64,000 bases of DNA from a virus: IMG/VR virus record IMGVR_UViG_3300028800_000002, positions 96,001-160,000 of that record. One strand, written 5' to 3'. Both the position numbers and the translations under genes were made by a program. Positions 1 through 64,000 of the stretch are shown here, piece after piece. The notes under the pieces are model-generated. The model ran no database searches. It was not told the DNA's origin and worked only from the letters and a program-made list of their open reading frames with translations. Numbering within the stretch: position 1 is the stretch's first letter; the number at the start of each line of letters is the position of its first letter.

Positions 1-1
1 G

Positions 2-700
2 GTAGAGAAAGATGCTACCGGTGTGAATGTCTTCATCGGCGGAAAGAAGCACCACATCGGAAAGGATGTCGGTGGGCAGCCGCTGTGGAAGACTGAGAGT
101 GACGAGGTTCCTGTCGGATGGACTCCTCCGCATGCTGGGATGCGCGTAGATAAGGGTCAGTTGTTGAGCGATCCTCGACGCACGGTTGTCAATCCCCACG
201 ATCTCTACAAGGCTACGGGCAGCATTGAGTCCGTACAGAATTACATGACGGATGCCATGTACCAGCTGTACAAGGACGAGGGGATCAAGCGCGGGCACAT
301 TGAGACTGTAGTCAAGGCCATGAGCAACCTGACCAAGATCAGGGACCCAGGGGATTACGACGGTGTGCTGCGGGGAGAGTTCCAACCCACATCGGTGATT
401 ACTGCGGTCAACCGAGAACTGGCGCGGCATGGCAAGCGTCTCATCGAGCACGAGCCGGAACTCAAAGGGGTAGAGATGATGCCCCTATCCTTGCAAGAGG
501 ATTGGATGGCAAAAATGCAGCATGAGCATTTGAGGACTACCCTGCTCGATGCTGCGAATACAGGCGGTAGGTCGAACCTGCATGGTCTACACCCAATCCC
601 AGGGATGGCCTATGGGGCTGAGTTCGGGTTGACTTCTGCCCACGCTAAGGGGAGATTGTCGCTATCTCATCTTCATGATGTTCCGGAGCATGCGTACTAA
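2..700 (+). CDS. rpoC: Multisubunit RNA polymerase beta-prime subunit, C-terminal part (5' truncated by window edge)
   Basis: Frame open from nt 2. SVQNYMTDAMYQLYKDEGIKRGHIETVVKAM..KIRDPGD..VLRGE..HEPELKGV parallels the bacterial RpoC C-terminus (VQxYLVxEVQxVY..HIEVIVRQM..IxDPGD..PxLxGI); SBHM-like GMRVDKGQLL. Confidence 0.88.
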   Translation, partial: VEKDATGVNVFIGGKKHHIGKDVGGQPLWKTESDEVPVGWTPPHAGMRVDKGQLLSDPRRTVVNPHDLYKATGSIESVQNYMTDAMYQLYKDEGIKRGHIETVVKAMSNLTKIRDPGDYDGVLRGEFQPTSVITAVNRELARHGKRLIEHEPELKGVEMMPLSLQEDWMAKMQHEHLRTTLLDAANTGGRSNLHGLHPIPGMAYGAEFGLTSAHAKGRLSLSHLHDVPEHAY

Positions 701-1971
701 TGCCTAGGCAAGGTCTCAAGGAAGCACGCGGTGCTCGTAAGCAGAACACCGAATTCCGATCCTCCATGACGCAGCCGGAGGGGCTGGGAAAGACGGACAT
801 CTTCCTTGGCCGCGTAGTGAACGTTGATGTGGTGAATTACACCGTCGACGTGTTTAGCCAGTTCGACCAGATGCGCTGTTTTCAGATTGCGGTGGGCTCG
901 CCTTACCTGCACTCGAACCGTGGTGATGGTATGACCTGCATGCCAGAGGTAGGTTCCAAGTGCGCTGTGTGCTGGCCAGGGGACAGCTCGCCTCCATTCG
1001 TGTTTGCATTTGTGATGCCGCACGAGACTATTCCTATGGCGTCTTACCCGGATGCCCCCGATGGCACAACCAGCCATGGCAGTAGCAATCAGGCGGCCAC
1101 CGCGGCGAGCTTCGCTGGCGGCAGGCCAGTGGCCAAACCCGGTGACATGTTCATGCGTGGACGTGATGGGAATTTTGTTGTACTGCACCGCGGAGGGGTG
1201 CTGCAGATTGGTAGCAATGAGCTTTCTCAGCGCATTTACGTGCCACTCAACAACTTGGTGATGGACTTTGCCGAGAATTACGCGATGCACACGGCGGGGG
1301 GTTCCATCAAGTGGGGTATCCAAGAGGGGGAGGGGATTACAACATTACCCACTGAGTACAAGCAAGCACTGCGCGTGTATGCAAACGATAAGTACGCTGA
1401 CATCCGCATCGCTGCTGGAAGGGTGCATGACCCAGTCCCAGAAACGGATTCAGATGCCATAATGGATCAGGAGCTAATAGGTATTGGTAAGGCGGAGCCT
1501 ATTGTCTACGAGATGACTTTGGCCAGAGGGGGGTTCAATGGGGAGGATGGATCCCTATTGCCCAGCACTGGCTCGCTTGTGCAATTGAGGTTCTCCTTCG
1601 ACCGCAGTGGTAACGCTTTTCTCAAGATGGGAGGTAACGTTGGCATTTTATGCCAGAAGCGCTTGCATTTGAGGGTCAAAAAGGAACTAGAGATTTTCGC
1701 AGACAGTACTTTCGACATGACGGTGAAAAAGGATGCCCGCATTACCGTTGGCGGCACATTGGCCATAACAGCCACCGTTCTTAGGATCAATGGCGGGAAG
1801 AGCCCAATGGCCACTGTAGGTAGTGGAGTCACCGTTACACTGCCACCTACGCTGCTGATGGCGATACCAGGCCCCCCTGGTTTTGCTCCCATTAGCGCGG
1901 TACCTACAATGATGATTGCCACAGGTTCGGTCACTAGCGGTGATCCAACTGTGCTTGGGAATGGTGCCTGA
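700..1971 (+). CDS. Baseplate central spike (gp5/gpV-like) with OB-fold N-terminus, beta-helix repeats and PAAR-like C-terminal tip
   Basis: GRVVNVDVVNYTVDV..MPEVGSKCAVCW (gpV/gp5 OB fold); LEIFADSTFDMTVKKDARITVGGTLAITATVLRING beta repeats; PMATVGS..GSVTSGDPTVL; TAATG overlap with rpoC stop. Confidence 0.7.
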   Translation: MPRQGLKEARGARKQNTEFRSSMTQPEGLGKTDIFLGRVVNVDVVNYTVDVFSQFDQMRCFQIAVGSPYLHSNRGDGMTCMPEVGSKCAVCWPGDSSPPFVFAFVMPHETIPMASYPDAPDGTTSHGSSNQAATAASFAGGRPVAKPGDMFMRGRDGNFVVLHRGGVLQIGSNELSQRIYVPLNNLVMDFAENYAMHTAGGSIKWGIQEGEGITTLPTEYKQALRVYANDKYADIRIAAGRVHDPVPETDSDAIMDQELIGIGKAEPIVYEMTLARGGFNGEDGSLLPSTGSLVQLRFSFDRSGNAFLKMGGNVGILCQKRLHLRVKKELEIFADSTFDMTVKKDARITVGGTLAITATVLRINGGKSPMATVGSGVTVTLPPTLLMAIPGPPGFAPISAVPTMMIATGSVTSGDPTVLGNGA

Positions 1972-1973
1972 TC

Positions 1974-2618
1974 GTGCCGCTAAATGATGTCGGAAGTTAC
2001 ACTTTGGGCGAGGTCAACATCGCGCTGTTAGCTGGAGTTGGGCTGTTGAATCCGCTGTTGTTGCAGCTGGACTTGTTCATCACTGGGCAGTTTGGATTAG
2101 GCCCTTTCCTAGCGGATATCCAAGTACAGTTCAACGCTGCCATCGCGCTGCAGCTCCAACTTAGCTTCAGTATATCGAGTCCATTCCTTGCAATTCAGGC
2201 CACCATCACAGCGCTGGCTAACCTCCAGGCATCCTTGGCGTTAGCTCTGGCAATGGGGCTCCCTGTGGTGTCGCTGCAGATAAGCGCGCAGATTGCTGCG
2301 ATGGCTTCCTTGCAGGCCACACTTGCATTCAAGCTTGGGGGCATCAGAGCGCTACTGGCCGCGGGCCTAGCAGTGAAGATACCAGCTCTTCGGTTTGTAG
2401 CTCAAATGAATGCTGCATTGTCGGCGGGCCCCGTGCATGTACTGTCATTCACAGGGGATATGCTGGCTGTGACCGGAGCCGAGATTGCGGCGGCCTTTGC
2501 ATCCGGGCTCGGGCCCAATGATCCAATTTTACCGACAGAACAAGTGAGCGGGGTTATCATCCTGACCAAGGACCCTGCTGTTTTTGCCGCCTTGGGCGGT
2601 ATCATCAAAGTCAATTAG
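1974..2618 (+). CDS. Extremely hydrophobic Leu/Ala/Gln-rich putative virion/membrane protein
   Basis: GTG start 2 nt after spike stop; about 105 residues with only two Asp. Confidence 0.7.
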   Translation: MPLNDVGSYTLGEVNIALLAGVGLLNPLLLQLDLFITGQFGLGPFLADIQVQFNAAIALQLQLSFSISSPFLAIQATITALANLQASLALALAMGLPVVSLQISAQIAAMASLQATLAFKLGGIRALLAAGLAVKIPALRFVAQMNAALSAGPVHVLSFTGDMLAVTGAEIAAAFASGLGPNDPILPTEQVSGVIILTKDPAVFAALGGIIKVN

Positions 2619-2628
2619 GAGCCAGCGC

Positions 2629-4788
2629 ATGACCCAGGCACTCTATCTAGTCCCGCAACTTGAGTTCGAAAAGTCTGCTGCGGAGACCGCACTGCCAGAG
2701 GACCCCAACCAGTGGCCTGACGCGGCGCTTCAAGAGCTATACAAGCAGGTCCCCTACTTGGCCGATTTCGATCTGCACGTGAACATGGAGAGTGTGGATG
2801 GAGAGCGTGGTTACGGTCTTGGCCACGTTGAAGTGACCAACAAGACTGAGGCCCCGATGACTTCTCCTCAGGATCAAATGGTTGCCGCGGGCATTCGTAC
2901 TGCACGTATTCCAGTCATCATCAAAGATAGTAAGTTGGCTCCCTTCGATGTCATATTGACCGACGATGCGCGGGCACTTCCGCTTACTGAGAGTCGACTT
3001 CGCCAGGCGATGTTTCGCCCGCAGAACTTCGATGTGACCAGCAAGACCCCTGGTGACCAGTCCATGATTGGGCAGCTCTACCCACCATACCGGCAGAACT
3101 ATGGCTTCGGTGGTGGTGGCGTAGCCACGAGCGCCGGCATGGGTGGAAAGACAGCTGCGAAGCATGCATCCCTTGAGGAGTGGCTGGAGAGTGAGGCAAC
3201 GGTCAAGACTGCTTCGGCTAAGTCGCGTAATCCTCAGCTACATGGCATGCGCATGGCAGCGTTGGACTCAGCGGTTGCCAAAGGTGCAGAGAAGACAGGA
3301 TCCATTTTGGCAGCGGTATTGCCGATGGCCAATGCCTCCGACTTAGCTGACTTCAAGCTGTGCTTGCTGGATACGAACATAAAGCTTGCGTTTGCCTCCA
3401 ATGTGGCAACGCATGATTCACTCATTCTTCTTTCAGAGGCACAGCCGACTCCGCTCGAGAAGCGTGCAGCAGCCATGCTGGATAACTTGGTTGCTAGTGT
3501 GACGCAGATCGTCAAGCTGCATGAAGGGTATGCAGTCAAGACTGCGAGTCACCGTGCCTGGGACCCGCGCGAGATTATTCTCAACCGTGGGGAGTTGGTG
3601 CACCGGTTCGGGCCTAAGATTGCGCTCGCGGCGGATACCTCGGGTGCGGTAACGATGTCCGAGGGTGAGGGGGTTTCTGAGGAGGGTATGGGTGCTCCGG
3701 TTGGGACTGGCGCTGGACCCATTTCGGCCCCCGGTATGTACCAAGTGCAGTCGGTCGAAGGTGAGATGTTGACCGGCGTGGTGATTCCCAACCTGCTCGA
3801 TGTGGATGGGAGCTCTCTGCCCATTGCATTCTTTACCGATGGCTCGCACGCCGCGGTGCAGTCCGATGTCTCGGGAGTTCCCGTGGGTGAGTTTACGGCC
3901 CCTGGGTCAGTCCCCGCGGGACAGGCGAGTGGGCATGGGGTGTTCTTTACCGAGGCGGGAGGTGTGCCATGTGCCACGTTGCCTTTGACGTTGGGCGCCT
4001 CGGTGCAAGGTGCCGGCGTTGATGAGCAGCCGCATTTTCAAGCTGAGACGTTTGACGGGCGCCCGGTGCAGGTCAGCGTTCAGCCATACGTAGCCACCGT
4101 GGTGGGTGTGGACGGGAACATGATTATCCCTGATGGATGGATGTGGATTCCCCTGGACCAGGCCGCTGAGGTTTCTCTCGCTGAATCCCCGATGGAAGTT
4201 GGGAAGACAGCGTCTGTGCAGCGCAAATTGGCGTCAGTGGAAGTGCGCGCGGGCGGCCTCGATTGCTTCTCGCTGCGCGGGTATCCGGTCGAGAAGTTGG
4301 CCTCTGATGAGCGCGAGTTCCTGACCCAGGATCGTGCCCTATTTGTTCTGGTAGGTCTTGGGGCCAATCCAGTCTATGCTCAACAGAAATTGGCATCGGC
4401 ATGCTCCGGCGCCAGTCACGTGGAGACGGTGCGTATCGGGCATCAGTTGAAGCTTGCCTCGGAACTGCGCGGGGAGAGCTACACCGAGGCGCAGAACTTC
4501 CTGGGTGCGATGCCGGTGTTCCGTCACCGCATGTGGAAAGAAGCGGCTACGCTCACCGATCCTGTTGCCGTGGACACAGTCTTGTCTCTCGGCTTCATCA
4601 ACCCCGAGAACATTGCGACATTCGTCGGCTACTTGCCAACGCTTGATGAAGCGCAGCGCCGCCTGTGCGAGATACTCATTGGGTCCAGGCTTGGGCTCAA
4701 AGAAGTCCCTGATGGTTCGACGGAACGCGCGATTCGCGCGCTTGAGGATGTGATCGAGGGTCTCAAGGTTGTGGCGTTTCAGGGCTAA
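2629..4788 (+). CDS. Large putative head-associated protein of unknown function, rich in K-x-A-S/A motifs
   Basis: AGGAG RBS before ATG 2629; 12 K-x-A-[SA] motifs in about 720 aa. Confidence 0.75.
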   Translation: MTQALYLVPQLEFEKSAAETALPEDPNQWPDAALQELYKQVPYLADFDLHVNMESVDGERGYGLGHVEVTNKTEAPMTSPQDQMVAAGIRTARIPVIIKDSKLAPFDVILTDDARALPLTESRLRQAMFRPQNFDVTSKTPGDQSMIGQLYPPYRQNYGFGGGGVATSAGMGGKTAAKHASLEEWLESEATVKTASAKSRNPQLHGMRMAALDSAVAKGAEKTGSILAAVLPMANASDLADFKLCLLDTNIKLAFASNVATHDSLILLSEAQPTPLEKRAAAMLDNLVASVTQIVKLHEGYAVKTASHRAWDPREIILNRGELVHRFGPKIALAADTSGAVTMSEGEGVSEEGMGAPVGTGAGPISAPGMYQVQSVEGEMLTGVVIPNLLDVDGSSLPIAFFTDGSHAAVQSDVSGVPVGEFTAPGSVPAGQASGHGVFFTEAGGVPCATLPLTLGASVQGAGVDEQPHFQAETFDGRPVQVSVQPYVATVVGVDGNMIIPDGWMWIPLDQAAEVSLAESPMEVGKTASVQRKLASVEVRAGGLDCFSLRGYPVEKLASDEREFLTQDRALFVLVGLGANPVYAQQKLASACSGASHVETVRIGHQLKLASELRGESYTEAQNFLGAMPVFRHRMWKEAATLTDPVAVDTVLSLGFINPENIATFVGYLPTLDEAQRRLCEILIGSRLGLKEVPDGSTERAIRALEDVIEGLKVVAFQG

Positions 4789-4795
4789 CAAGTAG

Positions 4796-4820
4796 CTAAG
4801 AATTGGGCGTCAACGCCCAA
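4796..4820 (-). terminator. Intrinsic terminator between convergent genes
   Basis: TTGGGCG-tcaa-CGCCCAA hairpin 4803-4820, followed by TTCTT on the minus strand. Confidence 0.55.
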
Positions 4821-4833
4821 CCCCTCGGAGGTA

Positions 4834-5253
4834 CTAGAGACACTCAACAGTGACTCTTTGCCTCCGTTTCAATAATTCGCGCTGATGATAGATTTCGTGT
4901 AGAGCTAGACTGACGCTATGTTCCCCCATTATTACAAGCCAACGCAGTTCATCCGGGTTGCATTCAGGATAGAAGTAGAACCCTATAGGGGTGTACTTTA
5001 CGTTAGCTCCGTTTGTAGTTTTGAGATTTCCTCTGTGTTGCGTCGCCGTCATCATCATTGATAGAGCTTTCGCGTCATCACTATCGAGTCGGACAAATAG
5101 GTAAGGCTTGGGTCCTCGTATGAATTTTGCTGTGACGCGTACTACTGATGCCCCAGATTCTAGAGCCTCTTGAAGTATTCTTCCGATGTCGATGAAGGCT
5201 GGGATTACTCGGAAGTTCCAATGTTTGACGGGTACAACTGCTATTTGCGGCAT
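4834..5253 (-). CDS. Hypothetical protein (putative early/middle gene)
   Basis: 139 aa ORF, AGAAGGAG RBS, class-1 promoter 20 nt upstream. Confidence 0.75.
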   Translation of the reverse strand: MPQIAVVPVKHWNFRVIPAFIDIGRILQEALESGASVVRVTAKFIRGPKPYLFVRLDSDDAKALSMMMTATQHRGNLKTTNGANVKYTPIGFYFYPECNPDELRWLVIMGEHSVSLALHEIYHQRELLKRRQRVTVECL

Positions 5254-5273
5254 GTAATGCTCCTTCTAGTTGT

Positions 5274-5301
5274 ATTATCCCCTCGTGCTGCTATCTTTTT
5301 C
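5274..5301 (-). promoter_or_regulatory. Class-1 bipartite promoter
   Basis: Minus strand GAAAAAGATAGCAGCACGAGGGGATAAT matches the shared 28-nt motif. Confidence 0.65.
5289..5297 (+). promoter_or_regulatory. Class-2 extended -10 (leaderless) promoter
   Basis: TG-C-TATCTT, 6 nt, GTG 5304; no RBS. Confidence 0.5.
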
Positions 5302-5303
5302 AT

Positions 5304-6329
5304 GTGATACGACGTACACCGGCGGAGAGATATTACAAGTACTTGGTCATCCATCCCGGGTGCTATGACGACCAGCACATCAAGGACATAGCCTTTGAGC
5401 TCGGCCTCGACTACTTGGGAGACTGGTACATTCAATGGCTACGTGACCGCATGCGGCCTCCATCACCGTTTCATCCTGAGGATGAAACTCATACCAGGTC
5501 GCAGCAGTATTTGCTTCGTGAAGGTTTACTGAAAGTGTTCTTGCCAGATAAGGACATGGATAAAGCCACACGTATTCTGAGTCGCCCGCGGTGGCGTGAA
5601 CTTGTGGAGACGTTGATTCTGTCTAGAGCCCCGCTCCCTGCGATAGTGCATGCGCTGCGGGTGCGGCACAGCGTGGTTGCTACCGAGGCAGCGATCCGCC
5701 TTTACAAGTACTACTACTGGGATATCGACTTGCTCGACAGTACCGAGATGAGGGCCCTACTAGAGATGAGGTACACGGGTGGGCTCTTCACTAGCAGCGC
5801 TACCCCTGGAGCAGACCTTTCTAGGTTGTCGCAAATGCCAGCCCTGGAGAAGAGTCGGTACAACGACCCACGCTATGCTGCAGCCCGCTTGCCCGCATCC
5901 CCTATTTCTGCCGTCATTGCTCAGACCAACCTGGGGGTGATGCCGAAGAAAGTGGACGTTGAGCTTGTAGTTTCCCACACGTTGGCCATGGCTTCGTGTA
6001 GGACATTAGAAGCGGCCTACCTTGGAGGTCCTGGCGGCGCTCAGATCTCTCAGGGTTTCTCCGCTGTCGCTGAGACCATGACGCGCCTGAAGGAAGCAGT
6101 GGTCAATCCGGAGACTAATCTTCGAGAGGATTTGCGTAGAATCACGGTTGCTACAACGACCGTCATTGTTCCTACCTTGCGCGAGCTCACCGGCGGGAAC
6201 CATACTGTCAATATTCAACCTGACGCCAAGCCCGATGCTGATGAGATATTCGAAGAAGATGACGATGCTATAGAAGGTATAGACGCCGCCGAGTTCGAGG
6301 ACAGGGATCCAGCCGATGCAAACAGTTAG
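5304..6329 (+). CDS. Hypothetical protein; candidate terminase small subunit by position
   Basis: 341 aa helical protein with acidic tail, upstream of TerL; function is positional inference only. Confidence 0.6.
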   Translation: MIRRTPAERYYKYLVIHPGCYDDQHIKDIAFELGLDYLGDWYIQWLRDRMRPPSPFHPEDETHTRSQQYLLREGLLKVFLPDKDMDKATRILSRPRWRELVETLILSRAPLPAIVHALRVRHSVVATEAAIRLYKYYYWDIDLLDSTEMRALLEMRYTGGLFTSSATPGADLSRLSQMPALEKSRYNDPRYAAARLPASPISAVIAQTNLGVMPKKVDVELVVSHTLAMASCRTLEAAYLGGPGGAQISQGFSAVAETMTRLKEAVVNPETNLREDLRRITVATTTVIVPTLRELTGGNHTVNIQPDAKPDADEIFEEDDDAIEGIDAAEFEDRDPADANS

Positions 6330-6759
6330 CAAAGAAGATTTGGCCAGCATGCCGTCTGCGACATTGGAAAATGTCAGTAACGCCACGGTGAAGTTCACCC
6401 AGGTGGAGGACTACACGACATTTCTGGCGGAGTACGCCTTCATCGATGGGGACATCGTGGTGCATTTGTTCCCGCCCATCGAGCAGTACGTGAAAACCGA
6501 TAACGGAGCACGGCTACTCGAGGAGCATTTGCTGCGATGGCAGCGTAGCTTCCCGCTCGTGCTGAGCCCTGTTGCAGAGAAGTACTTTGCGGCTACTCGT
6601 CCAGTCCTGATGGCGCAGTATGTCCCAGAAATGACGAGCTGGTACTTCAAGGCTGGGGGGTTTGCCCGGACTCTTTCGCCGAAGGAGCTTGTTCTTGGTT
6701 TTTTTGCCCGTCTGGATGAGGCGGTCGATGCCGCCTACGCCCATCCCATTTCTTCTTAG
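6316..6759 (+). CDS. Hypothetical protein
   Basis: 147 aa, overlaps upstream stop, phage-like codon usage. Confidence 0.7.
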   Translation: MQTVSKEDLASMPSATLENVSNATVKFTQVEDYTTFLAEYAFIDGDIVVHLFPPIEQYVKTDNGARLLEEHLLRWQRSFPLVLSPVAEKYFAATRPVLMAQYVPEMTSWYFKAGGFARTLSPKELVLGFFARLDEAVDAAYAHPISS

Positions 6760-7009
6760 GTTTGGGAGGAGTGTATTCAGCAAGGAACTCGATATAGCCA
6801 CGCTTGTGGCTTAGTCCAGTTACTTTCCAATGTGAGCTTCTGGCATAGCGTTGGATGTAATTGGAGGCTATCTTCCAGATCGCAGGTTGAATTTTCTCGG
6901 CTAACCTCAATGTAATCTTGAAGCCCATGCCTTCAGGGTTTACGGTTGCTTCATCCCCCCAATGACCATCTGCTGCACTTTTGAGAGAGCCCCACAGGTT
7001 TTGTACCAT
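6647..7009 (-). CDS. Hypothetical basic protein
   Basis: Fills the gap 6760-7040; ATG 7009; basic C-terminus overlaps the convergent gene by 113 nt. Confidence 0.5.
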   Translation of the reverse strand: MVQNLWGSLKSAADGHWGDEATVNPEGMGFKITLRLAEKIQPAIWKIASNYIQRYARSSHWKVTGLSHKRGYIEFLAEYTPPKPKKKWDGRRRHRPPHPDGQKNQEQAPSAKESGQTPQP

Positions 7010-7043
7010 CGTTTGAGGGCTCTTGGTGGGTGTCGGGGGGAAC

Positions 7044-8855
7044 ATGGCAGCTATTGAGGTCTATCCTGATGAGTATGGTCCCGATGGTACACCGCTTTCC
7101 GATGAGGAGCTACGTCAAATAGAGCTCGGGGGCTGTTGGGCTCCGGAGGCTGAGCAGTACGTTGACCACTTTGAGGATGAGTTTGATCCCCATGTAGCAA
7201 ACGATGCGCCACCTATGATTCTGCCCTCGGCATTTACGGAATACGCCTTCCGGATGCCGACCCCTGATGGGTTCGAGAACTTCTCGTTTGAAGGTCGGCG
7301 GCATCTTCGGCAGGTGTACGACACTCCGATTCGGCGCATCCTCTTGATGTGTGGCCGCCAGGTGGAGAAGTCCACACTGCTTGGCAACCGGTCATTGAGC
7401 TACTGCTGCCTCATCCCGTCTTACAAGGTGCTTTACGTGAGCCCGTCTGCCACGCAGACCAAGACGTTTTCCAACGACCGTATCAAGGAGCCCATCGAGA
7501 CTAGCCCAGTGTTGCGCGCATTCACGACGCACATGCTGTCTCAGAACATCTTTGAGAAGCAGTTCATCAATCGCTCGAAGATTACATTGCGCAATGCCTT
7601 CTTGAATGCTGACCGTGCCCGCGGCGTCCCCGCGCACATGTTGGACATCGACGAGATTCAGAACATTCTCGCCGACAACATTCCCGTCATTGAGCAGTGC
7701 CTCTCACATTCACCGGAGAACATGAAGCGTTATGTTTACTCCGGAACGCCACTGACGCTGGACAACGTCATTGAGGACTACTGGTCTAATCGTTCCACGC
7801 AGAACCAGTGGGTTGTGCCATGTGATTGCCTAGTGGGGGAGGCGGGTCGTTACTGGAACATCCTTGGTGAGAAGAACATCGGGCTGCACAATCTGATCTG
7901 TGAGCGTTGCGGCAAGCAGATATTCCCAATGTGCACTGATGCCCAGTGGGCATGCTCGGTTGACTACGACCCAGTCCACACACCGTTCGAAGGATTTCGT
8001 ATCCCTCAGTTGATGGTGCCATGGCTCGATTGGGATGAGCTTCTTTACAACTTTGAGCATTACGGTCGAAACAAGTTCTACAACGAAGTACTCGGTATCT
8101 CGTACGACACGGGGCTTCGCCCGTTGACCAGCGCGCAGATTAGAGCCTGCTGCAACGAGAATGTCTTCATGGCAGACGCCCCCAAGTACCAGGGCTTGGG
8201 CTTTGGTCAGGAGATCTTTGCCGGCATCGACTGGGGCACAGGAGAGCATAGCTACACGGTGCTCACGTTGGGGACGTACATCGGAAACAAGTTTAGGATT
8301 TTCTACATCCACAGGTTTGTTGGCGAGGACACAGAGCCTGAGCGCCAGCTGCAGAAGATCGAAGAGGTCTGCCGAGCGTACAACGTGCGCGTTATCGGAG
8401 CCGACTACGGAGGTGGACATTACCCCAATGACTTCCTGGTTCGGCGCTTCGGTAGAGAGCGCGTGATGCGGTATCAGTACGCTGCCCGTTTATCCGCCAA
8501 GGTTAGGTGGGAGCCAAAGCTACAGCGCTGGATTGCGCACCGCACTGAGGTCATGAGTGCGATCTTCAACTCAATCAAGCGTGCCACCGTATTTGAGTTT
8601 CCCCGTTGGAAGGAATTCAAATCCCCCTATGGTCAGGACTGCTTGAACATCTTCAGCGAATACAACGAGAAGATTCGTATGATTCAGTACGGGCACACCG
8701 CCGGCAAGACCGATGACGCCTTCCACTCGATCTTGTATTGCTTCCTTGCCTCTATGGTGACGAAGCCGCGTCCCGATGTAATTGCCCCAGGTAAGGAAGC
8801 TGACGCGATAGGCTCTGTGTGGTCTTCTTACAGCGGCCCAACAAATCAAGGTTGA
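7044..8855 (+). CDS. terL: Terminase large subunit
   Basis: Walker A-like MCGRQVEKST, Walker B LDIDEIQ, coupling SGTP, RNase H nuclease AGIDWG..GADYGG..DDAFHS, CxC/CxxC insertion. Confidence 0.92.
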   Translation: MAAIEVYPDEYGPDGTPLSDEELRQIELGGCWAPEAEQYVDHFEDEFDPHVANDAPPMILPSAFTEYAFRMPTPDGFENFSFEGRRHLRQVYDTPIRRILLMCGRQVEKSTLLGNRSLSYCCLIPSYKVLYVSPSATQTKTFSNDRIKEPIETSPVLRAFTTHMLSQNIFEKQFINRSKITLRNAFLNADRARGVPAHMLDIDEIQNILADNIPVIEQCLSHSPENMKRYVYSGTPLTLDNVIEDYWSNRSTQNQWVVPCDCLVGEAGRYWNILGEKNIGLHNLICERCGKQIFPMCTDAQWACSVDYDPVHTPFEGFRIPQLMVPWLDWDELLYNFEHYGRNKFYNEVLGISYDTGLRPLTSAQIRACCNENVFMADAPKYQGLGFGQEIFAGIDWGTGEHSYTVLTLGTYIGNKFRIFYIHRFVGEDTEPERQLQKIEEVCRAYNVRVIGADYGGGHYPNDFLVRRFGRERVMRYQYAARLSAKVRWEPKLQRWIAHRTEVMSAIFNSIKRATVFEFPRWKEFKSPYGQDCLNIFSEYNEKIRMIQYGHTAGKTDDAFHSILYCFLASMVTKPRPDVIAPGKEADAIGSVWSSYSGPTNQG

Positions 8856-8885
8856 CCTGATCCTTGACACCCAAATAATACATGT

Positions 8886-9596
8886 CTAGGCGGGTTCAAC
8901 TTCCCGCGGGTACAGATTTGAGATGACTGCGTCGGTGACTTCACTCTTGATGAAGATCTTGTTGGCCACCTTGTACCCATGCCTACCGAGAACGTAGAGA
9001 TAAGCCACGTTGCGCAGGTTCCTTCGTGCAGCATCGAGGCAGGCAAATGCAAAGTCCAGGTTGGCGTCAGTGGCTCGGGCCCGGTGCAGCATGATCTCAT
9101 TGGCTAGTTGCAGGAAGTACTCCCACGGGCTTTCATCAAGCGTGTGGCGCGCGAGCAAATCGAGGTAGGCCTCATCGATTGCGTTGATGACCGCTGCCCA
9201 TTCCATGATGGATCCTGTGCGCCAATCTTCAGGTGGTACACGTAGTTCTTCGCGCACGCGGGCATATAGGTCAAAGATGTCGTCTTCCCCAGTTCCAAGC
9301 TTGTAGTTTTGGATTCCCAAGAAGTGACAGATTTGATCTAGCTTGCTGCTGACGGTGCGGCTAAGTGCCTGCGCTTGGACTGCAAGCATAGCGACCGATG
9401 GCATGTCGAGCTTTTGCTCGCGCACATCGGCCAGCGCGTGCACTTCTTCCACCCGGTACCTGGGCTCGTTGTGCGAGTCACCCGGCGTAAGCGGGTAGAT
9501 GAATCCCCTTCGAACCAACCGGCGCAATTGCCGGCACGAAACGCTCAGGATTTCTGAGGCTTCGGTGTGGCTGATGCTGTTGTCTGGACTTCCCAT
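8886..9596 (-). CDS. MerR/excisionase-type HTH DNA-binding protein with helical C-terminal domain
   Basis: ISHTEASEILSVSCRQLRRLVRRGFI..PRYRVEEV. Confidence 0.75.
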   Translation of the reverse strand: MGSPDNSISHTEASEILSVSCRQLRRLVRRGFIYPLTPGDSHNEPRYRVEEVHALADVREQKLDMPSVAMLAVQAQALSRTVSSKLDQICHFLGIQNYKLGTGEDDIFDLYARVREELRVPPEDWRTGSIMEWAAVINAIDEAYLDLLARHTLDESPWEYFLQLANEIMLHRARATDANLDFAFACLDAARRNLRNVAYLYVLGRHGYKVANKIFIKSEVTDAVISNLYPREVEPA

Positions 9597-9660
9597 GGGC
9601 CGATTCAACGTGCTACTTCTATGGAACGATGTATTGTTGCAACGGAGAAAGGCCAACGCC

Positions 9661-10923
9661 ATGAATGACGCCCCCATGCAGACAATTCTTCAGCAACGGG
9701 ATGCTCGACCCGTTTCCGGGGAGCACTTGGAGGTTCTCGGCAAAGCTGCTGCGACAAGCTGGACCCTTGGTAAGCATGCCTCGCTGAATGACGCCATTGT
9801 GGACACCATTCGCGGGGAGCGCCTTTCCCCCGAGCAGGTCCGGCGCGTGGTGGAGTTCACCAACGGTGACGCTTACCTGCGTGAATTCCGTAAGGAAGGC
9901 GCTGTGCATCGGGTTGTGAACTTTGACTGCGGTCCCGCATCGCCATCTCAGGTGCTTCAGGATTTGAACGATGGAGGCGGGGGCACCATCTCAGATCGAG
10001 GAACATTGGACTACGCGATGACCCCATCTATGGCCAAGCGCGCATCCGCGGATCGTGACACAACCCCCTTGGAGAAGACAGCCAGCGTTGAGCCCGCGCA
10101 GAAGGAGGCTTCTCGTTACGAGGACCATCTGTGGGAGATGTTGGGCGGTAATCCCAAGGGATCGATGCCTTTTGCAGAACCTTTGCGCCCTCTTGAAGAC
10201 CTGAGGCACAAACTGGCGGGGGCGCGCGATGCGACAGCGTCAGAGCTCGATGGTCTTGAAGTGGACTATGCCGACGTGTGCGACCGGCTGCATGGCCACG
10301 TGAAGCAGGCGTCTCTCGATGGAACTTCCCTTGGAGATATCGTGCGGGCCTGGGCCACTGTGGAATCTGATCCGGTGTACGTGAAGGTAGCGTTCAGTAT
10401 GCTGACTCCCCGCTTTCAGCGTGAGCAGCTATTCCCCTCGTTGGATGCCATCGGAGCTTCGCTCGAGAAGCGCGCCATGCGCGGCGAGGTGAATCCTCAG
10501 CATGATTTGGTCACGACATATGCCGAGTTTGTCGATGTTTTGAACAAGCTGGCCTCCATGCGTGTGGCGCACGACGAGCTCTCCGCCGGCGCGGACACTA
10601 CGGAGTCCTTGCTGAAACAAGGGGGAGGTGTCCTTGGGGCAGCAAAAAAAGGCCTTTCGATGGCCAGCCACGGCATTGATGCCGCGTCAAAACCACTCGC
10701 CCACATCCTTGTGGGCCCGCGTGATGCCAAGAAACTAGCTCCGGTGTTGGCCACGGGAGGCAAAGCGGTTGGCCTGCTTGGCGCAGGACTTGCCGGGAAT
10801 GCAGCAGTGCAGAGTGTCACAGATCGCCCTGCTGTGCAGAACACGACACGGGCGATCAAGTCTGTGGTGCCAGGCACCGCCGAGTATCAAAACCGTCGAT
10901 ATCGTAATATGACAGGGCAGTAA
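9661..10923 (+). CDS. Putative head/core protein with K-x-A motifs and C-terminal glycine zipper
   Basis: GGAG RBS; KRAS, KTAS, KEAS, KQAS, KLAS, KHAS; C-terminal GGKAVGLLGAGLAG. Confidence 0.75.
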   Translation: MNDAPMQTILQQRDARPVSGEHLEVLGKAAATSWTLGKHASLNDAIVDTIRGERLSPEQVRRVVEFTNGDAYLREFRKEGAVHRVVNFDCGPASPSQVLQDLNDGGGGTISDRGTLDYAMTPSMAKRASADRDTTPLEKTASVEPAQKEASRYEDHLWEMLGGNPKGSMPFAEPLRPLEDLRHKLAGARDATASELDGLEVDYADVCDRLHGHVKQASLDGTSLGDIVRAWATVESDPVYVKVAFSMLTPRFQREQLFPSLDAIGASLEKRAMRGEVNPQHDLVTTYAEFVDVLNKLASMRVAHDELSAGADTTESLLKQGGGVLGAAKKGLSMASHGIDAASKPLAHILVGPRDAKKLAPVLATGGKAVGLLGAGLAGNAAVQSVTDRPAVQNTTRAIKSVVPGTAEYQNRRYRNMTGQ

Positions 10924-10925
10924 CC

Positions 10926-11486
10926 ATGGCGAATCCAGTCGAAGAGTTCCTCCTTGTGAAACAGGCGTTGGGTTTTAGGGAGGCGTTGACCTCTCCTACA
11001 GCGAAACGTCTTGGCGGTGCTGCCGGTTCCGCGTTAGCTGCGGGTGCGGGCGCTGCGGCTTTTGCCGGCGCCGTTGGCGCTACCGAGAAGTTGTACTTGG
11101 CGGCGACTAAGTCTCGAGATTTTCGGAAGATGATCGAGGCTAATCCAGACTTACGCGAGCATCAGTCGCAAGACTCGGCTGGGTTCAATCGGATGTTCAC
11201 CTCACTACGCACCTTTGCTCCTGACTTCACACGTGAGCCCATGGTCGCTGGTGCTTACATGCGTAACGCCATGCTCTCTGATGAAGAAAGCCGTGGAATG
11301 CTAGGAGTTCGAGCTCAAGGTGAACTTCGTCAGCAACGGCAAGGAGCCATTCCTGAGGCTGCAATGTCAGGCTTTCAGAAGAATTTGGATACGGGCAAGA
11401 AGCCCATTGGGCAGACAAAGCACGTGTACGATCCAGAGGGTGATGGCTGGAAGCGCACGGAAGACTCAGAGAGTCGTTACGCGTGA
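10926..11486 (+). CDS. Putative internal head protein, glycine-zipper type
   Basis: N-terminal EEFLLVKQA then LGGAAGSALAAGAGAAAFAGAVG. Confidence 0.7.
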   Translation: MANPVEEFLLVKQALGFREALTSPTAKRLGGAAGSALAAGAGAAAFAGAVGATEKLYLAATKSRDFRKMIEANPDLREHQSQDSAGFNRMFTSLRTFAPDFTREPMVAGAYMRNAMLSDEESRGMLGVRAQGELRQQRQGAIPEAAMSGFQKNLDTGKKPIGQTKHVYDPEGDGWKRTEDSESRYA

Positions 11487-11510
11487 CGCTGACTTCAGCA
11501 GCAATCTTCA

Positions 11511-11519
11511 TGGTATTGT
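11511..11519 (+). promoter_or_regulatory. Class-2 extended -10 (leaderless) promoter
   Basis: TG-G-TATTGT, 6 nt, GTG 11526; no RBS. Confidence 0.5.
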
Positions 11520-11525
11520 ATTGAT

Positions 11526-13274
11526 GTGATCAAGGTCAGCTTATTCCAAGGCAGCGAGGAGTATGGTCCTGCGGCGGTTCCACTGTTTGGAGCCGCCGAT
11601 TCATATTTCGAGAAGACTGCCTCCGCCACCTTGCTTCCTGAGGTCTCCAACTACATTGCGCAGTTGAGGCCGCGCAACGACTCCCAGTACGTGTTGGTCA
11701 ACGCCATGGGCGCCGGTGAGTACTACGGATCGAACATCAATGGAGACCGTTTCGCTGAGGCAGCCCTAATACATTCGCCGGACAACTGGAAGGGTGTGCC
11801 AGTCTTCGACAAAGCCATAGCTGCTCGCTGGGCGTATGGATTTCCTACGTTCTACCGTGCGCACGTGTTCCCTCATCATAGAAACAAGGACGCCGGCAAA
11901 GCCCTTGGCTTCGTGGAGCTGGCAGCGTGGAACAACCACATGAAGCGAGTCGAGCTCGTCACACGGCTCGATCAAGCGTTGTGCAGAAATTTCGGAGGGG
12001 ACAGTATTTGGGACAAGCTCAAGGCAGGGGATTTCCCCGATGTGAGCATGGGTACTAAGGTTCCATTTGACACTTGCTCAATCACGTTGGACCGTGAGTT
12101 GTACCAGCGCGCGTGGGACACTTACAACCCCAGGCGCCACAAGAGCCCTGGTGAGGCCATCCTAGAGTTCCACAAGAAGCTCAAGGAAAAGAACGGCATT
12201 GGCATTCGTGGCCTGAGCATCACGCGTAACGACTACTCAGATTACGCGCGCACACGGATGAATCACATCCTCCCCGACGGGCGCAAAGTCTGGGTGGACA
12301 ACGACTTTCCAGCGTTCTTCGACATCAGCTTCGTGTTCATTGGCGCGGACAAGATCGCCAAGGCGATGTTGAAGATTGCCGATGGTGGTCGTGTTTACAG
12401 CATTGGCTCCGCTGAGCTGGCAGAGAAACTTGGTGCAGTGGCTACGGAGGACATGCTTGAGAAGACTGCTCGTTTGCTCACGCGGTCTGATTTGGGTCTG
12501 CCCCCTCGCGAGAAAGAGGCGATGACCAAAGAGGTTGTGCCAAACCAACTCGCGGGTAAAGCCGTCCCGTTGTTGACCGCGCAGGAGCATGATCTTCCAG
12601 ATGAGGTGCTGCAGATGCTGGGCGCTGCCGGGCTGGATAAGGCCCTGACCACATCTGCCGGGCTTGGCATGGTGCTGCGTCCCCGCGAGTTCCAGCGGGT
12701 GACCCTCATCAGCATGGGGCAGTCAGATTTGGCGGAGCAGCTTGCCTCCATGGACCAACTGTTTCCCAAAGTTGAGGAAAAGTCCGATGTACCGATGGAC
12801 TCGGCTTCTTTTAGCCCCGTTTTGTCGCAGTTGTTGGCCCCTTTGATGGCGGACCGCTCGGCGTTTGGTCCGTTGATTGAGCACCGCGTGGTAATACTTG
12901 TAGGCGCCCCCGCCAAAAGTTCAAAGCCAAGTGCTTCCCATTCCTCGGAACTACTACGTAAGATTGGGGCAGCCTACAACGGTTATCGAGACAGCCTTAT
13001 GCAGTTTGTACCACAAGCGCAGGACTTGATTGAGTCAACAGCACCGCGTAGCGATGTCGTACTCCGCAAGATCGCTAGTGTGTCTGCTGCCGAACTCTTT
13101 ACCCCTTTGTCCTTCCGTTACATGTCGCAGGCGTTCCTCGATGAACTCCCTGTTGGAACTTCAGGACAAGGAGTGGTAAAGCAATCAAGCGACCAGGCTA
13201 TGGCCAGCGTGCAGAGGGCACTCCCCTTGGTGACCACGCGACTAAGTACACCACCAGTTACCACAGGAGTTTGA
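11526..13274 (+). CDS. Prohead (capsid maturation) serine protease
   Basis: NINGDRF, FPHHRNKD (His), DVSMG (Ser), FFDISFV: HK97/assemblin-type layout; upstream of scaffold-like and capsid genes. Confidence 0.8.
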   Translation: MIKVSLFQGSEEYGPAAVPLFGAADSYFEKTASATLLPEVSNYIAQLRPRNDSQYVLVNAMGAGEYYGSNINGDRFAEAALIHSPDNWKGVPVFDKAIAARWAYGFPTFYRAHVFPHHRNKDAGKALGFVELAAWNNHMKRVELVTRLDQALCRNFGGDSIWDKLKAGDFPDVSMGTKVPFDTCSITLDRELYQRAWDTYNPRRHKSPGEAILEFHKKLKEKNGIGIRGLSITRNDYSDYARTRMNHILPDGRKVWVDNDFPAFFDISFVFIGADKIAKAMLKIADGGRVYSIGSAELAEKLGAVATEDMLEKTARLLTRSDLGLPPREKEAMTKEVVPNQLAGKAVPLLTAQEHDLPDEVLQMLGAAGLDKALTTSAGLGMVLRPREFQRVTLISMGQSDLAEQLASMDQLFPKVEEKSDVPMDSASFSPVLSQLLAPLMADRSAFGPLIEHRVVILVGAPAKSSKPSASHSSELLRKIGAAYNGYRDSLMQFVPQAQDLIESTAPRSDVVLRKIASVSAAELFTPLSFRYMSQAFLDELPVGTSGQGVVKQSSDQAMASVQRALPLVTTRLSTPPVTTGV

Positions 13275-13278
13275 CCAC

Positions 13279-14082
13279 ATGTCGTCCATGAGCGCTCTAC
13301 TTGCAGATGTATTCCAAACCAAGACCGCTTCTGCTCACACCGAGGAAGACTTGGTAAAGCAGGCCGATTACGCATTCTTTGGCGCACTATGCCGTCAAGA
13401 AGGCATCGATGTTTCTGCCCTACCGGACGCCAAGGTAGAGGAACTGTTCAAGGTTGCCATGGAGATGAAGGCAGCCTCAGATCACGAGGAAACTGAAACT
13501 CCCAAGGAGGAGAAGATCGAGGAAGCTGCCAAGGAAAAGGCCAAGGAGAAGGAAGCTGCCGCGCGCGCCGAGTATCAAGAGAAGCGTGCTGCTGCCACCA
13601 AGGTCGCTGAGGCTGAGGCGATGGGCCGCATCATGGCGCACGCCTACGTCGATGAGATGAAGAAGATCGCGGAAGCTGCCGAAGAAGCCGAGAAGAACAA
13701 GGACGGCAAGTCTGGGTTCCCGTTCGGTAAGAAAGATGGCAAGAAGGACGACAAAGAGGAGAAGGAGAAGGAAGCTTCTGCTCGCGCCTCTGAGCTGATT
13801 GCTGCTTTTGAGCAGATGAAAACAGCCAGTGCTCCTGCCGCAGGCACCACCACGACCCCGAACTTCGATGAGTTCGCGGCCCTGCAGGCGATTGAACTGC
13901 TCAAGCAAGCCCAGGTCGATGAGGACGTCGCCTATGCTCGAGTCAATGCCGTGCGGACGCTGGGTCTGCCAGAGTCGACGAAGATGGCATCGGCTACGAG
14001 TGAGGCGAAGGCTCTCGAGTATCGCGCCCTTGAGATTTGTGACGCAGCCGGGTTCCAGGTTGACTGGACACAGGTCGCCTAA
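13279..14082 (+). CDS. Scaffolding-like protein
   Basis: Charged E/K/A coiled coil between protease and MCP; 7 K-x-A-[SA] motifs. Confidence 0.65.
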   Translation: MSSMSALLADVFQTKTASAHTEEDLVKQADYAFFGALCRQEGIDVSALPDAKVEELFKVAMEMKAASDHEETETPKEEKIEEAAKEKAKEKEAAARAEYQEKRAAATKVAEAEAMGRIMAHAYVDEMKKIAEAAEEAEKNKDGKSGFPFGKKDGKKDDKEEKEKEASARASELIAAFEQMKTASAPAAGTTTTPNFDEFAALQAIELLKQAQVDEDVAYARVNAVRTLGLPESTKMASATSEAKALEYRALEICDAAGFQVDWTQVA

Positions 14083-14113
14083 CCCACTGGGGATTTTTCG
14101 GAATAGGTAAAAG

Positions 14114-15727
14114 ATGTGCGCATGGGAGTACAAACCGCAGTTCAGGAAGACCGCAGACGCGGTCTCCGTGCCTATCGCCGATTCGACGGTAGGTGCAGCT
14201 GCGACTGCTCCCTTGCCGGAGTTGGCAGTGGGGAACAAGCCCGCGCCCGGTCTAACCGGTCCCAAAGGCTTGGCCCCACGCACCAACTACTCTCGCGTCA
14301 ATTCCGGATCACCACCGCCCGCGGATTTGGGCTCCACTTCTCAGAAGGGGCTGCCGACAGATCCGCAAGGATTTTTGCCACCTAAGGTTGCGCACTACGA
14401 GGTTCCTATGACCGCGATGACCCAACGATATACGATTCAGGACATGATCAAGGCAGCCGCCGCAGGCGCCTCGAGTCAGGTCTCAGTTGCCCTCGAAGGC
14501 ACGAGACAACTCGCCAACTCTGGCGAGAAAGTTGCTTCAGCTACTGCACTAACCCCCAATGGGGAAGAGTCCATTTCGACAGCCTACGTTGAGAAGCTGG
14601 CGGCAGCAGTTGATTACATCATTGAGCTCAGCAAGGAAGCTGAAGAGCCTGGACCCGGTACGGGCCCTAATCCCCTTCAGGTTCTCGAAGCCAAAGCTTC
14701 CAACAATGAGATCGAGGCAGGGCACACGGGAGAGGCAACTCCTGCCCATTTGATTCCTAAGAATCCTGGGTTGCAACGACCCAGCGGAAATGCGCAGGGG
14801 CCGGCGAATGCCCTTGATGACAATGCGTCGTCAATGCTCCCGGCATACCCTGTCAAGCTTAGTTCAGCGGATATTGAATGCCTGCGTAAAGCAGCGGCGG
14901 GAAATCCAGAAGGCCATCACATTCGTCGTGAGATTCTAGGAAACCCCATTTCTTCTGCCATCGAGGCTAAGAAGGGTAAGAAACTGGAGTCTGCAGGCAA
15001 AGCTTGGTGGCACGGGGCTAAGGAAGGTCTCAAAGGCCTTGGCGCTGGTGCAGCTGCAGGAGGCGCCATTGGTGCTGGTGTTGGGGCATTGAAGGGTGGA
15101 CGCGCCGGTGCTGCTCAGGGAGCTGTACACGGTTCGGTGCGGGGCGCGCAGATCGGTGGAGCCGTTGGTGCACTAAAAGGCCGGCACGATACCGAGGCAA
15201 GTCGCATCCATGGGGAGCACAGCAAGCACAAGGAAGCTTCGGCTTCTGACGGTCGCTTGGTAGACTACTTCCTGTCCATGACGAAAGCCGCGGAAGATGC
15301 CATCAACCCAGCAAAGATTTCAGCGGGCGCAGCAGTGCCCCCTGAGACCTCGGCATCGGGTGAATCAGGTGGTGCTCCTGTCGGTGGTCAACCGCAAGGA
15401 CCTGTTGGTTTGATTGGCTCAAATGACGCAGCCATCAACTTTCAGAAGCGTGAAGCTAAAGCGCCGGTGAAAACACAAATGGCTAGGATTCTTACTGAGC
15501 CAGCGCTTTCCGCCGCACATGATCACACACTCGACCAAGCCTTTGACAACACGGGCAAGGCCGGCGTGAAGATTTCATCGTCAGTTCGAGCTCTGTCAGC
15601 TCGAGCCGTCCTCGAGAAGATGGCTGAAGAGGCTTGCGCAACAACACCACCTAAGAAGAAGGTGGGCGCGGGCATGGGGAACTTTCAAGCACCTCCAGTC
15701 GGCGGCGTAGCCGGCGCTGCGTCGTAA
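14114..15727 (+). CDS. Scaffold/core-like protein with an inserted glycine-zipper cassette (possible second start ATG 14408)
   Basis: Low-complexity P/A/G protein with many K-x-A motifs; GAGG RBS before ATG 14408. Confidence 0.7.
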   Translation: MCAWEYKPQFRKTADAVSVPIADSTVGAAATAPLPELAVGNKPAPGLTGPKGLAPRTNYSRVNSGSPPPADLGSTSQKGLPTDPQGFLPPKVAHYEVPMTAMTQRYTIQDMIKAAAAGASSQVSVALEGTRQLANSGEKVASATALTPNGEESISTAYVEKLAAAVDYIIELSKEAEEPGPGTGPNPLQVLEAKASNNEIEAGHTGEATPAHLIPKNPGLQRPSGNAQGPANALDDNASSMLPAYPVKLSSADIECLRKAAAGNPEGHHIRREILGNPISSAIEAKKGKKLESAGKAWWHGAKEGLKGLGAGAAAGGAIGAGVGALKGGRAGAAQGAVHGSVRGAQIGGAVGALKGRHDTEASRIHGEHSKHKEASASDGRLVDYFLSMTKAAEDAINPAKISAGAAVPPETSASGESGGAPVGGQPQGPVGLIGSNDAAINFQKREAKAPVKTQMARILTEPALSAAHDHTLDQAFDNTGKAGVKISSSVRALSARAVLEKMAEEACATTPPKKKVGAGMGNFQAPPVGGVAGAAS

Positions 15728-15736
15728 TCGGAGACC

Positions 15737-16096
15737 ATGAACATGAAGAAGCTAAGTGCAGCTGATCAGCAGGCGGTCCTTGCGGAGGTCCCCGGTGCCT
15801 TGCGCAAAGTCGCTTTCGAGCGAGATTACTTCCGTGACATCGTTCTTGCGAACGCGTCGCGTCAAAGAATTGAGAAGATTGCTACCTCGATGATCGATAA
15901 AGGGATTCGAGACGGCAATGTTCAAACTGTGGCGGATGATTTGGAGAAGTCGGCGTCAGCCGGCTCCGTCAATATCGATGCCATTGAACAAGCTGTACAG
16001 CTTGTGGGCACGGACATGGGTAAGCAAGCCGCTGTGTCCGATGAGCTCTCTGGTTCCGCAGGGTCTAGCGACCTCGAGCGGTTTTTGCTTGGCTGA
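15737..16096 (+). CDS. Small scaffold-like head protein
   Basis: GGAG RBS; KVAF, KIAT, KSAS, KQAA; directly upstream of decoration and MCP genes. Confidence 0.7.
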   Translation: MNMKKLSAADQQAVLAEVPGALRKVAFERDYFRDIVLANASRQRIEKIATSMIDKGIRDGNVQTVADDLEKSASAGSVNIDAIEQAVQLVGTDMGKQAAVSDELSGSAGSSDLERFLLG

Positions 16097-16124
16097 CAGA
16101 GGCTGACAGGAGGAAAGTAGTAAG

Positions 16125-16652
16125 ATGTCGACGATTCAGAAAGTCAATTTTGAACCCGTCAGCGACATTCTGCCCATCTGGAGGAAAGACCTCCCGCTCG
16201 CAGACCAGTCGCTGGCATTGCCCGATAACGCGCTAGCCCTAGTGGATGGCGAATGGCTGACTATCGACACGAACTCAAAGTGGGTTCGAGGCGCGTCAGT
16301 CGCTGCTGCCGGCGTAGCTGCCACCGTTCGAAGCTTCATTTGCTTCAGTGAACGTGGGCGCTCTGACCGCATGGGCATGTCGGAAAAGAAGACCACGGCG
16401 TTGTTCCGCGGTGAATACGAGGGCGAGACTCGGGTCTTTGATGCCTCTGTCACTGTCGGCGCTGGCGCTGCACCCATCACGACCGTCCTGCAACCCCTCA
16501 AGGTTGCCTCGATCACGATTGGTTCACGTGTCTACTGCGGTCTTGTCGGCCATGGTGGGACGAACGACGCAAGCCCGGTCGTGGGCTATGTAACTCGGCT
16601 TCCAGGCAGCAACGGTGGTAAGCTCAGATTCATCTCGGGATACCGCAGCTAA
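16125..16652 (+). CDS. Capsid decoration/cement protein (putative)
   Basis: 175 aa beta-rich protein immediately before MCP, GGAGG RBS. Confidence 0.6.
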   Translation: MSTIQKVNFEPVSDILPIWRKDLPLADQSLALPDNALALVDGEWLTIDTNSKWVRGASVAAAGVAATVRSFICFSERGRSDRMGMSEKKTTALFRGEYEGETRVFDASVTVGAGAAPITTVLQPLKVASITIGSRVYCGLVGHGGTNDASPVVGYVTRLPGSNGGKLRFISGYRS

Positions 16653-16706
16653 CCGCTGGAATCCCCCTAGTAATCGAACCAAGAAAAAGTACAAAGGAGA
16701 TTATCC

Positions 16707-17822
16707 ATGTCGGTTTCGGCGAGCGTTCTAAACGAGCTTTTTGCTTCAAAACTCAGCACGAGTGAAGGCAAAGAGAAGATTGCCGAATACGGTGGTTCTT
16801 ACATTCGTGACCGCCTTCGTGAGGTGAGCTTTGCTCGCAAAGTTATCCCGCCGGAGCAGGTTACGCGTGCGGACTGCCAACGTTCGGTAAACCACGACAC
16901 CTTGGTCAAGGTTGTGGACATTGAGCCACAATCGCGCGCCATGGCGATTACATTCCGAGGGCAACCCAATGCTCGCTTCATTCGAGGCGACAGGGCTGAG
17001 ATTGCCTTCTTCACCATCAGCTCTGAGATGTTCCAGAAGACGGAACAGGAGCTCTTGGCTTACGAGATGCCCATCACCAAGGTCATCGAAGAGAACTCGG
17101 TGAAGGACATCCAGGAGATTGAGGATCGTGAATTCACGATCCACATCGAGGCTGCGGTTCAAGCGCTGCAGACTGAGGCCAATGGTGGGACGTCAGTGCC
17201 CCTCCATGTAGGCACCATCGGGTCAACGGTTGAGTTCTCCGTGCGCAAGGGCGAGCTTGCTCGTAATGCGTCCGGGAACACGGCAGAGGTTCTGCCGGTT
17301 CAGCGCCCCGACCTCATCAACCTCTTCAAGATGCTGGACGGCAACCGACTGCGTGCTGAGCGCATGCTCATGACCGAGGTCGATTGGGATGACATTCTGC
17401 AATGGACGGTGGAAGACTTCGGTGACCGCGTTCAGTCTGAGACTACGGTCGATGGCTACAAGTACAATACCCTCCTGGGGCATTCGTACATTCGTACCAT
17501 CAAGACCGACATTCTCCGGCCGGGCAACGTCTACATCTTCACCAAGCCCGAGTTCTTTGGCAAGTTTTACGTGTTGAACAACACGAAGTTCTACATCGAT
17601 AAGATTGCCAACACGATCACGTTCCAGGCCTGGGAAGATATCGGTATGTCGGTGCTCAACATTGCCGCAGTTCGAAAGCTCGAATTGTACTCGGGTGATG
17701 CGACGCTGGGCGATGCAGACGGTCTGCTCACCAACTTCATTCCGAAGGCGGAAGACGCTTTGGGCGCGGTCAACAACCGCGTTTCCGAAGGGCTCAAATT
17801 CCCGCAGGTTTCTCAGTTCTAA
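16707..17822 (+). CDS. Major capsid protein (HK97 fold)
   Basis: 371 aa; IRDRLREVSFARKVIPP..ITKVIEENSVKDIQEIEDREF; strong AAGGAG RBS, biased codons, followed by a terminator. Confidence 0.82.
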   Translation: MSVSASVLNELFASKLSTSEGKEKIAEYGGSYIRDRLREVSFARKVIPPEQVTRADCQRSVNHDTLVKVVDIEPQSRAMAITFRGQPNARFIRGDRAEIAFFTISSEMFQKTEQELLAYEMPITKVIEENSVKDIQEIEDREFTIHIEAAVQALQTEANGGTSVPLHVGTIGSTVEFSVRKGELARNASGNTAEVLPVQRPDLINLFKMLDGNRLRAERMLMTEVDWDDILQWTVEDFGDRVQSETTVDGYKYNTLLGHSYIRTIKTDILRPGNVYIFTKPEFFGKFYVLNNTKFYIDKIANTITFQAWEDIGMSVLNIAAVRKLELYSGDATLGDADGLLTNFIPKAEDALGAVNNRVSEGLKFPQVSQF

Positions 17823-17847
17823 GCTGTGCTGTAGCGCAGACACGCGG

Positions 17848-17884
17848 AAGGGCGTCGGTGCCGTGGGCCCGGCGCCCTTTCTTA
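17848..17884 (+). terminator. Intrinsic terminator after the MCP gene
   Basis: AAGGGCGTCGG / CCGGCGCCCTT 11-bp stem (one G-U) followed by TCTT. Confidence 0.7.
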
Positions 17885-17921
17885 GTTCTGGGAAAGTTGT
17901 ATGCTCGGTGTGGAGGTTCAG

Positions 17922-18851
17922 ATGGCAGATGTGGAAGAGAAGGAAGCCCCTCAAGATGATGTCGGCCTGTTGCAGCGCCCGTGCCTTGAGGAGTTCATAG
18001 CCAGCGGCTATGCGGCAGATCAATACGACATTTACTTCGGTGAGCACTACGGCCCTGGTTGGAGCAACCCTGCTTGGAAGCCTGTGGAGGAATCCGGGCA
18101 CAGGCCTTCAGACATGGGCGCGTTAGCCAAGCTTGTGGAGGACCTAGAGTTACCTCCGATATTTCATGTGCGGAGCCAAGTTCGGAAGGTGGCTACCAGG
18201 ACCCTACGGTCACAGCAACCCACCCGGCATCGGTTCAAGCAGTACCTGTTCAGTGATCCAAGCAAGCGGCTCACACGTGCGCGTCACGTGAATGTGACCG
18301 CGATTGAGCTGGTGCAGAACCTGGACGAGCTCATTGCCCACGAAGGAGTAGGACGTCTTTCTGTGCATACCCCTGATGGGCGCCGCTTGGATTTGGCGCA
18401 GTTGAAGCGCGGCCTGCCTGTCCTGAGCGCACCTGCGGTGACCCCTGCACTCTACAATCGTCGGCTCGATTCCATCGCGCACGACTTACCCTCTGGCATC
18501 CCAATGCCCACCTATATCGACGGAACTTTCCCTGGCGATCCTGCAGCGCAGCGTGCCATGGAACGTATTGCGGCAGAGAAGCGGCACGAGGCTGTGCGGC
18601 AAGGCGCTTCAGTGGAAGAGCCCGCCCCTGTGGAGCCAGTTGCATCTGAGCCTACAGTAGAGGAGCCAACGGCTCCCGTCGCTGAAGTACCTACGGAGGA
18701 ACCTTCAGTAGTCGAGGAGACGTCTGAAATCTCCGAGGTACCTGACACGCAGGATGATGTGGTTGCTGAGGAAGATCCCCCTTCTTCGCCAGCTGTCGAC
18801 CCAGCTGCCAGTCGCTCAAGTTCAACTACACGTAAGAGGCATCGACGCTAA
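17922..18851 (+). CDS. Hypothetical protein with acidic Pro/Glu-rich tail
   Basis: GGAGG RBS before ATG 17922; TG-TATGCT upstream. Confidence 0.7.
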   Translation: MADVEEKEAPQDDVGLLQRPCLEEFIASGYAADQYDIYFGEHYGPGWSNPAWKPVEESGHRPSDMGALAKLVEDLELPPIFHVRSQVRKVATRTLRSQQPTRHRFKQYLFSDPSKRLTRARHVNVTAIELVQNLDELIAHEGVGRLSVHTPDGRRLDLAQLKRGLPVLSAPAVTPALYNRRLDSIAHDLPSGIPMPTYIDGTFPGDPAAQRAMERIAAEKRHEAVRQGASVEEPAPVEPVASEPTVEEPTAPVAEVPTEEPSVVEETSEISEVPDTQDDVVAEEDPPSSPAVDPAASRSSSTTRKRHRR

Positions 18852-19219
18852 TGCGCGTATTCAATCTCACGGATGTTTCAACACCCACGTTAGTGCGCTA
18901 CGGTCTGCTCAATCAGCAGATTGTGGTGCATCGGCGTTCTGTGTCGCCCGGGGAGTATGTCGAAGTAGAGGATACGGTCGACATGCGCACCCGATTGGAG
19001 CACGTGCTGACGTTGGGGGCTGTTTCGATAGACCAACTTCCACCGGCTTATGCGCAGGCCCGTCAGCAACAACAAGCTACACAGCACAGCACCTTTGCTG
19101 GAATTCCAGTGCGCCACGTGGATCTACAGGAAACCAAGGTGGCCGGTACAATCAATCAGCCGCAGCCCTCTTCTGTGGATGCAGCCATAACCCCCATTAG
19201 GAGAAAGGGACGTCCATGA
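18851..19219 (+). CDS. Hypothetical protein
   Basis: TAATG coupling with upstream gene. Confidence 0.7.
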   Translation: MRVFNLTDVSTPTLVRYGLLNQQIVVHRRSVSPGEYVEVEDTVDMRTRLEHVLTLGAVSIDQLPPAYAQARQQQQATQHSTFAGIPVRHVDLQETKVAGTINQPQPSSVDAAITPIRRKGRP

Positions 19220-19734
19220 CGGATGTGAACCGAGACACGTTGCAGGGATTGCCAGGGGTTACGCCGACCTTTAGAGCATTTGTGCAATCTGTTCGGTTGT
19301 ACACGCGTGATTTCCCTGAGCTCAACCGCCTTTTGACGGGCGAGGAATCGACGGACAGGCAAATTGCTTGGTCGGTTCTTGACGCGATGGCGGACTTCAA
19401 TGGAACACCGCACATAACGAGCTATCACTTGGAAGACCTCTTGGGCAGGAGCCAGCAGGCGTTGCTGCTACGCATGACGGTGATCTCGCTTATCGAGCAG
19501 GTAGGTTTGCTTCAGACCAGGAACCACATCAACTATTCGACAGGTGGGATCAACGTCGGCATCAACGACAAGACGCCGCTGCTGATGAATTGGCTGCAGT
19601 ATTACAAGTCGTATACCGACCAGCGCAAGCAACAGGTAAAGGTCGCCCTCAACATTGAGGGTATTCTTGGTCCAACAAACTCTGGAGTTTTCAGCGAGTA
19701 TTGGGCGGTCAACGCGACGTACGCACAGTTCTAA
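19216..19734 (+). CDS. Head-tail adaptor (putative)
   Basis: 172 aa helical protein downstream of MCP; YSTGGINV beta-hairpin-like segment typical of adaptors. Confidence 0.5.
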   Translation: MTDVNRDTLQGLPGVTPTFRAFVQSVRLYTRDFPELNRLLTGEESTDRQIAWSVLDAMADFNGTPHITSYHLEDLLGRSQQALLLRMTVISLIEQVGLLQTRNHINYSTGGINVGINDKTPLLMNWLQYYKSYTDQRKQQVKVALNIEGILGPTNSGVFSEYWAVNATYAQF

Positions 19735-19742
19735 AGGACGCC

Positions 19743-20213
19743 ATGATTATCATCAATAAGTATGCGACGATGACCGAGGCCAACCACAAGATCCGCGGGG
19801 GCATCGTTGGGGGCGTCCCCTGTAACGTACCCTACGGTGGACTTGTGGGTAAGACGTTGACCTTCAGTAATCCAGTCGGCGGCTCTTGTACTTTCAACCC
19901 TCAGTCAGGGCGAGGTTACGGACAACTGAACTTCGCTGACGTGAAAAGTCAGCTTGAGACGCAAGTCCCAGACATTGAAGTCATTACAATCGACAACAAG
20001 TTTGCGTTACGTCGTAAGACTGTAGGGCAAGTTGTGGCGCTACCAGCCATTGTCGATCCGGCAAACTATGAGGTGGCACGCGCCATCCTTGGCTTTAGCC
20101 CCGGGGAATTGATCTCGGGGCAGTATTTGAACGGTCCTTCGGGGGCAAACCCTAAGTACCTGGAGTTCGTTACCGAGTGCGGAAATGTCTACATTTCCAT
20201 TGAGGTGGACTAA
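19743..20213 (+). CDS. Virion protein carrying one sheath-type insertion module
   Basis: LVGKTLTF..ADVKSQLE..FALRR..ARAILGF resembles the repeated sheath module. Confidence 0.55.
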   Translation: MIIINKYATMTEANHKIRGGIVGGVPCNVPYGGLVGKTLTFSNPVGGSCTFNPQSGRGYGQLNFADVKSQLETQVPDIEVITIDNKFALRRKTVGQVVALPAIVDPANYEVARAILGFSPGELISGQYLNGPSGANPKYLEFVTECGNVYISIEVD

Positions 20214-21304
20214 TGGACGCGTTTCAACGAGGATTCAGCCGCGGTATTCCTTTGGAGAAGGCAGCATCCTTCTTCGTCGGTATGAAGTCGTGGCAACAGC
20301 CGCGGCCTTCGACATTGGCTGTTGCCAAGCAGGCAGCCGCACAAGTACTAGATTCACCGCTCACGCGCTTTCGGAAGATAGCCTCTGAGAATGAGGAGCC
20401 GGTTCAATCTGGTGCTGCGATGTCGACACCAACCCCTGATGGTGTTCCCGCCCAGGATAACTACCTAGCCAATGAGGCAGCGGGCCTGGAGGCTGAGAAC
20501 ACGGCCTCTGTGCAGTATTACCAAGGGTTGCTCGAGCAACTCCGTGGTGAGTCGGCTGAATCCCAACAGCGTGCAGAGCAGGCAGAGCAGCAAGCACAGC
20601 AGCTCGAGGCAGCGCAAGCAGAGCATGACAGCCAGTTGGCAGCCGCCCAGCAAGAGGGTCAGATTGCCCAGCAGGCGGCCATGCAGCAGGTGCAGAGCGC
20701 CAACATGGCTGCATCCACAGCTATGCAGCAGGCTGTGGACGCCGAGAACCGAGCGTTGCAGGCCAAGACGACTGAGACTTCGGCCAAGATTCAGCAGCAG
20801 CAACTTCGAAGTACTCTCCTCGATTTGGCAGCTCAAGGTCTCCCGGGTACAGAACCCGAGATGGGTGGCGAGGGAAATGCCGCTGAGGGTGTAGCTCCTG
20901 AACAAGTTCCGCAGGCGGGTGCCCCAGCGGATGGTACACAGCCCGGCGCTGAAGGTGGGCAGGAAGCAACGGCTGCTGCAGGCCCTGGCGCTGGTGGTTT
21001 GAATCAGCAAGGGCAACCGGCGAATGCCGAGGGAATGCCCGGGCAAGAGGCGTCGACTGAGACCGCAGGCGCCGCGGCACCCGGGACTCAACCGCAACCA
21101 GCGGGGGACGCCTCCGGTGGATCAGGCGCAGGATCAGGGACGGGACCGCAGTCCAACACTGACGGGCAGCCGTCACAGCCCGAGCAAGATCCCACGGCGA
21201 AGCGACAAGGGCAGGTCTCCATCAAGGTTGGAAGCCCTTCACTCGTTGCATTGATGGATCGCCTGGAGGCTAGCGGATGCCTCCCTTTAGCCCAGGGCAG
21301 GTAA
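20213..21304 (+). CDS. Putative internal head protein with Gln-rich coiled coil and Gly/Pro/Gln tail
   Basis: KAAS, KQAA, KIAS in N-terminus; long Q/E/A heptads. Confidence 0.7.
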   Translation: MDAFQRGFSRGIPLEKAASFFVGMKSWQQPRPSTLAVAKQAAAQVLDSPLTRFRKIASENEEPVQSGAAMSTPTPDGVPAQDNYLANEAAGLEAENTASVQYYQGLLEQLRGESAESQQRAEQAEQQAQQLEAAQAEHDSQLAAAQQEGQIAQQAAMQQVQSANMAASTAMQQAVDAENRALQAKTTETSAKIQQQQLRSTLLDLAAQGLPGTEPEMGGEGNAAEGVAPEQVPQAGAPADGTQPGAEGGQEATAAAGPGAGGLNQQGQPANAEGMPGQEASTETAGAAAPGTQPQPAGDASGGSGAGSGTGPQSNTDGQPSQPEQDPTAKRQGQVSIKVGSPSLVALMDRLEASGCLPLAQGR

Positions 21305-21663
21305 AAGCTGCCGGGCTTGCTCAGTATGCGAAGGACCCTCGAGTTATCGGGGGTCTGATCGGCGGTGGTTTAGGAGCAGGCCTGACCGCTTACGAAGCGT
21401 CTGGACGAGGGCCCGACCTGGACAAGTACCGACAGAGAATTGACCAGAAGGTGGAGAGGATGCAGCAGCCCGGCGTGCGTAACTTCGCGCGTGCAATGGA
21501 CATCTCTACCGACCGTTCATTGCTGACCGCGGGGGAAGCCGTGCAGGCGCACCCAGTTCTTTCCACGCTGGCCGCGGGAACCATGGGCGCCATCACCGGC
21601 GCCACCGCTGGGCCTGAGCTTGTACAATTGCTGCGCGAAGCGGCGTCGAGTTACCGGGGTTGA
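21277..21663 (+). CDS. Small glycine-zipper protein
   Basis: QVKAAG then VIGGLIGGGLGAGL and LAAGTMGAITGATAG. Confidence 0.7.
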   Translation: MPPFSPGQVKAAGLAQYAKDPRVIGGLIGGGLGAGLTAYEASGRGPDLDKYRQRIDQKVERMQQPGVRNFARAMDISTDRSLLTAGEAVQAHPVLSTLAAGTMGAITGATAGPELVQLLREAASSYRG

Positions 21664-21685
21664 CCCTTTATTTTAGGAGAGCGTC

Positions 21686-24082
21686 ATGCTTGATCAGTAC
21701 CTGAGAGTTGCCTATGAAAGCACACAAACCAAGGTGGCCCATCGGGAGCTCATCGACCAGTTGAAGACTCTACCGTTGGAAGAGCTCATCAAAGCGGCCA
21801 ACGGTGACCCTACCTCCAAGCTGACATACACCGACGGCCCATCTGACGGTCAATGGATCGACAAATACAAGGGCACCCCTTTGTTCGAGAAGGCCATTGA
21901 GCTCGAGAAGCAACTCTTGCAGATCGACATGCAGGAGAACCAAGAGCACGCAGCGCGCCGCGCAGAAGAGAAAGCGGAGGAGCCACGCACCAATTTTTAT
22001 GACCAGCGTGATGCGCTCAAGCTGCAGCAGCGCATGCTCGATCTCGAACTGGCTACTTCTCAAGAGTCTGGCTCAAACCCTGAGGCTAAAGAGGAGCAAG
22101 GTGCACAGTTGATTGAACAAGCGCAGGCTCAAGAGATCGCCGAGGGCAAGGGCAACGAGCCCCATGAACAGGCCGAGACTGCCGCATTGAACCAGTTTCG
22201 ACAGGCGCAACAGCAAGAGGCGGTGGAAGCACCGAAGACCGCCAGTGCACTACACAACGCAGCCAAGGGGATCAAAGGCTATGCAAAAGCGCTCGGCGGT
22301 AAAGAGCACGATAAACTGCGTGCAGCCGCTTTAGGGCATCATTTGGCAGATGTCTTTGGGCGAGCGGACGCGAAAATACAACGTGATCCTAAGATGGGGA
22401 GAGTGCTCAAGATACGCGCGATGGGGCATGACGTGCGTAACCTATCCCCTGAGGGTATTGAAGCTAGCGCTGACAGGCATGCACATGCCTCTAAGAAGCT
22501 GCATGGTTTAGCAGACAAAGCTGCAGACAATACATCCCGTGCACGCAAAGGTACTGCTCGTGTGGCAGGCGCCCTTGGAGGTGCAGGTATTGCAGCCGCG
22601 GCAGTCTCTCATCACAAGAACAAGGAAAAGACTGCAGGCAGCATTGTGAACTCCATTGTCCCGGAAACGCGCAGCCTAGGGCGCACCCCTGCTGGAGATC
22701 ATGCACAGGGCGCTGGGGCTGGTGAGGTTTTCAGTGATCCATCAGCGACGGTAACTGAAGGGCTGCAGGTCAACAAGACTGCGTCAGTTGCCAGCGCCGC
22801 GAGTCGGTTCAAGGAGCTGGCCACTGGAAGCAAAGCCCGCAAGTTAGAGGAAACTGCTAGTAACTGGGGACGCGCTGCAAACCTTTCAGGCAAGCACCCT
22901 GCGGTTGCGGGAGCTGGTAAAGCTGCCGAACGTTACGGCAAGGCGGCCAGGACAGAGCGACTCAAGTCTCTTGGTACGCAGGCGGCCTCAGCGGGAGGGG
23001 CTGTTGCCGCTGGTGCTGGTGTGAAACACTTGGCGCGCAAAGAGAAGACGGCAACGCCCTATGACGATTATTTGAAGACAGAATTGAATCAGCGTGGGCA
23101 TGAGCAGAAGGCAAAGAGCCAAGAGGCACATCCCACCCGTACTAGGATCCTTGGGGCGCTATCCGAAGGTGCCCGTGTTGGTATACCTTTGGGCTTAGGT
23201 AGCGCTGGGGGCGCGCTTCTTATGACCCGCAATCCTCGGTTTGCGTTAGAGCAAGGTATGAAGGGTCTAGCCATTGGCGGAGGTCTTGGTGCATTGGGTG
23301 GTTCCATGCAAACTCCCGGTGAGCTCGATAGGAACATGGCATCTATGTATGGGGATGCGCTCACTCCTGATTCGTTACGAGAAGATGCTAAATCTAGTAG
23401 GGAGCTAGGTGACCATATTGATAAGCATCCTACTCAAATACGTGCTGCTAGGGGTATTGGCTTTGGAGCGGCAGGAGCCCTCGGAGGGAGGCTCATCGGA
23501 GGTGCTCTTGGTCATCCAGATTTAGGGACAGCTATCGGTGCTGGCGGTGGTGCATTACTTGGTGCTTTGCCGAAGCCTAGTGGAAAGGGAGCTCATCAGG
23601 ATGCCGCTGAGATCGAGAAGTACATGCAGACCCGTGGTATACCCACGGAAAAGCAGGCTGGCATTGGGAGCAGCATCATACAGGCAGGACAGTCAGCACT
23701 GACGGCTGGTAAAGGCATGCTTGCCAATGCTGGCGGTTTGTCTGGATTGGGTTCGAAGGCGATGGGTTTTGCCAAGGCAAATCCCCTTGCTACAGCCGGC
23801 ATTGCAGGCGGGGCCGGACTTCTTGCAGGCAAAGCCCTAGCGCGCCCACAACAGCAGAAAGTAGCTGCGGTCGATATTCGAAAGGCACTGCAAGGAGCCA
23901 AACAGCTCCCTTTTAGGGTGAAGACTCTTGCGACTGAGGCCTATCGCAAGGGCGGAGTTCCTGAGGTCATAGGAACCTTCGAGGACAAAGGCATGGGCGC
24001 GTTGCAGGGCGCCTCCTCGAAGTTAGAGTCTGCAAAGAAGAAGTTTCATGCGCTAGCAACCGAGTACAATCCCTACATCTAA
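21686..24082 (+). CDS. Modular putative head polyprotein with K-x-A-delimited glycine-zipper cassettes
   Basis: AGGAG RBS; segments separated by KTAS/KTAG/KTAS/KTAT/KQAG/KVAA. Confidence 0.75.
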   Translation: MLDQYLRVAYESTQTKVAHRELIDQLKTLPLEELIKAANGDPTSKLTYTDGPSDGQWIDKYKGTPLFEKAIELEKQLLQIDMQENQEHAARRAEEKAEEPRTNFYDQRDALKLQQRMLDLELATSQESGSNPEAKEEQGAQLIEQAQAQEIAEGKGNEPHEQAETAALNQFRQAQQQEAVEAPKTASALHNAAKGIKGYAKALGGKEHDKLRAAALGHHLADVFGRADAKIQRDPKMGRVLKIRAMGHDVRNLSPEGIEASADRHAHASKKLHGLADKAADNTSRARKGTARVAGALGGAGIAAAAVSHHKNKEKTAGSIVNSIVPETRSLGRTPAGDHAQGAGAGEVFSDPSATVTEGLQVNKTASVASAASRFKELATGSKARKLEETASNWGRAANLSGKHPAVAGAGKAAERYGKAARTERLKSLGTQAASAGGAVAAGAGVKHLARKEKTATPYDDYLKTELNQRGHEQKAKSQEAHPTRTRILGALSEGARVGIPLGLGSAGGALLMTRNPRFALEQGMKGLAIGGGLGALGGSMQTPGELDRNMASMYGDALTPDSLREDAKSSRELGDHIDKHPTQIRAARGIGFGAAGALGGRLIGGALGHPDLGTAIGAGGGALLGALPKPSGKGAHQDAAEIEKYMQTRGIPTEKQAGIGSSIIQAGQSALTAGKGMLANAGGLSGLGSKAMGFAKANPLATAGIAGGAGLLAGKALARPQQQKVAAVDIRKALQGAKQLPFRVKTLATEAYRKGGVPEVIGTFEDKGMGALQGASSKLESAKKKFHALATEYNPYI

Positions 24083-24978
24083 TGCCTGTCCCCATTGAAC
24101 TGCGCGAGCTCAAGGTTACCTCACTGGATGTAGATTTCCATGAGGTATCTTGGGTTGTAGCTCCCACGTCGCTCGACATCTTGGACTTTCAGTTCGAGGT
24201 GCTGCGCTCTGAGGCTGAAGAAGGGCCGTACGAATCGTTGGCGGGCCCGTTTGAGGACCGTTACTCCTTCATCGATAACATCGTCATGGTGCTTCATCGA
24301 TGGAGGACCTACCAGTACATTGTTCGTATCCGGGAGAAATTGAGTGGAGACTACAAGGATTTCGGACCAGTCTCTCATGACCCAGAGCCAGACATTGTCG
24401 CCATTGAACTACGACGACACATTCGAGTCCTCTTCCAGGAGTACGCAGGGAGACGATGCATTGTTCTTCCTGTTCGCACTTTTGGTCAGCGGTGCCCTGC
24501 TTGCTGGAATCCGATCTTGCAGAAGGTCACGAAATCGGGCTGCCTGACTTGTTACAACACTGGGTTCAATCGCGGCTATATGCATCCGATTGAAACCTGG
24601 ATTCAGATTGATCCGAGCACTAAGTCCCAACAGCACGGCAATCCTGGGGAAACACAGCAGGACAACACTACGCTGCGTCTTGGGTATTACCCATCCATCA
24701 AGCCGCACGATCTCATCATTGAGGCCGAGAATGTTCGCTGGCGTGTTGAGGAGCAGACACAGACTGAGCACTCGCGGGCAGCGGTACATCAGGAAGTGAA
24801 AGTACATCGTGTTCCAGAGAAGGATATTGAGTACGCCATTCCTGTGCACTACGCATCGGCGTTGAAGAACTTGTACTTCACTCCGGAGCGTAATTTTACA
24901 AACCCGACCAGTCTCAGTGCTTTTGAAAGCAATGAGGTACCTGGTATCTTTGACTTGTACTCGGTGCGTAGCAGGTAA
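24082..24978 (+). CDS. Head-closure/neck protein with FN3-like N-terminus and CxxC..CxxC finger (putative)
   Basis: VSW..FEVLRSEAEEGPY..YQYIVR (FN3-like); RCPACW..GCLTCYNTGF; IKPHDLIIE..RWRV. Confidence 0.55.
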   Translation: MPVPIELRELKVTSLDVDFHEVSWVVAPTSLDILDFQFEVLRSEAEEGPYESLAGPFEDRYSFIDNIVMVLHRWRTYQYIVRIREKLSGDYKDFGPVSHDPEPDIVAIELRRHIRVLFQEYAGRRCIVLPVRTFGQRCPACWNPILQKVTKSGCLTCYNTGFNRGYMHPIETWIQIDPSTKSQQHGNPGETQQDNTTLRLGYYPSIKPHDLIIEAENVRWRVEEQTQTEHSRAAVHQEVKVHRVPEKDIEYAIPVHYASALKNLYFTPERNFTNPTSLSAFESNEVPGIFDLYSVRSR

Positions 24979-24980
24979 CC

Positions 24981-25388
24981 ATGATCTCTAGAACGCCACT
25001 CTCGCAGTTACCCACAGCTCGGGCCCTCTTGAAGCTGGCAGAGTTGCCGGAACCCCCGGACTTTGTGGAGGCAGCGCAGTCTGAGCCGCGGCACCCAGTG
25101 CCTGAAAAGAGTGAAGCGGAGATCAAGCACCCAGTCTTGCATGCGTTGAAGTCGGTGGCAGCCCCAGCGGCTGCATTTGGTTTGGGTACTGCTGGTGGGT
25201 ACTTGGGCCAGTTAGGAATTGAAAAGGCATTGAAGTTGAAGCCACAAGGGGCTGCTAATTGGCAGCGCGTTGCTGCGCCGCTACTGACTGGTGCATTTGG
25301 CCTTGCCATGCAGCAGTACAAGTCACGGGAAAGTAAGGAGTTGAACCGTGCCGTCGAAGCCCACAATCGTCAATCTGAGCGGAGGTAG
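24981..25388 (+). CDS. Small glycine-zipper protein
   Basis: LLKLAE; AAAFGLGTAGGYLG; LLTGAFGLAM. Confidence 0.7.
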   Translation: MISRTPLSQLPTARALLKLAELPEPPDFVEAAQSEPRHPVPEKSEAEIKHPVLHALKSVAAPAAAFGLGTAGGYLGQLGIEKALKLKPQGAANWQRVAAPLLTGAFGLAMQQYKSRESKELNRAVEAHNRQSERR

Positions 25389-26304
25389 TAGCTTCACAGA
25401 TGAACCCTTGATGCAGCTGAGGGTGCTGTACAACTCATTTGTCCGTGGTTTATTCAGCGCAGCCCCTAGGGGTTTTTACCATTGGAGCGAAGGGGAAGAG
25501 ACGGAGATCTACGTCTCTGATGAGCACCCGGTAAAGAGCGACAAGATCGGGCCACGCCCTTGCGTAAGCTTTACTCGTTCAGCTGTGCAGTTCTATTCTC
25601 TCGGCAACGACGACATGCTCGCTTTCAACTTCGACACCAGTCGCAAGAAGAAGAGCGTTCTAATCCCTGGCGTCATGAGCATCAATTGTAGTTCTCGGGT
25701 AGACCTCGAGAGCGAGCGCATCGCTTGGATTATTGGTGAGCACTTGTGGCTGCTACGAGAACAGCTCATGGGCTTTGACTTGTTTTTTGAGATCGGACGG
25801 CAAGCACAAATTTCACCACCAACTCCTGCCGAAGGCATCATCGTCATGGATGCCGGAGATGAATGGTACTGCACTACGGTGACTTCTCCGTTCCAGTTCC
25901 CTCGCACGTCCCAGGTGACTCCGCTGAACAAGACCATCGTGCAGCAGATCGAACTGCGGATGCGTTTGCAGCTTGAAGCTCTTTGGCAAAAGCGCACTGG
26001 GGGCCCGGTTGCCAGTCAAAATGGGGTTGATCCCGGCATGTACGTGACTGAGAAAGGGCCACCGGCGTTTTTCCCTCAGGCATCGGATGCCCATGGTCGA
26101 ACACCGGACCCGGGCGGACATCTTCCTCCACCTCTTCAATTAGCGCCTCATCCGCTAGATCCGGCACGAATGGTGGTCGTAAGGGCGACGCATCCGTACC
26201 GGCCTGGCTTGCGTGCACCCTCAATGGGCGGCCGTGCTATTCCCATAGCCCAGAGCTGCGTGGAAGAATCGAGCTCGATACCGCCTTTCAGAACGAAAGT
26301 ATAA
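25348..26304 (+). CDS. Tail completion/terminator protein (putative)
   Basis: Immediately before the sheath gene; PCVSFTRS..MSINCSSRVDLESERIAWII pattern. Confidence 0.5.
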   Translation: MPSKPTIVNLSGGSSFTDEPLMQLRVLYNSFVRGLFSAAPRGFYHWSEGEETEIYVSDEHPVKSDKIGPRPCVSFTRSAVQFYSLGNDDMLAFNFDTSRKKKSVLIPGVMSINCSSRVDLESERIAWIIGEHLWLLREQLMGFDLFFEIGRQAQISPPTPAEGIIVMDAGDEWYCTTVTSPFQFPRTSQVTPLNKTIVQQIELRMRLQLEALWQKRTGGPVASQNGVDPGMYVTEKGPPAFFPQASDAHGRTPDPGGHLPPPLQLAPHPLDPARMVVVRATHPYRPGLRAPSMGGRAIPIAQSCVEESSSIPPFRTKV

Positions 26305-26320
26305 GGAAGGAGCCTATTTC

Positions 26321-29300
26321 ATGGACGCAGAACTCCCGAGACCAGGCGTTGAGGTCGTACAAGTTATCCGCACAACTACCCCCTCGGTGGTTACCCCTAC
26401 GCTCGTTCCTTGCGTCGTCGGCGTTGCCCGCCAGGTCGTTGACCTGCTGGTTACCGATGGTAGCGGCAGCAAGCTTTTGAATTCCGAGGCTCTTGTCAGC
26501 CTGCCGGCGTTCTTTCTAGCGAAGGCTGCCTCTGGAACACCCCCTGTTTACACGGGTCTCAATACCCTGCACCTCGTCTTTTCAGTCAGTAATGGCTCGA
26601 ATGTCGATGTGCTCTTTTCGGACTCCCCTGCAGTTGGGCTTACACCCACCTCTGTAGTGGCCGCCATCAATAAGGCGTTGGCCGCAGCGGGCGTGTCATC
26701 CGCCATCTCTGAGTTGATCGGTACGACACGATTCAGGCTGCGCACGGTAGGAACCGGCCAGTACCAAAGCCTGCGCATCGATCCATCGACTAGTCCGGCT
26801 GTTTGCACCGCGTTTGGCATTGGCCTCGGTAAGACGTATGACGGCTTTGACAGCTATGCGCAGCTGGAAGAGTCCGTTCCTGAAGTCAGCTTGCCTGATC
26901 CCAATGGGAACTTGGCAGAGCTCAGCATTGAAGCTCCTAGCATTCGTGCCTTCTTGGCGATGAGTACTTCGAACTTCATCGAGGTTCTGCGCACAGAGGC
27001 CTTCCTTCGCAACGGGTCAGTGAACACGCATGCGGTAGTTACGGGCAGCGTGGACCTGACCAGTCTGACGTGGGCGCTAGGCGCTTCCGTTGCAGGCAAG
27101 TCGTTGAAAGTTTCCATCTATGGAGCAGCGGAGCAGACGGTTGCCTTCACGGCAGCTGAAACATCGATCTCGTTGTTTCTAGCCAAAATCAATGCTGGAT
27201 TGGCTGGGTTGGTTGCTACTGAAGCACCTACATCAAACTTCCTGGTGTTGACCAGTGTTTCCACAGGCGCTGCAGCCAGCATCATTGTTGGCAACGGGGA
27301 CATCGATGCCGTGGTTGGGCTCACCAACCTACAGGCGTCAACTGGGTCCTCTGTCGCAGTGGTCGATGATGGAAATGGGGACAACTTCTCTCCATTGCTG
27401 AAGTTTGCTGGGGTGGATTTCACCGCAGTGGGCGTGGCGGCATCTGTACAAGGCACCGTGGATCTCACCACGTTGACCTACCCGGCTGGCGTACAGGGCT
27501 TGTCCATTGAGATCAGTGACGGGCAGCAGCTGCAGACGTTGGTCATTCCCTCCACTACGATGGCGAGCGATACCGACTTAGTTGCCTACATCAATGAGGT
27601 GATGGGCGCTGCGTCAAGCGGTCGACTCTTGGCCACCATCGATGGCTCATCTCATCACTTGGTGCTGACTACCACCAACACAGGGGCCGATGCATTCATT
27701 TGGGTGAAGAGCGGCACGGCCCTTACCGTACTGGGCCTCACTGCGGACACGCAGGTTCATGGAACTCTTGGCCATGCTGTCGTGGGTGATGAGGTTTTTG
27801 TGGATGGAATCTCCGCAGGAACCATAATCTCAGTCGCCCCTGGCGGTCATAACGACATGCTCAAGGTGAACGCTCAGCAGGCGTTGACGACCAATTACGG
27901 CGACCACTGGTACATCGTCGCCAAGAACCTGACTGGCACGGGAGTCGATAGGCCGACCCCCAACTTGGTCATCGATGCCAACAATACGGCAACGTTGAAG
28001 AACACGCTGCTGCGCGACACCAATGGTGGTCCGATTTCTCCCACCGCAGGCCGGGCCCCGTTGTACTTGTCCTACACGGCAATCCGTAAGGATGTGTCGG
28101 CGCTCGCCAAGCACTCAGGGTTGCTGCGCTTTGACAGCCAGACCCAGATTGAGGCGAGCATTCCTCCGATCAGCACGAACAACCCGCTCGCGCTTGGCCT
28201 GTTCTTCGCCATTGCGAATGCCCCTGGCATCCAGATTACTGGCCTAGGCGTTGATGCGGTTAGCGCGGACGAACCTTACGGCACTGTGGAGGCGTTCAAT
28301 CGCGCTGCAGAGTTCCTGGAGGCGTTTGAAGTTTATGCTTTGGCTCCGTTGACTCACAACAATGAAGTGGGTCAGCTGTTCAAGACGCATGTCGACTTCA
28401 TGTCGGAGCCGTCCCAAAAGGGCGAGCGCATCGCGCTGTTCAACTCCAGCCAGCCTACGCATGCGCTGGATACGCTTGTGGGCTCTGGGGTCAATGGAAA
28501 CACCGTCGGCTCTACTGGGTTGAGCTTCGACACGGGAATCCCCAACCTGTCTGCGCTCTTGCTCAACAAGGGCGTGAACCCGGTCGGTACTATCGGTGCT
28601 GGCTCGGGCGTGTTCTTGGACATCGCGAGCGACGCTAAGAGCTATTCCATCTCGGCTGTCAACGGGTCCATCATCACGGTACGGATCACCTTCGATCCGG
28701 GTACCAATGACGATGACTTCTACTCGACAACGGCGCTCAATGTCCCTCCGCTGTCCAGCCAGCTCATTCAGGAGGTCTTCGCGGTCCGCATTCGCGGTGC
28801 GGCGTTGGTGACGGTGGATGGGAACCCGGACAAGAATGCCGTGGCTTCCGCCTATGCCGCAGTAGGACAGTCGTTTTCTGACCGCAGGTTCTGGCACACC
28901 ATGCCTGACCAGTGCGCGGCCACGGTAGATGGAGTGGAGCAGGTGCTCGAGGGCTTCTACATGAATGCTGCAATTGCCGGCATGATTGGACAGCAGCCTC
29001 CGCAGCAGTCCTTCACGAACTTCCCGATGTCTGCGTTCACGCGTGTCATTGGCTCGAGCAACTACTTCTCCGAGAGCCAGATGAACGTCATGGCGGCGGG
29101 AGGCACCTACATCATCGTGCAGGATTCTCCTAGCGCTCCGCTCATCGCGCGCATGGCCCTGACGACGGACCTGACTTCGGTTGAAACCCGTACGGACTCC
29201 ATCACCAAGGTCGTGGACTTCACGGCTAAGTTCCTGCGCAAGGGCCTGAAGAACTTCATTGGACGGTTCAACATCACGCAGGCCTTCCTCGACCAGCTCG

Positions 29301-29470
29301 GCTCAGTCACGGGTGGTCTTGGTGGTTACCTGGTGGAGGTGGGTGTCTTGGTTGGTTTCAACCTCAACAACATCATTCAGGACGAGGATGCCCCTGACAC
29401 CGTGCTGATTGACGTCCTGATCGATCCCCCGTACCCCTGCAACTACATCCGCATCACACTGGTGATCTGA
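26321..29470 (+). CDS. Contractile tail sheath protein with repeated insertion modules
   Basis: N-terminal PRPGVEVVQ; C-terminal ARMALTTD..TRTDSITKVVDF..VLIDVLIDPPYPCNYIRITL; upstream of tube. Confidence 0.88.
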   Translation: MDAELPRPGVEVVQVIRTTTPSVVTPTLVPCVVGVARQVVDLLVTDGSGSKLLNSEALVSLPAFFLAKAASGTPPVYTGLNTLHLVFSVSNGSNVDVLFSDSPAVGLTPTSVVAAINKALAAAGVSSAISELIGTTRFRLRTVGTGQYQSLRIDPSTSPAVCTAFGIGLGKTYDGFDSYAQLEESVPEVSLPDPNGNLAELSIEAPSIRAFLAMSTSNFIEVLRTEAFLRNGSVNTHAVVTGSVDLTSLTWALGASVAGKSLKVSIYGAAEQTVAFTAAETSISLFLAKINAGLAGLVATEAPTSNFLVLTSVSTGAAASIIVGNGDIDAVVGLTNLQASTGSSVAVVDDGNGDNFSPLLKFAGVDFTAVGVAASVQGTVDLTTLTYPAGVQGLSIEISDGQQLQTLVIPSTTMASDTDLVAYINEVMGAASSGRLLATIDGSSHHLVLTTTNTGADAFIWVKSGTALTVLGLTADTQVHGTLGHAVVGDEVFVDGISAGTIISVAPGGHNDMLKVNAQQALTTNYGDHWYIVAKNLTGTGVDRPTPNLVIDANNTATLKNTLLRDTNGGPISPTAGRAPLYLSYTAIRKDVSALAKHSGLLRFDSQTQIEASIPPISTNNPLALGLFFAIANAPGIQITGLGVDAVSADEPYGTVEAFNRAAEFLEAFEVYALAPLTHNNEVGQLFKTHVDFMSEPSQKGERIALFNSSQPTHALDTLVGSGVNGNTVGSTGLSFDTGIPNLSALLLNKGVNPVGTIGAGSGVFLDIASDAKSYSISAVNGSIITVRITFDPGTNDDDFYSTTALNVPPLSSQLIQEVFAVRIRGAALVTVDGNPDKNAVASAYAAVGQSFSDRRFWHTMPDQCAATVDGVEQVLEGFYMNAAIAGMIGQQPPQQSFTNFPMSAFTRVIGSSNYFSESQMNVMAAGGTYIIVQDSPSAPLIARMALTTDLTSVETRTDSITKVVDFTAKFLRKGLKNFIGRFNITQAFLDQLGSVTGGLGGYLVEVGVLVGFNLNNIIQDEDAPDTVLIDVLIDPPYPCNYIRITLVI

Positions 29471-29733
29471 TGAGTGACCGCTTTCACGCCGCCGTTCTGC
29501 AGGTTAGAGCCGAGCAGTTCTTCGAGGAGAAGGCTGCTGCGGCGGATCACTGCGGTCTTACGCCAGTCGACTACGCACTGTTCAACAAGGCGGCATCCGC
29601 ATTCTGTAAACAGGCCGAGCCCCCTCCACCAAAGGGGGTTTCGGTTTCAGAGTGGGACAGGATTCTAACCAAGGTACCGACTAAAGGGCCCGCTGCTCGG
29701 CTAATAAAGCGCCAGAGCATTGCGACCAAGTGA
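29470..29733 (+). CDS. Small K-x-A motif protein
   Basis: TGATG coupling; EEKAAA, NKAAS, CKQAE. Confidence 0.6.
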   Translation: MSDRFHAAVLQVRAEQFFEEKAAAADHCGLTPVDYALFNKAASAFCKQAEPPPPKGVSVSEWDRILTKVPTKGPAARLIKRQSIATK

Positions 29734-29773
29734 ACTTTTTACCGTGATAGACTGAGAGAAGGAGCAAAACACA

Positions 29774-30538
29774 ATGGCTGGCAACTTCAGTGACTGGTCT
29801 CCCTACACGAACTACGTGCAGGCTGGTTTGGTCGATGGCGCGTACGCCAACGCAGGGTTCACCATGCTCGCTGCAGGTCCGCCTCGCATCTCGAACATCG
29901 GCGGGGCTGCCGCGTTTGCACAAGCTGTCAGCGGGACTGGGCAATCTGCCAACCAGATTGTACTTCCCGTCGGCATCGTGCAGAACTTCCAGCTCTCGCA
30001 CACTCGGCAATTCAATCGCATCTTTGAGATTGGTTCCGAGCGCAGCTACTTCATCACGGGCCGCACCGTGGGACAGCTGGGCCTTGGTCGCATCTACTAT
30101 CATGGTGCATCACTGCTGCGTACCCTGTACGCGTACTACCAGGACTTGCTCCCTCCGACGGTAGTGCCAGCGATGTTTCTCAACTCTGGCTCAGCCAGCA
30201 TGTCCAACCCGCACAATGTGGTAATTCCACCCGGGTACGAGAACATCTACATCAACTTGGCTTCGGACTTGTTCACGCAGCCCGTTGGCATGCTGATGTA
30301 TGTGCGGGACATCAATCAGGATGCTCTGGGCGCCGTGTACTTCGAGGCGTGCTACCTACCAAACCACACTTGGGCGACGGACGCTCAGGGCGTGCTCATT
30401 CAAGAGTCAGTGGCCATGCAGTTCGAACGGGCAGTGCCCGTGGCGATCTCAGCGTTGACACTCATCTCGAGCGCGACCAATCCCAATGCGGGTGGCTCTA
30501 ATACCAATGCGACCTTCCTAGGCATCCCCGGGTCCTAA
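29774..30538 (+). CDS. Tail tube protein
   Basis: VGIVQNFQLSHTRQFNRIFEIGSERSYFITGRT; follows sheath; strong RBS. Confidence 0.8.
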   Translation: MAGNFSDWSPYTNYVQAGLVDGAYANAGFTMLAAGPPRISNIGGAAAFAQAVSGTGQSANQIVLPVGIVQNFQLSHTRQFNRIFEIGSERSYFITGRTVGQLGLGRIYYHGASLLRTLYAYYQDLLPPTVVPAMFLNSGSASMSNPHNVVIPPGYENIYINLASDLFTQPVGMLMYVRDINQDALGAVYFEACYLPNHTWATDAQGVLIQESVAMQFERAVPVAISALTLISSATNPNAGGSNTNATFLGIPGS

Positions 30539-30915
30539 TGAGCGCGAGCACTGCTCCTTTTGTGCTGCAAGGCACGCTCACTGTGACGCTCCCTGGGCAG
30601 CCGCCGACGCCGCTGCCTTTCGGGCTTTCCGGGGCATTTTCCTCATTGATGAGCGAGCGGCTCATAATGTCGGGTGCTGGGACTGAAGACGTCTCTCTTG
30701 GAACTATCGTAGGAGCTAAGCTCTTGCTGCTCGAGTACGTTGCCGCTGAGGGAGCTGCCGCCATTACCCTGCACATCAATGGCAGCACCGATGGCCTTGA
30801 ACTTTCCCCAGGTGGGGTTTTACTTTATGGAAGCCCCAACCCAACTATTGGCCTCACTGCATTGAGTATTGAGCGCACGGTAGCTGCCGAGGTTCTCGTC
30901 CACGTCTTAGGCTGA
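30538..30915 (+). CDS. Hypothetical beta-rich virion protein
   Basis: TAATG coupling to the tube gene. Confidence 0.7.
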   Translation: MSASTAPFVLQGTLTVTLPGQPPTPLPFGLSGAFSSLMSERLIMSGAGTEDVSLGTIVGAKLLLLEYVAAEGAAAITLHINGSTDGLELSPGGVLLYGSPNPTIGLTALSIERTVAAEVLVHVLG

Positions 30916-30930
30916 TAAGCTAGTGGGGCT

Positions 30931-31617
30931 TTGCCTTCCCCGCCCCCTCGCCCACCCGTGCGACGGTCAAGTCACGACGATTTGGCCGCTGTACAAGCCC
31001 TAGACGACGCCGAATCGCGCGCCCGGGCATCCCTGCGTCTAGCGGAGGCGGCTGAGGACCGAGTAAACGAGCTCGAACATGCGCTCGCACGCGTTCGTGA
31101 TGACAATGAGCACGTTGAGACGGCGAACCGGCTGAGCATCGCAGACACAGTCGCCTTGCTTTCCATGGCCAAGGGGGGCGCTCCGGTGACCTCGGAGAAG
31201 CCCATCTCGGTTTCACCTACTGCCCTGACATTTCGCGGGCACCACTGGAAGATCGCAATTCCGTTGTCGGTGTTGATTACCGTTGTGCCGCTGGCTTGGG
31301 CATTGGTGAACGACTATCGGCAGATGAAGACTGATTTCAAGCAGCAGACGGATACCTACGCTGGCATGCAGAAGCGTGCTGATGCGCTCGAGCAACGACT
31401 AGCCGAGGTCACAAAGTCCAACAATGACCTTCGAGAGACGGTTGCCAAGCTGGCTGGCTACATCGCGGCTGCGCTACCCAACGCCGGCGTAAAAGTACCG
31501 GGTGCTGAGTTTGGGGCTATTGCAATGTCTGTTCAGGCGGACCCATTACCGCGAGGTGCCAAGAGGCAGACCCCGGTGGTGACCCACACGCTGGTTCCGG
31601 CCCCGAAACCACAGTGA
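30931..31617 (+). CDS. Single-pass membrane protein with coiled coils (lysis/spanin-like role possible)
   Basis: IAIPLSVLITVVPLAWALV transmembrane segment flanked by coiled coils; TTG start uncertain. Confidence 0.55.
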   Translation: MPSPPPRPPVRRSSHDDLAAVQALDDAESRARASLRLAEAAEDRVNELEHALARVRDDNEHVETANRLSIADTVALLSMAKGGAPVTSEKPISVSPTALTFRGHHWKIAIPLSVLITVVPLAWALVNDYRQMKTDFKQQTDTYAGMQKRADALEQRLAEVTKSNNDLRETVAKLAGYIAAALPNAGVKVPGAEFGAIAMSVQADPLPRGAKRQTPVVTHTLVPAPKPQ

Positions 31618-31653
31618 GTTGTCTTTCTGGGCACAAGGAAGGTAGACTGAACC

Positions 31654-32265
31654 ATGATGAATCGAGCCATAGCGGCAGCATTCGGTACCGACAAGTTAGC
31701 TGCTGAGGGCGGATGGAAGCCCATGAAGGGCGGCCTCCCATTGGCTGCTGCGGTTGGCGGTGCTTTGATTCTTCATGGAATGCACCGAGGCTCTAAGGTG
31801 GATTCTGCCCAGCAGAATGCCAGACAGGAGGCCAATCGAGCCTTTGAATCTAACCGTTTTGCTGGCACGGATGCCGCGTTACGCGGTGGAGTTCCATTGA
31901 CTCCTACAGGTTCCTCCATCTACGCCAACGAGCGTGCGGACAGCAACCAAGCAGGGGATTTCTCGCTGTTTGATAAGGGCGCATCCGCCGCTGGTATAGA
32001 GGCTGGGAGAATTCTTGCCAAGCACGCAGGTATCGGCGGGTCAGTTCTCGGTGGAATCAAGGCCATGGGTAGTGCGTTGGCACCCGGGTGGAAGACTAAG
32101 GCTCTCTTAGGAGCTGGTGCTGTCGGTGCAGGGCTGGCGGTAGCTAAAGGAGCACGTGCAGCGAACAACTTCATGCAGGCCCCATCTGGCGAACAAAGAG
32201 TAGGCGGGCACAATGCAGAATTACCCACGGCTGTAAGTCAATTCGGAGTTCCGACCATGGGTTGA
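31654..32265 (+). CDS. Putative internal head protein, glycine-zipper type
   Basis: TDKLAAE, DKGASA, AKHAG; two Gly-rich hydrophobic helices. Confidence 0.7.
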   Translation: MMNRAIAAAFGTDKLAAEGGWKPMKGGLPLAAAVGGALILHGMHRGSKVDSAQQNARQEANRAFESNRFAGTDAALRGGVPLTPTGSSIYANERADSNQAGDFSLFDKGASAAGIEAGRILAKHAGIGGSVLGGIKAMGSALAPGWKTKALLGAGAVGAGLAVAKGARAANNFMQAPSGEQRVGGHNAELPTAVSQFGVPTMG

Positions 32266-32334
32266 GGTAAGATGGTTTGAAATCTGGGCCGTGTAGGCCC
32301 GTAACTAGTTCCGGGCAAAGTATCGGAGGAAATT

Positions 32335-33738
32335 ATGTCTATCGGTTCAGGTTTATTCAGTAAGATGTTGTCGCATTTTAGCCACTTGGTGAAGCCCAGT
32401 GGTGGGTTTCAAGGTGAGTTCTTTGATCTGCGCAAGGACATCGTAACGACGCTTTCTCCTCTGAAGGCGTCTGTGATTCAAGAGTTTGATACTCCGGTTG
32501 GTCTTTCTGCACCGGGTACAACCACGCTACATGCAGCGGCGCTTTGTACAGCAGCAGCTTTGACCTATCACGCGAGCGATCTGGTCGCTGCTGGGTTGAC
32601 GCAGCTCACGGTTTGGTCTCGAATGCTCACGTTTACAAGTAGCGCTGCCGGTGGTGGTGATCAGACAGAGGTTCCGGCCTCCGTTGTAGTCACCGGGGTA
32701 AATGCCGCCGGTGCAACTGTCAGTGAGACCGTTGATTTGACCGGCATCGCCGGGTCTAATGCCGCTGGTACTGTTTCGACTACTAACACTTGGGCGTCGA
32801 TCACCAGTATTGTATTCGCTGCTGTGTCTGGTAGCACGGGCGCCAAGTCGAAGATGGCAGTTGGCATCAACGCTGCCTACATCCTCTACACGACCACCAC
32901 CACCGTTGCTCTAATGACGTTGACCGCTAGCCAGCTCGTTCAAACTGACTTGGCCAACAACCCTCGAGCTTTGGTGTTCACCACAGGCTCGTCGAACTAC
33001 GGCAATGTCCCCGCCACCGTACGCGTACTAGGTACTGACATCAACGGCTTCAAAATTGACGAGACGTTGTCATTGGCAAACACCTCAGGTGGTACTGCTA
33101 CTACGGTCAACTCGTTTGCCCACGTTACCAGCATGGCGTTTTCGGCAGCTACCGCGCCAGCACCTACGGTTGTTGTATCGCCATCCGCAGCATTTGGGCT
33201 TGCAAGGACCGCCAAGGCACGTTGTGGCTACACGCTGTTGCTGCATGAGATTGTAAGTGGTACCGGTTTAGTTACGAATGGCGTGCTGACTCCCCCAGTC
33301 GACACGGCATCTATCACGGGCACAGCAGACCTCACTGGCTCTGGTGTAATCGCTGGTCTGAACGGTGAGACTCTCATCATTCAGGCTAATGGTAAATCCA
33401 TTACAACAACGTTTGTCTCCCCTGTTACGGAGTTGGATGTGGTGACGCAGGTCAACGCTGCTTGCGATGCTGCAGGAGTGACAGGCGCAACAGCCACCAT
33501 AGTTTCAGGAAAGTACCTGAATGTTACGGTGTCGTCGCCAGACTTTGTCAGTACCCTTCGCGTCATGGGAGGTACTGCGAACACAGCGCTCGGGTTTACG
33601 AGCAATACGACAGCACCCAGCGCCCTCCCGTATGGCACGTATACCCCTGACAACTCGCACGCACCAACTGGCGCGCTGTCATACGCGATAACTTACGAAG
33701 CTGACGCTACCTTAGACAGAAACACGCAGCAGCGCTAA
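32335..33738 (+). CDS. Thr/Ala-rich beta-structured virion surface protein (decoration/fibre-like) with internal duplication
   Basis: GGAGG RBS; two copies of xLxFT..VPAxVxVxGxxxxGxxxxETxxL..T..T.NxxAxxTSxxF; one sheath-type module. Confidence 0.7.
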   Translation: MSIGSGLFSKMLSHFSHLVKPSGGFQGEFFDLRKDIVTTLSPLKASVIQEFDTPVGLSAPGTTTLHAAALCTAAALTYHASDLVAAGLTQLTVWSRMLTFTSSAAGGGDQTEVPASVVVTGVNAAGATVSETVDLTGIAGSNAAGTVSTTNTWASITSIVFAAVSGSTGAKSKMAVGINAAYILYTTTTTVALMTLTASQLVQTDLANNPRALVFTTGSSNYGNVPATVRVLGTDINGFKIDETLSLANTSGGTATTVNSFAHVTSMAFSAATAPAPTVVVSPSAAFGLARTAKARCGYTLLLHEIVSGTGLVTNGVLTPPVDTASITGTADLTGSGVIAGLNGETLIIQANGKSITTTFVSPVTELDVVTQVNAACDAAGVTGATATIVSGKYLNVTVSSPDFVSTLRVMGGTANTALGFTSNTTAPSALPYGTYTPDNSHAPTGALSYAITYEADATLDRNTQQR

Positions 33739-34259
33739 GTTAGCCACCAGTACACAGGAAGCTCCGTCACCGGTACATCAAGTCCGGGACGGGGCCTTTC
33801 TGTTGGTGGTCTTTGACGCTTCACCCGTTGCGCTGGTCGTGTTTCTTGTGCCGCTGAGTTCTTAGGTGTTGGGCTCTTCTTGGGCGGGACGCTTTGGTGA
33901 TAATCGAGTGTAGCCAGATTGAGCAAACGTCTGTCGTTTGGGTTCAAGTGCTTGACTGATGCGCTCCCAGACGCCAAGCGTTGTAGGAGTTCTCTGCACT
34001 CTTCTCCGTACTTCTCTGGGCAGCTCTGGAAGTCCTCGACCAAGCGGGTCTGGTCCCCGAGAGTTCCATCGAAGAGGTCCGAAAGACGCCGGTTCACCGT
34101 CTCCGATGAACTCTCTCCGTGTTGCTTCACTAGTTCTTGGAAGGTAGGAAATTCCGGAAAGATCGGGGGTTGTATCTCCGGCAGGCAGGTCAGGCCTGGC
34201 ACAGGAACGTTTTCTTGGAAGGTTGATCTTCTTGTTGAGGAGCGTGTCTTCGTAGTCAT
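33735..34259 (-). CDS. Hypothetical protein
   Basis: 174 aa with a globular-looking core (DLFDGTLGDQTRLVEDF..RRLLNLATLDY); ends PVYWWLT. Confidence 0.6.
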   Translation of the reverse strand: MTTKTRSSTRRSTFQENVPVPGLTCLPEIQPPIFPEFPTFQELVKQHGESSSETVNRRLSDLFDGTLGDQTRLVEDFQSCPEKYGEECRELLQRLASGSASVKHLNPNDRRLLNLATLDYHQSVPPKKSPTPKNSAAQETRPAQRVKRQRPPTERPRPGLDVPVTELPVYWWLT

Positions 34260-34452
34260 CGAGAATCCCCGAACGGATAGCTAATAAAAAGTGGGCGCAG
34301 ATGCCGCCCATCACCTTGATCTGACTGGTAGGTGGGAGCCCTTGTTCACGTAGGCGCTCGTTGACAACGAACGTGTACTTTCTCAAGAGCTCCCATACTT
34401 CCGGGAAGAGCATTGGTCCCCACCGACCGTATCGTTGTTCCAGTTGCGTCAT
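33862..34452 (-). CDS. Hypothetical protein overlapping the downstream gene by 398 nt
   Basis: First ~80 aa look protein-like; class-2 promoter 7 nt upstream of ATG. Confidence 0.5.
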   Translation of the reverse strand: MTQLEQRYGRWGPMLFPEVWELLRKYTFVVNERLREQGLPPTSQIKVMGGICAHFLLAIRSGILDDYEDTLLNKKINLPRKRSCARPDLPAGDTTPDLSGISYLPRTSEATRREFIGDGEPASFGPLRWNSRGPDPLGRGLPELPREVRRRVQRTPTTLGVWERISQALEPKRQTFAQSGYTRLSPKRPAQEEPNT

Positions 34453-34459
34453 CGCTTCA

Positions 34460-34468
34460 AATATAACA
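34460..34468 (-). promoter_or_regulatory. Class-2 extended -10 (leaderless) promoter
   Basis: TG-T-TATATT, 7 nt, ATG 34452. Confidence 0.5.
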
Positions 34469-34471
34469 GGG

Positions 34472-35212
34472 CTACGCGGCGAGTTCCATCTCAGTACGTT
34501 CTGCTACGGGTGTGACCGCTAGATTCCTAGTCAGGCCATGTTCCCTACGCCGCTCTTCCTTTGGACCCCACACGAACCAAGCGTAGTTACTCGAGTCCCC
34601 TGGCATGGGCTTGCCACGTAGTTCTACCTTTTCATAGTCCGTGGGGTAGTTAGGGAACTTACCGTCGATCATGAACTTGATGCGGTCTGGTAACGGGTAG
34701 ACGTCGGGTGGGAAGTCACGCAGGAAATCGTTCTTGCCGTTGTTGGATCCGCCGCCAAGCCAATCCGTGCGCTGCAGCATGACTACGTACTCCGCGATAA
34801 CTAGACACTTGGATAGTATTTCGAAAGCCTTGGAGAATGGTGGATTTGTAATTGCCACGTCGAAGTAGCTTGGCCCTACATCGAGTCTTCGGTGATCCTT
34901 GGCGTTGAAGCCACCGATGAAATCTGTTGGGCAATGAATGAGGCGCTTTATGCCACCTGGGTAGATCAGTTGAGGCCCAGACGCTTCTAGGCGCGGTTTG
35001 CACTCAGCCCTAACCTCTACAGCTGTGAAACTAATGCACTTTGGTCGGTCTTCACAGATGGCTTGAATGATCCTCCCGTTACCCGCGCAGGGTTCAATCC
35101 AGTGCCCGACTGGTAACCAAACTTCTTCGATGAGACGACGGACGGCCCACTTGGGAGTTTCCCAGAGCTCTCCGAATGGCTTGTCGGCTTTTGTACGATG
35201 AGTAGATGTCAT
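34472..35212 (-). CDS. DNA amino-methyltransferase (N6-adenine/N4-cytosine type)
   Basis: WETPKW, WIEPCAGNG (SAM binding), ITNPPF catalytic motif. Confidence 0.85.
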   Translation of the reverse strand: MTSTHRTKADKPFGELWETPKWAVRRLIEEVWLPVGHWIEPCAGNGRIIQAICEDRPKCISFTAVEVRAECKPRLEASGPQLIYPGGIKRLIHCPTDFIGGFNAKDHRRLDVGPSYFDVAITNPPFSKAFEILSKCLVIAEYVVMLQRTDWLGGGSNNGKNDFLRDFPPDVYPLPDRIKFMIDGKFPNYPTDYEKVELRGKPMPGDSSNYAWFVWGPKEERRREHGLTRNLAVTPVAERTEMELAA

Positions 35213-35221
35213 GGTCCTTAC

Positions 35222-35614
35222 TTACCTTGTACCGCCAAACACTTTGTCTTTGATGCGCGGGTCTAGCACATTGCTGTCGTAAAGCAGTGTGCGAAGTTTG
35301 GCCGCTTCGGTATTCAACATTCCAGTTAGGATCCAGCTCCTGATGTGCGGGAAGATGACAGGTTCCTTGCAGCGCCTGCATGAGAACCCGATGACGGCCC
35401 CTGGATCGTCCGTGTCATCCTGTTCGAAGCAGCGCTCCTTCCAATCGTCTGTGCCCATGACCAGGCTGGTTTTACCTTCCATCCTGTAAAGTCGGAGGAC
35501 GACTAGGTTGCTTTCCTCCACGTCCTCGAACCAAGCGTGGCAGTTAGGGCAGCTGATGGGTAACTCAACAGGGACCTCAATAAACGCGGCGTGCTGAATT
35601 CGTACGGTTGGCAT
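35222..35614 (-). CDS. Zinc-ribbon protein
   Basis: CPNC..CRRC; GAAGG RBS. Confidence 0.65.
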   Translation of the reverse strand: MPTVRIQHAAFIEVPVELPISCPNCHAWFEDVEESNLVVLRLYRMEGKTSLVMGTDDWKERCFEQDDTDDPGAVIGFSCRRCKEPVIFPHIRSWILTGMLNTEAAKLRTLLYDSNVLDPRIKDKVFGGTR

Positions 35615-35615
35615 G

Positions 35616-36512
35616 TTACCTTCTGTTCCATTCTTTTCTGGCGAATCCCAGCGAGTCAATAATGTATTCGTAGAGGAGTGGGCGTAGTCTGGACTTGATC
35701 CATTCGGCGCGGATGGTTACCATCGGCTTTCCATGCTTGAATGCGTTTTCCATTCTTCGGGAGATTTGATTGGCTGTGCGCGCGGGTTTGAAGGCATCGT
35801 GCCCTTCCGCCAGCAGTATCTCTATAATTTCTCCGAAGTCTAATCCCCCATAGGATTCCTGCTCTACTCCTGAGTGGGTGATCGCGGCAAAGGCGAGTTC
35901 ACCGAAGTGAAATTTGTCGACGATGCATTTGGCTAGTACACGGCTGTGGAACATCGTATCGGAGTTTCTCAGGCTAAACATGGAGTCTGTAATGATGTCG
36001 TTGCTGAACAACAACCTTTTTAGCAGCCTCGCTATGTAGTCGTCGATGTACCCGGGCATTTCCTCCACTGCGGCCTGTGCCTGATGCGTATACCAGATGG
36101 ATGAAAATCCTTCGTAGTTCAACACCAGTGGTAAGTTGTACGGGTAGGTCCCGTGCGGTGTCTTGACGAAGCTGATGTGCTGTGGCTTTTGCAGTTGAGA
36201 TATGTGCTTGGAATAGATACTGTGACCAGCTGGCAGGTATTGATTCAGTCGTATATGCGTGGTGCGGCTGTACCACCCATGGTCATGGATCTCGAAAGTA
36301 CTGGGGTGAAATACCAGGATGGGGTTGCCGAATAGCCTGAGTTCATAGTTTGGGGCGGCGTCGCTTGTAAGATGGGGGTCAATGTAGCTCAGCGTGGTGC
36401 TGTTCTCTAGGTTCTTCTTGATGGGGCTGGCTTTTGCTTTTACTACCCCACGGCTCCCCTCCACTGCCGCCCGGTGCTGGCCCATGATGTACTTGGCTTG
36501 CTCGTAGTCCAT
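35616..36512 (-). CDS. Hypothetical protein (putative early/middle gene)
   Basis: 298 aa; GAAGGA RBS; class-1 promoter upstream; contains GWYSRTTHIRLNQYLP. Confidence 0.75.
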   Translation of the reverse strand: MDYEQAKYIMGQHRAAVEGSRGVVKAKASPIKKNLENSTTLSYIDPHLTSDAAPNYELRLFGNPILVFHPSTFEIHDHGWYSRTTHIRLNQYLPAGHSIYSKHISQLQKPQHISFVKTPHGTYPYNLPLVLNYEGFSSIWYTHQAQAAVEEMPGYIDDYIARLLKRLLFSNDIITDSMFSLRNSDTMFHSRVLAKCIVDKFHFGELAFAAITHSGVEQESYGGLDFGEIIEILLAEGHDAFKPARTANQISRRMENAFKHGKPMVTIRAEWIKSRLRPLLYEYIIDSLGFARKEWNRR

Positions 36513-36526
36513 AGTTCCTTCAAGTT

Positions 36527-36554
36527 ATTATTCCGCCAACCATGGCTGGTTTGT
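36527..36554 (-). promoter_or_regulatory. Class-1 bipartite promoter (weaker match)
   Basis: ACAAACCAGCCATGGTTGGCGGAATAAT, 14 nt before ATG 36512. Confidence 0.5.
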
Positions 36555-36628
36555 TGTAGTTGCTACAATTGTATTTGACTACTGGGCCATTCGTGCTTTT
36601 ATTGATTGGACTGGAGTCAAGGATTCGC

Positions 36629-37117
36629 ATGAACCATTTCGTATATTCAATGAACGGCAAGGCAGAGGCCCCCGCTGCGGGTGGCGACATGAGGAGTTGG
36701 TTCTTCTTCTATAAGTGGGATACCGGAGAGGGTGCATTCGTACCGGTGCCAGAAGCAGTGCAAAGTGCCAGGCCAGTGGCCAAAGACCTGCTCTGGTTTG
36801 TCCTTGATGGAGTCCCTTTGGGGTACGCCCCGGTCACGTCTGTCTTGGACGTAGACAATGGCGGGTACGAAGTCCACTACGATACGCAGCAGATAATTGG
36901 CCGTGATCAAGGGATCCCGTCGTTTGACTTGGCAGCGGGCACCGGTTTGGCTGATGGAGCTACTAGCTCGACTTTGGACCGTTTGAAGCATCTATTCGAT
37001 GCGACTTGCCCGGCCAGGCCGAGCAGTGCTTTGCCTCCTATGCCGGATGGAGTGCACCCTGGTAAACCCCCACCGGCGCCACTACCTCCCGCTTCTCCCG
37101 TGTCTCCGCGGTCCTAA
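36629..37117 (+). CDS. Hypothetical protein
   Basis: ATG 36629 with GGAG/AAGGA; TG-C-TACAAT at 36561-36569. Confidence 0.65.
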   Translation: MNHFVYSMNGKAEAPAAGGDMRSWFFFYKWDTGEGAFVPVPEAVQSARPVAKDLLWFVLDGVPLGYAPVTSVLDVDNGGYEVHYDTQQIIGRDQGIPSFDLAAGTGLADGATSSTLDRLKHLFDATCPARPSSALPPMPDGVHPGKPPPAPLPPASPVSPRS

Positions 37118-37206
37118 ACAAACACAGTTTCACGTTTCGATGCCCAATGGATCGTTGGGTATCCAGTCCCTTTTACCCAGCAAACAGTACAGGCAGGAAC
37201 TACATC

Positions 37207-38253
37207 ATGAGCAGTTATCAGAAGTTTACCCTCAAGACCATTCAGACCAACCTCAAAAGCGGCAAATACGCAGATGCCACCGGGGCTAACCGAGCAATTG
37301 GTAAGACGCAGGAACTCTCAGCGGCGGACAAAGAGAAAGCCAAAGCTCTGGTTGCCAAGCACTTTGGCATTACGGCAAAGCCCAAGGCCTCTAAGGTTGC
37401 GAAGAAAGCCGTGGCAAAGCCAGTGAAGGCAGTCAAAACCGCGAAGGTAGCGAAAGCTGCAAAGAAGCCGGCGAAGAAAGTTGCCAAGAAATCCCCGGCT
37501 AAGCCTGCAGAGAAGCCAGTGGCCAAGAAGACTGCCAAGAAAGCCTCGAAGAAAGTCACCAAGGCAGCCCCTGTGGCACGCATCGTCACTCCGGCGGCAA
37601 AAGGACGCGGCAAGAAACCGGTTGTGGTGAAGGCTGCAGCGCCTAAGCGTGCTGCTCGAACTAAGGCTGTTCAAGAACCAGAAGCTGCGCCGGTCTCTGC
37701 GTTGACTCGCGATGTGGGAACAATCCCCACTGCCTTGAAGAAGGTCCAGCGGCTGGCTGCCACGCACGGCGCTGGGGACAATGAGTTGATCCTCAACATT
37801 GGCAAGATCATCGAGACAATCAACATGGCGCTCAAGGCCATGGATGTCGCGAAGAGCTTGTACCCAAAAGGGTCCTATGATGCGGGAGTCAATGCTGCGC
37901 AGAGCGCAATGACCAAGGCAGTGCAGGCGTTGGATACCAAAATCCTGAGTAAATTTGACAAGGGAGGTCCTGCCACTGTTTCCGCATCAAAGAAGCCCTC
38001 TGCCGTGGCAAGTGCCCCTGCTGCAAAGACGTCTCCCAAGAAGGTACAAAAGCCTAAAGAACCAGGCGCTGTAGTTGCAGAGAGCGCCGAGCTGGAAGAT
38101 CAGTTGGAAGAAGAACTTCAGATTGATCAGGACTTGCTTGATAGGGATGATCTGGATGACGACGAGCGGTACAACATTATGTTGGCCAGAAAGCATCGCC
38201 CGGCGGTAGATGCCATGATGGCCTCTCGCGGCAACGGCACTCACGAGGCCTAA
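37207..38253 (+). CDS. Histone H1-like Lys/Ala/Pro-rich DNA-binding protein
   Basis: KVAKKAVAKPVKAVKTAKVAKAAKKPAKKVAKKSPAK repeats between globular domains; acidic C-terminus. Confidence 0.75.
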   Translation: MSSYQKFTLKTIQTNLKSGKYADATGANRAIGKTQELSAADKEKAKALVAKHFGITAKPKASKVAKKAVAKPVKAVKTAKVAKAAKKPAKKVAKKSPAKPAEKPVAKKTAKKASKKVTKAAPVARIVTPAAKGRGKKPVVVKAAAPKRAARTKAVQEPEAAPVSALTRDVGTIPTALKKVQRLAATHGAGDNELILNIGKIIETINMALKAMDVAKSLYPKGSYDAGVNAAQSAMTKAVQALDTKILSKFDKGGPATVSASKKPSAVASAPAAKTSPKKVQKPKEPGAVVAESAELEDQLEEELQIDQDLLDRDDLDDDERYNIMLARKHRPAVDAMMASRGNGTHEA

Positions 38254-38678
38254 TTAGCCTTCCATCGGATACCGATAGACTCGGTATTGTCCTTGCAGCT
38301 TGGTAGACCAAGGATGCTGATGTCCCCATGCGGTTTGATGGGGAACCTCCAGGTCCTGGTCCCCTGCTCGCTCTCAAAGATCATGCGAACGCTGTCCTCG
38401 AGCTGCTCTGTAAGTAGCAGCCCGTAGGCATCGCACGCCTTGGCGGCCTCTACAATCTTGGCCTTGCGCAGTGCCTTGTCCTCTGGGAGTTCCACCGTGA
38501 CAAGGGATGCAGTAGCTCCAGATGTGGTCACCACGTCATGTAGTGGCCACAAGAGCAGGGTAGGCTCTATGCGTCTATTCTCCTTCCAGTTGGCGAATAC
38601 CGCCGGGATAACTCCGGAGGCTTTGAGTAGCAGTACGTCGTGTAGGCTGAGCGTATTGGAGGTATAGTCCATAGGCAT
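38250..38678 (-). CDS. Hypothetical protein
   Basis: 142 aa, convergent 4-nt overlap with the H1-like gene. Confidence 0.65.
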   Translation of the reverse strand: MPMDYTSNTLSLHDVLLLKASGVIPAVFANWKENRRIEPTLLLWPLHDVVTTSGATASLVTVELPEDKALRKAKIVEAAKACDAYGLLLTEQLEDSVRMIFESEQGTRTWRFPIKPHGDISILGLPSCKDNTESIGIRWKAN

Positions 38679-38963
38679 ATGTCAACTATGAAGCGCGAGG
38701 CGCACCTTCTGCAACTACTTCGTGCTGAGTTTTCAGAGCACACGCCCTGGCTTAGTCAGATGACTGGGGCAGTCGTGACAGTACAGCCAACAGGCAACGG
38801 CAATGACTTTACGCTCGTTGCTGTTTGGCAAGGTGGGCGGTACGGTAAATTTTACAACATGGATTCGGTGAGGACACTAGGCGGACGCGGAGGCTGTGCC
38901 GCCCGTATGGCTGGGAAGTACATCGCTGAAGTACTTGAGGAAAAAAGAAAGAGTACCACATGA
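38679..38963 (+). CDS. Hypothetical protein
   Basis: ATGA coupling to the dNMP kinase gene. Confidence 0.6.
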   Translation: MSTMKREAHLLQLLRAEFSEHTPWLSQMTGAVVTVQPTGNGNDFTLVAVWQGGRYGKFYNMDSVRTLGGRGGCAARMAGKYIAEVLEEKRKSTT

Positions 38964-39772
38964 TTATCGGTATCACTGGTTGTTGTGAAGACCCCAACGG
39001 TCATCGACGAATTGCTGGGGCAGGTAAGGATAAGGTTGCCAAGCGCCTGCAGGTAAAGCACAAGTTCACATCCATAGCGTGGGCGGATCCATTGAAGCGG
39101 TTCTGCCAGGAAGTATTCGGGTTCTCTGATGAGCAGCTATGGGGAGGCAGCGAACTGCGCGCATTGCCCGATCAACGGTACCCACGCCCCGCGGATAGAC
39201 CCCTCGATGGCTCTGCCAATGTGACGGTCCATGACCTTGAATACTTGACGCCGCGCTATGCGTTGCAGACGTTGGGTACTGGCTGGGGGCGTAGTTGTTA
39301 CGAACGGGTTTGGGTGGACTACGGTGTTCGTCAAGCAAAGCGACTGCTGGAAGACAAAGAGTATCGGTACATGCCGCAGCGCGGAGTATTCAAGCCAACT
39401 TTGCTAAATTACGGGACCATTGTGGGCCTTCCATCAAACCCGACAACGGGCGTTGTATTCAGCGATCTCAGATACTTCAATGAATACTATGGGGTACGCG
39501 ATCAGGGTGGCAAAGTCGTACGCGTCAAGCGCTATGTTGAGGTACCATTTGACACAGAAGGGATGGATCACAGCCATTCAAGTGAGCGTGAGCTACTGAC
39601 TTGGGATGATACCAAGTTCGATTACGTTTTAGACAACAACGGTACACTCCACATGTTGGAGATGCTGGTGGATACCATGCTTGATGTGTTCAAAGGAAAG
39701 ATCACACCGTTCGACGAGGACCAGGTGGACACCCCACCGTTCCTACGCGGTGGTAACATCCAAGGAAGGTAA
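38960..39772 (+). CDS. Deoxynucleoside monophosphate kinase (T4 gp1-like)
   Basis: IIGITG..AGAGKDKVA, WADPLK, TPRYALQTLGTGWGR, VVFSDLRYFNE, HSSE. Confidence 0.9.
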   Translation: MIIGITGCCEDPNGHRRIAGAGKDKVAKRLQVKHKFTSIAWADPLKRFCQEVFGFSDEQLWGGSELRALPDQRYPRPADRPLDGSANVTVHDLEYLTPRYALQTLGTGWGRSCYERVWVDYGVRQAKRLLEDKEYRYMPQRGVFKPTLLNYGTIVGLPSNPTTGVVFSDLRYFNEYYGVRDQGGKVVRVKRYVEVPFDTEGMDHSHSSERELLTWDDTKFDYVLDNNGTLHMLEMLVDTMLDVFKGKITPFDEDQVDTPPFLRGGNIQGR

Positions 39773-39775
39773 TAC

Positions 39776-40171
39776 ATGCCATTCCCGATTAGCCTTGATC
39801 AAGACGAATACGAAACATTGGTGGAGCTAGCTCGCAGGAGCACGTTTGACGCACAAGGGCAAGTAATCCCAGAGAAGGCAAGGGACTTAGAGTCTTGGCT
39901 TGTAGGCATTGAGCTATCCAGCGGTATTCAGCGTCATTTGCTTTGGGTGCAGTGGCAAGAGCTGGGTGCCGCTCTTCCTGTTGGGACTTCATTCCCAGAG
40001 AAGTGGCCACCGTCACAGCGGTCACGCATTGCGCTCACGTCTCGCCCCATAACACGCAGTGACGTGGACAAGTTGCTCGCTTCAAAGGCAAAGAACCCAA
40101 CATCGATCATGGTCACTAGAGATCCTGGAGCGATAGTTGGCTGGACTGAACTAGATGTCTTCTTCAAATAG
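39776..40171 (+). CDS. Hypothetical protein
   Basis: AAGGAAGG RBS; in operon. Confidence 0.7.
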   Translation: MPFPISLDQDEYETLVELARRSTFDAQGQVIPEKARDLESWLVGIELSSGIQRHLLWVQWQELGAALPVGTSFPEKWPPSQRSRIALTSRPITRSDVDKLLASKAKNPTSIMVTRDPGAIVGWTELDVFFK

Positions 40172-40484
40172 CGTTGTAGATAGACTCAGGGAATTGACGG
40201 AGGCAAACGCGCTGCAGGCGAAAGACATAGAACTAGATCGTCTTCGCACAAACTACGGACTACTGAAGGCACACCAGGATCATGTGCTCAAAGAGTTAGA
40301 GGGTTTGCGTGCGCTTGTCACTAGGTATGAGGGAGAGCTTCGCACGGTCTTGGGATTCATTATGGATAGCAGTGCTGAACTGACCGCTCCTGTAGCTGAT
40401 GTTTTAGCGCTACACGAGGAATTGCGCATTGCGTCCAACGCTGACTATGACGAGTATGGAGTTTCGTGGAAATTCAAAATGTAG
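40155..40484 (+). CDS. Hypothetical coiled-coil protein
   Basis: Heptad pattern; overlaps upstream stop. Confidence 0.65.
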   Translation: MSSSNSVVDRLRELTEANALQAKDIELDRLRTNYGLLKAHQDHVLKELEGLRALVTRYEGELRTVLGFIMDSSAELTAPVADVLALHEELRIASNADYDEYGVSWKFKM

Positions 40485-40494
40485 GGGGTAATCG

Positions 40495-40800
40495 ATGAGT
40501 TTGGTTGATGTTGCCGTAGAGAACAGTGAGGGAAGCTTCTATCAATTTCTCTACGTGGAAGAGCGTATTTTACGGGCAGCGGTGGACAAGGCATTGGTTG
40601 ACGGTGTTGCTTTGTCGTTAGTCAGTTCTGATAACAGCGCCGCGCTCGTCATTCCATGGCGGTCGGTGCAGCGCGTGCTGCACATCGACGTAAGTTGCGA
40701 GTCAAAGCAAACGACGGAATGGACCGTGGTCTGGGAGCGTGCCGCGCAAACCCAACCCAAGAAGAAGGCACGCAAAACGAAGAAGGTGGAGCATGAATGA
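40495..40800 (+). CDS. Hypothetical protein
   Basis: In operon; basic C-terminus. Confidence 0.65.
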   Translation: MSLVDVAVENSEGSFYQFLYVEERILRAAVDKALVDGVALSLVSSDNSAALVIPWRSVQRVLHIDVSCESKQTTEWTVVWERAAQTQPKKKARKTKKVEHE

Positions 40801-41200
40801 CGAGGTACCCCACATCTCCATGGAATGCATGAACTGTAGGCAGACGGTACGCCCAGAAGATGCGAAGTTATTCGCTGAGGTGTTCGTTTGTCCCACTTGT
40901 CACGCGCAAGCAGTTCATTTCTGGGAAAAACTAGAACGAGAGCTGCGTTACCTGCTCGTAGTTGCGAAGGAGTCTATTCGCTTATCGCTGCTTGAAGGCA
41001 AATTCTTTTTCCCAGAGGACAAGGGATCTGAGGTATCTAAGCGGGAAGTACTGCAGGAGATACTTCGAATGCAGCAAGCTAGAGAAGAGGCAGCATGCAA
41101 AACCCCAACGACGATTTCTTTGGAGAGTTCACCGCCAGTTGCAAGCACCCCGGATGCACTGGTAAAACAAAGTTCGAACACGCCGTCACGGCAGGATTGA
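40793..41200 (+). CDS. Zinc-finger protein
   Basis: CMNC..CPTC; GGTGGAG RBS before ATG 40793. Confidence 0.65.
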   Translation: MNDEVPHISMECMNCRQTVRPEDAKLFAEVFVCPTCHAQAVHFWEKLERELRYLLVVAKESIRLSLLEGKFFFPEDKGSEVSKREVLQEILRMQQAREEAACKTPTTISLESSPPVASTPDALVKQSSNTPSRQD

Positions 41201-41349
41201 AGCCGGGTGACTTGATTCCCATTGATGGGACGAGGCCGGAGTTTGGTAGGTGCCCAAAATGCAAACGGTACACGATGGTAGTGCAGACAGTTCCGCAGCC
41301 AGCCCCGCCCCCGGGGCCCAAGGGATTCGCGAAGTTACCAGAGACATAG
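41095..41349 (+). CDS. Small zinc-ribbon protein
   Basis: CKHPGC..CPKC; GAGG RBS; overlaps upstream gene by 106 nt. Confidence 0.55.
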   Translation: MQNPNDDFFGEFTASCKHPGCTGKTKFEHAVTAGLKPGDLIPIDGTRPEFGRCPKCKRYTMVVQTVPQPAPPPGPKGFAKLPET

Positions 41350-41372
41350 ATTGGTTCCGTCTAGACTGGGGC

Positions 41373-41732
41373 GTGCCTGTGGGTACGCTCCCGTCTTTGC
41401 GGGTAACGCATCGAGAGTACGCTTGTGAAGGAGCAAGCTTCACGTGGTTGTTTATTGAAGTGCCCAAGCTGTACTTAGGGCATAAAGCAGCACTGCTGCT
41501 ACTTCAAGGGCAGTCTCTTTCAAGGATTTTGATACCCAACCATGAGTTCAGGGCACAGGGGGTAGAAGCACGGGCCTCCATTGGGCATGTGCTTCTTCGC
41601 GTGGACCCTTGGGAGTATTGGCGAAGTCGTCCCTTCTTGACCGGTCTTCAATTGGCGCACCTACATGAAGTTCCTGCCCAATTGAAGCCGGAAGAAGTGT
41701 TGAGCATCCTGGTGACAGAAACGTCTGCTTGA
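41373..41732 (+). CDS. Hypothetical protein
   Basis: C-terminal part of track ORF 41250-41732; GTG 41373 start uncertain. Confidence 0.5.
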   Translation: MPVGTLPSLRVTHREYACEGASFTWLFIEVPKLYLGHKAALLLLQGQSLSRILIPNHEFRAQGVEARASIGHVLLRVDPWEYWRSRPFLTGLQLAHLHEVPAQLKPEEVLSILVTETSA

Positions 41733-41791
41733 CCTCGCCCTTTTTTCTAGCTACCTATTAGGCGTACGATGTACGCCAGGAGTGATGTTGC

Positions 41792-43111
41792 ATGAAGAGA
41801 TCTCCAGAAAATGCCGTAGACCCGGGTGGTCCTGGTGTCCCTGGCGGAGTGGTTCGCAGGGATAAGGCCAACCCCACACAGCTGGGTAATGATCCTAGAA
41901 ATCCCAAGCCTTTCGTCGATCCGGCTGTAACCAACCCGGCAGCGCTTAGTTACGCGATTGGCGCAGAGGGCAGACGTCGAAACAATCCTCTTCCGAAGTA
42001 CACAGATCCCGTCGCGGGCGGTCCAGACCTTCCAATTCCATTGCTCTCAGGGGAAGCTTCCGGAGGAACGATGGTGGAACAGGCGCGACAGCAGCGTGGA
42101 ATGCCAGCGCCCGGAGGAATTCCTGCACTAAACGCAGTGCTTTCCTCGATGGCCGGGGAACCGGCAGTACGCGGGGGTGGAATCGTAGAAGGCACGGAAC
42201 ACCAGCAGGCTCCCGCCCCAGTTAGGGCCAAGACGGCGGCTCCGAACATACCGTCCACGATTCTCAGAGATGACATGCTGCCTGACCAGGCCACAAAGGA
42301 CCCCAATTTCAGGCAGGGTCCCGGCAGTATGTACGCGGTGAATCAACATGAGCTGGCGCTTCGTTACGGCGTCATGCGCAACGGAAAATTTGTTCCACCG
42401 CAGCAGCTTAGATCTGATTCAAGCAAGGTTACGGGGAAGTTGAGCCCCGAGTCTGTTGAGGGATTGCAGGCAATTGCCGAATTGCAGAAGGCAGGGGACA
42501 AGGTCTCCTCGCAGCAGGAAGAATCTGCGGCAATGGCGGGACCAGCTGGAGGTGCCGGAAAGACTGAGCGTCCGTTGACGGAGGCGGACAAGAAACAACT
42601 GCTTGACGACATGGACGAGTTCGAGTTGAGCCGTTTGAAGAATGCGCTCTTCAAGGACATGCTCAACAACGATGAGCAGCGGCAGGTCATTGAGTCGCGC
42701 CTCAAGCCGTTGGACTTGGACAATCTGATCATCACCGGGCAGGTTTCTCAGAATGTTCCGATTCACCCAGGGAAGTTCGAAGCAGAGTTCCAATCTTATG
42801 CGGCGGAAGAAGACCTTCGCTGCAAGCGCATGATTGGAGAAGAGGCAGCCACGCTGAAGCCCAGTGATCGTTACTTGATGGATAAGTACCACTTGATGGG
42901 ACTCACCATCGCGATACGCGCTATCAATAGAATGCCTCTCCCTGATTACCGCGATGAGAAAGGTGACTTCGACGAGGATAAGTTCTGGGCCAAGTATGCC
43001 GTTGTCGCAAGGTTGAACTACCACATGATGGCCAGCTTGATGGTCAACTGGTTCTGGTTCGACATGCGGGTCCGAAAGCTCTTCCGAGCGGAGACACTGG
43101 GAAATGGCTAG
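41792..43111 (+). CDS. Tail assembly chaperone, short form (gpG-like)
   Basis: AGGAG RBS; helical C-terminal domain ending in the slippery G GGA AAT two codons before TAG. Confidence 0.7.
   Translation: MKRSPENAVDPGGPGVPGGVVRRDKANPTQLGNDPRNPKPFVDPAVTNPAALSYAIGAEGRRRNNPLPKYTDPVAGGPDLPIPLLSGEASGGTMVEQARQQRGMPAPGGIPALNAVLSSMAGEPAVRGGGIVEGTEHQQAPAPVRAKTAAPNIPSTILRDDMLPDQATKDPNFRQGPGSMYAVNQHELALRYGVMRNGKFVPPQQLRSDSSKVTGKLSPESVEGLQAIAELQKAGDKVSSQQEESAAMAGPAGGAGKTERPLTEADKKQLLDDMDEFELSRLKNALFKDMLNNDEQRQVIESRLKPLDLDNLIITGQVSQNVPIHPGKFEAEFQSYAAEEDLRCKRMIGEEAATLKPSDRYLMDKYHLMGLTIAIRAINRMPLPDYRDEKGDFDEDKFWAKYAVVARLNYHMMASLMVNWFWFDMRVRKLFRAETLGNG
43099..43105 (+). other. Programmed -1 ribosomal frameshift slippery site GGGAAAT
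   Basis: X XXY YYZ heptamer in frame (ctG GGA AAT ggc TAG); the -1 frame stays open to 43530. Confidence 0.8.
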
Positions 43112-43530
43112 AGACTCCCGAGGGCTGGGCACAAGCGAACCTATTGCTTGTGACTCTGAGAAGGCCGCCTCCTCGGGGGTCTCTTCAATCTCACGTACTG
43201 CAGGCTCTTCTCATACGCAAAGATCAGATCGAGTACATGCGCACACGCGCCCTTGTACAAGCATTGGTGAGCAAAGATGATGCACAGAAGGCTCTCGACG
43301 ACTATCGGGATGCGCAGATGCCTTATCTGCCCGGTGTCCAGAAGAACGAGCGACAGAACCATATCAAGAATCTCATGTCGGAAGTTGCTCGAGGCGCCAT
43401 CGGCATTACCCCGATCATGCCGAAGCAGGTTCGTAGCCGCCTGAGGACGAAGATCGTGCAACGAGCAACTCAGGAAGAGCAACTGGCTCAGTCCCGCAGA
43501 ATATCGAAGAAAATCGGAGGAATCCTATGA
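43099..43530 (+). CDS. Frameshift extension of the tail assembly chaperone (gpT-like; fusion about 579 aa)
   Basis: -1 frame reads GKWLETPEGWAQANLLLVTLRRPPPRGS..; no independent RBS or ATG near its start. Confidence 0.7.
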   Translation, partial: GKWLETPEGWAQANLLLVTLRRPPPRGSLQSHVLQALLIRKDQIEYMRTRALVQALVSKDDAQKALDDYRDAQMPYLPGVQKNERQNHIKNLMSEVARGAIGITPIMPKQVRSRLRTKIVQRATQEEQLAQSRRISKKIGGIL

Positions 43531-43940
43531 CAGCTAGTAGCGTGAAGTTTTGCCCCCACTGTGGCAGTGCCTCAGTCAAGTTTTCCAGCTTGGCCGGTGG
43601 TGAAGCTTCTTGCTCGAACGGGGTTTGCTCATGGAGGGGCAAGGTTGAAGACCTATTGGCTGTCCCCTTCGATCATGCTTTCCTCAGTGATGAAGGAATG
43701 CTTTTACAGTTGATGAATGACCTGCGGCAAGCGCTATCGGGTCCTTTGGGTTTGCCTTACCTGCGGTTATTGACTAAGTGGGGTTTTGTCAATATCGACA
43801 AGACCACAGGGGCTGACGTCAAACTGTTTGCTCGCTACTTGTCTGTTGTTGCAAAGGCAATCCTTACAGCCATCCTGGAGGAACGAGCGAAGGTAGCTGC
43901 AGAAATTCAAGTGCATGAGGTAGGCAACGATGTCCAATGA
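43527..43940 (+). CDS. Zinc-ribbon protein
   Basis: CPHC..CSNGVC; ATGA coupling. Confidence 0.7.
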   Translation: MTASSVKFCPHCGSASVKFSSLAGGEASCSNGVCSWRGKVEDLLAVPFDHAFLSDEGMLLQLMNDLRQALSGPLGLPYLRLLTKWGFVNIDKTTGADVKLFARYLSVVAKAILTAILEERAKVAAEIQVHEVGNDVQ

Positions 43941-44202
43941 GAGTTTAGAGCAAGCAGCCATGGGCGATGGGGAGCTGCGTTTAGATTGCGCCTTCGACCA
44001 GACGCGGCAGTGCGGCCCTTCCTGCATGGCCTATTTAGCGCAAGCCCCAACAGGTGACATGTACAAGGGTGAGGCATGGGCACATTGTCTGCTCTTGGTA
44101 AACACTGAGAAGCTGGCGAGGCACGTGGTTATCGCCGTCAGCATGCTCACACGGAACAAGGCCGAAGCAACACGGGCGCAGGGCGCCCCTAAGGTGACAT
44201 GA
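43930..44202 (+). CDS. Small Cys-rich protein
   Basis: CAFDQTRQCGPSCMAY..HC. Confidence 0.65.
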   Translation: MSNESLEQAAMGDGELRLDCAFDQTRQCGPSCMAYLAQAPTGDMYKGEAWAHCLLLVNTEKLARHVVIAVSMLTRNKAEATRAQGAPKVT

Positions 44203-44945
44203 TGCAAGCACAGATCGTAGGTATTCGTCAGGAGCTATCGTTTGAGGACGGGGAAACTGCCAGCTACATAGTGCTGCGGTTACCCAACGGGTCCGAGATT
44301 CAAACTCTCGTCACTGACGACACTGTTCGTCTCCTAACAGATCAGTTTGTAAAAACGGGAGGCGCCGCGGCAAATAAGGCAGTGGCTGATGCCATGGAGC
44401 AGCCCAGTAGATCCCCGGTAACTACTGCCCCAGCACGCACTCAGCCCAATGCGAGCCAAGTGCACCCAGCGCTTGCCCACAACATGGAAATTACGCAGGC
44501 AGGTGTGGAGCGCAACGGTAATCACACGCCGCTCCGGCTCGCTGATGATGCCGACTCCGATTACGTTTTTGGCGGTAGCGATGATTCAGCGGAAGACGAT
44601 GAAGAGGACGTAGCTGGGATACAGCAGCAGTTCCGTGATGCATCGGATAGGATAATCGGTGCAGTTGAAAGTACAGACTCCTTGTCCGCTGCCACCCAGT
44701 TATTGGAGAATGCCGACGGTTCACCGCTTCCTGTGCCGAGTTGGGCAGTTGACGAGGCAAAGCCCACCCGGCAAGAAAATAAAAGGTCATTGCGCACTAG
44801 TCATGTATCCACTGTGGCGGTGGCCTCTGCGGTGCATGTAGAGGCTGACATACGAGGTAACCCAGTGCTGAGAGGAGCTGGCATGGTGGACCCGCAGGAT
44901 TTGACAGGCCCTAGCGATGAAGAGGGAGAGGCTGCTCAGCTATGA
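44199..44945 (+). CDS. Hypothetical acidic protein
   Basis: ATGA coupling; D/E-rich low complexity. Confidence 0.7.
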   Translation: MMQAQIVGIRQELSFEDGETASYIVLRLPNGSEIQTLVTDDTVRLLTDQFVKTGGAAANKAVADAMEQPSRSPVTTAPARTQPNASQVHPALAHNMEITQAGVERNGNHTPLRLADDADSDYVFGGSDDSAEDDEEDVAGIQQQFRDASDRIIGAVESTDSLSAATQLLENADGSPLPVPSWAVDEAKPTRQENKRSLRTSHVSTVAVASAVHVEADIRGNPVLRGAGMVDPQDLTGPSDEEGEAAQL

Positions 44946-45418
44946 TCACTATCGTGTGCCAATCCTGCAAGCATGCACTGTGCGTGGTGGGAGAGGTGCG
45001 CGATGTTGACGTCCTAGTTGGCAAGCAGAGTGACTACTGGCCAGACAAGTACTCCTGTTACAACTGCGGAGGTCAGGCTTCAGGATTCCTTACCCCGCAG
45101 GTGGATGAAGCCGTTATGAGGTCCCTTCAGGTCACGAACGTCAACGCTGAGGAGGCCTTCGCTGCATTGAACGGCCTTGGTGTACCAGAGGAGCGGACTT
45201 GCTGCGCTGAGGTTGTGCTGCCCTACTTCGAAGCGTTAGGGATTATTGTGAAGGGCAGGCAGCCGCACGGTCAGACTCGATACATAGTTGAAGAGTTGAC
45301 ATTCCCTGATGGGACACGGATGCAATTAGGGGCAAGCCCACAGGGGGCCCTCATCTACAGAGTCGTGAAGAAGCACTCGTACGCAGCTGCCGTGAAGGAC
45401 ACTAGCAATGCCGGTTGA
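44942..45418 (+). CDS. Zinc-ribbon protein
   Basis: CQSC..CYNC. Confidence 0.7.
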   Translation: MITIVCQSCKHALCVVGEVRDVDVLVGKQSDYWPDKYSCYNCGGQASGFLTPQVDEAVMRSLQVTNVNAEEAFAALNGLGVPEERTCCAEVVLPYFEALGIIVKGRQPHGQTRYIVEELTFPDGTRMQLGASPQGALIYRVVKKHSYAAAVKDTSNAG

Positions 45419-46082
45419 TGTAGTTTTGTCGTATCGTCGAGCAGGCACCTTGTACCAAGGGAATCTCGATGGCCAACCATTCTCCGAGAAGGACTTTGCC
45501 GCGATGATGTCTCTTGTACATCTTCGACTGCTGGAGTTCCCTGAGTCGGGACTTACTTTTCAGCGTACAGATCGTGAAGGCTTGCTGCCTATCAAGATCA
45601 CTGATGATTTAGTGCGGCTACTTCGAGAGGACCCAGCTCAGTACATTCGCATGCACAGCGTTGCCCCTGTACGCATAGATTTGACCGGTAGAACAAGTGC
45701 CTTAGCTGCGCGGGCGCGTACTGTCCTCCCAAAGACCAGCGGCATCCGCGCTGGCTACGACACTATCGCTGATGCCTTTGGCGAAGTGGTCTATGCCCGT
45801 TTCCGTAACTGTAATGTAGAGAGCCCGGAGTCGGGCCGTTGGGTTATCTTGGGAGAAGTTGAGAAGTGGCTAGGTCAATCAGTCAATGCTGAAACACCAG
45901 GATGGGTCTCATTCAAAGTTGCAGATCTCTTGGCCACTACAAGCTTGCGGTTTTACTTGCCTCGTGAATGGAATCCCTATCACGGTTGGATCACGAAAGA
46001 ACAATTAGCCAAATTGCTGGAGCAATTTTTAGAAGAAAGGTCAGCACTATGTCAATCGGTGGAAAAAACGAAAGCGCTCTAA
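45408..46082 (+). CDS. Hypothetical protein
   Basis: 224 aa, in operon. Confidence 0.7.
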   Translation: MPVDVVLSYRRAGTLYQGNLDGQPFSEKDFAAMMSLVHLRLLEFPESGLTFQRTDREGLLPIKITDDLVRLLREDPAQYIRMHSVAPVRIDLTGRTSALAARARTVLPKTSGIRAGYDTIADAFGEVVYARFRNCNVESPESGRWVILGEVEKWLGQSVNAETPGWVSFKVADLLATTSLRFYLPREWNPYHGWITKEQLAKLLEQFLEERSALCQSVEKTKAL

Positions 46083-46426
46083 ACATTAGACGAGCAGGAG
46101 TCCGCGTTGCGGTGGATGGTTCATCAGCATCAAAGGGCACACCCAACACGGTAACTGGCGTGTCTAGGGCAGCTGCGATCATCGTTTGGCATAACGATGC
46201 CAAGGGTGTGCCGGAAGCGGCATTATTCTTTGAAATCAACGGTGAGTATTACTCGACCCCCGACACTGTTGACTGGTGCCGAAGCTTGCGCCCAATGTCC
46301 GATTGGATGCGCAAGGGCATGGAGAGCAAAGTCAAGGAGGAGCTGAAGGCTGAAGAGATCCCAGCTACAGACTCAGTGGATGTCCTTGGCATCGGAGACG
46401 ACAATGAAGCTGCGACTGCGTCTTGA
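46049..46426 (+). CDS. Hypothetical protein
   Basis: AAAGG RBS before ATG 46049. Confidence 0.6.
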   Translation: MSIGGKNESALNIRRAGVRVAVDGSSASKGTPNTVTGVSRAAAIIVWHNDAKGVPEAALFFEINGEYYSTPDTVDWCRSLRPMSDWMRKGMESKVKEELKAEEIPATDSVDVLGIGDDNEAATAS

Positions 46427-46724
46427 TTGGGTACTGGTCAAGGTAGACCCTCCGGAAACGCAATCCTCTGGAGGAATACTATTGGTTGGCGCACAACCTA
46501 TTCGAATGGCCACGGTTATCGATGTGGGTCCAGGCAAGTACAACCATAAGGGGGTGCGCATCCCCACCGAGCTGCAGCCAGGCGACCGCTTCCCATTCTT
46601 CAAGGCGGTTACTGAGACCAAGCAGGGGCATGCACTGACGCTCTTGCTTGAGGATGGAGAGGCCCTTGTGCGTGAGAGCGATGTCCTGTTCCTCGCAGAA
46701 GGGGAGGGGGTAGTGACTCTGTGA
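46404..46724 (+). CDS. groES: Co-chaperonin GroES-like protein
   Basis: LRLRLDWVLVKV..ETQSSGGILL..ATVIDVGPGK..LQPGD..LVRESDVL. Confidence 0.88.
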   Translation: MKLRLRLDWVLVKVDPPETQSSGGILLVGAQPIRMATVIDVGPGKYNHKGVRIPTELQPGDRFPFFKAVTETKQGHALTLLLEDGEALVRESDVLFLAEGEGVVTL

Positions 46725-47272
46725 CCACCTTCACTTTCGAGGCTGAAAATACAAAGGAACTCCAGCCTGGAGATATCCTATTAGTACGTGGAACTGCCCA
46801 ACTGTCTCGTGCAATTGAAGACTTCACCCAAAGCCCGTACAGTCACGCCGCGATTGTTATGCCCGCATGGGGCAAGTACGATATGGTTTTTCAGGCGTGG
46901 GCATTTGGGATTGAGATCGTGCCCCTCCATCAGGCCTTCAGTGAGTTCACTAGCCCAGTAGATGTCTACCGTCTTGTAGACCCTGCCAATCTGCAGGTAG
47001 ATGATCTACTGGCCGCTGCCCTGGCACTGGTTGGTCGCAAGTATGATTACTTCGGCGTCATTCGGTTAGCCTGGCTCATTCTGACTGGGCAGCGTAAGCG
47101 GGCTCCTTCCAGGCGCAGCAGTCGTTTGTTTTGCAGTGACTATGTGCAGAGAGTCTATCGCGTGGGAGGCGTTGAACTCACATCATTCAATGATTCGGTG
47201 GTAGAGCCCGGGGACTTGGCGCGTTGCTCGAAGTTGGCTTTGGTCTCTAAGAACTGGCGGCCAGGAAGATAG
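46721..47272 (+). CDS. Permuted papain-like NlpC/P60 amidase (YiiX/YebB family)
   Basis: LQPGDILL..YSHAAIV (His)..GRKYDY..LFCSDYV (Cys)..VEPGDL. Confidence 0.85.
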   Translation: MTTFTFEAENTKELQPGDILLVRGTAQLSRAIEDFTQSPYSHAAIVMPAWGKYDMVFQAWAFGIEIVPLHQAFSEFTSPVDVYRLVDPANLQVDDLLAAALALVGRKYDYFGVIRLAWLILTGQRKRAPSRRSSRLFCSDYVQRVYRVGGVELTSFNDSVVEPGDLARCSKLALVSKNWRPGR

Positions 47273-47341
47273 GCATGGTGGCATCATGAAACGATCCGTT
47301 GACTATCAGGAATGGAATGAAGAGCCAGTTGAGGTGACTCT

Positions 47342-47692
47342 ATGATTGTACTATCAAAATGTATGGAGGAATTAGCTGAGCATAAAAGTGAGACCCCAGA
47401 GAGCGCTGTGCGTATGTGCTTATATGCCGCTTCCTACATGTTTGACCAGTCCCTCCATATGAGCAAAGAGAGACAAACGTTTCGTTGTGTTGCTCTGACA
47501 CTCATCGGTTCTTGCAAACTATTGATAGACGGTAATCCCGAGCTAGGGGTGCTGCTTATGGATGGTACACCTGCACTAAAGCAGCTAAATAATTTGAAGC
47601 AGCTGCTATTTGATACGCGCATAGCATACGAAGAAGCTGCTATTACGCTAAATACGGTTGAGCCCTCTCCAGTCCCAAAGGAAACCGCATGA
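47342..47692 (+). CDS. Hypothetical protein
   Basis: GAGGTG RBS. Confidence 0.65.
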   Translation: MIVLSKCMEELAEHKSETPESAVRMCLYAASYMFDQSLHMSKERQTFRCVALTLIGSCKLLIDGNPELGVLLMDGTPALKQLNNLKQLLFDTRIAYEEAAITLNTVEPSPVPKETA

Positions 47693-47952
47693 GATTCGTA
47701 GACCGCACAGGCCCCGGTAAGCTTGAGCTCAATTACATGTGGCTACCAACGTGGGTAGGCATGAATGAGGTACTGATCCGAGATTTGGAGAAGGAGCTCA
47801 GCGATACCATTGTCGGTAGAGATCTGACGGAAGAGCTGCTAGATGAGGCGCATCAAAAGGTTCTTCAACTCTTGGTTGACAAGTTCCCGCAGGTCGTGGG
47901 GATGTTTGAATACCTCGAAGGCATCAAGTTTGTAGAAGGCAATGGCAGCTAA
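47689..47952 (+). CDS. Hypothetical protein
   Basis: ATGA coupling. Confidence 0.7.
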   Translation: MRFVDRTGPGKLELNYMWLPTWVGMNEVLIRDLEKELSDTIVGRDLTEELLDEAHQKVLQLLVDKFPQVVGMFEYLEGIKFVEGNGS

Positions 47953-48133
47953 ACAATATGGACCCAAGAAGCTCGGGCGACTTCACATCCGTGTGGAGGC
48001 AACGCTAGCTATCAAGATGCATGACTATGCACGCAGGCACCACACCGACTTGACCGCGCTTGTTACCGAGCATTTTTTGAACCTATTGGCAGCCGAGGAA
48101 ACCTTGAGGGTTCCAGAAGCGGAGCAGATTTAG
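47942..48133 (+). CDS. Ribbon-helix-helix DNA-binding protein
   Basis: RLHIRVEATLAIKMHDYARRHHTDLTALVTEHFLNLL. Confidence 0.7.
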   Translation: MAAKQYGPKKLGRLHIRVEATLAIKMHDYARRHHTDLTALVTEHFLNLLAAEETLRVPEAEQI

Positions 48134-48135
48134 CT

Positions 48136-48675
48136 ATGACCACTTACGCAGAGGAAGAGAAATCCTACGATATTCCCAAGGCTGCCGGGAATGCCGCCTA
48201 TGTGGAACTGTTCAAAAAGCTAATAGGCATGTCACTGGTACAGACCATTGTCGTTACTCCAGGGCACATGTCCTACAAGCGCTATCGCAAAGAGGATGAG
48301 CCAGAAACTCCAGTCGAGATGGAGTTCGATTCGTTGATGCCCTTGGCAGCCATCAGAACTCACCTGCTCGTAGAGTTGGACCCCATGTCCAAAATAGCGT
48401 CAACCGTCTTTGCTCAAATGCTTACGCAGGCCAGTCTTGACGGACTGAACCCAGTGGCCTTTGCCAGTGGGAGTGAGCGTACCGTGCGCGCATGGCATAA
48501 GAGCACCACCAAGGTTGTACTTCCTGAAGATGAAATATACGGGATTCCATTCTTGATCGATCAGGGCCTTCCAAAGGAGGCGCTGTTTCTTTGTGCGGCC
48601 TACGGACGGCACGGTGCCCTAGCGGACACAATCAAGACGTACAAAATTACCATCCCCGCGTGGAGAGCCCCATGA
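48136..48675 (+). CDS. Hypothetical protein
   Basis: In operon, coupled. Confidence 0.7.
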   Translation: MTTYAEEEKSYDIPKAAGNAAYVELFKKLIGMSLVQTIVVTPGHMSYKRYRKEDEPETPVEMEFDSLMPLAAIRTHLLVELDPMSKIASTVFAQMLTQASLDGLNPVAFASGSERTVRAWHKSTTKVVLPEDEIYGIPFLIDQGLPKEALFLCAAYGRHGALADTIKTYKITIPAWRAP

Positions 48676-49160
48676 GCGATTTAGCGAAAGCAGTAGCATT
48701 ATCTGGCGCTATAAACTCCGATATGCTGCGGGAGCTGGCCCACTGGAGATTGCCGATAGACTTACCAGAAGGGGACCCGTTCGAGAGCCCCGAAGAAGCC
48801 ATAGCTGCCATTGAAGACGCCATGACTGGCTCTGAGCAGGTAGAGATCCGCACTACAGACCTCGATGTGCTTCGGCAGTACTTGCGGACGAAGCGCAAGG
48901 GCAAGCTGCATCTCTCCGCCAGCCGTGGCAGCGGCACCATCGACATAGAGTTTGGTGTGTCTGTCTTAGGCGAGTACATCATCCCATGGAATGCAGACAG
49001 CATTGTCGACATCATGACTAATGGGGAGAGCCACATCTTGGATGTGCGTAGGAAGGTGTACGTAACCGACGTCACCGAATTGTATTTTGGGAAAAGCAAA
49101 GCATTCATGCTGTGCACTCCACGTAAGGATCGCAATGTCAAACCAAGTCACGCGAGTTGA
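48672..49160 (+). CDS. Hypothetical protein
   Basis: ATGA coupling, GGAG RBS. Confidence 0.7.
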   Translation: MSDLAKAVALSGAINSDMLRELAHWRLPIDLPEGDPFESPEEAIAAIEDAMTGSEQVEIRTTDLDVLRQYLRTKRKGKLHLSASRGSGTIDIEFGVSVLGEYIIPWNADSIVDIMTNGESHILDVRRKVYVTDVTELYFGKSKAFMLCTPRKDRNVKPSHAS

Positions 49161-49608
49161 CATCTACACGGCGCTAGCCAAAAAGTGCGGGTTCCAGGTC
49201 GTTCAAGATCATGAAACCGGTAAGCAACTGCGCATCATTGGGCGTTGTGCCCCTAGCCGCTGGCCCTTCATGCTGCCAGTTATCCATGCCTTACTAATGG
49301 GAGCAGAGGACGTCGCTGCACGCTGGACCTGTGACATTTCGAAGCAGTACGTCATCCGCAACAGGAAAGTTCTCTACGGCTGGAGGATCATTTTCCAGGG
49401 CGATGTATTGTCAGATCAGTACATTCAGATAGCAGCGGTCATCAACAGTGCTCAGCGGCCATCAAGGGTTGAGGTGGACTCCGCACCGTTAGCTGGGTAT
49501 GCTCCAGGCCAAATGCGCGGCGGCGTGAATGCAAAAGGTAAGGGAAGTTCTTCAGCTGGTTCTATACCGTTGGCTATGCAGCGCGGGGGAGGAGGCGTAG
49601 TTCGATGA
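49135..49608 (+). CDS. Hypothetical protein
   Basis: AAGGA RBS before ATG 49135. Confidence 0.7.
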   Translation: MSNQVTRVDIYTALAKKCGFQVVQDHETGKQLRIIGRCAPSRWPFMLPVIHALLMGAEDVAARWTCDISKQYVIRNRKVLYGWRIIFQGDVLSDQYIQIAAVINSAQRPSRVEVDSAPLAGYAPGQMRGGVNAKGKGSSSAGSIPLAMQRGGGGVVR

Positions 49609-50285
49609 TTGAGCTTACGCAGAATTCCCACGTAGGGGCCCTACGCTACGACGAGGTGCGGGGCGCCCCGCTTATCTTGAACGCAGAGGAAGCTGTTCAA
49701 TTCGACAAGCAGGCCAGTGCTTTGCGTAAATTGCTGAACGACAAGACCATCGTTGCCAAGTACAAGGTGGAGATACTGTTCGGCACAAAACGATCTGTCC
49801 ACAACCCCATCCCTGGCGTCATGAGCTTCTGGCTCAGCGGCTCGAGATTCCATGGGGGTGGTGACGACAAGCTGTACTTGTGCCCGGGTGTTTCCCCGGA
49901 CAAGAAGCGTTGCTCCTGTATCTTGCGCGACAGTTACAACGGCCCGACAGGAATTGTATGCCCAACCTGTGGCAGCATTTGGACGCACGAGCAGGTGATA
50001 GGGGAGCTGTTGTTCAATGTGACGCTGCAGAACTGGGCCTATGTAGTTTTGAAGTACTTCAGGCATTTTGAGTGCAACAGTGACATTTATCTGAAGTACG
50101 CCCCTGACGACCTTCGAAGTATTGCCCTGGCGCAGTCTGCCAAGCAAACGTGGCAAGGCAGCCAGGGTCTGGAGAGGGCTAGGGCAAAAAGAGCTCGCTC
50201 AATCTATCCGCTGAAGAATATACTCAAGGAGACGTCTGCCGGCGCCGACCTACTCAAACGCTTTTACGCATACCTATCAGCATGA
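49605..50285 (+). CDS. Hypothetical Cys-containing protein
   Basis: GGAGGAGG RBS; LYLCPG..RCSC..CPTCG. Confidence 0.7.
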   Translation: MIELTQNSHVGALRYDEVRGAPLILNAEEAVQFDKQASALRKLLNDKTIVAKYKVEILFGTKRSVHNPIPGVMSFWLSGSRFHGGGDDKLYLCPGVSPDKKRCSCILRDSYNGPTGIVCPTCGSIWTHEQVIGELLFNVTLQNWAYVVLKYFRHFECNSDIYLKYAPDDLRSIALAQSAKQTWQGSQGLERARAKRARSIYPLKNILKETSAGADLLKRFYAYLSA

Positions 50286-50722
50286 CTACCCCGCAATATT
50301 TGAAGTTGGCCCAGCAACGCGCGGCGTTTATGGCGTTGTCACGGCTTGTACAGGAACGGTACTTACCCATCGAGGGAGCTGATGAACCCGAGATGAGAGT
50401 TGAGGCCGAGGATCTTCCTCGCAACGAAAGCGAGGTTTCGCAAGAAGTCTGGGTGGAAATGGCAGCCAAGTTGAATAACCTGGCGGCCAAGAGACTAGAC
50501 AGGATGTCCGGGTTCAGATTCGTGGAGGCTAGTGATTTAGATGAACAAGAATGGGAAACGGCTGTTGCGCGCAAAGGTAGTCCAGCGAAAACTGCAGAGA
50601 ATGCAAAGCAAGGAGCGGGCGAAAGTAGCGCGCCACGTAGTGAAGCTCCAGCAAATAAACGCCCCGGATCAAAGTCCTCTGTCAATCCAAGAGCTCGGGG
50701 ATCAGCTCGAGGCAAACCGTAA
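50282..50722 (+). CDS. Hypothetical protein
   Basis: ATGA coupling; C-terminal 60 codons overlap the next gene. Confidence 0.6.
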   Translation: MTTPQYLKLAQQRAAFMALSRLVQERYLPIEGADEPEMRVEAEDLPRNESEVSQEVWVEMAAKLNNLAAKRLDRMSGFRFVEASDLDEQEWETAVARKGSPAKTAENAKQGAGESSAPRSEAPANKRPGSKSSVNPRARGSARGKP

Positions 50723-51092
50723 AGGCCTCAACGAGTTAGTCAAGGCCCATAACACTAATTTCGCCACGTACAGCGATGCCTTCCAGCACTTGGATGCGCG
50801 TTTGGGTGCCATCATGCTGGTGGCCAACGATATGACTCAGCTGTTGAAGTCACACGGCTTGCTGAATGAAGACGTCTTGACCACGACGACAAGTGTATCG
50901 TCTGGCTTGGTGCAACCGTTCTGGGAGGCTTACATTCAGCAGTACTTGAAGTCAGTGAAGCAGGCGGCCGACGCGGCGAAGGTAGCGTTAGCTGCAGTGC
51001 CGAGCATCATTACGGATTCTGAAGAATCAAACTATGCCGACATGGAGTTCGGCGGAGAGGACACACCAAATGTCGAAGTTAGTACCGGGTGA
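50541..51092 (+). CDS. Hypothetical coiled-coil protein
   Basis: GGAGG upstream of ATG 50541; basic N-terminus, acidic C-terminus. Confidence 0.65.
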   Translation: MNKNGKRLLRAKVVQRKLQRMQSKERAKVARHVVKLQQINAPDQSPLSIQELGDQLEANRKGLNELVKAHNTNFATYSDAFQHLDARLGAIMLVANDMTQLLKSHGLLNEDVLTTTTSVSSGLVQPFWEAYIQQYLKSVKQAADAAKVALAAVPSIITDSEESNYADMEFGGEDTPNVEVSTG

Positions 51093-51282
51093 GCGGCGTG
51101 CCCGTCAGATTGCTGGTACCAATGTGCGCGTTGTGCACGAGGCAGGGGCGGGAGGCATGCGTAAGATGCGTTGCCCTGGTACTCATCAGTTAGCGGTACC
51201 GTCGCGGGCTCCTGACGGATCGTCTGTACTCAGAACACCGGGAGGCACTACGTACGTCACCAAGAAATTGGGTCGTACCTAA
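51070..51282 (+). CDS. Small basic hypothetical protein
   Basis: GAGGA RBS before ATG 51070. Confidence 0.55.
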   Translation: MSKLVPGERRARQIAGTNVRVVHEAGAGGMRKMRCPGTHQLAVPSRAPDGSSVLRTPGGTTYVTKKLGRT

Positions 51283-51655
51283 GAACCCACCCAAGCCCAT
51301 CTCGCAGGCGCCCGATGACTTTGAATCCATTGCATAGGTAGAGTTTGAGGGCACCGAGGTTCCCTTGCCGCACGGTGAGCACAATTGGTCTACCTAGGTT
51401 TTGGACTTCACGTAACAGCTCAGATCCGATGCCGCGCCTTTGCTGGTCTGGATGGACACCGAGCCTAAGGATGTCGTAAATCTCCCCGTACCGCACTAGG
51501 ACGTAGGCAATGAGCGCGTGCTGTCTCCATTTACCCCAGCAGAAACCTAATTCGATCTCGCGTGCAAGCGTGGTTTCGTTGAAGCAGTTCTCAGGAAACA
51601 GCAGCATGTCGAGTGCAGCTAATTCATCTGTATCGTCTGAGGTGACTTGTTCCAC
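51257..51655 (-). CDS. GNAT (RimI-like) acetyltransferase
   Basis: ILRLGVHPDQQRRGIGSELL..LTVRQGNLGALKLYLCNGF; GTG 51655 start. Confidence 0.88.
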   Translation of the reverse strand: MEQVTSDDTDELAALDMLLFPENCFNETTLAREIELGFCWGKWRQHALIAYVLVRYGEIYDILRLGVHPDQQRRGIGSELLREVQNLGRPIVLTVRQGNLGALKLYLCNGFKVIGRLRDGLGWVLRYDPISW

Positions 51656-51661
51656 GCCCCG

Positions 51662-51671
51662 TGTTATAGCA
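51662..51671. promoter_or_regulatory. Bidirectional overlapping extended -10 promoter
   Basis: TGTTATAGCA reads TG-T-TATAGC (+, 6 nt to ATG 51677) and TG-C-TATAAC (-, 7 nt to GTG 51655). Confidence 0.55.
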
Positions 51672-51676
51672 GGTAC

Positions 51677-51925
51677 ATGGCGAATGTAGCTGTCATAATC
51701 ACGGAAGAAGATGTGAAAGTACAAGGTTCTAGTACCTTGACGGGTGCAGATCTTGAGGCGGCAGTGGACGCCGACATTGCCAAGTTTGACTCCGCTTTTC
51801 AAACCGAGTTGAAGAATGACCCACTCGTACGGTCTGAAATTGCGATTCTCAAAACCTACCTATTCTGGAAAGCCAATTCGGAGAAGTTCAATGCCCCCCA
51901 AGAGAGTCCTGCAATATCAGTGTGA
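51677..51925 (+). CDS. Hypothetical protein
   Basis: 82 aa, leaderless-type start. Confidence 0.65.
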   Translation: MANVAVIITEEDVKVQGSSTLTGADLEAAVDADIAKFDSAFQTELKNDPLVRSEIAILKTYLFWKANSEKFNAPQESPAISV

Positions 51926-52361
51926 ACGTTGCCCGGCGACTTGGTACCTTTCTGAGGCCGAGGCTGCCAAGGAAAAGCCCTACTCGATTGAAGTGAAAGC
52001 AGACTTTGGGGATGGTAGCGCGCCGATCCAAATGACGTACACGTGCCTGTGCGCAAGCTGCAAGCAGACCGTGGCCACGCTATTGCGACAAGCATCGCGC
52101 ACCTTGCAGAAGATGAGTGCGGTACGAGTAGCTAAGAAAAAGAGCGACGATGCGGGCAAACCGGCGGACAAGGGTTCTCCCTCATCCGCCGATACCGTCC
52201 CAACTAAGTCGTCAGCGACTGCTGACTCATTACCGCCGAAGTCACTGGTCGCCGTGCACCCGGCTCCTCCCGTTGTGACGCTGCCGGCTCCCGCGCATTC
52301 CGGGGCGGCAGCATCCTCTGGCAAGGTGTCTCAAGCAGCTGGCAACCATCCCAGGCAATAA
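51891..52361 (+). CDS. Zinc-finger protein with disordered tail
   Basis: CERC..CASC; GGAG RBS. Confidence 0.65.
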   Translation: MPPKRVLQYQCERCPATWYLSEAEAAKEKPYSIEVKADFGDGSAPIQMTYTCLCASCKQTVATLLRQASRTLQKMSAVRVAKKKSDDAGKPADKGSPSSADTVPTKSSATADSLPPKSLVAVHPAPPVVTLPAPAHSGAAASSGKVSQAAGNHPRQ

Positions 52362-52839
52362 CGAACCTCTTGGCCGTCTTAGCGCGCTCTTCGCCTAATG
52401 CTCCGGCTGGCCAACATATAAATAGTGCATCCCCGGGTTCGAACAGGAAGAGGGTTCTAGAGCAGCCGTCTCCTAGGAACTCGGCGATGCGCTCAGGGGG
52501 TCTCTTTCCTCGAGCCTTAGCGACCATGGTGGTGCCTAACTCCTGATCGAGGCACCTGTCCACAAATACCAGTGCTTTCTTTTCCGCCCTGGCATCAGTG
52601 GCTGGCTGCCTTACTAAACAACGACCAGACGGGGGTGACTTCAACGCAGCTCGATACAGCGTGAAGGTCCCCTTCTGGTCGTCTTGATGTGCCATCAATC
52701 TGGAAATGGACTTCCCAACGGGCAACAAGCGGGTCATTCCGTTTTCAGCAATTTCACCTAGCGGGACTCCAACGCGGCCTGGCTGCGAAACGAGTCTTAC
52801 GCCGGTGCGCACTTCATCAGTGACTTCGAATAACCACAT
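52204..52839 (-). CDS. Hypothetical protein (putative early/middle gene)
   Basis: GGAGGAG RBS before ATG 52839; class-1 promoter upstream; 3' end overlaps the convergent gene. Confidence 0.65.
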   Translation of the reverse strand: MWLFEVTDEVRTGVRLVSQPGRVGVPLGEIAENGMTRLLPVGKSISRLMAHQDDQKGTFTLYRAALKSPPSGRCLVRQPATDARAEKKALVFVDRCLDQELGTTMVAKARGKRPPERIAEFLGDGCSRTLFLFEPGDALFICWPAGALGEERAKTAKRFVIAWDGCQLLETPCQRMLPPRNAREPAASQREEPGARRPVTSAVMSQQSLTT

Positions 52840-52883
52840 GTCTCCTCCATTGTGCAAAGGACCCCACGTCCTTCCACAAGTCT

Positions 52884-52911
52884 CTTATGCCTGGAGATTA
52901 GCGGCTTTTAC
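52884..52911 (-). promoter_or_regulatory. Class-1 bipartite promoter
   Basis: GTAAAAGCCGCTAATCTCCAGGCATAAG. Confidence 0.65.
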
Positions 52912-52913
52912 AG

Positions 52914-53192
52914 TCACCCGGCTAAGCGCGTAGTAGCCCTGAGCGTATTGATTGCATTGGCTAGCGCTTTGATGGCGTACTTGCGCACGTCAGCGACACC
53001 CTCAAATTCTGGGATGTCTCGAATGGTGAGAAGTGCGAGTCGGGCTGATTCAAAGGACGTAACATCCAATCCTCGAAGGGATTGAAACACGTCACCATGT
53101 CCTGCCCGCGCGTACTCGTCACGGCACAAGTCCAGCATTACCTGGGCATTCTCGAGCGCGAAAGGGCTCTCAAAAATGGTTTGCTTGTTCAT
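52914..53192 (-). CDS. Hypothetical helical protein
   Basis: ATG 53192 (alternative 53237); protein-like composition. Confidence 0.6.
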   Translation of the reverse strand: MNKQTIFESPFALENAQVMLDLCRDEYARAGHGDVFQSLRGLDVTSFESARLALLTIRDIPEFEGVADVRKYAIKALANAINTLRATTRLAG

Positions 53193-53353
53193 GGGGGTAC
53201 CTACGGGTTGGGGTTTGTTTGTAGTGTCTATAATCATTTTGAATGAATCTGCAACTACTTCAAGTGAATTCAACGTGGCGTAGTACCGGGTGCCTCATGT
53301 ACGCCATGGATTTTGTAGTTTCCCGTTGGCAATTTGCGAAACGCAATACGGGG

Positions 53354-53392
53354 CTAAGAAAAGACACGCGGTTTGGAAACCGGCATCTTTTC
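53354..53392 (-). terminator. Intrinsic terminator of the minus-strand cassette
   Basis: GAAAAGATGCCGGTT-tcca-AACCG(c)GTGTCTTTTC then TT; pairs fully only on the minus strand (G-U). Confidence 0.65.
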
Positions 53393-53399
53393 GGGTACT

Positions 53400-53690
53400 T
53401 CAGCGCGCTATCCAACGCTTGTTCGCCCACAGCACACCGAGGGCAGCAGTAACGAAAATGGGTACTACCACTGCCGCACGCTTCAATTCATGTAGGACGA
53501 TTCCCTTGAAGGACTCATCCTGGGATAGTCGATGCAGGACTTTGCGAGCCTCCGTCCGCTCATTGCTCCTTGCATTCTCGCCTGTTGTATTGCTCTCGTT
53601 CACTACGACCTCCAATCGTGGCTGGAATCCCAGCCCTGCTTCTTGTTGAATTGCTCTTCTGTCCGCCACGGACATTTCATGAATGTTCAT
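53400..53690 (-). CDS. Small protein with C-terminal transmembrane anchor
   Basis: ATGA coupling to the upstream 39-aa ORF; AAVVVPIFVTAALGVLWA. Confidence 0.7.
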   Translation of the reverse strand: MNIHEMSVADRRAIQQEAGLGFQPRLEVVVNESNTTGENARSNERTEARKVLHRLSQDESFKGIVLHELKRAAVVVPIFVTAALGVLWANKRWIAR

Positions 53691-53806
53691 TGAGATCTTT
53701 GCCCCGCTGCGTAAGCAGCCCTGATGTCTCGAACGCACTTGTTGTGGATTCGAAGTGGGACTTCCAGCAGCATCTTGAAGCCAATAAAGGCCATTCCGAA
53801 CAACAT
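53687..53806 (-). CDS. 39-aa small protein missing from the ORF track
   Basis: MLFGMAFIGFKMLLEVPLRIHNKCVRDIRAAYAAGQRSQ; AGAGGAG RBS, own class-1 promoter, coupled to next gene. Confidence 0.7.
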   Translation of the reverse strand: MLFGMAFIGFKMLLEVPLRIHNKCVRDIRAAYAAGQRSQ

Positions 53807-53826
53807 TGCTGTGCTCCTCTACTGTT

Positions 53827-53854
53827 CTTATCCCCGAGATTACTCGGCAATTAC
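53827..53854 (-). promoter_or_regulatory. Class-1 bipartite promoter
   Basis: GTAATTGCCGAGTAATCTCGGGGATAAG. Confidence 0.7.
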
Positions 53855-54049
53855 ACGTCCAGCATCGGTCAAGAGGAGTGTCGCCATTGCAAGTTGATGC
53901 ACTGTGGCTTGTGCCTCATTGAGCCGCTTTTGCTGCGCACACAACTCGCACAACACGCACCTACTCTGCTTTTTGGATCCTTGACAATCAGCGTGCTTTT
54001 CCGAGTACAATTTGCCGAAGCACGCCGGGACACTCTCTTTTTGGCACAT
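53840..54049 (-). CDS. Small Cys-rich (metal-binding) protein
   Basis: CFGK..DC..RCVLCELC; GAGGA RBS; class-1 promoter. Confidence 0.7.
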   Translation of the reverse strand: MCQKESVPACFGKLYSEKHADCQGSKKQSRCVLCELCAQQKRLNEAQATVHQLAMATLLLTDAGRVIAE

Positions 54050-54068
54050 TTATGTATCCTCTAGTCCT

Positions 54069-54096
54069 CTTATTCCCATCGGCCTACGGAATTTGC
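54069..54096 (-). promoter_or_regulatory. Class-1 bipartite promoter
   Basis: GCAAATTCCGTAGGCCGATGGGAATAAG. Confidence 0.7.
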
Positions 54097-54110
54097 GGGA
54101 TTTATGAGCT

Positions 54111-54130
54111 AAAAAGAAGGCCTTCTTTTT
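54111..54130. terminator. Perfect 20-bp palindrome; candidate bidirectional terminator or operator
   Basis: AAAAAGAAGGCCTTCTTTTT is its own reverse complement. Confidence 0.5.
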
Positions 54131-54285
54131 CGCATAATGGCGCCCCGCCAGCGATATCCCTAGACACCTTGGATATCGTCAGCGGGGCCCGTGGGGACTG
54201 TGACTCCTCTTGCCAAAGGGAGAGTCAAGGCACTGGCCAAGTAGAAGGAGGATGCTCTACGGAGGAGAGCTGTCCAGTACCATCA
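54111..54285 (-). ncRNA. Predicted structured small RNA (about 170 nt)
   Basis: Class-1 promoter upstream, palindrome/U-tract downstream, no RBS-led ORF, four stems, two of which pair better on the minus strand. Confidence 0.45.
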
Positions 54286-54290
54286 CTATT

Positions 54291-54318
54291 CTTATACCCG
54301 GCTTCTCCGCGCTTTTGC
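54291..54318 (-). promoter_or_regulatory. Class-1 bipartite promoter
   Basis: GCAAAAGCGCGGAGAAGCCGGGTATAAG. Confidence 0.65.
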
Positions 54319-54336
54319 ATGCCCTTTAGGTGGGGA

Positions 54337-54345
54337 TGTTACGCT
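54337..54345 (+). promoter_or_regulatory. Class-2 extended -10 (leaderless) promoter
   Basis: TG-T-TACGCT, 6 nt, GTG 54352. Confidence 0.5.
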
Positions 54346-54351
54346 TAGCTG

Positions 54352-57300
54352 GTGCCACTCAACAGCTCACAAATTGCGCAGCTCAACGACAGTTTTCAGC
54401 AACAGTACTTGACGCAGCAGCGCATCTCCTCTGGCATCCAACCACAAGGCTACAACTTTGGAGGGATGAACACTGGAGCTCAGAACGAGGGTATGGCTGG
54501 TCGCGCCCTCAACACAGCTACCGCCATCGGAATCCCGGCAGCCACATTGGGCATGGGACTTATGGGGTTGGACCCGATCTCGATGGGGATTAGATCGGGC
54601 ATGGCCGCCGGAAGCATGGGAGGCATGGGCGCTGGACTCGCGGTTGGTGCCGGTGTCGCAGGCATGGGCATGCTCGGTGTGGGTGCTGTCGGTTACATGG
54701 GCAATCAGATGATGCATGGCGCCCAGCAGACGCAGCAGTTCAACCAAGGCATGCGCTCGAGCTTCTCGTTCGCTAATCCCTATGGGCAGCACGGTCGCGG
54801 GTTTGCCGAGAGTGACATTCGAGAAATCGGCGGATCCATGCGCGGCATGGCTGGCGGACAGTCTGGTGGGCAATTCGGTGGCACCATGGATCAGTTCCAG
54901 TTGGGGCCAAGCTTTGCTGAGCTCGGGCGCTTGGCGGCAAACATGGGTCGAATGGGGCTCGCCGACGGCGTGCGTAACGCCAAGGAGTTCACCGAGAAGT
55001 TCCGGGAGATGATGAAGTCGGTCAAGTCCATCGCCGAGGACATGGGCTCTACCCTCGAGGAAGCTCAAAAGACGATGGCTTCGATGAAGGGCTCAGGCAT
55101 CTTCAAGAACCAAACTAGTGTGAGCCACGCCATTCGTGGGGCTTCTGTTGGTGGAAACTTGGCCACCACTGAGGTCACAGGAATGATGAACATCGGCTCA
55201 CAGATCAGTCGCATGTACGGGGGAACGGGGCGCCAAGGGGCCATGGGTGGGATCAAGGCCATAGAAAACGTTGGTGCCGCAATTCAGACGGGGGTTTTGA
55301 GTGAGGAGGACATATACCAGGCAACAGGGCTGACCGGTGCCGAAGGCCGGCAGGCGATGGCGCAGCAAGGGCTCATTAGAACAGGCTCTTTTTTGAAGTC
55401 ATCAAAAGGTCGCTGGCTTGTGGCGTCTCTAGCGGGGCGTGACGGCAAGCTCGATGCTAGCTCCGTGGCCGACTTCATGTCGGGCGGCATGGGTGTAGAC
55501 GACACTCGCGGTGCGGCGCACCGAAACCTGCAAGGGGTAGGCCGTGCGAACTTCATTCGAAACGAAGGGCGCTTGCGCGGAGCGGTGATGGAGCAGTTTG
55601 GCGACATGGCACCTGCAATGGCCATGATTGGCTGGGCGCAGAAGAAGGGCATCGACATCAACTCGATGGGTGATCGAGAGATGCTGTTCATGCAACGTCA
55701 GATGGGGCTTGGCCGAGATGAAGCGGATGACTTGGTGAAGCGTGCGCGGGCCATGCCGCAGCTCATGGAGCATTTGCGTGAAGCCAAGTCTGAGGATAAG
55801 TTCTCAGTTGAGCATGGGCTGCGCGCGCAGGATTCTGGCATTGAAGGTATCAAGCGGAAGCTCGAGGCGGCTCGTGACCAAGTCAACAACAGCATGCAGA
55901 AGGTTGGTCAAGACATCCTCAACTCAACGACGGACATGGTTACTGAGTGGGCCAATAGGTTGACGGGAGTGTACGAAGAGCGGCAGATTGAGGTGCAAGA
56001 CATCAAGAAGTCTTTGCTCTTGGGAGGTTCCGCAGGGAAGTCTGCTGTTTCTATGTTGACGGGAGGCAACCTCGGGAAGCCTCTCGGCGGTGGTGGGCCC
56101 CATGAAGACATCGGGCAGCGTGCGCTCGTGAGCAAGATGCAGGGATACCAATTCGCCACCCGCATGGCTGATTCGAGATCCTTGAGCGCAGAGGCTGGCA
56201 GCCTAGTGGATTCCAAGCAGTCGAAGATTCTTGAGGTATACGCGAACGGTGCAGCCTCTGCTAGGGGCGAAGATCGACTGCACCAATTGAAGGAGGCGTT
56301 CAAAGACGATCTCGAGATGTCCATGTTCCTACGCCAGGGCAAGCATGACGACCAATTGGTTCGAGTTCAGCAAATGGAATCTCGAGTAAAGCTCCCGGCA
56401 GAGATGAGGCTCAGCGAGTCTTTTGACATACCCAAGCTTCCCGAACTTGTGGGAGGTGGGGATGAGCATTCGAATGCCCGCGCCAGAGAGAAGCTTGGGC
56501 ATGGCCTATTGGCTACGTCGACAGCGGATGAGCGCATGGCTCAGGCGGCCAAGCGTAGTTCTGCAATCGCCATGGCCGGTGGCGGCATGGCCTCTGGGAT
56601 GACCCCTGGTGGCGCGGGTATTGGTGAATGGATCGCAGACAAGTTCTTCAACAGGGCAAGTGATGCGCAAGCACAAGTGGCTGGCGCTCTGTTCGATAAA
56701 TCTGAGACTCGCGAGTTGGCCTTCGGAGTCTTGACCGGCGGAGAAGGGGCTAACGATAGGATTAGCAGACGCCTCATTGACTTATCAGGCAAGACGGATG
56801 ACGCATCTGTCGGCGAATCAGGATCTCTTCGCGCAATACAGCATGCGAGTTCCGTAATGGGGATTGCGCGAGAGCGAGGAGGCGTCAACAAGTTGACGGA
56901 TGCGGATTGGGAGCAATTAGCCAAGAAGTCCAATATGTCGGTGGACTCCATGAAGTCTCAATTCAATACTGTGCGCGGCGGCGCGGCTCAGTGGCAAAAG
57001 GAAGCACAACAGAAAATCGCTGAGCAGATTACGCGCACAACCCGTGACGAGGGAGAGTTCATTCAGGCTGGTGGTATTGCCAACTACAAGAATGGCGTGT
57101 TCAGCTTGACTGACACCTCGGAGAAGGCACTGATGAAGAAGGGCGGGAAGAGCGCGGTGCAGGCCGCCCGCCTTGCCATGGCAGCGCAATCGGCCGCAGC
57201 GCACCTTGGGCCAGATGGTGACGGAATCTCTGCTATGGAGGCGGCTAATAGTGACTTCATGAAGGCCATGTCCGGCCTGAGCACAAGCGAGATGAAGGCA

Positions 57301-57813
57301 GTTGCCTCAACCTTGGCCGGCACATCGCGAGGTGGGATTGCTTCCGAGGCTGTTATCCGTGGTGCTGGCATTGATGCCAGTAAGGGCAAGAGGGGTATCG
57401 GCGGAGCTTTTGCCGGCACGATGGGTATGGACCTATCTCCCGAGGAAATGGCTCAACTGAAGGGGGCGAGCGCGGGTAGCGCCGCCAAGATGCTGGCCTC
57501 CAAGCTTGGTCTTAGCGATGACAACAAGTTGGTCGAAGGGCTAACTGCTTCTATGACTGCCGCCACAAAGAAAGGCGGTGGAGCTGCCGGTAGTCTTCTA
57601 CTCAGTCAGACGTTGCAGAACGATCCGGAGGCGCGCAAGAAGCTTGAAGACTTGGCTAAGGGTAAGGGATCTCCCGAGGACAAGATTGTCGACAAGCTCA
57701 ATGAGAGTAACCTTCACTTAGCTGTGTTGGCTAAGGCTGCAGATCGCGACGGTAAGATTTTGGCAGGCATCCAAAGCAACACCAAAGACGTAAAGAAGGA
57801 TGGGGAGAAGTAA
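54352..57813 (+). CDS. Tail tape measure protein
   Basis: 1153 aa Gly/Ala/Met-rich helical protein; N-terminal hydrophobic Gly-rich block; precedes tube-initiator and hub genes. Confidence 0.75.
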   Translation: MPLNSSQIAQLNDSFQQQYLTQQRISSGIQPQGYNFGGMNTGAQNEGMAGRALNTATAIGIPAATLGMGLMGLDPISMGIRSGMAAGSMGGMGAGLAVGAGVAGMGMLGVGAVGYMGNQMMHGAQQTQQFNQGMRSSFSFANPYGQHGRGFAESDIREIGGSMRGMAGGQSGGQFGGTMDQFQLGPSFAELGRLAANMGRMGLADGVRNAKEFTEKFREMMKSVKSIAEDMGSTLEEAQKTMASMKGSGIFKNQTSVSHAIRGASVGGNLATTEVTGMMNIGSQISRMYGGTGRQGAMGGIKAIENVGAAIQTGVLSEEDIYQATGLTGAEGRQAMAQQGLIRTGSFLKSSKGRWLVASLAGRDGKLDASSVADFMSGGMGVDDTRGAAHRNLQGVGRANFIRNEGRLRGAVMEQFGDMAPAMAMIGWAQKKGIDINSMGDREMLFMQRQMGLGRDEADDLVKRARAMPQLMEHLREAKSEDKFSVEHGLRAQDSGIEGIKRKLEAARDQVNNSMQKVGQDILNSTTDMVTEWANRLTGVYEERQIEVQDIKKSLLLGGSAGKSAVSMLTGGNLGKPLGGGGPHEDIGQRALVSKMQGYQFATRMADSRSLSAEAGSLVDSKQSKILEVYANGAASARGEDRLHQLKEAFKDDLEMSMFLRQGKHDDQLVRVQQMESRVKLPAEMRLSESFDIPKLPELVGGGDEHSNARAREKLGHGLLATSTADERMAQAAKRSSAIAMAGGGMASGMTPGGAGIGEWIADKFFNRASDAQAQVAGALFDKSETRELAFGVLTGGEGANDRISRRLIDLSGKTDDASVGESGSLRAIQHASSVMGIARERGGVNKLTDADWEQLAKKSNMSVDSMKSQFNTVRGGAAQWQKEAQQKIAEQITRTTRDEGEFIQAGGIANYKNGVFSLTDTSEKALMKKGGKSAVQAARLAMAAQSAAAHLGPDGDGISAMEAANSDFMKAMSGLSTSEMKAVASTLAGTSRGGIASEAVIRGAGIDASKGKRGIGGAFAGTMGMDLSPEEMAQLKGASAGSAAKMLASKLGLSDDNKLVEGLTASMTAATKKGGGAAGSLLLSQTLQNDPEARKKLEDLAKGKGSPEDKIVDKLNESNLHLAVLAKAADRDGKILAGIQSNTKDVKKDGEK

Positions 57814-57818
57814 GTACA

Positions 57819-58088
57819 ATGGCGAGCTCTCTTCTGTACCAGGCCAGCAGTATCATGCGCGTCCCGCCAGGCTGCGGGTTGTGTGACCGTGTTGAGATTC
57901 CAGTCTCATTACGTAAGGGTGGGAGGATTTACCGTTTCGTTCTTCGAGACAAGGTAGTTCCCGAGGATTTGCTCATCGTCATGATGAAGGCCGCGGCTTT
58001 TGCCATTTCACAAGGGGAGTCCTACTCAGGAACTCCACCAGCACGGCAGCTGCTGGATTTTCTCATCAAGCAGAATGTGGTGATTTAG
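57819..58088 (+). CDS. Small hypothetical protein
   Basis: 89 aa, 5 nt after the TMP stop. Confidence 0.6.
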   Translation: MASSLLYQASSIMRVPPGCGLCDRVEIPVSLRKGGRIYRFVLRDKVVPEDLLIVMMKAAAFAISQGESYSGTPPARQLLDFLIKQNVVI

Positions 58089-58094
58089 CTAGTA

Positions 58095-58188
58095 CAACAC
58101 TGAGCTAAGTTTGGGGCACGACCCCGTCGGGCCGTGCTGTGCGCCATTTAGCTTCATGCAGCCCGTCAGCTTACTTATGTGCTCCCAT
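58095..58188 (-). ncRNA. Predicted small hairpin RNA
   Basis: Class-1 promoter upstream; GCACGGCCC-gacg-GGGTCGTGC 9-bp stem inside a TGA(A)GCTAA/TTAGCTCA stem; G-U on minus, A-C mismatch on plus. Confidence 0.4.
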
Positions 58189-58194
58189 GTGAAT

Positions 58195-58222
58195 CTTATC
58201 CCAGGACAACTGGGAAAATTTC
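58195..58222 (-). promoter_or_regulatory. Class-1 bipartite promoter
   Basis: GAAATTTTCCCAGTTGTCCTGGGATAAG. Confidence 0.65.
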
Positions 58223-58232
58223 AAGTTTAGAG

Positions 58233-58238
58233 TAAGAT
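58233..58238 (+). promoter_or_regulatory. Class-2 -10 (leaderless) promoter
   Basis: TAAGAT, 6 nt, GTG 58245. Confidence 0.45.
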
Positions 58239-58244
58239 GATCCG

Positions 58245-60179
58245 GTGGCAGTCTTCATCGAGCTCACAACCGATCCGTTCGAGGCAAATTACAACAGGCT
58301 CAAGAGCAGCAACGACCCAGCGCTTTCGCGCAGCGGCAGAGCTGGACTCTCCAATGTAAGGCGCCCGCTACGCGGCATGGAGATCAAGGAGGACACCTAT
58401 GCCGCTCTGAAGGTCATACGCTCTGACGGAACTGAGGTTCCTTTCCTCGATTCAAGTGCGGCATCTGGCCAATCCACATCGTACTCAAACTTCATTCTCC
58501 AATCGGTGACCGAGGCCCGCATGGAGAAGCACCAGATTATTGAGACCTTCGGTGACGCCTACATTTACTTCTTCGGAGAGTCACCGCGCTTCCTTGAAGT
58601 GCAAGCTATTCTACTGAACAGCAACGACTTCAATTGGCAGGCAGAATGGTGGGCTAACTGGGATCAAACCCTGCGTGGTTCGAAGTCCGTTGAGAATGGC
58701 GCGCGTACGTACATGTTCTACGACGATAACGTCGTCGAGGGTTACATGCTAATGGCGCAGGCGGCCACGGTGAGTACCGAGCCATTCCTAGTGCAACTGA
58801 GCTGGCGCATGTTTATTTCAAGCTACAGGAACGTATCCTTCGTGGGAGATCCCAGCTTCCCAGTTCCGGAGTCCATTTACTTGCCACCGGATGTTTCTCT
58901 CACTAGTGGAGATGCTTTCAGCAAATTGAACCCCCTGTACCCCGACGGTATTGATGCCGGAGACGACAGTACATGGGCGGATGACGTTGAGAACAATTCC
59001 ACGGGAGGCTTCGGCACCCCTGGAAGATTGACGAGTCTGCTGGCTCGAGGTACGCATTCTGTTGCATTCCCCGTTTCAGTTCAGGCGTACATCGACGACC
59101 TGCGCGCAGCGGGTCAAGATGATCAACTCTTGGGCTTGTACCAAGACCATCCATTGCGCGGAATGATTTCCGATAACACGGATGAATACACGGGGTCAGG
59201 GACGACTAGCGTTACAAACAGCGACATGCCTGATTCATTAGATCCCTTGATTCGAGATCAACTTGAGGTAGATGACCTCTTCCAAGAGGCTATCAATTGG
59301 ATGGGTTGCTTCGGCGCGAACATCAACAGCTATCAAGCCTTGAGTGGCTTAGGAATGGGAGTCAGTTTTGGAGCAGGTAGTGGTATTGGTGTTGGCTTTG
59401 GCGCTAGTATTTCTGCTGGCATTGGGGCAGGGGCCACGTTTGGAGCGACACCCAGGAGTGGTGTTGGCTTCGGCGGTAGTGTTGGGCGCGGCTTTGGTTT
59501 TGGCGCTGGCTCCTCTGGATCCGGATTCTCCGCAGGCTCTTATGCTGGATCTGGCGCGTTCGGATCCCAAGGTTCCAGTGCTGGACTGTCGGCAAATGGC
59601 TTTAGTTCTGGAAACTCACCCTCTTCTAATTTCTCAGCTGGAGTCCTTGCCTCCATGCAGGGAGACGTCCTATTCAGTTCCGGATCGGCCACGTCTGGTT
59701 CTACTTCCGGGGTTGATACTGGGTATGGTGATCCCGTTTACGGATACGGAAGTCCTTATGGTGGACCGGGATACGGGCAGGCTGGCTACGGTGACTATGG
59801 AGGTCTTGGCTTTGGCTCCAGTCTTGGTGCTTCCGGAGACCCGGGTTACATGGCCCCGTCAAATCTCACCTTTGCTGGGGAAGAGAACCAGAGCAGTGAT
59901 TTGGACCGATTGCTCGCCACAAAGCCAGGCTTTGGATCTGGGCTCGGAGGGATCGGGGTTGGAAACAGTTACGCAGGGTCAGGCGGTGGTGCCTCTGTGT
60001 CTGTAGGAGGCGCCATTAGCGCGTTCTCTATTTTTGCAGCTCCAGGCAATTTGGTTCCCGACGGCAACGCGTTGACTGCCACAGGGCGTCGCACTGGGTT
60101 TACTTCTACCAATCCTTACAACATCCCATGCCTTGGGCAGACGAATGCCACTGGCATTGATCTGTTGAGTTTACTTTGA
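58245..60179 (+). CDS. Tail tube initiator / baseplate protein with long Gly/Ser-rich C-terminal region
   Basis: FILQSVTEARMEKHQIIETFG..FFGESPR..VEGYM tube-like fold; between TMP and hub genes. Confidence 0.65.
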   Translation: MAVFIELTTDPFEANYNRLKSSNDPALSRSGRAGLSNVRRPLRGMEIKEDTYAALKVIRSDGTEVPFLDSSAASGQSTSYSNFILQSVTEARMEKHQIIETFGDAYIYFFGESPRFLEVQAILLNSNDFNWQAEWWANWDQTLRGSKSVENGARTYMFYDDNVVEGYMLMAQAATVSTEPFLVQLSWRMFISSYRNVSFVGDPSFPVPESIYLPPDVSLTSGDAFSKLNPLYPDGIDAGDDSTWADDVENNSTGGFGTPGRLTSLLARGTHSVAFPVSVQAYIDDLRAAGQDDQLLGLYQDHPLRGMISDNTDEYTGSGTTSVTNSDMPDSLDPLIRDQLEVDDLFQEAINWMGCFGANINSYQALSGLGMGVSFGAGSGIGVGFGASISAGIGAGATFGATPRSGVGFGGSVGRGFGFGAGSSGSGFSAGSYAGSGAFGSQGSSAGLSANGFSSGNSPSSNFSAGVLASMQGDVLFSSGSATSGSTSGVDTGYGDPVYGYGSPYGGPGYGQAGYGDYGGLGFGSSLGASGDPGYMAPSNLTFAGEENQSSDLDRLLATKPGFGSGLGGIGVGNSYAGSGGGASVSVGGAISAFSIFAAPGNLVPDGNALTATGRRTGFTSTNPYNIPCLGQTNATGIDLLSLL

Positions 60180-60180
60180 C

Positions 60181-63100
60181 ATGACTGCCCACGCGATACG
60201 GTTGAAGCTTAGAATGTTTCTCGAAGGGGTAGAAGTCCCCATCGTAGGGATTCAAATTCAGTGCTTACCGAACGCGCCACTGATGGCCGCGATTCAAGTG
60301 CCTCCAGTACCGGAGGGGACTCGCTTGAAGCCGCGCACATTGGTGCATGTATTTTTTCTAGACCCGTACGAGGAAGAAAGCCCTCTGCTGTCAGGGACGC
60401 AGTCAAGCGCTGCATCGAATCGCATGGACCCTTCTGCGTACCAGAAAACCATGAACCAGGCTGAGGTAGAGGTGTCTGGCAGTGCCTTGGCGGCTGTCGA
60501 TGACTACACCAGGTACAAGCTCATTTTTGGTGGAGAAATACTTGGGTTTGAGTGGTCGAAGGATCAAGCGCAGCGAGCCTTGATTCTACAATGTGCTGAC
60601 TGGTCCAACTACTGGGATTACGCGTACCAGTGGAACAACACTGATCTGTTTGGCCCTGGCATCAAAGCCTTGTTCTCTGGTGGATCGACAAACTTATTCA
60701 CAGACTTTCTGTCGAGCCCGGCGGAGGTCATTACAACGATATTGCGCACCCCTTCGATATCGTTTCCCAAGTTGAAGGGGCTTGCCGGTGGCATCATCCA
60801 TCTTCTCGAGTCCATAGGTGGCTCGTACTACTACGACAAGAAGATTGCCGGGCAGAACATTTTCTTCACGCTTGCAGAGTTGCGGCTGCACGTGAATCAA
60901 ATGATCATGGCAATCGAGGATGATCCCACCACCGCGCGCCTTTTGGCGTTGCAGGGCTACACCAGCATGATGAGCCGCATGCTAGGAGGCATGGGTGGGC
61001 AGACATCGATTCGTCAGAGCATCACAGCACTACAAGGGGTGATTTTCCACGAGACCTACGCACAGCCATGCCCCAAATACATACCGGGCCTTGATGGAAC
61101 TGTTAGCGGTCAGTCTCGCAAGAGGCTTGACCAAGATCCAAGCACTGTGTTCATCTCTAGAAATGCAACGGCAGTATCGGCGGAGCTTTCCTCCGTTGTG
61201 CAGCAACTGCATGTGGCAGACAATAGGCCTGATGTTTCACTGTTCTCCACCTCTGGTACCGTTCAAGCGAGCTTGCGCAGCCAGCTGGTAATTCGACTAC
61301 GACGTCAGCAGCAATTCTTGAACAGCACCATTATGCAGTTGCGAAAGGTGCGCCCCGCGGTGCCTTCTGCTGGCTCCATGCTGAACACTGCTGTACAGAA
61401 GGTAGGGATAGCTGCGACGAAGACTGCCCAATGGAACGTGAATAACGCGAGTTCAATCGCAGCAATTGAGACTCCGTTGAAGGATGCCATTTCTAATTTG
61501 GACAGAGTCGCCAAGTTGACCGTGGTGACCAGTTCCGCGAAGAACAGGCAACCTGCACGTCTTGCCCAGCAGATATTACGCCCTGACGTGTGGTTCAGCG
61601 CTCCCCCGCGCTGTAACGTCTGGTTTCCAGAGCACTACAACCACCTCAGCTACCGTCGTACGTTCATGGAGGAGCCTACTCGTCTCTTGCTGAAAACTAA
61701 CGATGAGTTCTTTGGTGAGGATGAGCTATTCGACAGATTTTACTTTGCCCCCAAGACCTCGAGCGTGAAGAAGAGCAAAGTCAATCTGCAGGCGCTATTG
61801 ACTAATGACCTTCTCGATCACGAGTTGTTCACTGGCATTCTTCCCGTGTTCGAGAAGATGGGGGAGCTCAACATTTTTGCTGCGCGGGGTGGCGTGGTCA
61901 ACGATAGAGTCCCACAGGTTGGGCTCGCTCAACGTTCTGCCAACTTCTTGTACTTCAAGTATCGATTCGCTGCACGACAAATGACCGTCAGTGGGCGGTT
62001 CAATCCGTATATTGCCGTGGGGTTCCCAGGGCTAATAATTGACAAGTACGTCGACGTCGATACCCTCAATTTGTACAACGATTTACTGAAGAAGTCTGGA
62101 CAGTCTACGCGAGACATCAACAAGCTGCTAGGCACCGCGTTTTTAGGGAACTTCACGCAAGTCACGTTCAATGTGAATCAGAACAGTGGCTCAATGGATG
62201 TTGTACTCAGCTACCCGCGGCAGCCTGATGAGGGAGTTGAGTACCTAGGTGCCACTGACAAGACAGAAACTACAATTAGCCGTCGCTTCAACGAGGACGC
62301 CGTACGAGCAACGGATGTCGCATGTATCGGGCAACCGTCTGTGGAATCCTTGGGCCCCAACTTGGGAAGGATAACCAACGTTGAGGATGTGTCCGCGTTG
62401 TATCGAGGACAGAATGGTGCACCTAGTGGGAAGGCATTATTGCTATTCACCGCCCAGTCTGGCAAAAAGCCCAGGTCCCCGGCAAGTCGCAAAAGTTCCA
62501 AGGTCCCCGTGGGCACTGAGGTTGACGCGCGGGACTTGGACAAGGATACACTCAAAGAGCTAGGTTTATTACCCAGTTCGGATGGCAACGCAGCTTCCAC
62601 GCAGACAGCTTCGTTCTTCACGCAGCCAAGACCTGTAACCATTCGAGCGTATCGTCTGCAGGAGGAAGTACCTCGCTTTTACCAAGAGGTGGTGGACCTG
62701 CCCGCCGAGGAATACATTCGACCAGGATGGTACGGGGACATCTGGCACCCAGCGAAAATTGGGCAGGCTTACGATACATTCTTCTCCACGGGCGCCATCA
62801 CTGACCCGCACACCATCTCTGACTCGAACGCAGCCAATGAAGCATTGGCGACGTCGAGCGAGACGGATGACCCCAACGATCCTAGAAGCACTGCTGCAGT
62901 GGCATACCAACTTGCTGCAGGAGCCTCCATTGAGCAGGCGGTGGCCTATCTGCAGGCTACCTACAGTCACATCAAGCAGTCGGGCTTGGACATTGAGCAG
63001 TTCATCCGTGCCTACACCTGGCGCCCCATTGCCTCGATGATAGACATGTTTGGTACAACAGACCTTCAGCTCAGCCCTGATGGGCATAATGTGCTGCAGG

Positions 63101-63297
63101 GGATTGAGGGGTTTCACTCGCGTGCCTTTGGCCCTTACGGAGATCTGTTTGGTTTGGTAACTGCCGAGCTCGAGGAGGTCGTGGGGCTTCGCCGCGGGAC
63201 CACTGCCGCGCAAAAGGGCGACACACGAAAGGTGAAACAGGACGCCGTGAAGGACTATTTGGCTGGGCTAGGTATTGGCCGCGCAATTATTGGCTAG
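60181..63297 (+). CDS. Baseplate hub protein (gp27/gpD-like, large)
   Basis: LRMFLEGVEVP..IFGGEILGFEWSK..LQCADWSNYWD; RQMTVSGRFNPYIAVGFPGLII. Confidence 0.65.
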   Translation: MTAHAIRLKLRMFLEGVEVPIVGIQIQCLPNAPLMAAIQVPPVPEGTRLKPRTLVHVFFLDPYEEESPLLSGTQSSAASNRMDPSAYQKTMNQAEVEVSGSALAAVDDYTRYKLIFGGEILGFEWSKDQAQRALILQCADWSNYWDYAYQWNNTDLFGPGIKALFSGGSTNLFTDFLSSPAEVITTILRTPSISFPKLKGLAGGIIHLLESIGGSYYYDKKIAGQNIFFTLAELRLHVNQMIMAIEDDPTTARLLALQGYTSMMSRMLGGMGGQTSIRQSITALQGVIFHETYAQPCPKYIPGLDGTVSGQSRKRLDQDPSTVFISRNATAVSAELSSVVQQLHVADNRPDVSLFSTSGTVQASLRSQLVIRLRRQQQFLNSTIMQLRKVRPAVPSAGSMLNTAVQKVGIAATKTAQWNVNNASSIAAIETPLKDAISNLDRVAKLTVVTSSAKNRQPARLAQQILRPDVWFSAPPRCNVWFPEHYNHLSYRRTFMEEPTRLLLKTNDEFFGEDELFDRFYFAPKTSSVKKSKVNLQALLTNDLLDHELFTGILPVFEKMGELNIFAARGGVVNDRVPQVGLAQRSANFLYFKYRFAARQMTVSGRFNPYIAVGFPGLIIDKYVDVDTLNLYNDLLKKSGQSTRDINKLLGTAFLGNFTQVTFNVNQNSGSMDVVLSYPRQPDEGVEYLGATDKTETTISRRFNEDAVRATDVACIGQPSVESLGPNLGRITNVEDVSALYRGQNGAPSGKALLLFTAQSGKKPRSPASRKSSKVPVGTEVDARDLDKDTLKELGLLPSSDGNAASTQTASFFTQPRPVTIRAYRLQEEVPRFYQEVVDLPAEEYIRPGWYGDIWHPAKIGQAYDTFFSTGAITDPHTISDSNAANEALATSSETDDPNDPRSTAAVAYQLAAGASIEQAVAYLQATYSHIKQSGLDIEQFIRAYTWRPIASMIDMFGTTDLQLSPDGHNVLQGIEGFHSRAFGPYGDLFGLVTAELEEVVGLRRGTTAAQKGDTRKVKQDAVKDYLAGLGIGRAIIG

Positions 63298-63317
63298 TTC
63301 TGTTAGAACAGGCCTTG

Positions 63318-63326
63318 TGGTAAAAC
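63318..63326 (+). promoter_or_regulatory. Class-2 extended -10 (leaderless) promoter
   Basis: TG-G-TAAAAC, 7 nt, ATG 63334. Confidence 0.55.
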
Positions 63327-63333
63327 AGTAGGC

Positions 63334-63705
63334 ATGATGCACGAGGTCATGTACGCCGCTTTTAGGGATGAACTAACCAAATTAGCCGCCCCTGGAACCA
63401 ACTTCAGTGAGACTTTGGCGAACATGGCACGGCAGACAGTTCGGGCACCTGCTGCCAAAGGTGCCGTGCAGAAACTCACAGCCCCTGCAGCACAGAGTTC
63501 CTCACGATTGATGTCTTTCAAGAACAATATTGGGGCGAGATCCACTATGCTGCCACCGAGTGGCGGGGCCGCTGCTGCGCCTGCACCATACATCCCACTG
63601 CACTCAAATTCCCCGGTGCATCACTCAGAGCTCTCTGCAACAATGCGTCCACAAGCTATGGGAACTGCGGCTACATTGCGTCCTGCCCCCGCCTTGGCCG
63701 GCTAG
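63334..63705 (+). CDS. Small putative internal head protein with N-terminal FxDELxKxA motif
   Basis: YAAFRDELTKLAA. Confidence 0.65.
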   Translation: MMHEVMYAAFRDELTKLAAPGTNFSETLANMARQTVRAPAAKGAVQKLTAPAAQSSSRLMSFKNNIGARSTMLPPSGGAAAAPAPYIPLHSNSPVHHSELSATMRPQAMGTAATLRPAPALAG

Positions 63706-63730
63706 GACATTCCGCTTTAGCTTTCGTCCG

Positions 63731-63739
63731 TGGTAAAAC
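63731..63739 (+). promoter_or_regulatory. Class-2 extended -10 (leaderless) promoter
   Basis: TG-G-TAAAAC, 7 nt, ATG 63747; GTGGTAAAAC identical to the 63317 copy. Confidence 0.55.
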
Positions 63740-63746
63740 TAAGGGT

Positions 63747-63986
63747 ATGAGTTCTCCGTCAATGTACCCAGGTTTCATGGACGAATTACAAAAGATCGGG
63801 GCAGGTAAGGGGGTGAGTACTTTGCTGTCGAACCTGGCAGAGCGACAGGGGTTCCGACCCTCGATGTTCCCGAGTATCAAGCAGGTTGGGCATGTAGCCA
63901 CCAGAGACCGCGGGCGCGCGGCGGAGATAGCGAGCAACATCAGGACGCACTTGAAGTCAGCTAAGCCTCAAGACGCGGCGGCGTAG
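63747..63986 (+). CDS. Small putative internal head protein with N-terminal FxDELxKxG motif
   Basis: YPGFMDELQKIGA. Confidence 0.65.
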   Translation: MSSPSMYPGFMDELQKIGAGKGVSTLLSNLAERQGFRPSMFPSIKQVGHVATRDRGRAAEIASNIRTHLKSAKPQDAAA

Positions 63987-64000
63987 TCATGAGTGAGTTC

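Follow-up and report, generated by a model that had tools for sequence, protein, structure and literature searches.

What kind of protein is encoded by a single gene of 798 codons in which short K-x-A motifs recur between stretches of very different composition: one coherent polypeptide, or a string of separable units, and if the latter, what would separate them and for what use? The gene comes from an uncultured phage with a genome of 186 kb, from which a stretch of 64,000 nucleotides (the window in what follows) was analysed. From the letters of this stretch the initial annotation had proposed a modular payload array with six K-T/Q/V-A sites, released by the head protease. All six sites are present, i.e. 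PKTAS (residue 184), EKTAG (315), NKTAS (364), EKTAT (454), EKQAG (656) and QKVAA (725), and are joined by a seventh, TKVAH at residue 16, where most orthologues have KTAS. Its parse into a helical N-domain, a His-rich first module with a zipper, a spacer, further zippers and a tail matches as well, and the gene is laid out as follows (a slash marks the predicted cut).

21686..24082, + strand: polyprotein gene, 798 aa, with leader, acidic N-domain, six cassettes and tail
21686..21739, + strand: leader, 18 residues, ending in K-V-A (K-T-A in most orthologues); K-x-A in family representatives
21740..22243, + strand: acidic N-domain, residues 19-186, ending in PKTA/S; conserved, always N-terminal
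22244..22636, + strand: cassette M1, residues 187-317, ending in EKTA/G; basic, 10 His, Gly/Ala zipper at 289-307
22637..22783, + strand: cassette M2, residues 318-366, ending in NKTA/S; acidic spacer of 49 residues
22784..23053, + strand: cassette M3, residues 367-456, ending in EKTA/T; basic (pI 10.8), Ala/Gly-rich end
23054..23659, + strand: cassette M4, residues 457-658, ending in EKQA/G; double glycine zipper, 7 GxxxGxxxG
23660..23866, + strand: cassette M5, residues 659-727, ending in QKVA/A; basic (pI 11.4) glycine zipper
23867..23914, + strand: short tail, residues 728-743, AVDIRKALQGAKQLPF; the protein end in relatives, with C_CCT_TTT at 23908-23914
23915..24082, + strand: C-terminal extension, 55 residues plus stop codon, in frame here via one extra T

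The predicted cassette products have 69-202 aa and a pI of 8.9-11.4, the acidic M2 being the sole exception, and the N-domain is helical, Gln/Glu-rich and strongly acidic (net charge -14 and pI 4.5 over residues 39-186). Within this one protein, K[TQV]A[SGTA] occurs six times versus 0.57 expected, a count reached in 0 of 5000 shuffles, and KTA four times versus 0.53 (p=0.003). The [TQV] class was picked post hoc, however, once the polyprotein sites were known, and the loose motif KxA[SGTA] is near chance in this Ala/Lys-rich protein (6 versus 4.3 expected), so that the real support for the sites is comparative and comes from the module borders in orthologues.

For this comparison, the variable parts of 30 close orthologues were cut at the motif, with a partner segment defined by at least 80% reciprocal coverage. 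KxA cuts placed 73% of variable-part residues in segments that match another orthologue's segment end to end, versus 23-49% for seven control motifs and 10-18% for random cuts. This test was used instead of BLAST HSP ends, which do not discriminate breakpoints, as with several control motifs they likewise accumulate in low-complexity sequence rich in Ala. The 30 orthologues show 28 different cassette orders amid neighbouring genes whose order is kept and whose lengths are mostly kept (conserved synteny), and in alignments of five cassette families the flanks are unrelated, K-x-A being the sole shared element. When ungapped identity was profiled with the cut sites as anchors, a clear step emerged only at the cassettes' C-terminal border. 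Module number and identity vary between orthologous loci, with borders at the motifs, as the modular reading had it; judged by these alignments, the K-x-A sites are the borders of exchangeable modules. A recombination signal at the level of DNA was ruled out, because the codons for K, x and A vary freely.

The cassettes differ in how they are distributed. M1 has no counterpart in any orthologue and is the only one unique to this phage, the M2 family occurs in 18 orthologues, flanked on either side by unrelated sequence, M5 is the last or near-last cassette in 26, and one orthologue (L028) carries a cassette pair duplicated in tandem. Distant orthologues have few K-x-A sites in the variable part. 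The N-domain always sits at residue 1 (478 representative clusters), in proteins that range from 143 to 853 aa among the best 150 listed, and K-x-A falls within residues 9-24 in 108 of 140 family representatives. The first 170 residues carry a mean net charge of -12, whereas the remainder is net positive in 96% of family proteins. The leader shows no sequence similarity to the T4 capsid-targeting sequence.

Third codon positions had suggested to the initial annotation that the module at about 23050-23650 is A/T-rich and recently acquired, of which only the first part holds. GC3 is 0.43 in M4 (nt 23054-23659) and 0.44 in M1, versus 0.66 in the N-domain and a genome mean of 0.60 in 200-codon windows, none of which is as low as M4, and the drop persists when Gly and Ala codons are left out. 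M4 stands at the same position in the closest relatives, with ~66% identity, and the M4 family in relatives likewise has a GC3 below that of their N-domain; since the low GC3 is common to relatives, it is not a sign of recent gain, and a recent horizontal gain of M4 argued from GC3 was ruled out.

At the other end of the gene, the C-terminal extension lies in the -1 frame in several relatives (L002, L003/L008, L005, L009), behind a conserved, in-phase C_CCT_TTA heptamer two codons ahead of the stop, and this frame is open for ~52 codons, up to the next gene. The combination of heptamer and open -1 frame points to a putative programmed -1 ribosomal frameshift in these relatives; in our phage the heptamer reads C_CCT_TTT, and the extra T apparently puts the extension in frame. 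A stimulatory RNA structure behind the slippery site was judged unconvincing, the consensus fold being weak and its covariation term unfavourable (+1.84).

Concerning the nature of the cassettes, the initial annotation had held that a single fold spanning the motifs would contradict modularity, and the Atlas model (pLDDT 0.51, pTM 0.27) suggests no confident single fold across the length of the polyprotein. Whole or cassette by cassette, it matched nothing above cut-off in PHROGs or Pfam, and no match was found by tblastn and megablast among 50,697 phage records. The query and 10 orthologues gave only sub-threshold glycine-zipper matches in Pfam, with no enzyme or effector domain named; for M4 these were Gly-zipper_YMGG (16.3, cut-off 28.9) and Gly-zipper_Omp (14.8, cut-off 25), and an Atlas look-up of M4 returned weak glycine-zipper leads only (scores at most 0.83). 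A suspected likeness of the 'FALP...YPI...H..NA' cassette to a DUF family found no confirmation in Pfam.

M5, the last zipper, is similar to the part of DUF883/ElaB proteins that forms their tail anchor (DUF883_C, E 1.3e-5, 25.2 bits, just below the Pfam cut-off of 27), and the polyprotein has four moderately hydrophobic stretches (KD 1.15-1.35), which would suit a membrane-anchored assembly or lysis factor whose zipper helices anchor in the host inner membrane and not in the capsid. The hydrophobicity of these stretches stays under usual transmembrane values, however, no lysis genes are adjacent, and the gene shares the motif code of the head block and sits between the capsid genes and a conserved block that looks like neck/tail genes; we regard such a membrane factor as very improbable. 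A tape-measure gene would be expected after those for sheath and tube, with the tail chaperone gene on one side and baseplate genes on the other; a tail tape-measure protein was ruled out by the position of our gene, which has the capsid block on one side and conserved genes for 298-aa and 1049-aa proteins on the other.

Is K-x-A then peculiar to the polyprotein? K-x-A-S occurs 32 times in the head-gene block (2500-32300 of the window) versus 3.5 expected, i.e. a 9-fold enrichment, whereas the rest of the 186-kb genome has 12 versus 14.3 expected, so that the enrichment is found only in the head block. Synonymous codons vary at the sites, and K-x-A, as read from the genes, is a protein-level signal of this block. 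The motif also closes short leaders at the N-terminus of many head proteins that are unrelated to one another. Four further features of the block matter here.

11526..13274, + strand: probable prohead protease, 582 aa, fold domain at ~residues 47-296, from fold match and invariant residues
13279..14082, + strand: 267-aa charged helical protein with 7 KxA[SGTA] sites, adjoining the protease gene
14900..15238, + strand: glycine-zipper cassette (NPEGHH...HGEHSKH) inside ORF 14114, bounded by KAAA/G and KEA/S
21277..21663, + strand: free-standing cassette gene, 128 aa, leader ...QVKAA/G; fused in L004, L006 and L007

The cassette inside ORF 14114 is of the same family as a cassette of 8 polyprotein orthologues. 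ORF 21277 corresponds in the distant relatives L004, L006 and L007 to the cassette at the C-terminus of the protein orthologous to ORF 20213, with a K-[TVI]-A joint, and the K-x-A leader of the free-standing cassette may be as short as four residues.

The candidate for an enzyme that reads this motif is ORF 11526, which has no sequence-family match in PHROG, in Pfam (34 homologues included) or, by phmmer and profile, in the PDB. A model of its domain (pLDDT 76, pTM 0.74) superposes on T4 gp21 with Z 8.7 and an rmsd of 2.8 Å over 130 of 165 residues and on the VZV (herpesvirus) protease with Z 7.6, versus 5.4 for the best unrelated chain, and the Foldseek list has gp21 at its head and mostly herpesvirus proteases after it (E 0.03-0.5). 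The domain-only model is needed, as the full-length model (pLDDT 62) gives only a weak gp21 match (Z 4.8). The suggestion that this gene encodes the head protease gains from the model, whose domain folds like a capsid-maturation protease: ORF 11526 probably is such a protease of the gp21/assemblin fold, with its activity predicted. Among 34 close homologues (53-79% identity), E29-K30-x-A32, H118 and S174 never vary and H117 hardly ever does; in a set of 29 homologues that reaches down to 44% identity, K30, A32, H118 and S174 still never vary, and E29 and H117 are nearly invariant. By their conservation, H118 and S174 are candidate His/Ser catalytic residues, and six homologues have inteins 0-10 residues from S174. 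The invariant E-K-x-A stands ahead of the protease domain, and a nearly invariant K-x-A stands behind it, with K313 and A315 present in 90% or more of the 34 homologues and with the consensus EKTAS (EKTAR in ORF 11526), which is an indirect hint at proteolytic activity and self-cleavage. The phage's own protease for head maturation probably cuts at the K-x-A joints.

It could be objected that cleavage is here predicted from sequence only, that an Ala/Gly-rich variable part with no named domain could be a flexible string and that distant orthologues manage with few sites, all of which would fit an uncut multi-domain structural protein, e.g. an internal or neck-associated fibre, with K-x-A as flexible linker or recombination joint. 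We hold this to be quite unlikely, since the motif is enriched only in head genes, closes short leaders on many head proteins that are not related to each other, borders the protease domain as well, where its position is invariant, and is kept in front of the free-standing cassette even where the leader has only four residues.

Our preferred reading is that the polyprotein is, with fair probability, a protease-processed precursor of internal head proteins, i.e. a polyprotein version of the T4 internal-protein system. The 18-residue leader and acidic N-domain would bear a row of cassettes, most of them basic and several containing glycine-zipper helices, and at each joint (E)-K-x-A is followed by S, G, A or T. 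The ORF 11526 protease would cut these joints during head maturation, probably after Ala, and thereby free the cassettes as separate small basic proteins, which would stay with the DNA and may exit with it at infection, with the host envelope as a possible target of the zipper helices. As every cassette forms a complete unit flanked by two cut sites, the set would be open to change at the joints by recombination, by duplication and by the fusion or fission of genes, with no harm to the rest. A point against the precursor reading is that the N-domain has hardly any internal K-x-A site and could thus not be cleared as small peptides.

The same cuts would serve a different end in a scaffold or core protein that helps to build the prohead and is merely cleared before DNA entry, with no payload delivered, in the manner of T4 gp22 or of the long SPN3US propeptides. 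An acidic, helical, Gln/Glu-rich N-domain is scaffold-like, K-x-A also saturates ORF 13279, whose product is a scaffold-like candidate substrate of the protease, and multiple cuts in giant phages serve propeptide clearance (PMC10052503). Yet in being basic the cassettes are the reverse of the proteins usually expelled on DNA entry, they form conserved sequence families and also survive as separate genes, each equipped with a leader, a better scaffold candidate adjoins the protease gene, and 28 orders in 30 proteins suit accessory cargo better than an assembly core, which makes the scaffold unlikely.

Overall, the observation from which we started is confirmed and its interpretation partly supported. 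If the joints of the proposed precursor are cut, T4-like cargo loading and release would be extended to many cargoes per gene and to a protease of new specificity, with Lys at P3 and Ala at P1, reminiscent of herpesvirus assemblin, and evolution or an engineer would have a simple grammar for adding or swapping cargo with the assembly genes untouched. Protease, substrates and mature protein ends would also be named for a widespread metagenomic lineage of almost unstudied phages (genomes of 165-205 kb, more than 1,296 protease homologues, 478 N-domain clusters), in which almost no gene is annotated. It is conceivable, though doubtful, that the whole lineage uses a head protease with a herpesvirus-like K-x-A/S rule as a general 'loading and release' code, in which any peptide between two such sites behind an acidic carrier is packed into the capsid, freed and delivered to the host; on this view the polyprotein would hold an evolvable set of glycine-zipper effectors that act on membranes or bind DNA, and an arms race with the host would have rearranged the set at the cut sites in almost every strain.

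That no such architecture had been described in phages, as initially claimed, is overstated, since T4 internal proteins, phiKZ/SPN3US head proteins and polyvalent proteins are close analogues. T4 internal proteins have a targeting leader, are loaded into the prohead, cut free by gp21 and injected, and their genes vary strongly between related phages (PMC9026906). IPI, IPII, IPIII and Alt are alike in having a leader that ends in a protease site and in being small basic proteins, and gp21 and ORF 11526 share the same protease fold. In T4, however, each gene encodes a single cargo and the site is L/I-x-E, whereas here several cargoes per polypeptide follow a 170-residue acidic domain, with a predicted K-x-A site, and the cassettes, as glycine-zipper peptides, contain no enzyme domains.

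The herpesvirus assemblin site is (V/L/I)-x-A/S, and the predicted P1 Ala and P1' Ser mirror this rule, in line with the fold match. In contrast to assemblin, which has only the protease and scaffold as substrates, our phage has a fixed Lys at P3 and many head proteins as predicted substrates.

Head proteins of T4 and SPN3US lose N-terminal propeptides to the prohead protease, often by several cuts; in SPN3US and phiKZ these propeptides are long, the protease (gp245 and gp175, respectively; motif A-x-E) also cuts itself, and many head proteins carry several motif copies (PMC10052503). There, the extra cuts degrade the propeptide and leave a single C-terminal mature protein, whereas in our phage the motif differs and the pieces between sites are conserved exchangeable units. 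Polyvalent proteins likewise unite many modules in a single polypeptide associated with the virion, presumed to be delivered along with the DNA and partly released by proteolysis, and show strong domain shuffling, with recognizable enzyme or effector domains and often a peptidase domain of their own (Iyer et al. 2017; PMC5512222); here, no cassette contains a named domain, and the protease is a separate gene.

The nearest cultured relative is Salmonella phage Arash (OQ632216, a 181 kb myovirus), in which tblastn found no polyprotein homologue. Its gp222 shares 28% identity with ORF 11526 over 76% of the latter, and the neighbouring head proteins gp220, gp223 and gp225 have 7, 6 and 5 KxA[SGTA] sites versus ~1 expected each. 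The Arash study detected gp222 in the virion proteome, naming no protease and giving no cleavage sites (PMC10585845). With Arash in culture and its virion proteome published, the cleavage rule proposed here is directly testable (PMC10585845).

Judged by comparison with relatives, the polyprotein of this phage is divided into modules at its K-x-A (Lys-x-Ala) joints. Its gene and neighbours lie as follows in the window (bases 96001-160000 of the source record, a 186,443-bp virus with direct terminal repeats):

7023-8855, large terminase, upstream of the polyprotein gene (phrog_675, E 3e-54)
11526-13274, + strand, ORF 11526, candidate head protease, upstream
16707-17822, major head protein, upstream (phrog_2522)
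21686-24082, + strand, polyprotein ORF, 798 residues
24082-24978, conserved 298-aa protein, downstream
1049-aa protein, downstream

Behind a leader and an acidic N-domain (to residue 186) follow the cassettes M1 (residues 187-317), M2 (318-366), M3 (367-456), M4 (457-658) and M5 (659-727), a tail and a C-terminal extension. The six K-T/Q/V-A sites described in the initial annotation were all found, at residues 184, 315, 364, 454, 656 and 725; K-V-A-H at residue 16 makes a seventh, with K-T-A-S in its place in most orthologues. For K[TQV]A[SGTA] the count is 6 versus 0.57 expected, with 0 of 5000 shuffles as high, but since the [TQV] class was set after the sites had been seen and the loose KxA[SGTA] occurs 6 times versus 4.3 expected in this Ala/Lys-rich protein, motif evidence from the sequence alone is only suggestive.

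Homologues were collected by a word-indexed search (26, of 442-803 aa) and by anchoring on the conserved downstream gene (a further 21, from viral contigs). When these are cut at K-x-A↓[SGTAN], the pieces group into families with matching ends: leader and acidic N-domain always come first, an M5-type glycine-zipper cassette comes last or nearly so in 26 proteins, and the middle is a varying choice from about a dozen families. Module number and identity vary between orthologous loci with breaks at the motifs, as had been anticipated, with 28 different cassette orders in 30 close orthologues; the surrounding genes keep their order among relatives and most of them their length. In five cassette families aligned with 20-residue flanks, the neighbours are wholly different and the joint K-x-A alone is common. 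A border test, scoring the share of residues in the variable part whose segment has a partner at ≥80% reciprocal coverage, gave 73% for cutting at K-x-A, versus 23-49% for seven control motifs and 10-18% for the same number of random cuts, which bears out the proposal that K-x-A delimits the modules. The Atlas model of the whole polyprotein is poor (pLDDT 0.51, pTM 0.27), so nothing in it indicates a single fold across the joints.

Cassettes are also found in other genes. The NPEGHH...HGEHSKH zipper cassette is present in eight polyprotein orthologues and, at residues 263-375, in this phage's ORF 14114, there bounded by KAAA↓G and KEA↓S. ORF 21277 (128 aa, leader ...QVKAA↓G) stands as a gene of its own in this phage and close relatives, here overlapping ORF 20213 by 28 nt in a different frame (20213-21663 for both); in three relatives' loci (L004, L006, L007) its equivalent forms the C-terminal cassette of the ORF 20213 orthologue, within a single ORF of 482-515 aa, and the fusion joint, K-T/V/I-A, falls exactly at the leader-end residue of ORF 21277. 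In a distant orthologue (L028:7884-10001), a two-cassette unit bounded by KMAS, KVAS and KTAS is tandemly duplicated (147+31 and 138+31 residues). Such movement across genes is as expected if cut sites, not the gene, define the mature product. Among the loci L002-L007, orthologues of ORF 14114 (14114-15727) range from 441 to 600 aa and those of ORF 20213 from 365 to 515 aa, and most genes nearby keep their length; both may be further cassette carriers. Homing-endonuclease-type genes (Endonuclease_7, HNH_3) are inserted in the relatives' head block, one of them immediately upstream of the polyprotein gene, and may promote local recombination there:

L003:9384-10001 and L003:6933-7466, homing-endonuclease-type genes
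L004:7446-7979 and L004:17808-18875, homing-endonuclease-type genes

GC3 is 0.66 in the N-domain, 0.44 in M1 and 0.43 in M4. The A/T-rich third positions noticed in M4 are thus real; 200-codon windows elsewhere in the genome all lie higher, and the drop is not confined to Gly and Ala codons. The recent acquisition of M4 read from them did not hold up: M4 occupies the same place in the nearest relatives, where the GC3 of its family is also below that of the N-domain (0.56/0.69, 0.49/0.63, 0.45/0.64), which rules out GC3 as a sign of recent gain. Low GC3 characterises the cassettes as such and says nothing about when they arrived. M1 has no counterpart among the orthologues and stands alone in this.

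The K-x-A motif is a property of the head block. K-x-A-S occurs 32 times in ORFs of window 2500-32300 (3.5 expected) and 12 times in the remaining ~49,000 codons of the genome (14.3 expected). Carriers of KxA[SGTA], often 10-30 residues from the N-terminus, include ORFs 2584 (12 sites), 9499 (8), 13279 (7) and 14114 (5) as well as 15737, 20213, 21277, 29470 and 31654. Of the 61 head-block sites, 17 have E at P4; K is fixed at P3 and A at P1, P2 is open with T the commonest residue, P1' is S > A > G > T, and P2' is A or V. Codon choice at the K, x and A positions is unconstrained, which places the signal at the protein rather than the DNA level. In ORF 2584-4788 (734 aa), which may encode a portal or another head protein, the 12 sites compare with 1.1 expected, and four K-L-A-S lie inside 80 residues.

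ORF 11526 very probably encodes the capsid-maturation protease. It has more than 1,296 homologues (identity 55-80% among the best listed) and no match in the sequence libraries (Pfam, PHROG, PDB sequences). In 34 close homologues (53-79% identity), the motif E29-K30-x-A32, H118 and S174 never vary and H117 hardly does; a wider set of 29 (down to 44%) likewise leaves K30, A32, H118 and S174 unchanged, with E29 and H117 almost constant. The full-length model (pLDDT 62) matches T4 gp21 (Foldseek probability 0.90, E 0.15; Z 4.8). A model of residues 1-315 (pLDDT 76, pTM 0.74) gives Z 8.7 with gp21 (rmsd 2.8 Å, 130/165 residues), 7.6 with the VZV and 5.0 with the HCMV protease, the top unrelated chain reaching 5.4; Foldseek ranks gp21 top for this model, then mainly the proteases of pseudorabies virus, EBV, HCMV, HSV-1 and KSHV. 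Six homologues (P0048, P0079, P0085, P0086, P0134, P0143; ~950 aa) carry an intein with Hint and LAGLIDADG domains at residues 174-184, adjoining the invariant S174; inteins are usually located in active-site regions. We infer proteolytic activity and cut site, the cut being predicted after Ala because cassette homology starts at P1' and because herpesvirus assemblin cleaves at Ala↓Ser. An uncut string with K-x-A as favoured linkers seems distinctly improbable.

The N-domain (residues 39-186) has a net charge of -14 and pI 4.5, M2 has pI 4.9, and M1, M3, M4, M5 and the tail have pI 8.9-11.4. The basic M1, M3 and M5 share a layout of basic stretch, Gly/Ala-zipper helix, short patch (basic in M1 and M3) and K-x-A; M4 has two zipper helices. 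Such helices might suggest an assembly or lysis factor anchored in the membrane, a reading to which we give very little credence; where scored, their KD is 1.15-1.35, under usual transmembrane values. The N-domain stands at residue 1 in 478 clusters (50% identity). Among the best 150 listed, its proteins span 143-853 aa, and in 140 of these the mean net charge over the first 170 residues is -12, the remainder is net positive in 96%, and 108/140 have K-x-A inside residues 9-24. We favour, as reasonably probable, a precursor of internal head proteins, in which leader and acidic domain would bring the linked basic cassettes into the prohead and the joints would be cut by the protease. A scaffold-like protein would likewise be chopped up, for removal, and is in our view unlikely.

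In four relatives, the protein ends in ...L-P-L-G/E-stop with C_CCT_TTA two codons upstream of the stop, and the -1 frame behind it is open for ~52 codons, up to the next gene; GGVPEVIGTFEDKGM in this frame is conserved in L002, L003/L008 and L009, L005 being divergent there. The regions concerned are:

23906-24082, window
L002:12400-12573
L003:11998-12171
L005:11494-11651
L009:9828-9990

C_CCT_TTA is a candidate programmed -1 frameshift site, and these relatives probably produce two versions of the protein, a short one and a long one that arises by frameshifting; no convincing stimulatory RNA structure was found after the slippery site. The window has CCCTTTT, whose one extra T puts the extension (residues 744-798) in frame, and a -1 slip on its C_CCT_TTT would meet TAG at once. 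As read from this run, the long form would here be made directly, the fusion being hard-wired by the extra T; an identical 798-aa protein recorded from a second contig makes a one-off assembly error mildly less likely.

The only cultured relatives found were three Vibrio phages and Salmonella phage Arash. In Arash (OQ632216: 145213-150170), the head proteins gp220, gp223 and gp225, with 7, 6 and 5 KxA[SGTA] versus 1.05, 1.1 and 0.6 expected, surround the protease homologue gp222. gp222 is present in the Arash virion proteome; in that paper no protein is designated a protease and cleavage sites are not reported (PMC10585845). The reading as a polyvalent protein (as defined in PMC5512222) was rejected because the polyprotein has no detectable enzyme domains. 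The proposed mode of action is that of the T4 capsid-targeting system, and multiple cutting, as proposed here, is seen in head proteins of SPN3US and phiKZ (PMC10052503, PMC9026906). In contrast to T4, SPN3US and phiKZ, however, the polyprotein would bear several exchangeable cargoes per chain and follow a predicted K-x-A rule.

Follow-up and report, generated by a model that had tools for sequence, protein, structure and literature searches.

Several regulatory RNAs are known to act at the Shine-Dalgarno (SD) sequence, and in RsaE/RoxS, in the loops of RNAIII and in the actinobacterial 6C RNA it is unpaired C/U-rich motifs that pair with the G-rich SD regions of several mRNAs. Phage T4 acts on such sites with a protein, the RegB endoribonuclease, which cuts GGAG in the SDs of the phage's own early mRNAs. 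For large phages of lytic type, few small RNAs (sRNAs) have been described, and in the literature that we searched, one review included, we found no phage sRNA with a generic and invariant anti-SD sequence. A structured phage sRNA has been described in P1 and P7, the c4 RNA, whose exposed segments block translation by base pairing around a ribosome-binding site (PMC12197685).

The locus described here lies in a virus record of IMG/VR (186,443 bp, with direct terminal repeats), of which a window of 64,000 nucleotides (bases 96001-160000) was analyzed; positions are those of the window unless a genome or contig is named. Between positions 54050 and 54350 the codon-usage score is negative for every ORF, leaving a gap without credible coding potential. 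On one side the gap is bordered by a 69-aa Cys-rich ORF (53840-54049, minus strand), which closes a block of small minus-strand genes, and on the other by a plus-strand gene with a GTG start at 54352 that encodes a 1153-aa Gly/Met-rich protein. Judged by its homologues, the element within the gap is a new family of structured and conserved non-coding RNA; its predicted product is a minus-strand sRNA of about 175 nt, which appears to be of an SD-masking kind. An earlier note on this DNA had proposed a small RNA of about 170 nt, transcribed on the minus strand from a class-1 promoter, and comparison of homologues supports such a discrete non-coding gene; the stems, the CCUCCGU loop, the unpaired AUCCUCCUUCU, the palindrome and the promoter on which that proposal was built were all confirmed, at the coordinates given below.

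Searching IMG/VR with the 1153-aa protein yielded the genomes of five related phages, 187-195 kb in size, and a DNA pattern derived from the element yielded four more distinct metagenome copies. From nine copies we built a covariance model, and it recovered a tenth, L048, with a score of 74 bits, which the pattern searches had missed. The family has ten distinct members, all from related uncultured phages of 186-195 kb, and the sRNA is single-copy in the genome described here. Other candidates were set aside: nine matches from a pattern scan of GTDB genomes and five of the eight from the first IMG/VR pattern scan are chance matches in coding DNA, and the one additional match obtained with a looser IMG/VR pattern, L085, is rejected by the covariance model. 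Comparison of the whole window with Rfam 15 at gathering scores gave no matches, and a blastn search of GenBank phages with positions 53000-55500 matched nothing. A conserved ORF in the sense of the RNA was sought across the members and none was found. Small plus-strand ORFs (for example, 54210-54329) were discarded as genes because their start codon and frame shift between relatives.

Three helices, P1, P2 and P3, are kept in all ten members, and their positions are given here for the minus strand. P1 (54274-54281 with 54229-54236) has eight pairs, six of which are changed on both sides, with 95% of cells paired, and it encloses a variable hairpin, P1a, together with the anti-SD stretch. P1a (GCUCU/AGAGC; 54254-54258 with 54266-54270) sits between the 5′ strand of P1 and the anti-SD, and has the loop CCUCCGU at 54259-54265; there is a CU-rich loop or arm at this position in every member, and the hairpin varies in both length and sequence. 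P2 (54219-54226 with 54202-54209, loop 54210-54218), whose outer part consists of 54201-54206 with 54222-54227, also has eight pairs, six with double changes. The long hairpin P3 (54171-54187 with 54143-54159, loop 54160-54170) contains compensatory changes as well, as in CCCCGC/GCGGGG and CCUCAC/GUGAGG of this phage and G001, and is followed by a conserved 3′ tail, YGCC, at 54139-54142. In Rfam, at E up to 10, the region 53700-54400 matches ybhL alone, at 17 bits (threshold 50) and on the plus strand over P3.

Covariation across relatives is found in these three helices. In the model-based alignment of the ten members standard pairs fill 87% of the cells, compared to 72.8% when shuffled, and double changes are present in 21 of the 31 pairs, compared to a shuffled mean of 10.2 (0 of 500 shuffles reach 21) and to 6-8 when the partner columns are slid. 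Unconstrained RNAalifold recovers both P1 and P2. On imperfect alignments RNAalifold preferred to pair a CCCCAC linker with the 3′ arm of P3, a pairing that we rejected since the compensatory changes in this phage and G001 track the 5′ arm of P3. We regard this comparative evidence, the compensatory changes in ten homologues, as decisive for a real RNA gene.

A class-1 promoter is located directly before the RNA in all ten homologues. In this phage it extends over 54290-54319 on the minus strand, with a -35-like TGCAAA at 54314-54319, a 17-nt spacer, and GGGTATAAGA at 54290-54299, within which the -10 is TATAAG (54291-54296); the predicted transcript start at about 54284 (54283-54285) is at the foot of P1. 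The class-1 motif is centered on GGGNATAAGA, which is present in the genome in 11 minus-strand copies and no plus-strand copies, with 0.7 expected, and downstream of eight of the 11 copies there is an SD with a start codon. An xxCAAA/TGAAA word is located 17 nt upstream of GGGNATAAGA, and usually (U)AGAAGGAGG and a start codon lie within about 5 nt downstream. The same one-strand bias of GGGNATAAGA is seen in the relatives.

The earlier note had also raised the alternative that it is the plus strand that is transcribed, giving a GGA-motif RNA that sequesters CsrA/RsmA, and a plus-strand transcript might equally be the 5′ UTR of the 1153-aa gene. There are about seven GGA words on the plus strand, with one in a loop (ACGGAGG), and in folding the plus strand is no worse than the minus strand (-76.8 kcal/mol, with z of -3.5 relative to shuffles for plus and -2.5 for minus). 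Because both strands fold better than shuffles, folding energy alone decides nothing; across nine members the folding energies of the minus and plus strands likewise do not discriminate, and the G.U counts in whole minimum free energy structures are equal (36 vs 36). Whole-molecule counts being uninformative, only counts within the conserved helices inform on the strand, and here a strand-neutral rule (G.U and A.C treated alike, helix ends trimmed) gives 25 G.U to 9 A.C, with 34 to 7 in the model alignment, which itself leans to the modelled (minus) strand. At the third pair of P1, for example, four members have U.G, two have U-A and four have C-G, and the U.G would be a C.A mismatch if the plus strand were transcribed. 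The wobble asymmetry together with the promoter favours the minus strand. CsrB/RsmZ-type RNAs have many GGA loops on the transcribed strand, and few of the seven or so GGA words here are in loops.

A conserved plus-strand promoter upstream of the element is also lacking. At 53981-54011 the plus strand does have TTGACA-19 nt-TACAAT, close to the consensus of a sigma-70-type promoter, within the minus-strand 69-aa gene and aimed at the sRNA region, but it is not kept in relatives, the closest of them included, and transcripts from it would meet the bidirectional terminator at 54111-54130. The 1153-aa gene has an extended -10 of its own, TGTTACGCT (54337-54345), followed after 6 nt by the GTG, with no SD; this geometry, which G002 keeps in the form TGCTACGCT-6-ATG, fits a putative leaderless mRNA. 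It and the sRNA promoter face away from each other across about 20 nt, and since this extended -10 is beyond the element, the element is not the 5′ UTR of the 1153-aa gene. In L048, moreover, a Cys-rich HNH/homing-endonuclease-like gene (2425-2955, minus strand) with its own class-1 promoter lies between the sRNA and the large gene, and the sRNA promoter overlaps the end of this inserted gene. The helix wobbles, the lack of a conserved plus promoter and the position of the downstream gene's -10 leave the plus-strand explanation disfavoured, and we consider it exceedingly improbable.

The 3′ end of the RNA is less clearly marked than its start. In this phage the palindrome AAAAAGAAGGCCTTCTTTTT occupies 54111-54130, and a probable minus-strand terminator (54105-54130) consists of the palindromic hairpin AAAAAGAAGGCCUUCUUUUU followed by AGCUCA, with a folding energy of -7.3 kcal/mol; a hairpin-U5-AGC end near 54110 gives an RNA of about 173-177 nt. 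This phage alone among the ten members has a clean hairpin and U5 terminator, and the other nine have a weak hairpin without a U-run and keep a YUUAGCY word 6-35 nt after P3. As a clear terminator is present in one member only, the 3′ end is inferred and is less secure than the other features. The hairpin, U-tract and UAGC(U/C)(C/A) recur at many terminator-like sites of the genome (for example, G000 positions 40358 on the plus strand and 63115, 41211, 15524 and 173562 on the minus strand), and a U-tract with UAGC after strong hairpins is found at 15% vs 5% of sites in this genome, with relatives not clearly enriched. YUUAGCY, which comes after the sRNA in all ten members, those lacking a hairpin or U-run included, could be a termination or processing signal that is specific to these phages.

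The weak terminators in nine of the ten members raise the question of whether the sRNA is instead the 5′ part of a longer transcript, as a cis-acting leader that controls the downstream gene or as a precursor cut from it, as with c4-icd-ant of P1, where c4 is processed from the transcript that carries its target. Four members, those of G003 type, have a conserved Cys-containing ORF of 136-146 aa (CxxCG...Y.V.N.VW.AAWP...LCxxCLExRLGR; L070 2503-2940 in G003, and at the same place in L051, L054 and L072) that begins 38-41 nt past P3 at UAGCC-AUG, with neither a class-1 promoter nor an SD between it and the sRNA. A cis role is possible since in these four relatives the sRNA runs into a conserved ORF without promoter or SD, and the arrangement suggests that the G003-type sRNA is a leader, or that it is cut at UAGC, leaving a near-leaderless mRNA. 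The class-1 promoter and SD that come next are contained in the last codons of the 136-146-aa ORF (GDKKDEGG-stop).

A further point in favour of a cis role is that the other members share a conserved gene downstream of the sRNA, which encodes a small membrane protein of 36-39 aa (53687-53806, minus strand; L048 2086-2196; also in relatives). Its product has an N-terminal hydrophobic helix followed by a basic tail, HNxFMxxYRxAQxEGRL (motif HNxFMxxYR), and the gene, likely to be overlooked by default ORF calling, is preceded by a class-1 promoter of its own and is more constant than any other neighbour downstream of the sRNA. In six of the ten members a full class-1 promoter with an SD of its own separates the sRNA from the next gene, an organization that argues against a leader, as do the clean hairpin-U5 terminator of this phage and the limited complementarity of 7-10 nt to the neighbour's TIR, which is at the SD itself. 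We consider a cis-acting leader or processed precursor to be unlikely.

The reading that we prefer, a trans-acting RNA, draws on the sequences that the three helices leave exposed. The anti-SD stretch AUCCUCCUUCU (54243-54253, minus strand; the reverse complement of the plus strand) has the core CCUCCU, which is invariant in all ten members within an otherwise variable segment, and CCUCCU(UCU) sits immediately 5′ of the 3′ strand of P1. Its mean unpaired probability is 0.76 in this phage and 0.48-0.85 over the nine members tested, compared to about 0.36 for the whole RNA, so that the anti-SD does appear to be on display in unpaired regions, as the earlier note had claimed. We take CCUCCU to be the universal anti-SD core, which together with its flanks (CCUCCUUCU) would resemble the canonical 16S 3′ tail. 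Two further motifs are strongly conserved: the 9-nt loop of P2, CUUYGGCAA (54210-54218), which is invariant except for Y, and the linker CCCCAC (54191-54196, minus strand), which is invariant in all ten members and has an unpaired probability of 0.93 here. All three of CCUCCUUCU, the CUUYGGCAA loop and the CCCCAC linker are predicted to be open, and pairing to an SD leaves both CUUYGGCAA and CCCCAC unexplained.

Three invariant single-stranded motifs exceed the needs of SD pairing, and they would be accommodated if the sRNA were a protein-binding decoy, in which a hairpin and a pyrimidine tract like the 16S tail act together with the CUUYGGCAA loop and CCCCAC to titrate a host or phage protein; S1, a nuclease, an RNA-binding protein of the phage and a factor that recognizes the 16S 3′ end are candidates. 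GUGGGG/CCCCAC words, furthermore, recur both within the sRNA and in a conserved 5′-UTR hairpin two genes off. In all four complete genomes a class-1 mRNA, that of a 217-aa gene (52204-52857), opens with the latter hairpin (52857-52895, minus strand, with the stem and loop at about 52860-52880; also at G001 160420, G002 109220 and G003 87906), and the SD comes after it. The top of the hairpin (GAC-GUGGG-GUC) is invariant, and covariation is seen in the lower stem (AAGGAC/GUCCUU, GGAGAC/GUCUUC, AAGCGGAC/GUCUGCUU and GCACAGAC/GUCUGUGC). The GUGGG(G) loop is complementary to the sRNA linker CCCCAC, and the two could make a kissing contact of 6-8 bp, although with both partners invariant this contact cannot be tested by covariation; the hairpin could serve in such a contact or could, like a nut site, bind a protein. 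Known binders of the 16S 3′ end read the GAUCA word of the 16S tail, but this word is not conserved in the sRNA. No partner protein came to light either, and comparison of the proteins around the sRNA with Pfam and PHROGs named no family other than a GNAT at 51257-51802. We regard the decoy explanation as rather unlikely.

Since the exposed stretch copies the sequence with which the ribosome docks on mRNA, the sRNA probably masks ribosome-binding sites, and we put at even chances the proposal that this conserved and structured gene encodes a trans-acting, base-pairing sRNA that occludes SD sites. The element has several attributes of trans-acting C-rich sRNAs, with a promoter, no conserved ORF, a conserved structure and an unpaired pyrimidine-rich seed, together with a terminator that is clear only in this phage. 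Transcription of the sRNA would begin at the class-1 promoter (~54284) and stop near the hairpin-U5-AGC (~54110), with P1, P2 and P3 serving to hold CCUCCUUCU, CUUYGGCAA and CCCCAC exposed. The anti-SD stretch would then pair with purine-rich ribosome-binding sites in competition with the 30S subunit, and so lower or re-time translation. The best-fitting mRNAs would be the phage's own class-1 transcripts, which are predicted to begin almost directly with UAGAAGGAGG; host mRNAs with a strong SD may possibly be affected too, and leaderless class-2 phage mRNAs would be unaffected.

The fit to the class-1 transcripts, of which the leader AGUAGAAGGAGAAUGCCAUG at genome position 18271 is an example, is close. 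The UAGAAGGAGG of class-1 genes is the best complement to the sRNA in the whole genome, and perfect matches of 10-11 nt to the sRNA are present at class-1 TIRs (AGUAGAAGGAG, AGAAGGAGGA, UAGAAGGAGG and GUAGAAGGAG). The duplexes between seed and TIR have energies of -11 to -23 kcal/mol, the strongest being at -18 to -23 kcal/mol, and the canonical 16S tail pairs more weakly with the same sites, a comparison to be read with the caution that the host's real tail may differ. Longer specific matches to the sRNA were sought in four genomes and none was found, and in a 4 x 4 test among the four genomes the cognate sets of seed and TIR pair no better than non-cognate ones. The class-1 fit would seem to reflect generic complementarity at the level of the SD and is no proof of specific targets; as no specific target co-evolves, the mechanism is one that we infer. 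A target ranking by full-length duplexfold, in which the leader with the GUGGGG hairpin came first in three of the four genomes, was set aside because its duplexes are unrealistically long. We also note that the sRNA and its best-matched targets share a promoter class, such that a simple early-to-late switch is not obvious.

A broader role was envisaged in the earlier note, that of a sponge that dampens SD-led translation and spares leaderless phage mRNAs. In its global form an abundant sRNA would titrate the SDs of the host and shift ribosomes to leaderless late mRNAs of the phage. The anti-SD is indeed generic, with the universal CCUCC core and flanks like those of the 16S tail, and a leaderless-type class does exist: TGnTAnnnT is present 4-9 nt before the start codon in 12 of 153 plus-strand genes, compared to 0 of 135 controls, and this extended -10 class includes the neighbouring 1153-aa gene. 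The part of the proposal that does not hold is the escape of phage mRNAs in general, because about a third of the phage genes have an SD of at least 5 nt and the class-1 genes, all of them SD-led, have the strongest SDs of the genome. Such SD-led phage genes match the sRNA best and would be affected first. To titrate all cellular SDs the sRNA would, in addition, have to be about as abundant as rRNA, a level to which nothing points; nor can the sRNA block the ribosome itself, since its polarity is that of the 16S tail. A global sponge is therefore quite improbable in our view, and we assign the same low probability to a form in which a bulk copy of the 16S tail would mask both host SDs and the phage's own accessory class-1 SDs, freeing ribosomes for leaderless class-2 mRNAs.

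The phages that carry the sRNA use two promoter classes, one SD-led and the other of leaderless type. If the sRNA discriminates between SD-led and leaderless mRNAs it would offer a simple RNA-based means of taking over or timing translation, and if the reading as a bulk copy is true, initiation would be switched between its SD-dependent and leaderless modes by RNA alone. Even as an ordinary regulator it would represent a well-defined new RNA family and a candidate for Rfam.

The window contains a further candidate for a small RNA. On the minus strand, GGGATAAGA (~58200) is a second class-1 promoter, which drives about 90 nt without a credible ORF (58095-58205), ending in the hairpin GCACGGCCCGACGGGGUCGUGC followed by CCCAAACUUAGCUC. 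Its promoter and transcript start are kept in G001 (165711), and it is probably another small RNA.

Among the known systems, the P1/P7 c4 RNA and the sRNAs with C-rich loops would be the nearest to the SD-occluding sRNA in mode of action, and by sequence and structure it appears to be none of these. Like c4 (Rfam C4, RF01695), it is a phage sRNA encoded just upstream of small genes on the same strand, but it has three helices and gives no Rfam match at E up to 10, and in most members the next gene's own promoter intervenes. Whereas c4 pairs by two specific contacts between loop and target, the sRNA here has only a generic anti-SD; its complementarity to downstream TIRs is 7-10 nt, at the level of an SD, and a second specific site flanking the ribosome-binding site, as in c4, was not found. 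The sRNAs with C-rich loops (RsaE/RoxS, RNAIII and 6C) are cellular and from Gram-positive bacteria and use UCCC/CCCC, whereas this sRNA is phage-encoded, has no similarity to them in sequence or in Rfam, and contains a longer copy of the 16S tail, CCUCCUUCU. There is a likeness to type I toxin-antitoxin systems as well, in that the sRNA gene adjoins a gene for a small hydrophobic protein (36-39 aa) whose SD it could mask, but the two genes are in tandem rather than antisense or divergent, and the complementarity to the neighbour's mRNA is 7-10 nt at the SD, compared to the approximately 18 nt or more of a type I antitoxin. The resemblance to T4 RegB is one of functional analogy only: there a protein cuts the SD, whereas the sRNA described here would mask it by pairing.
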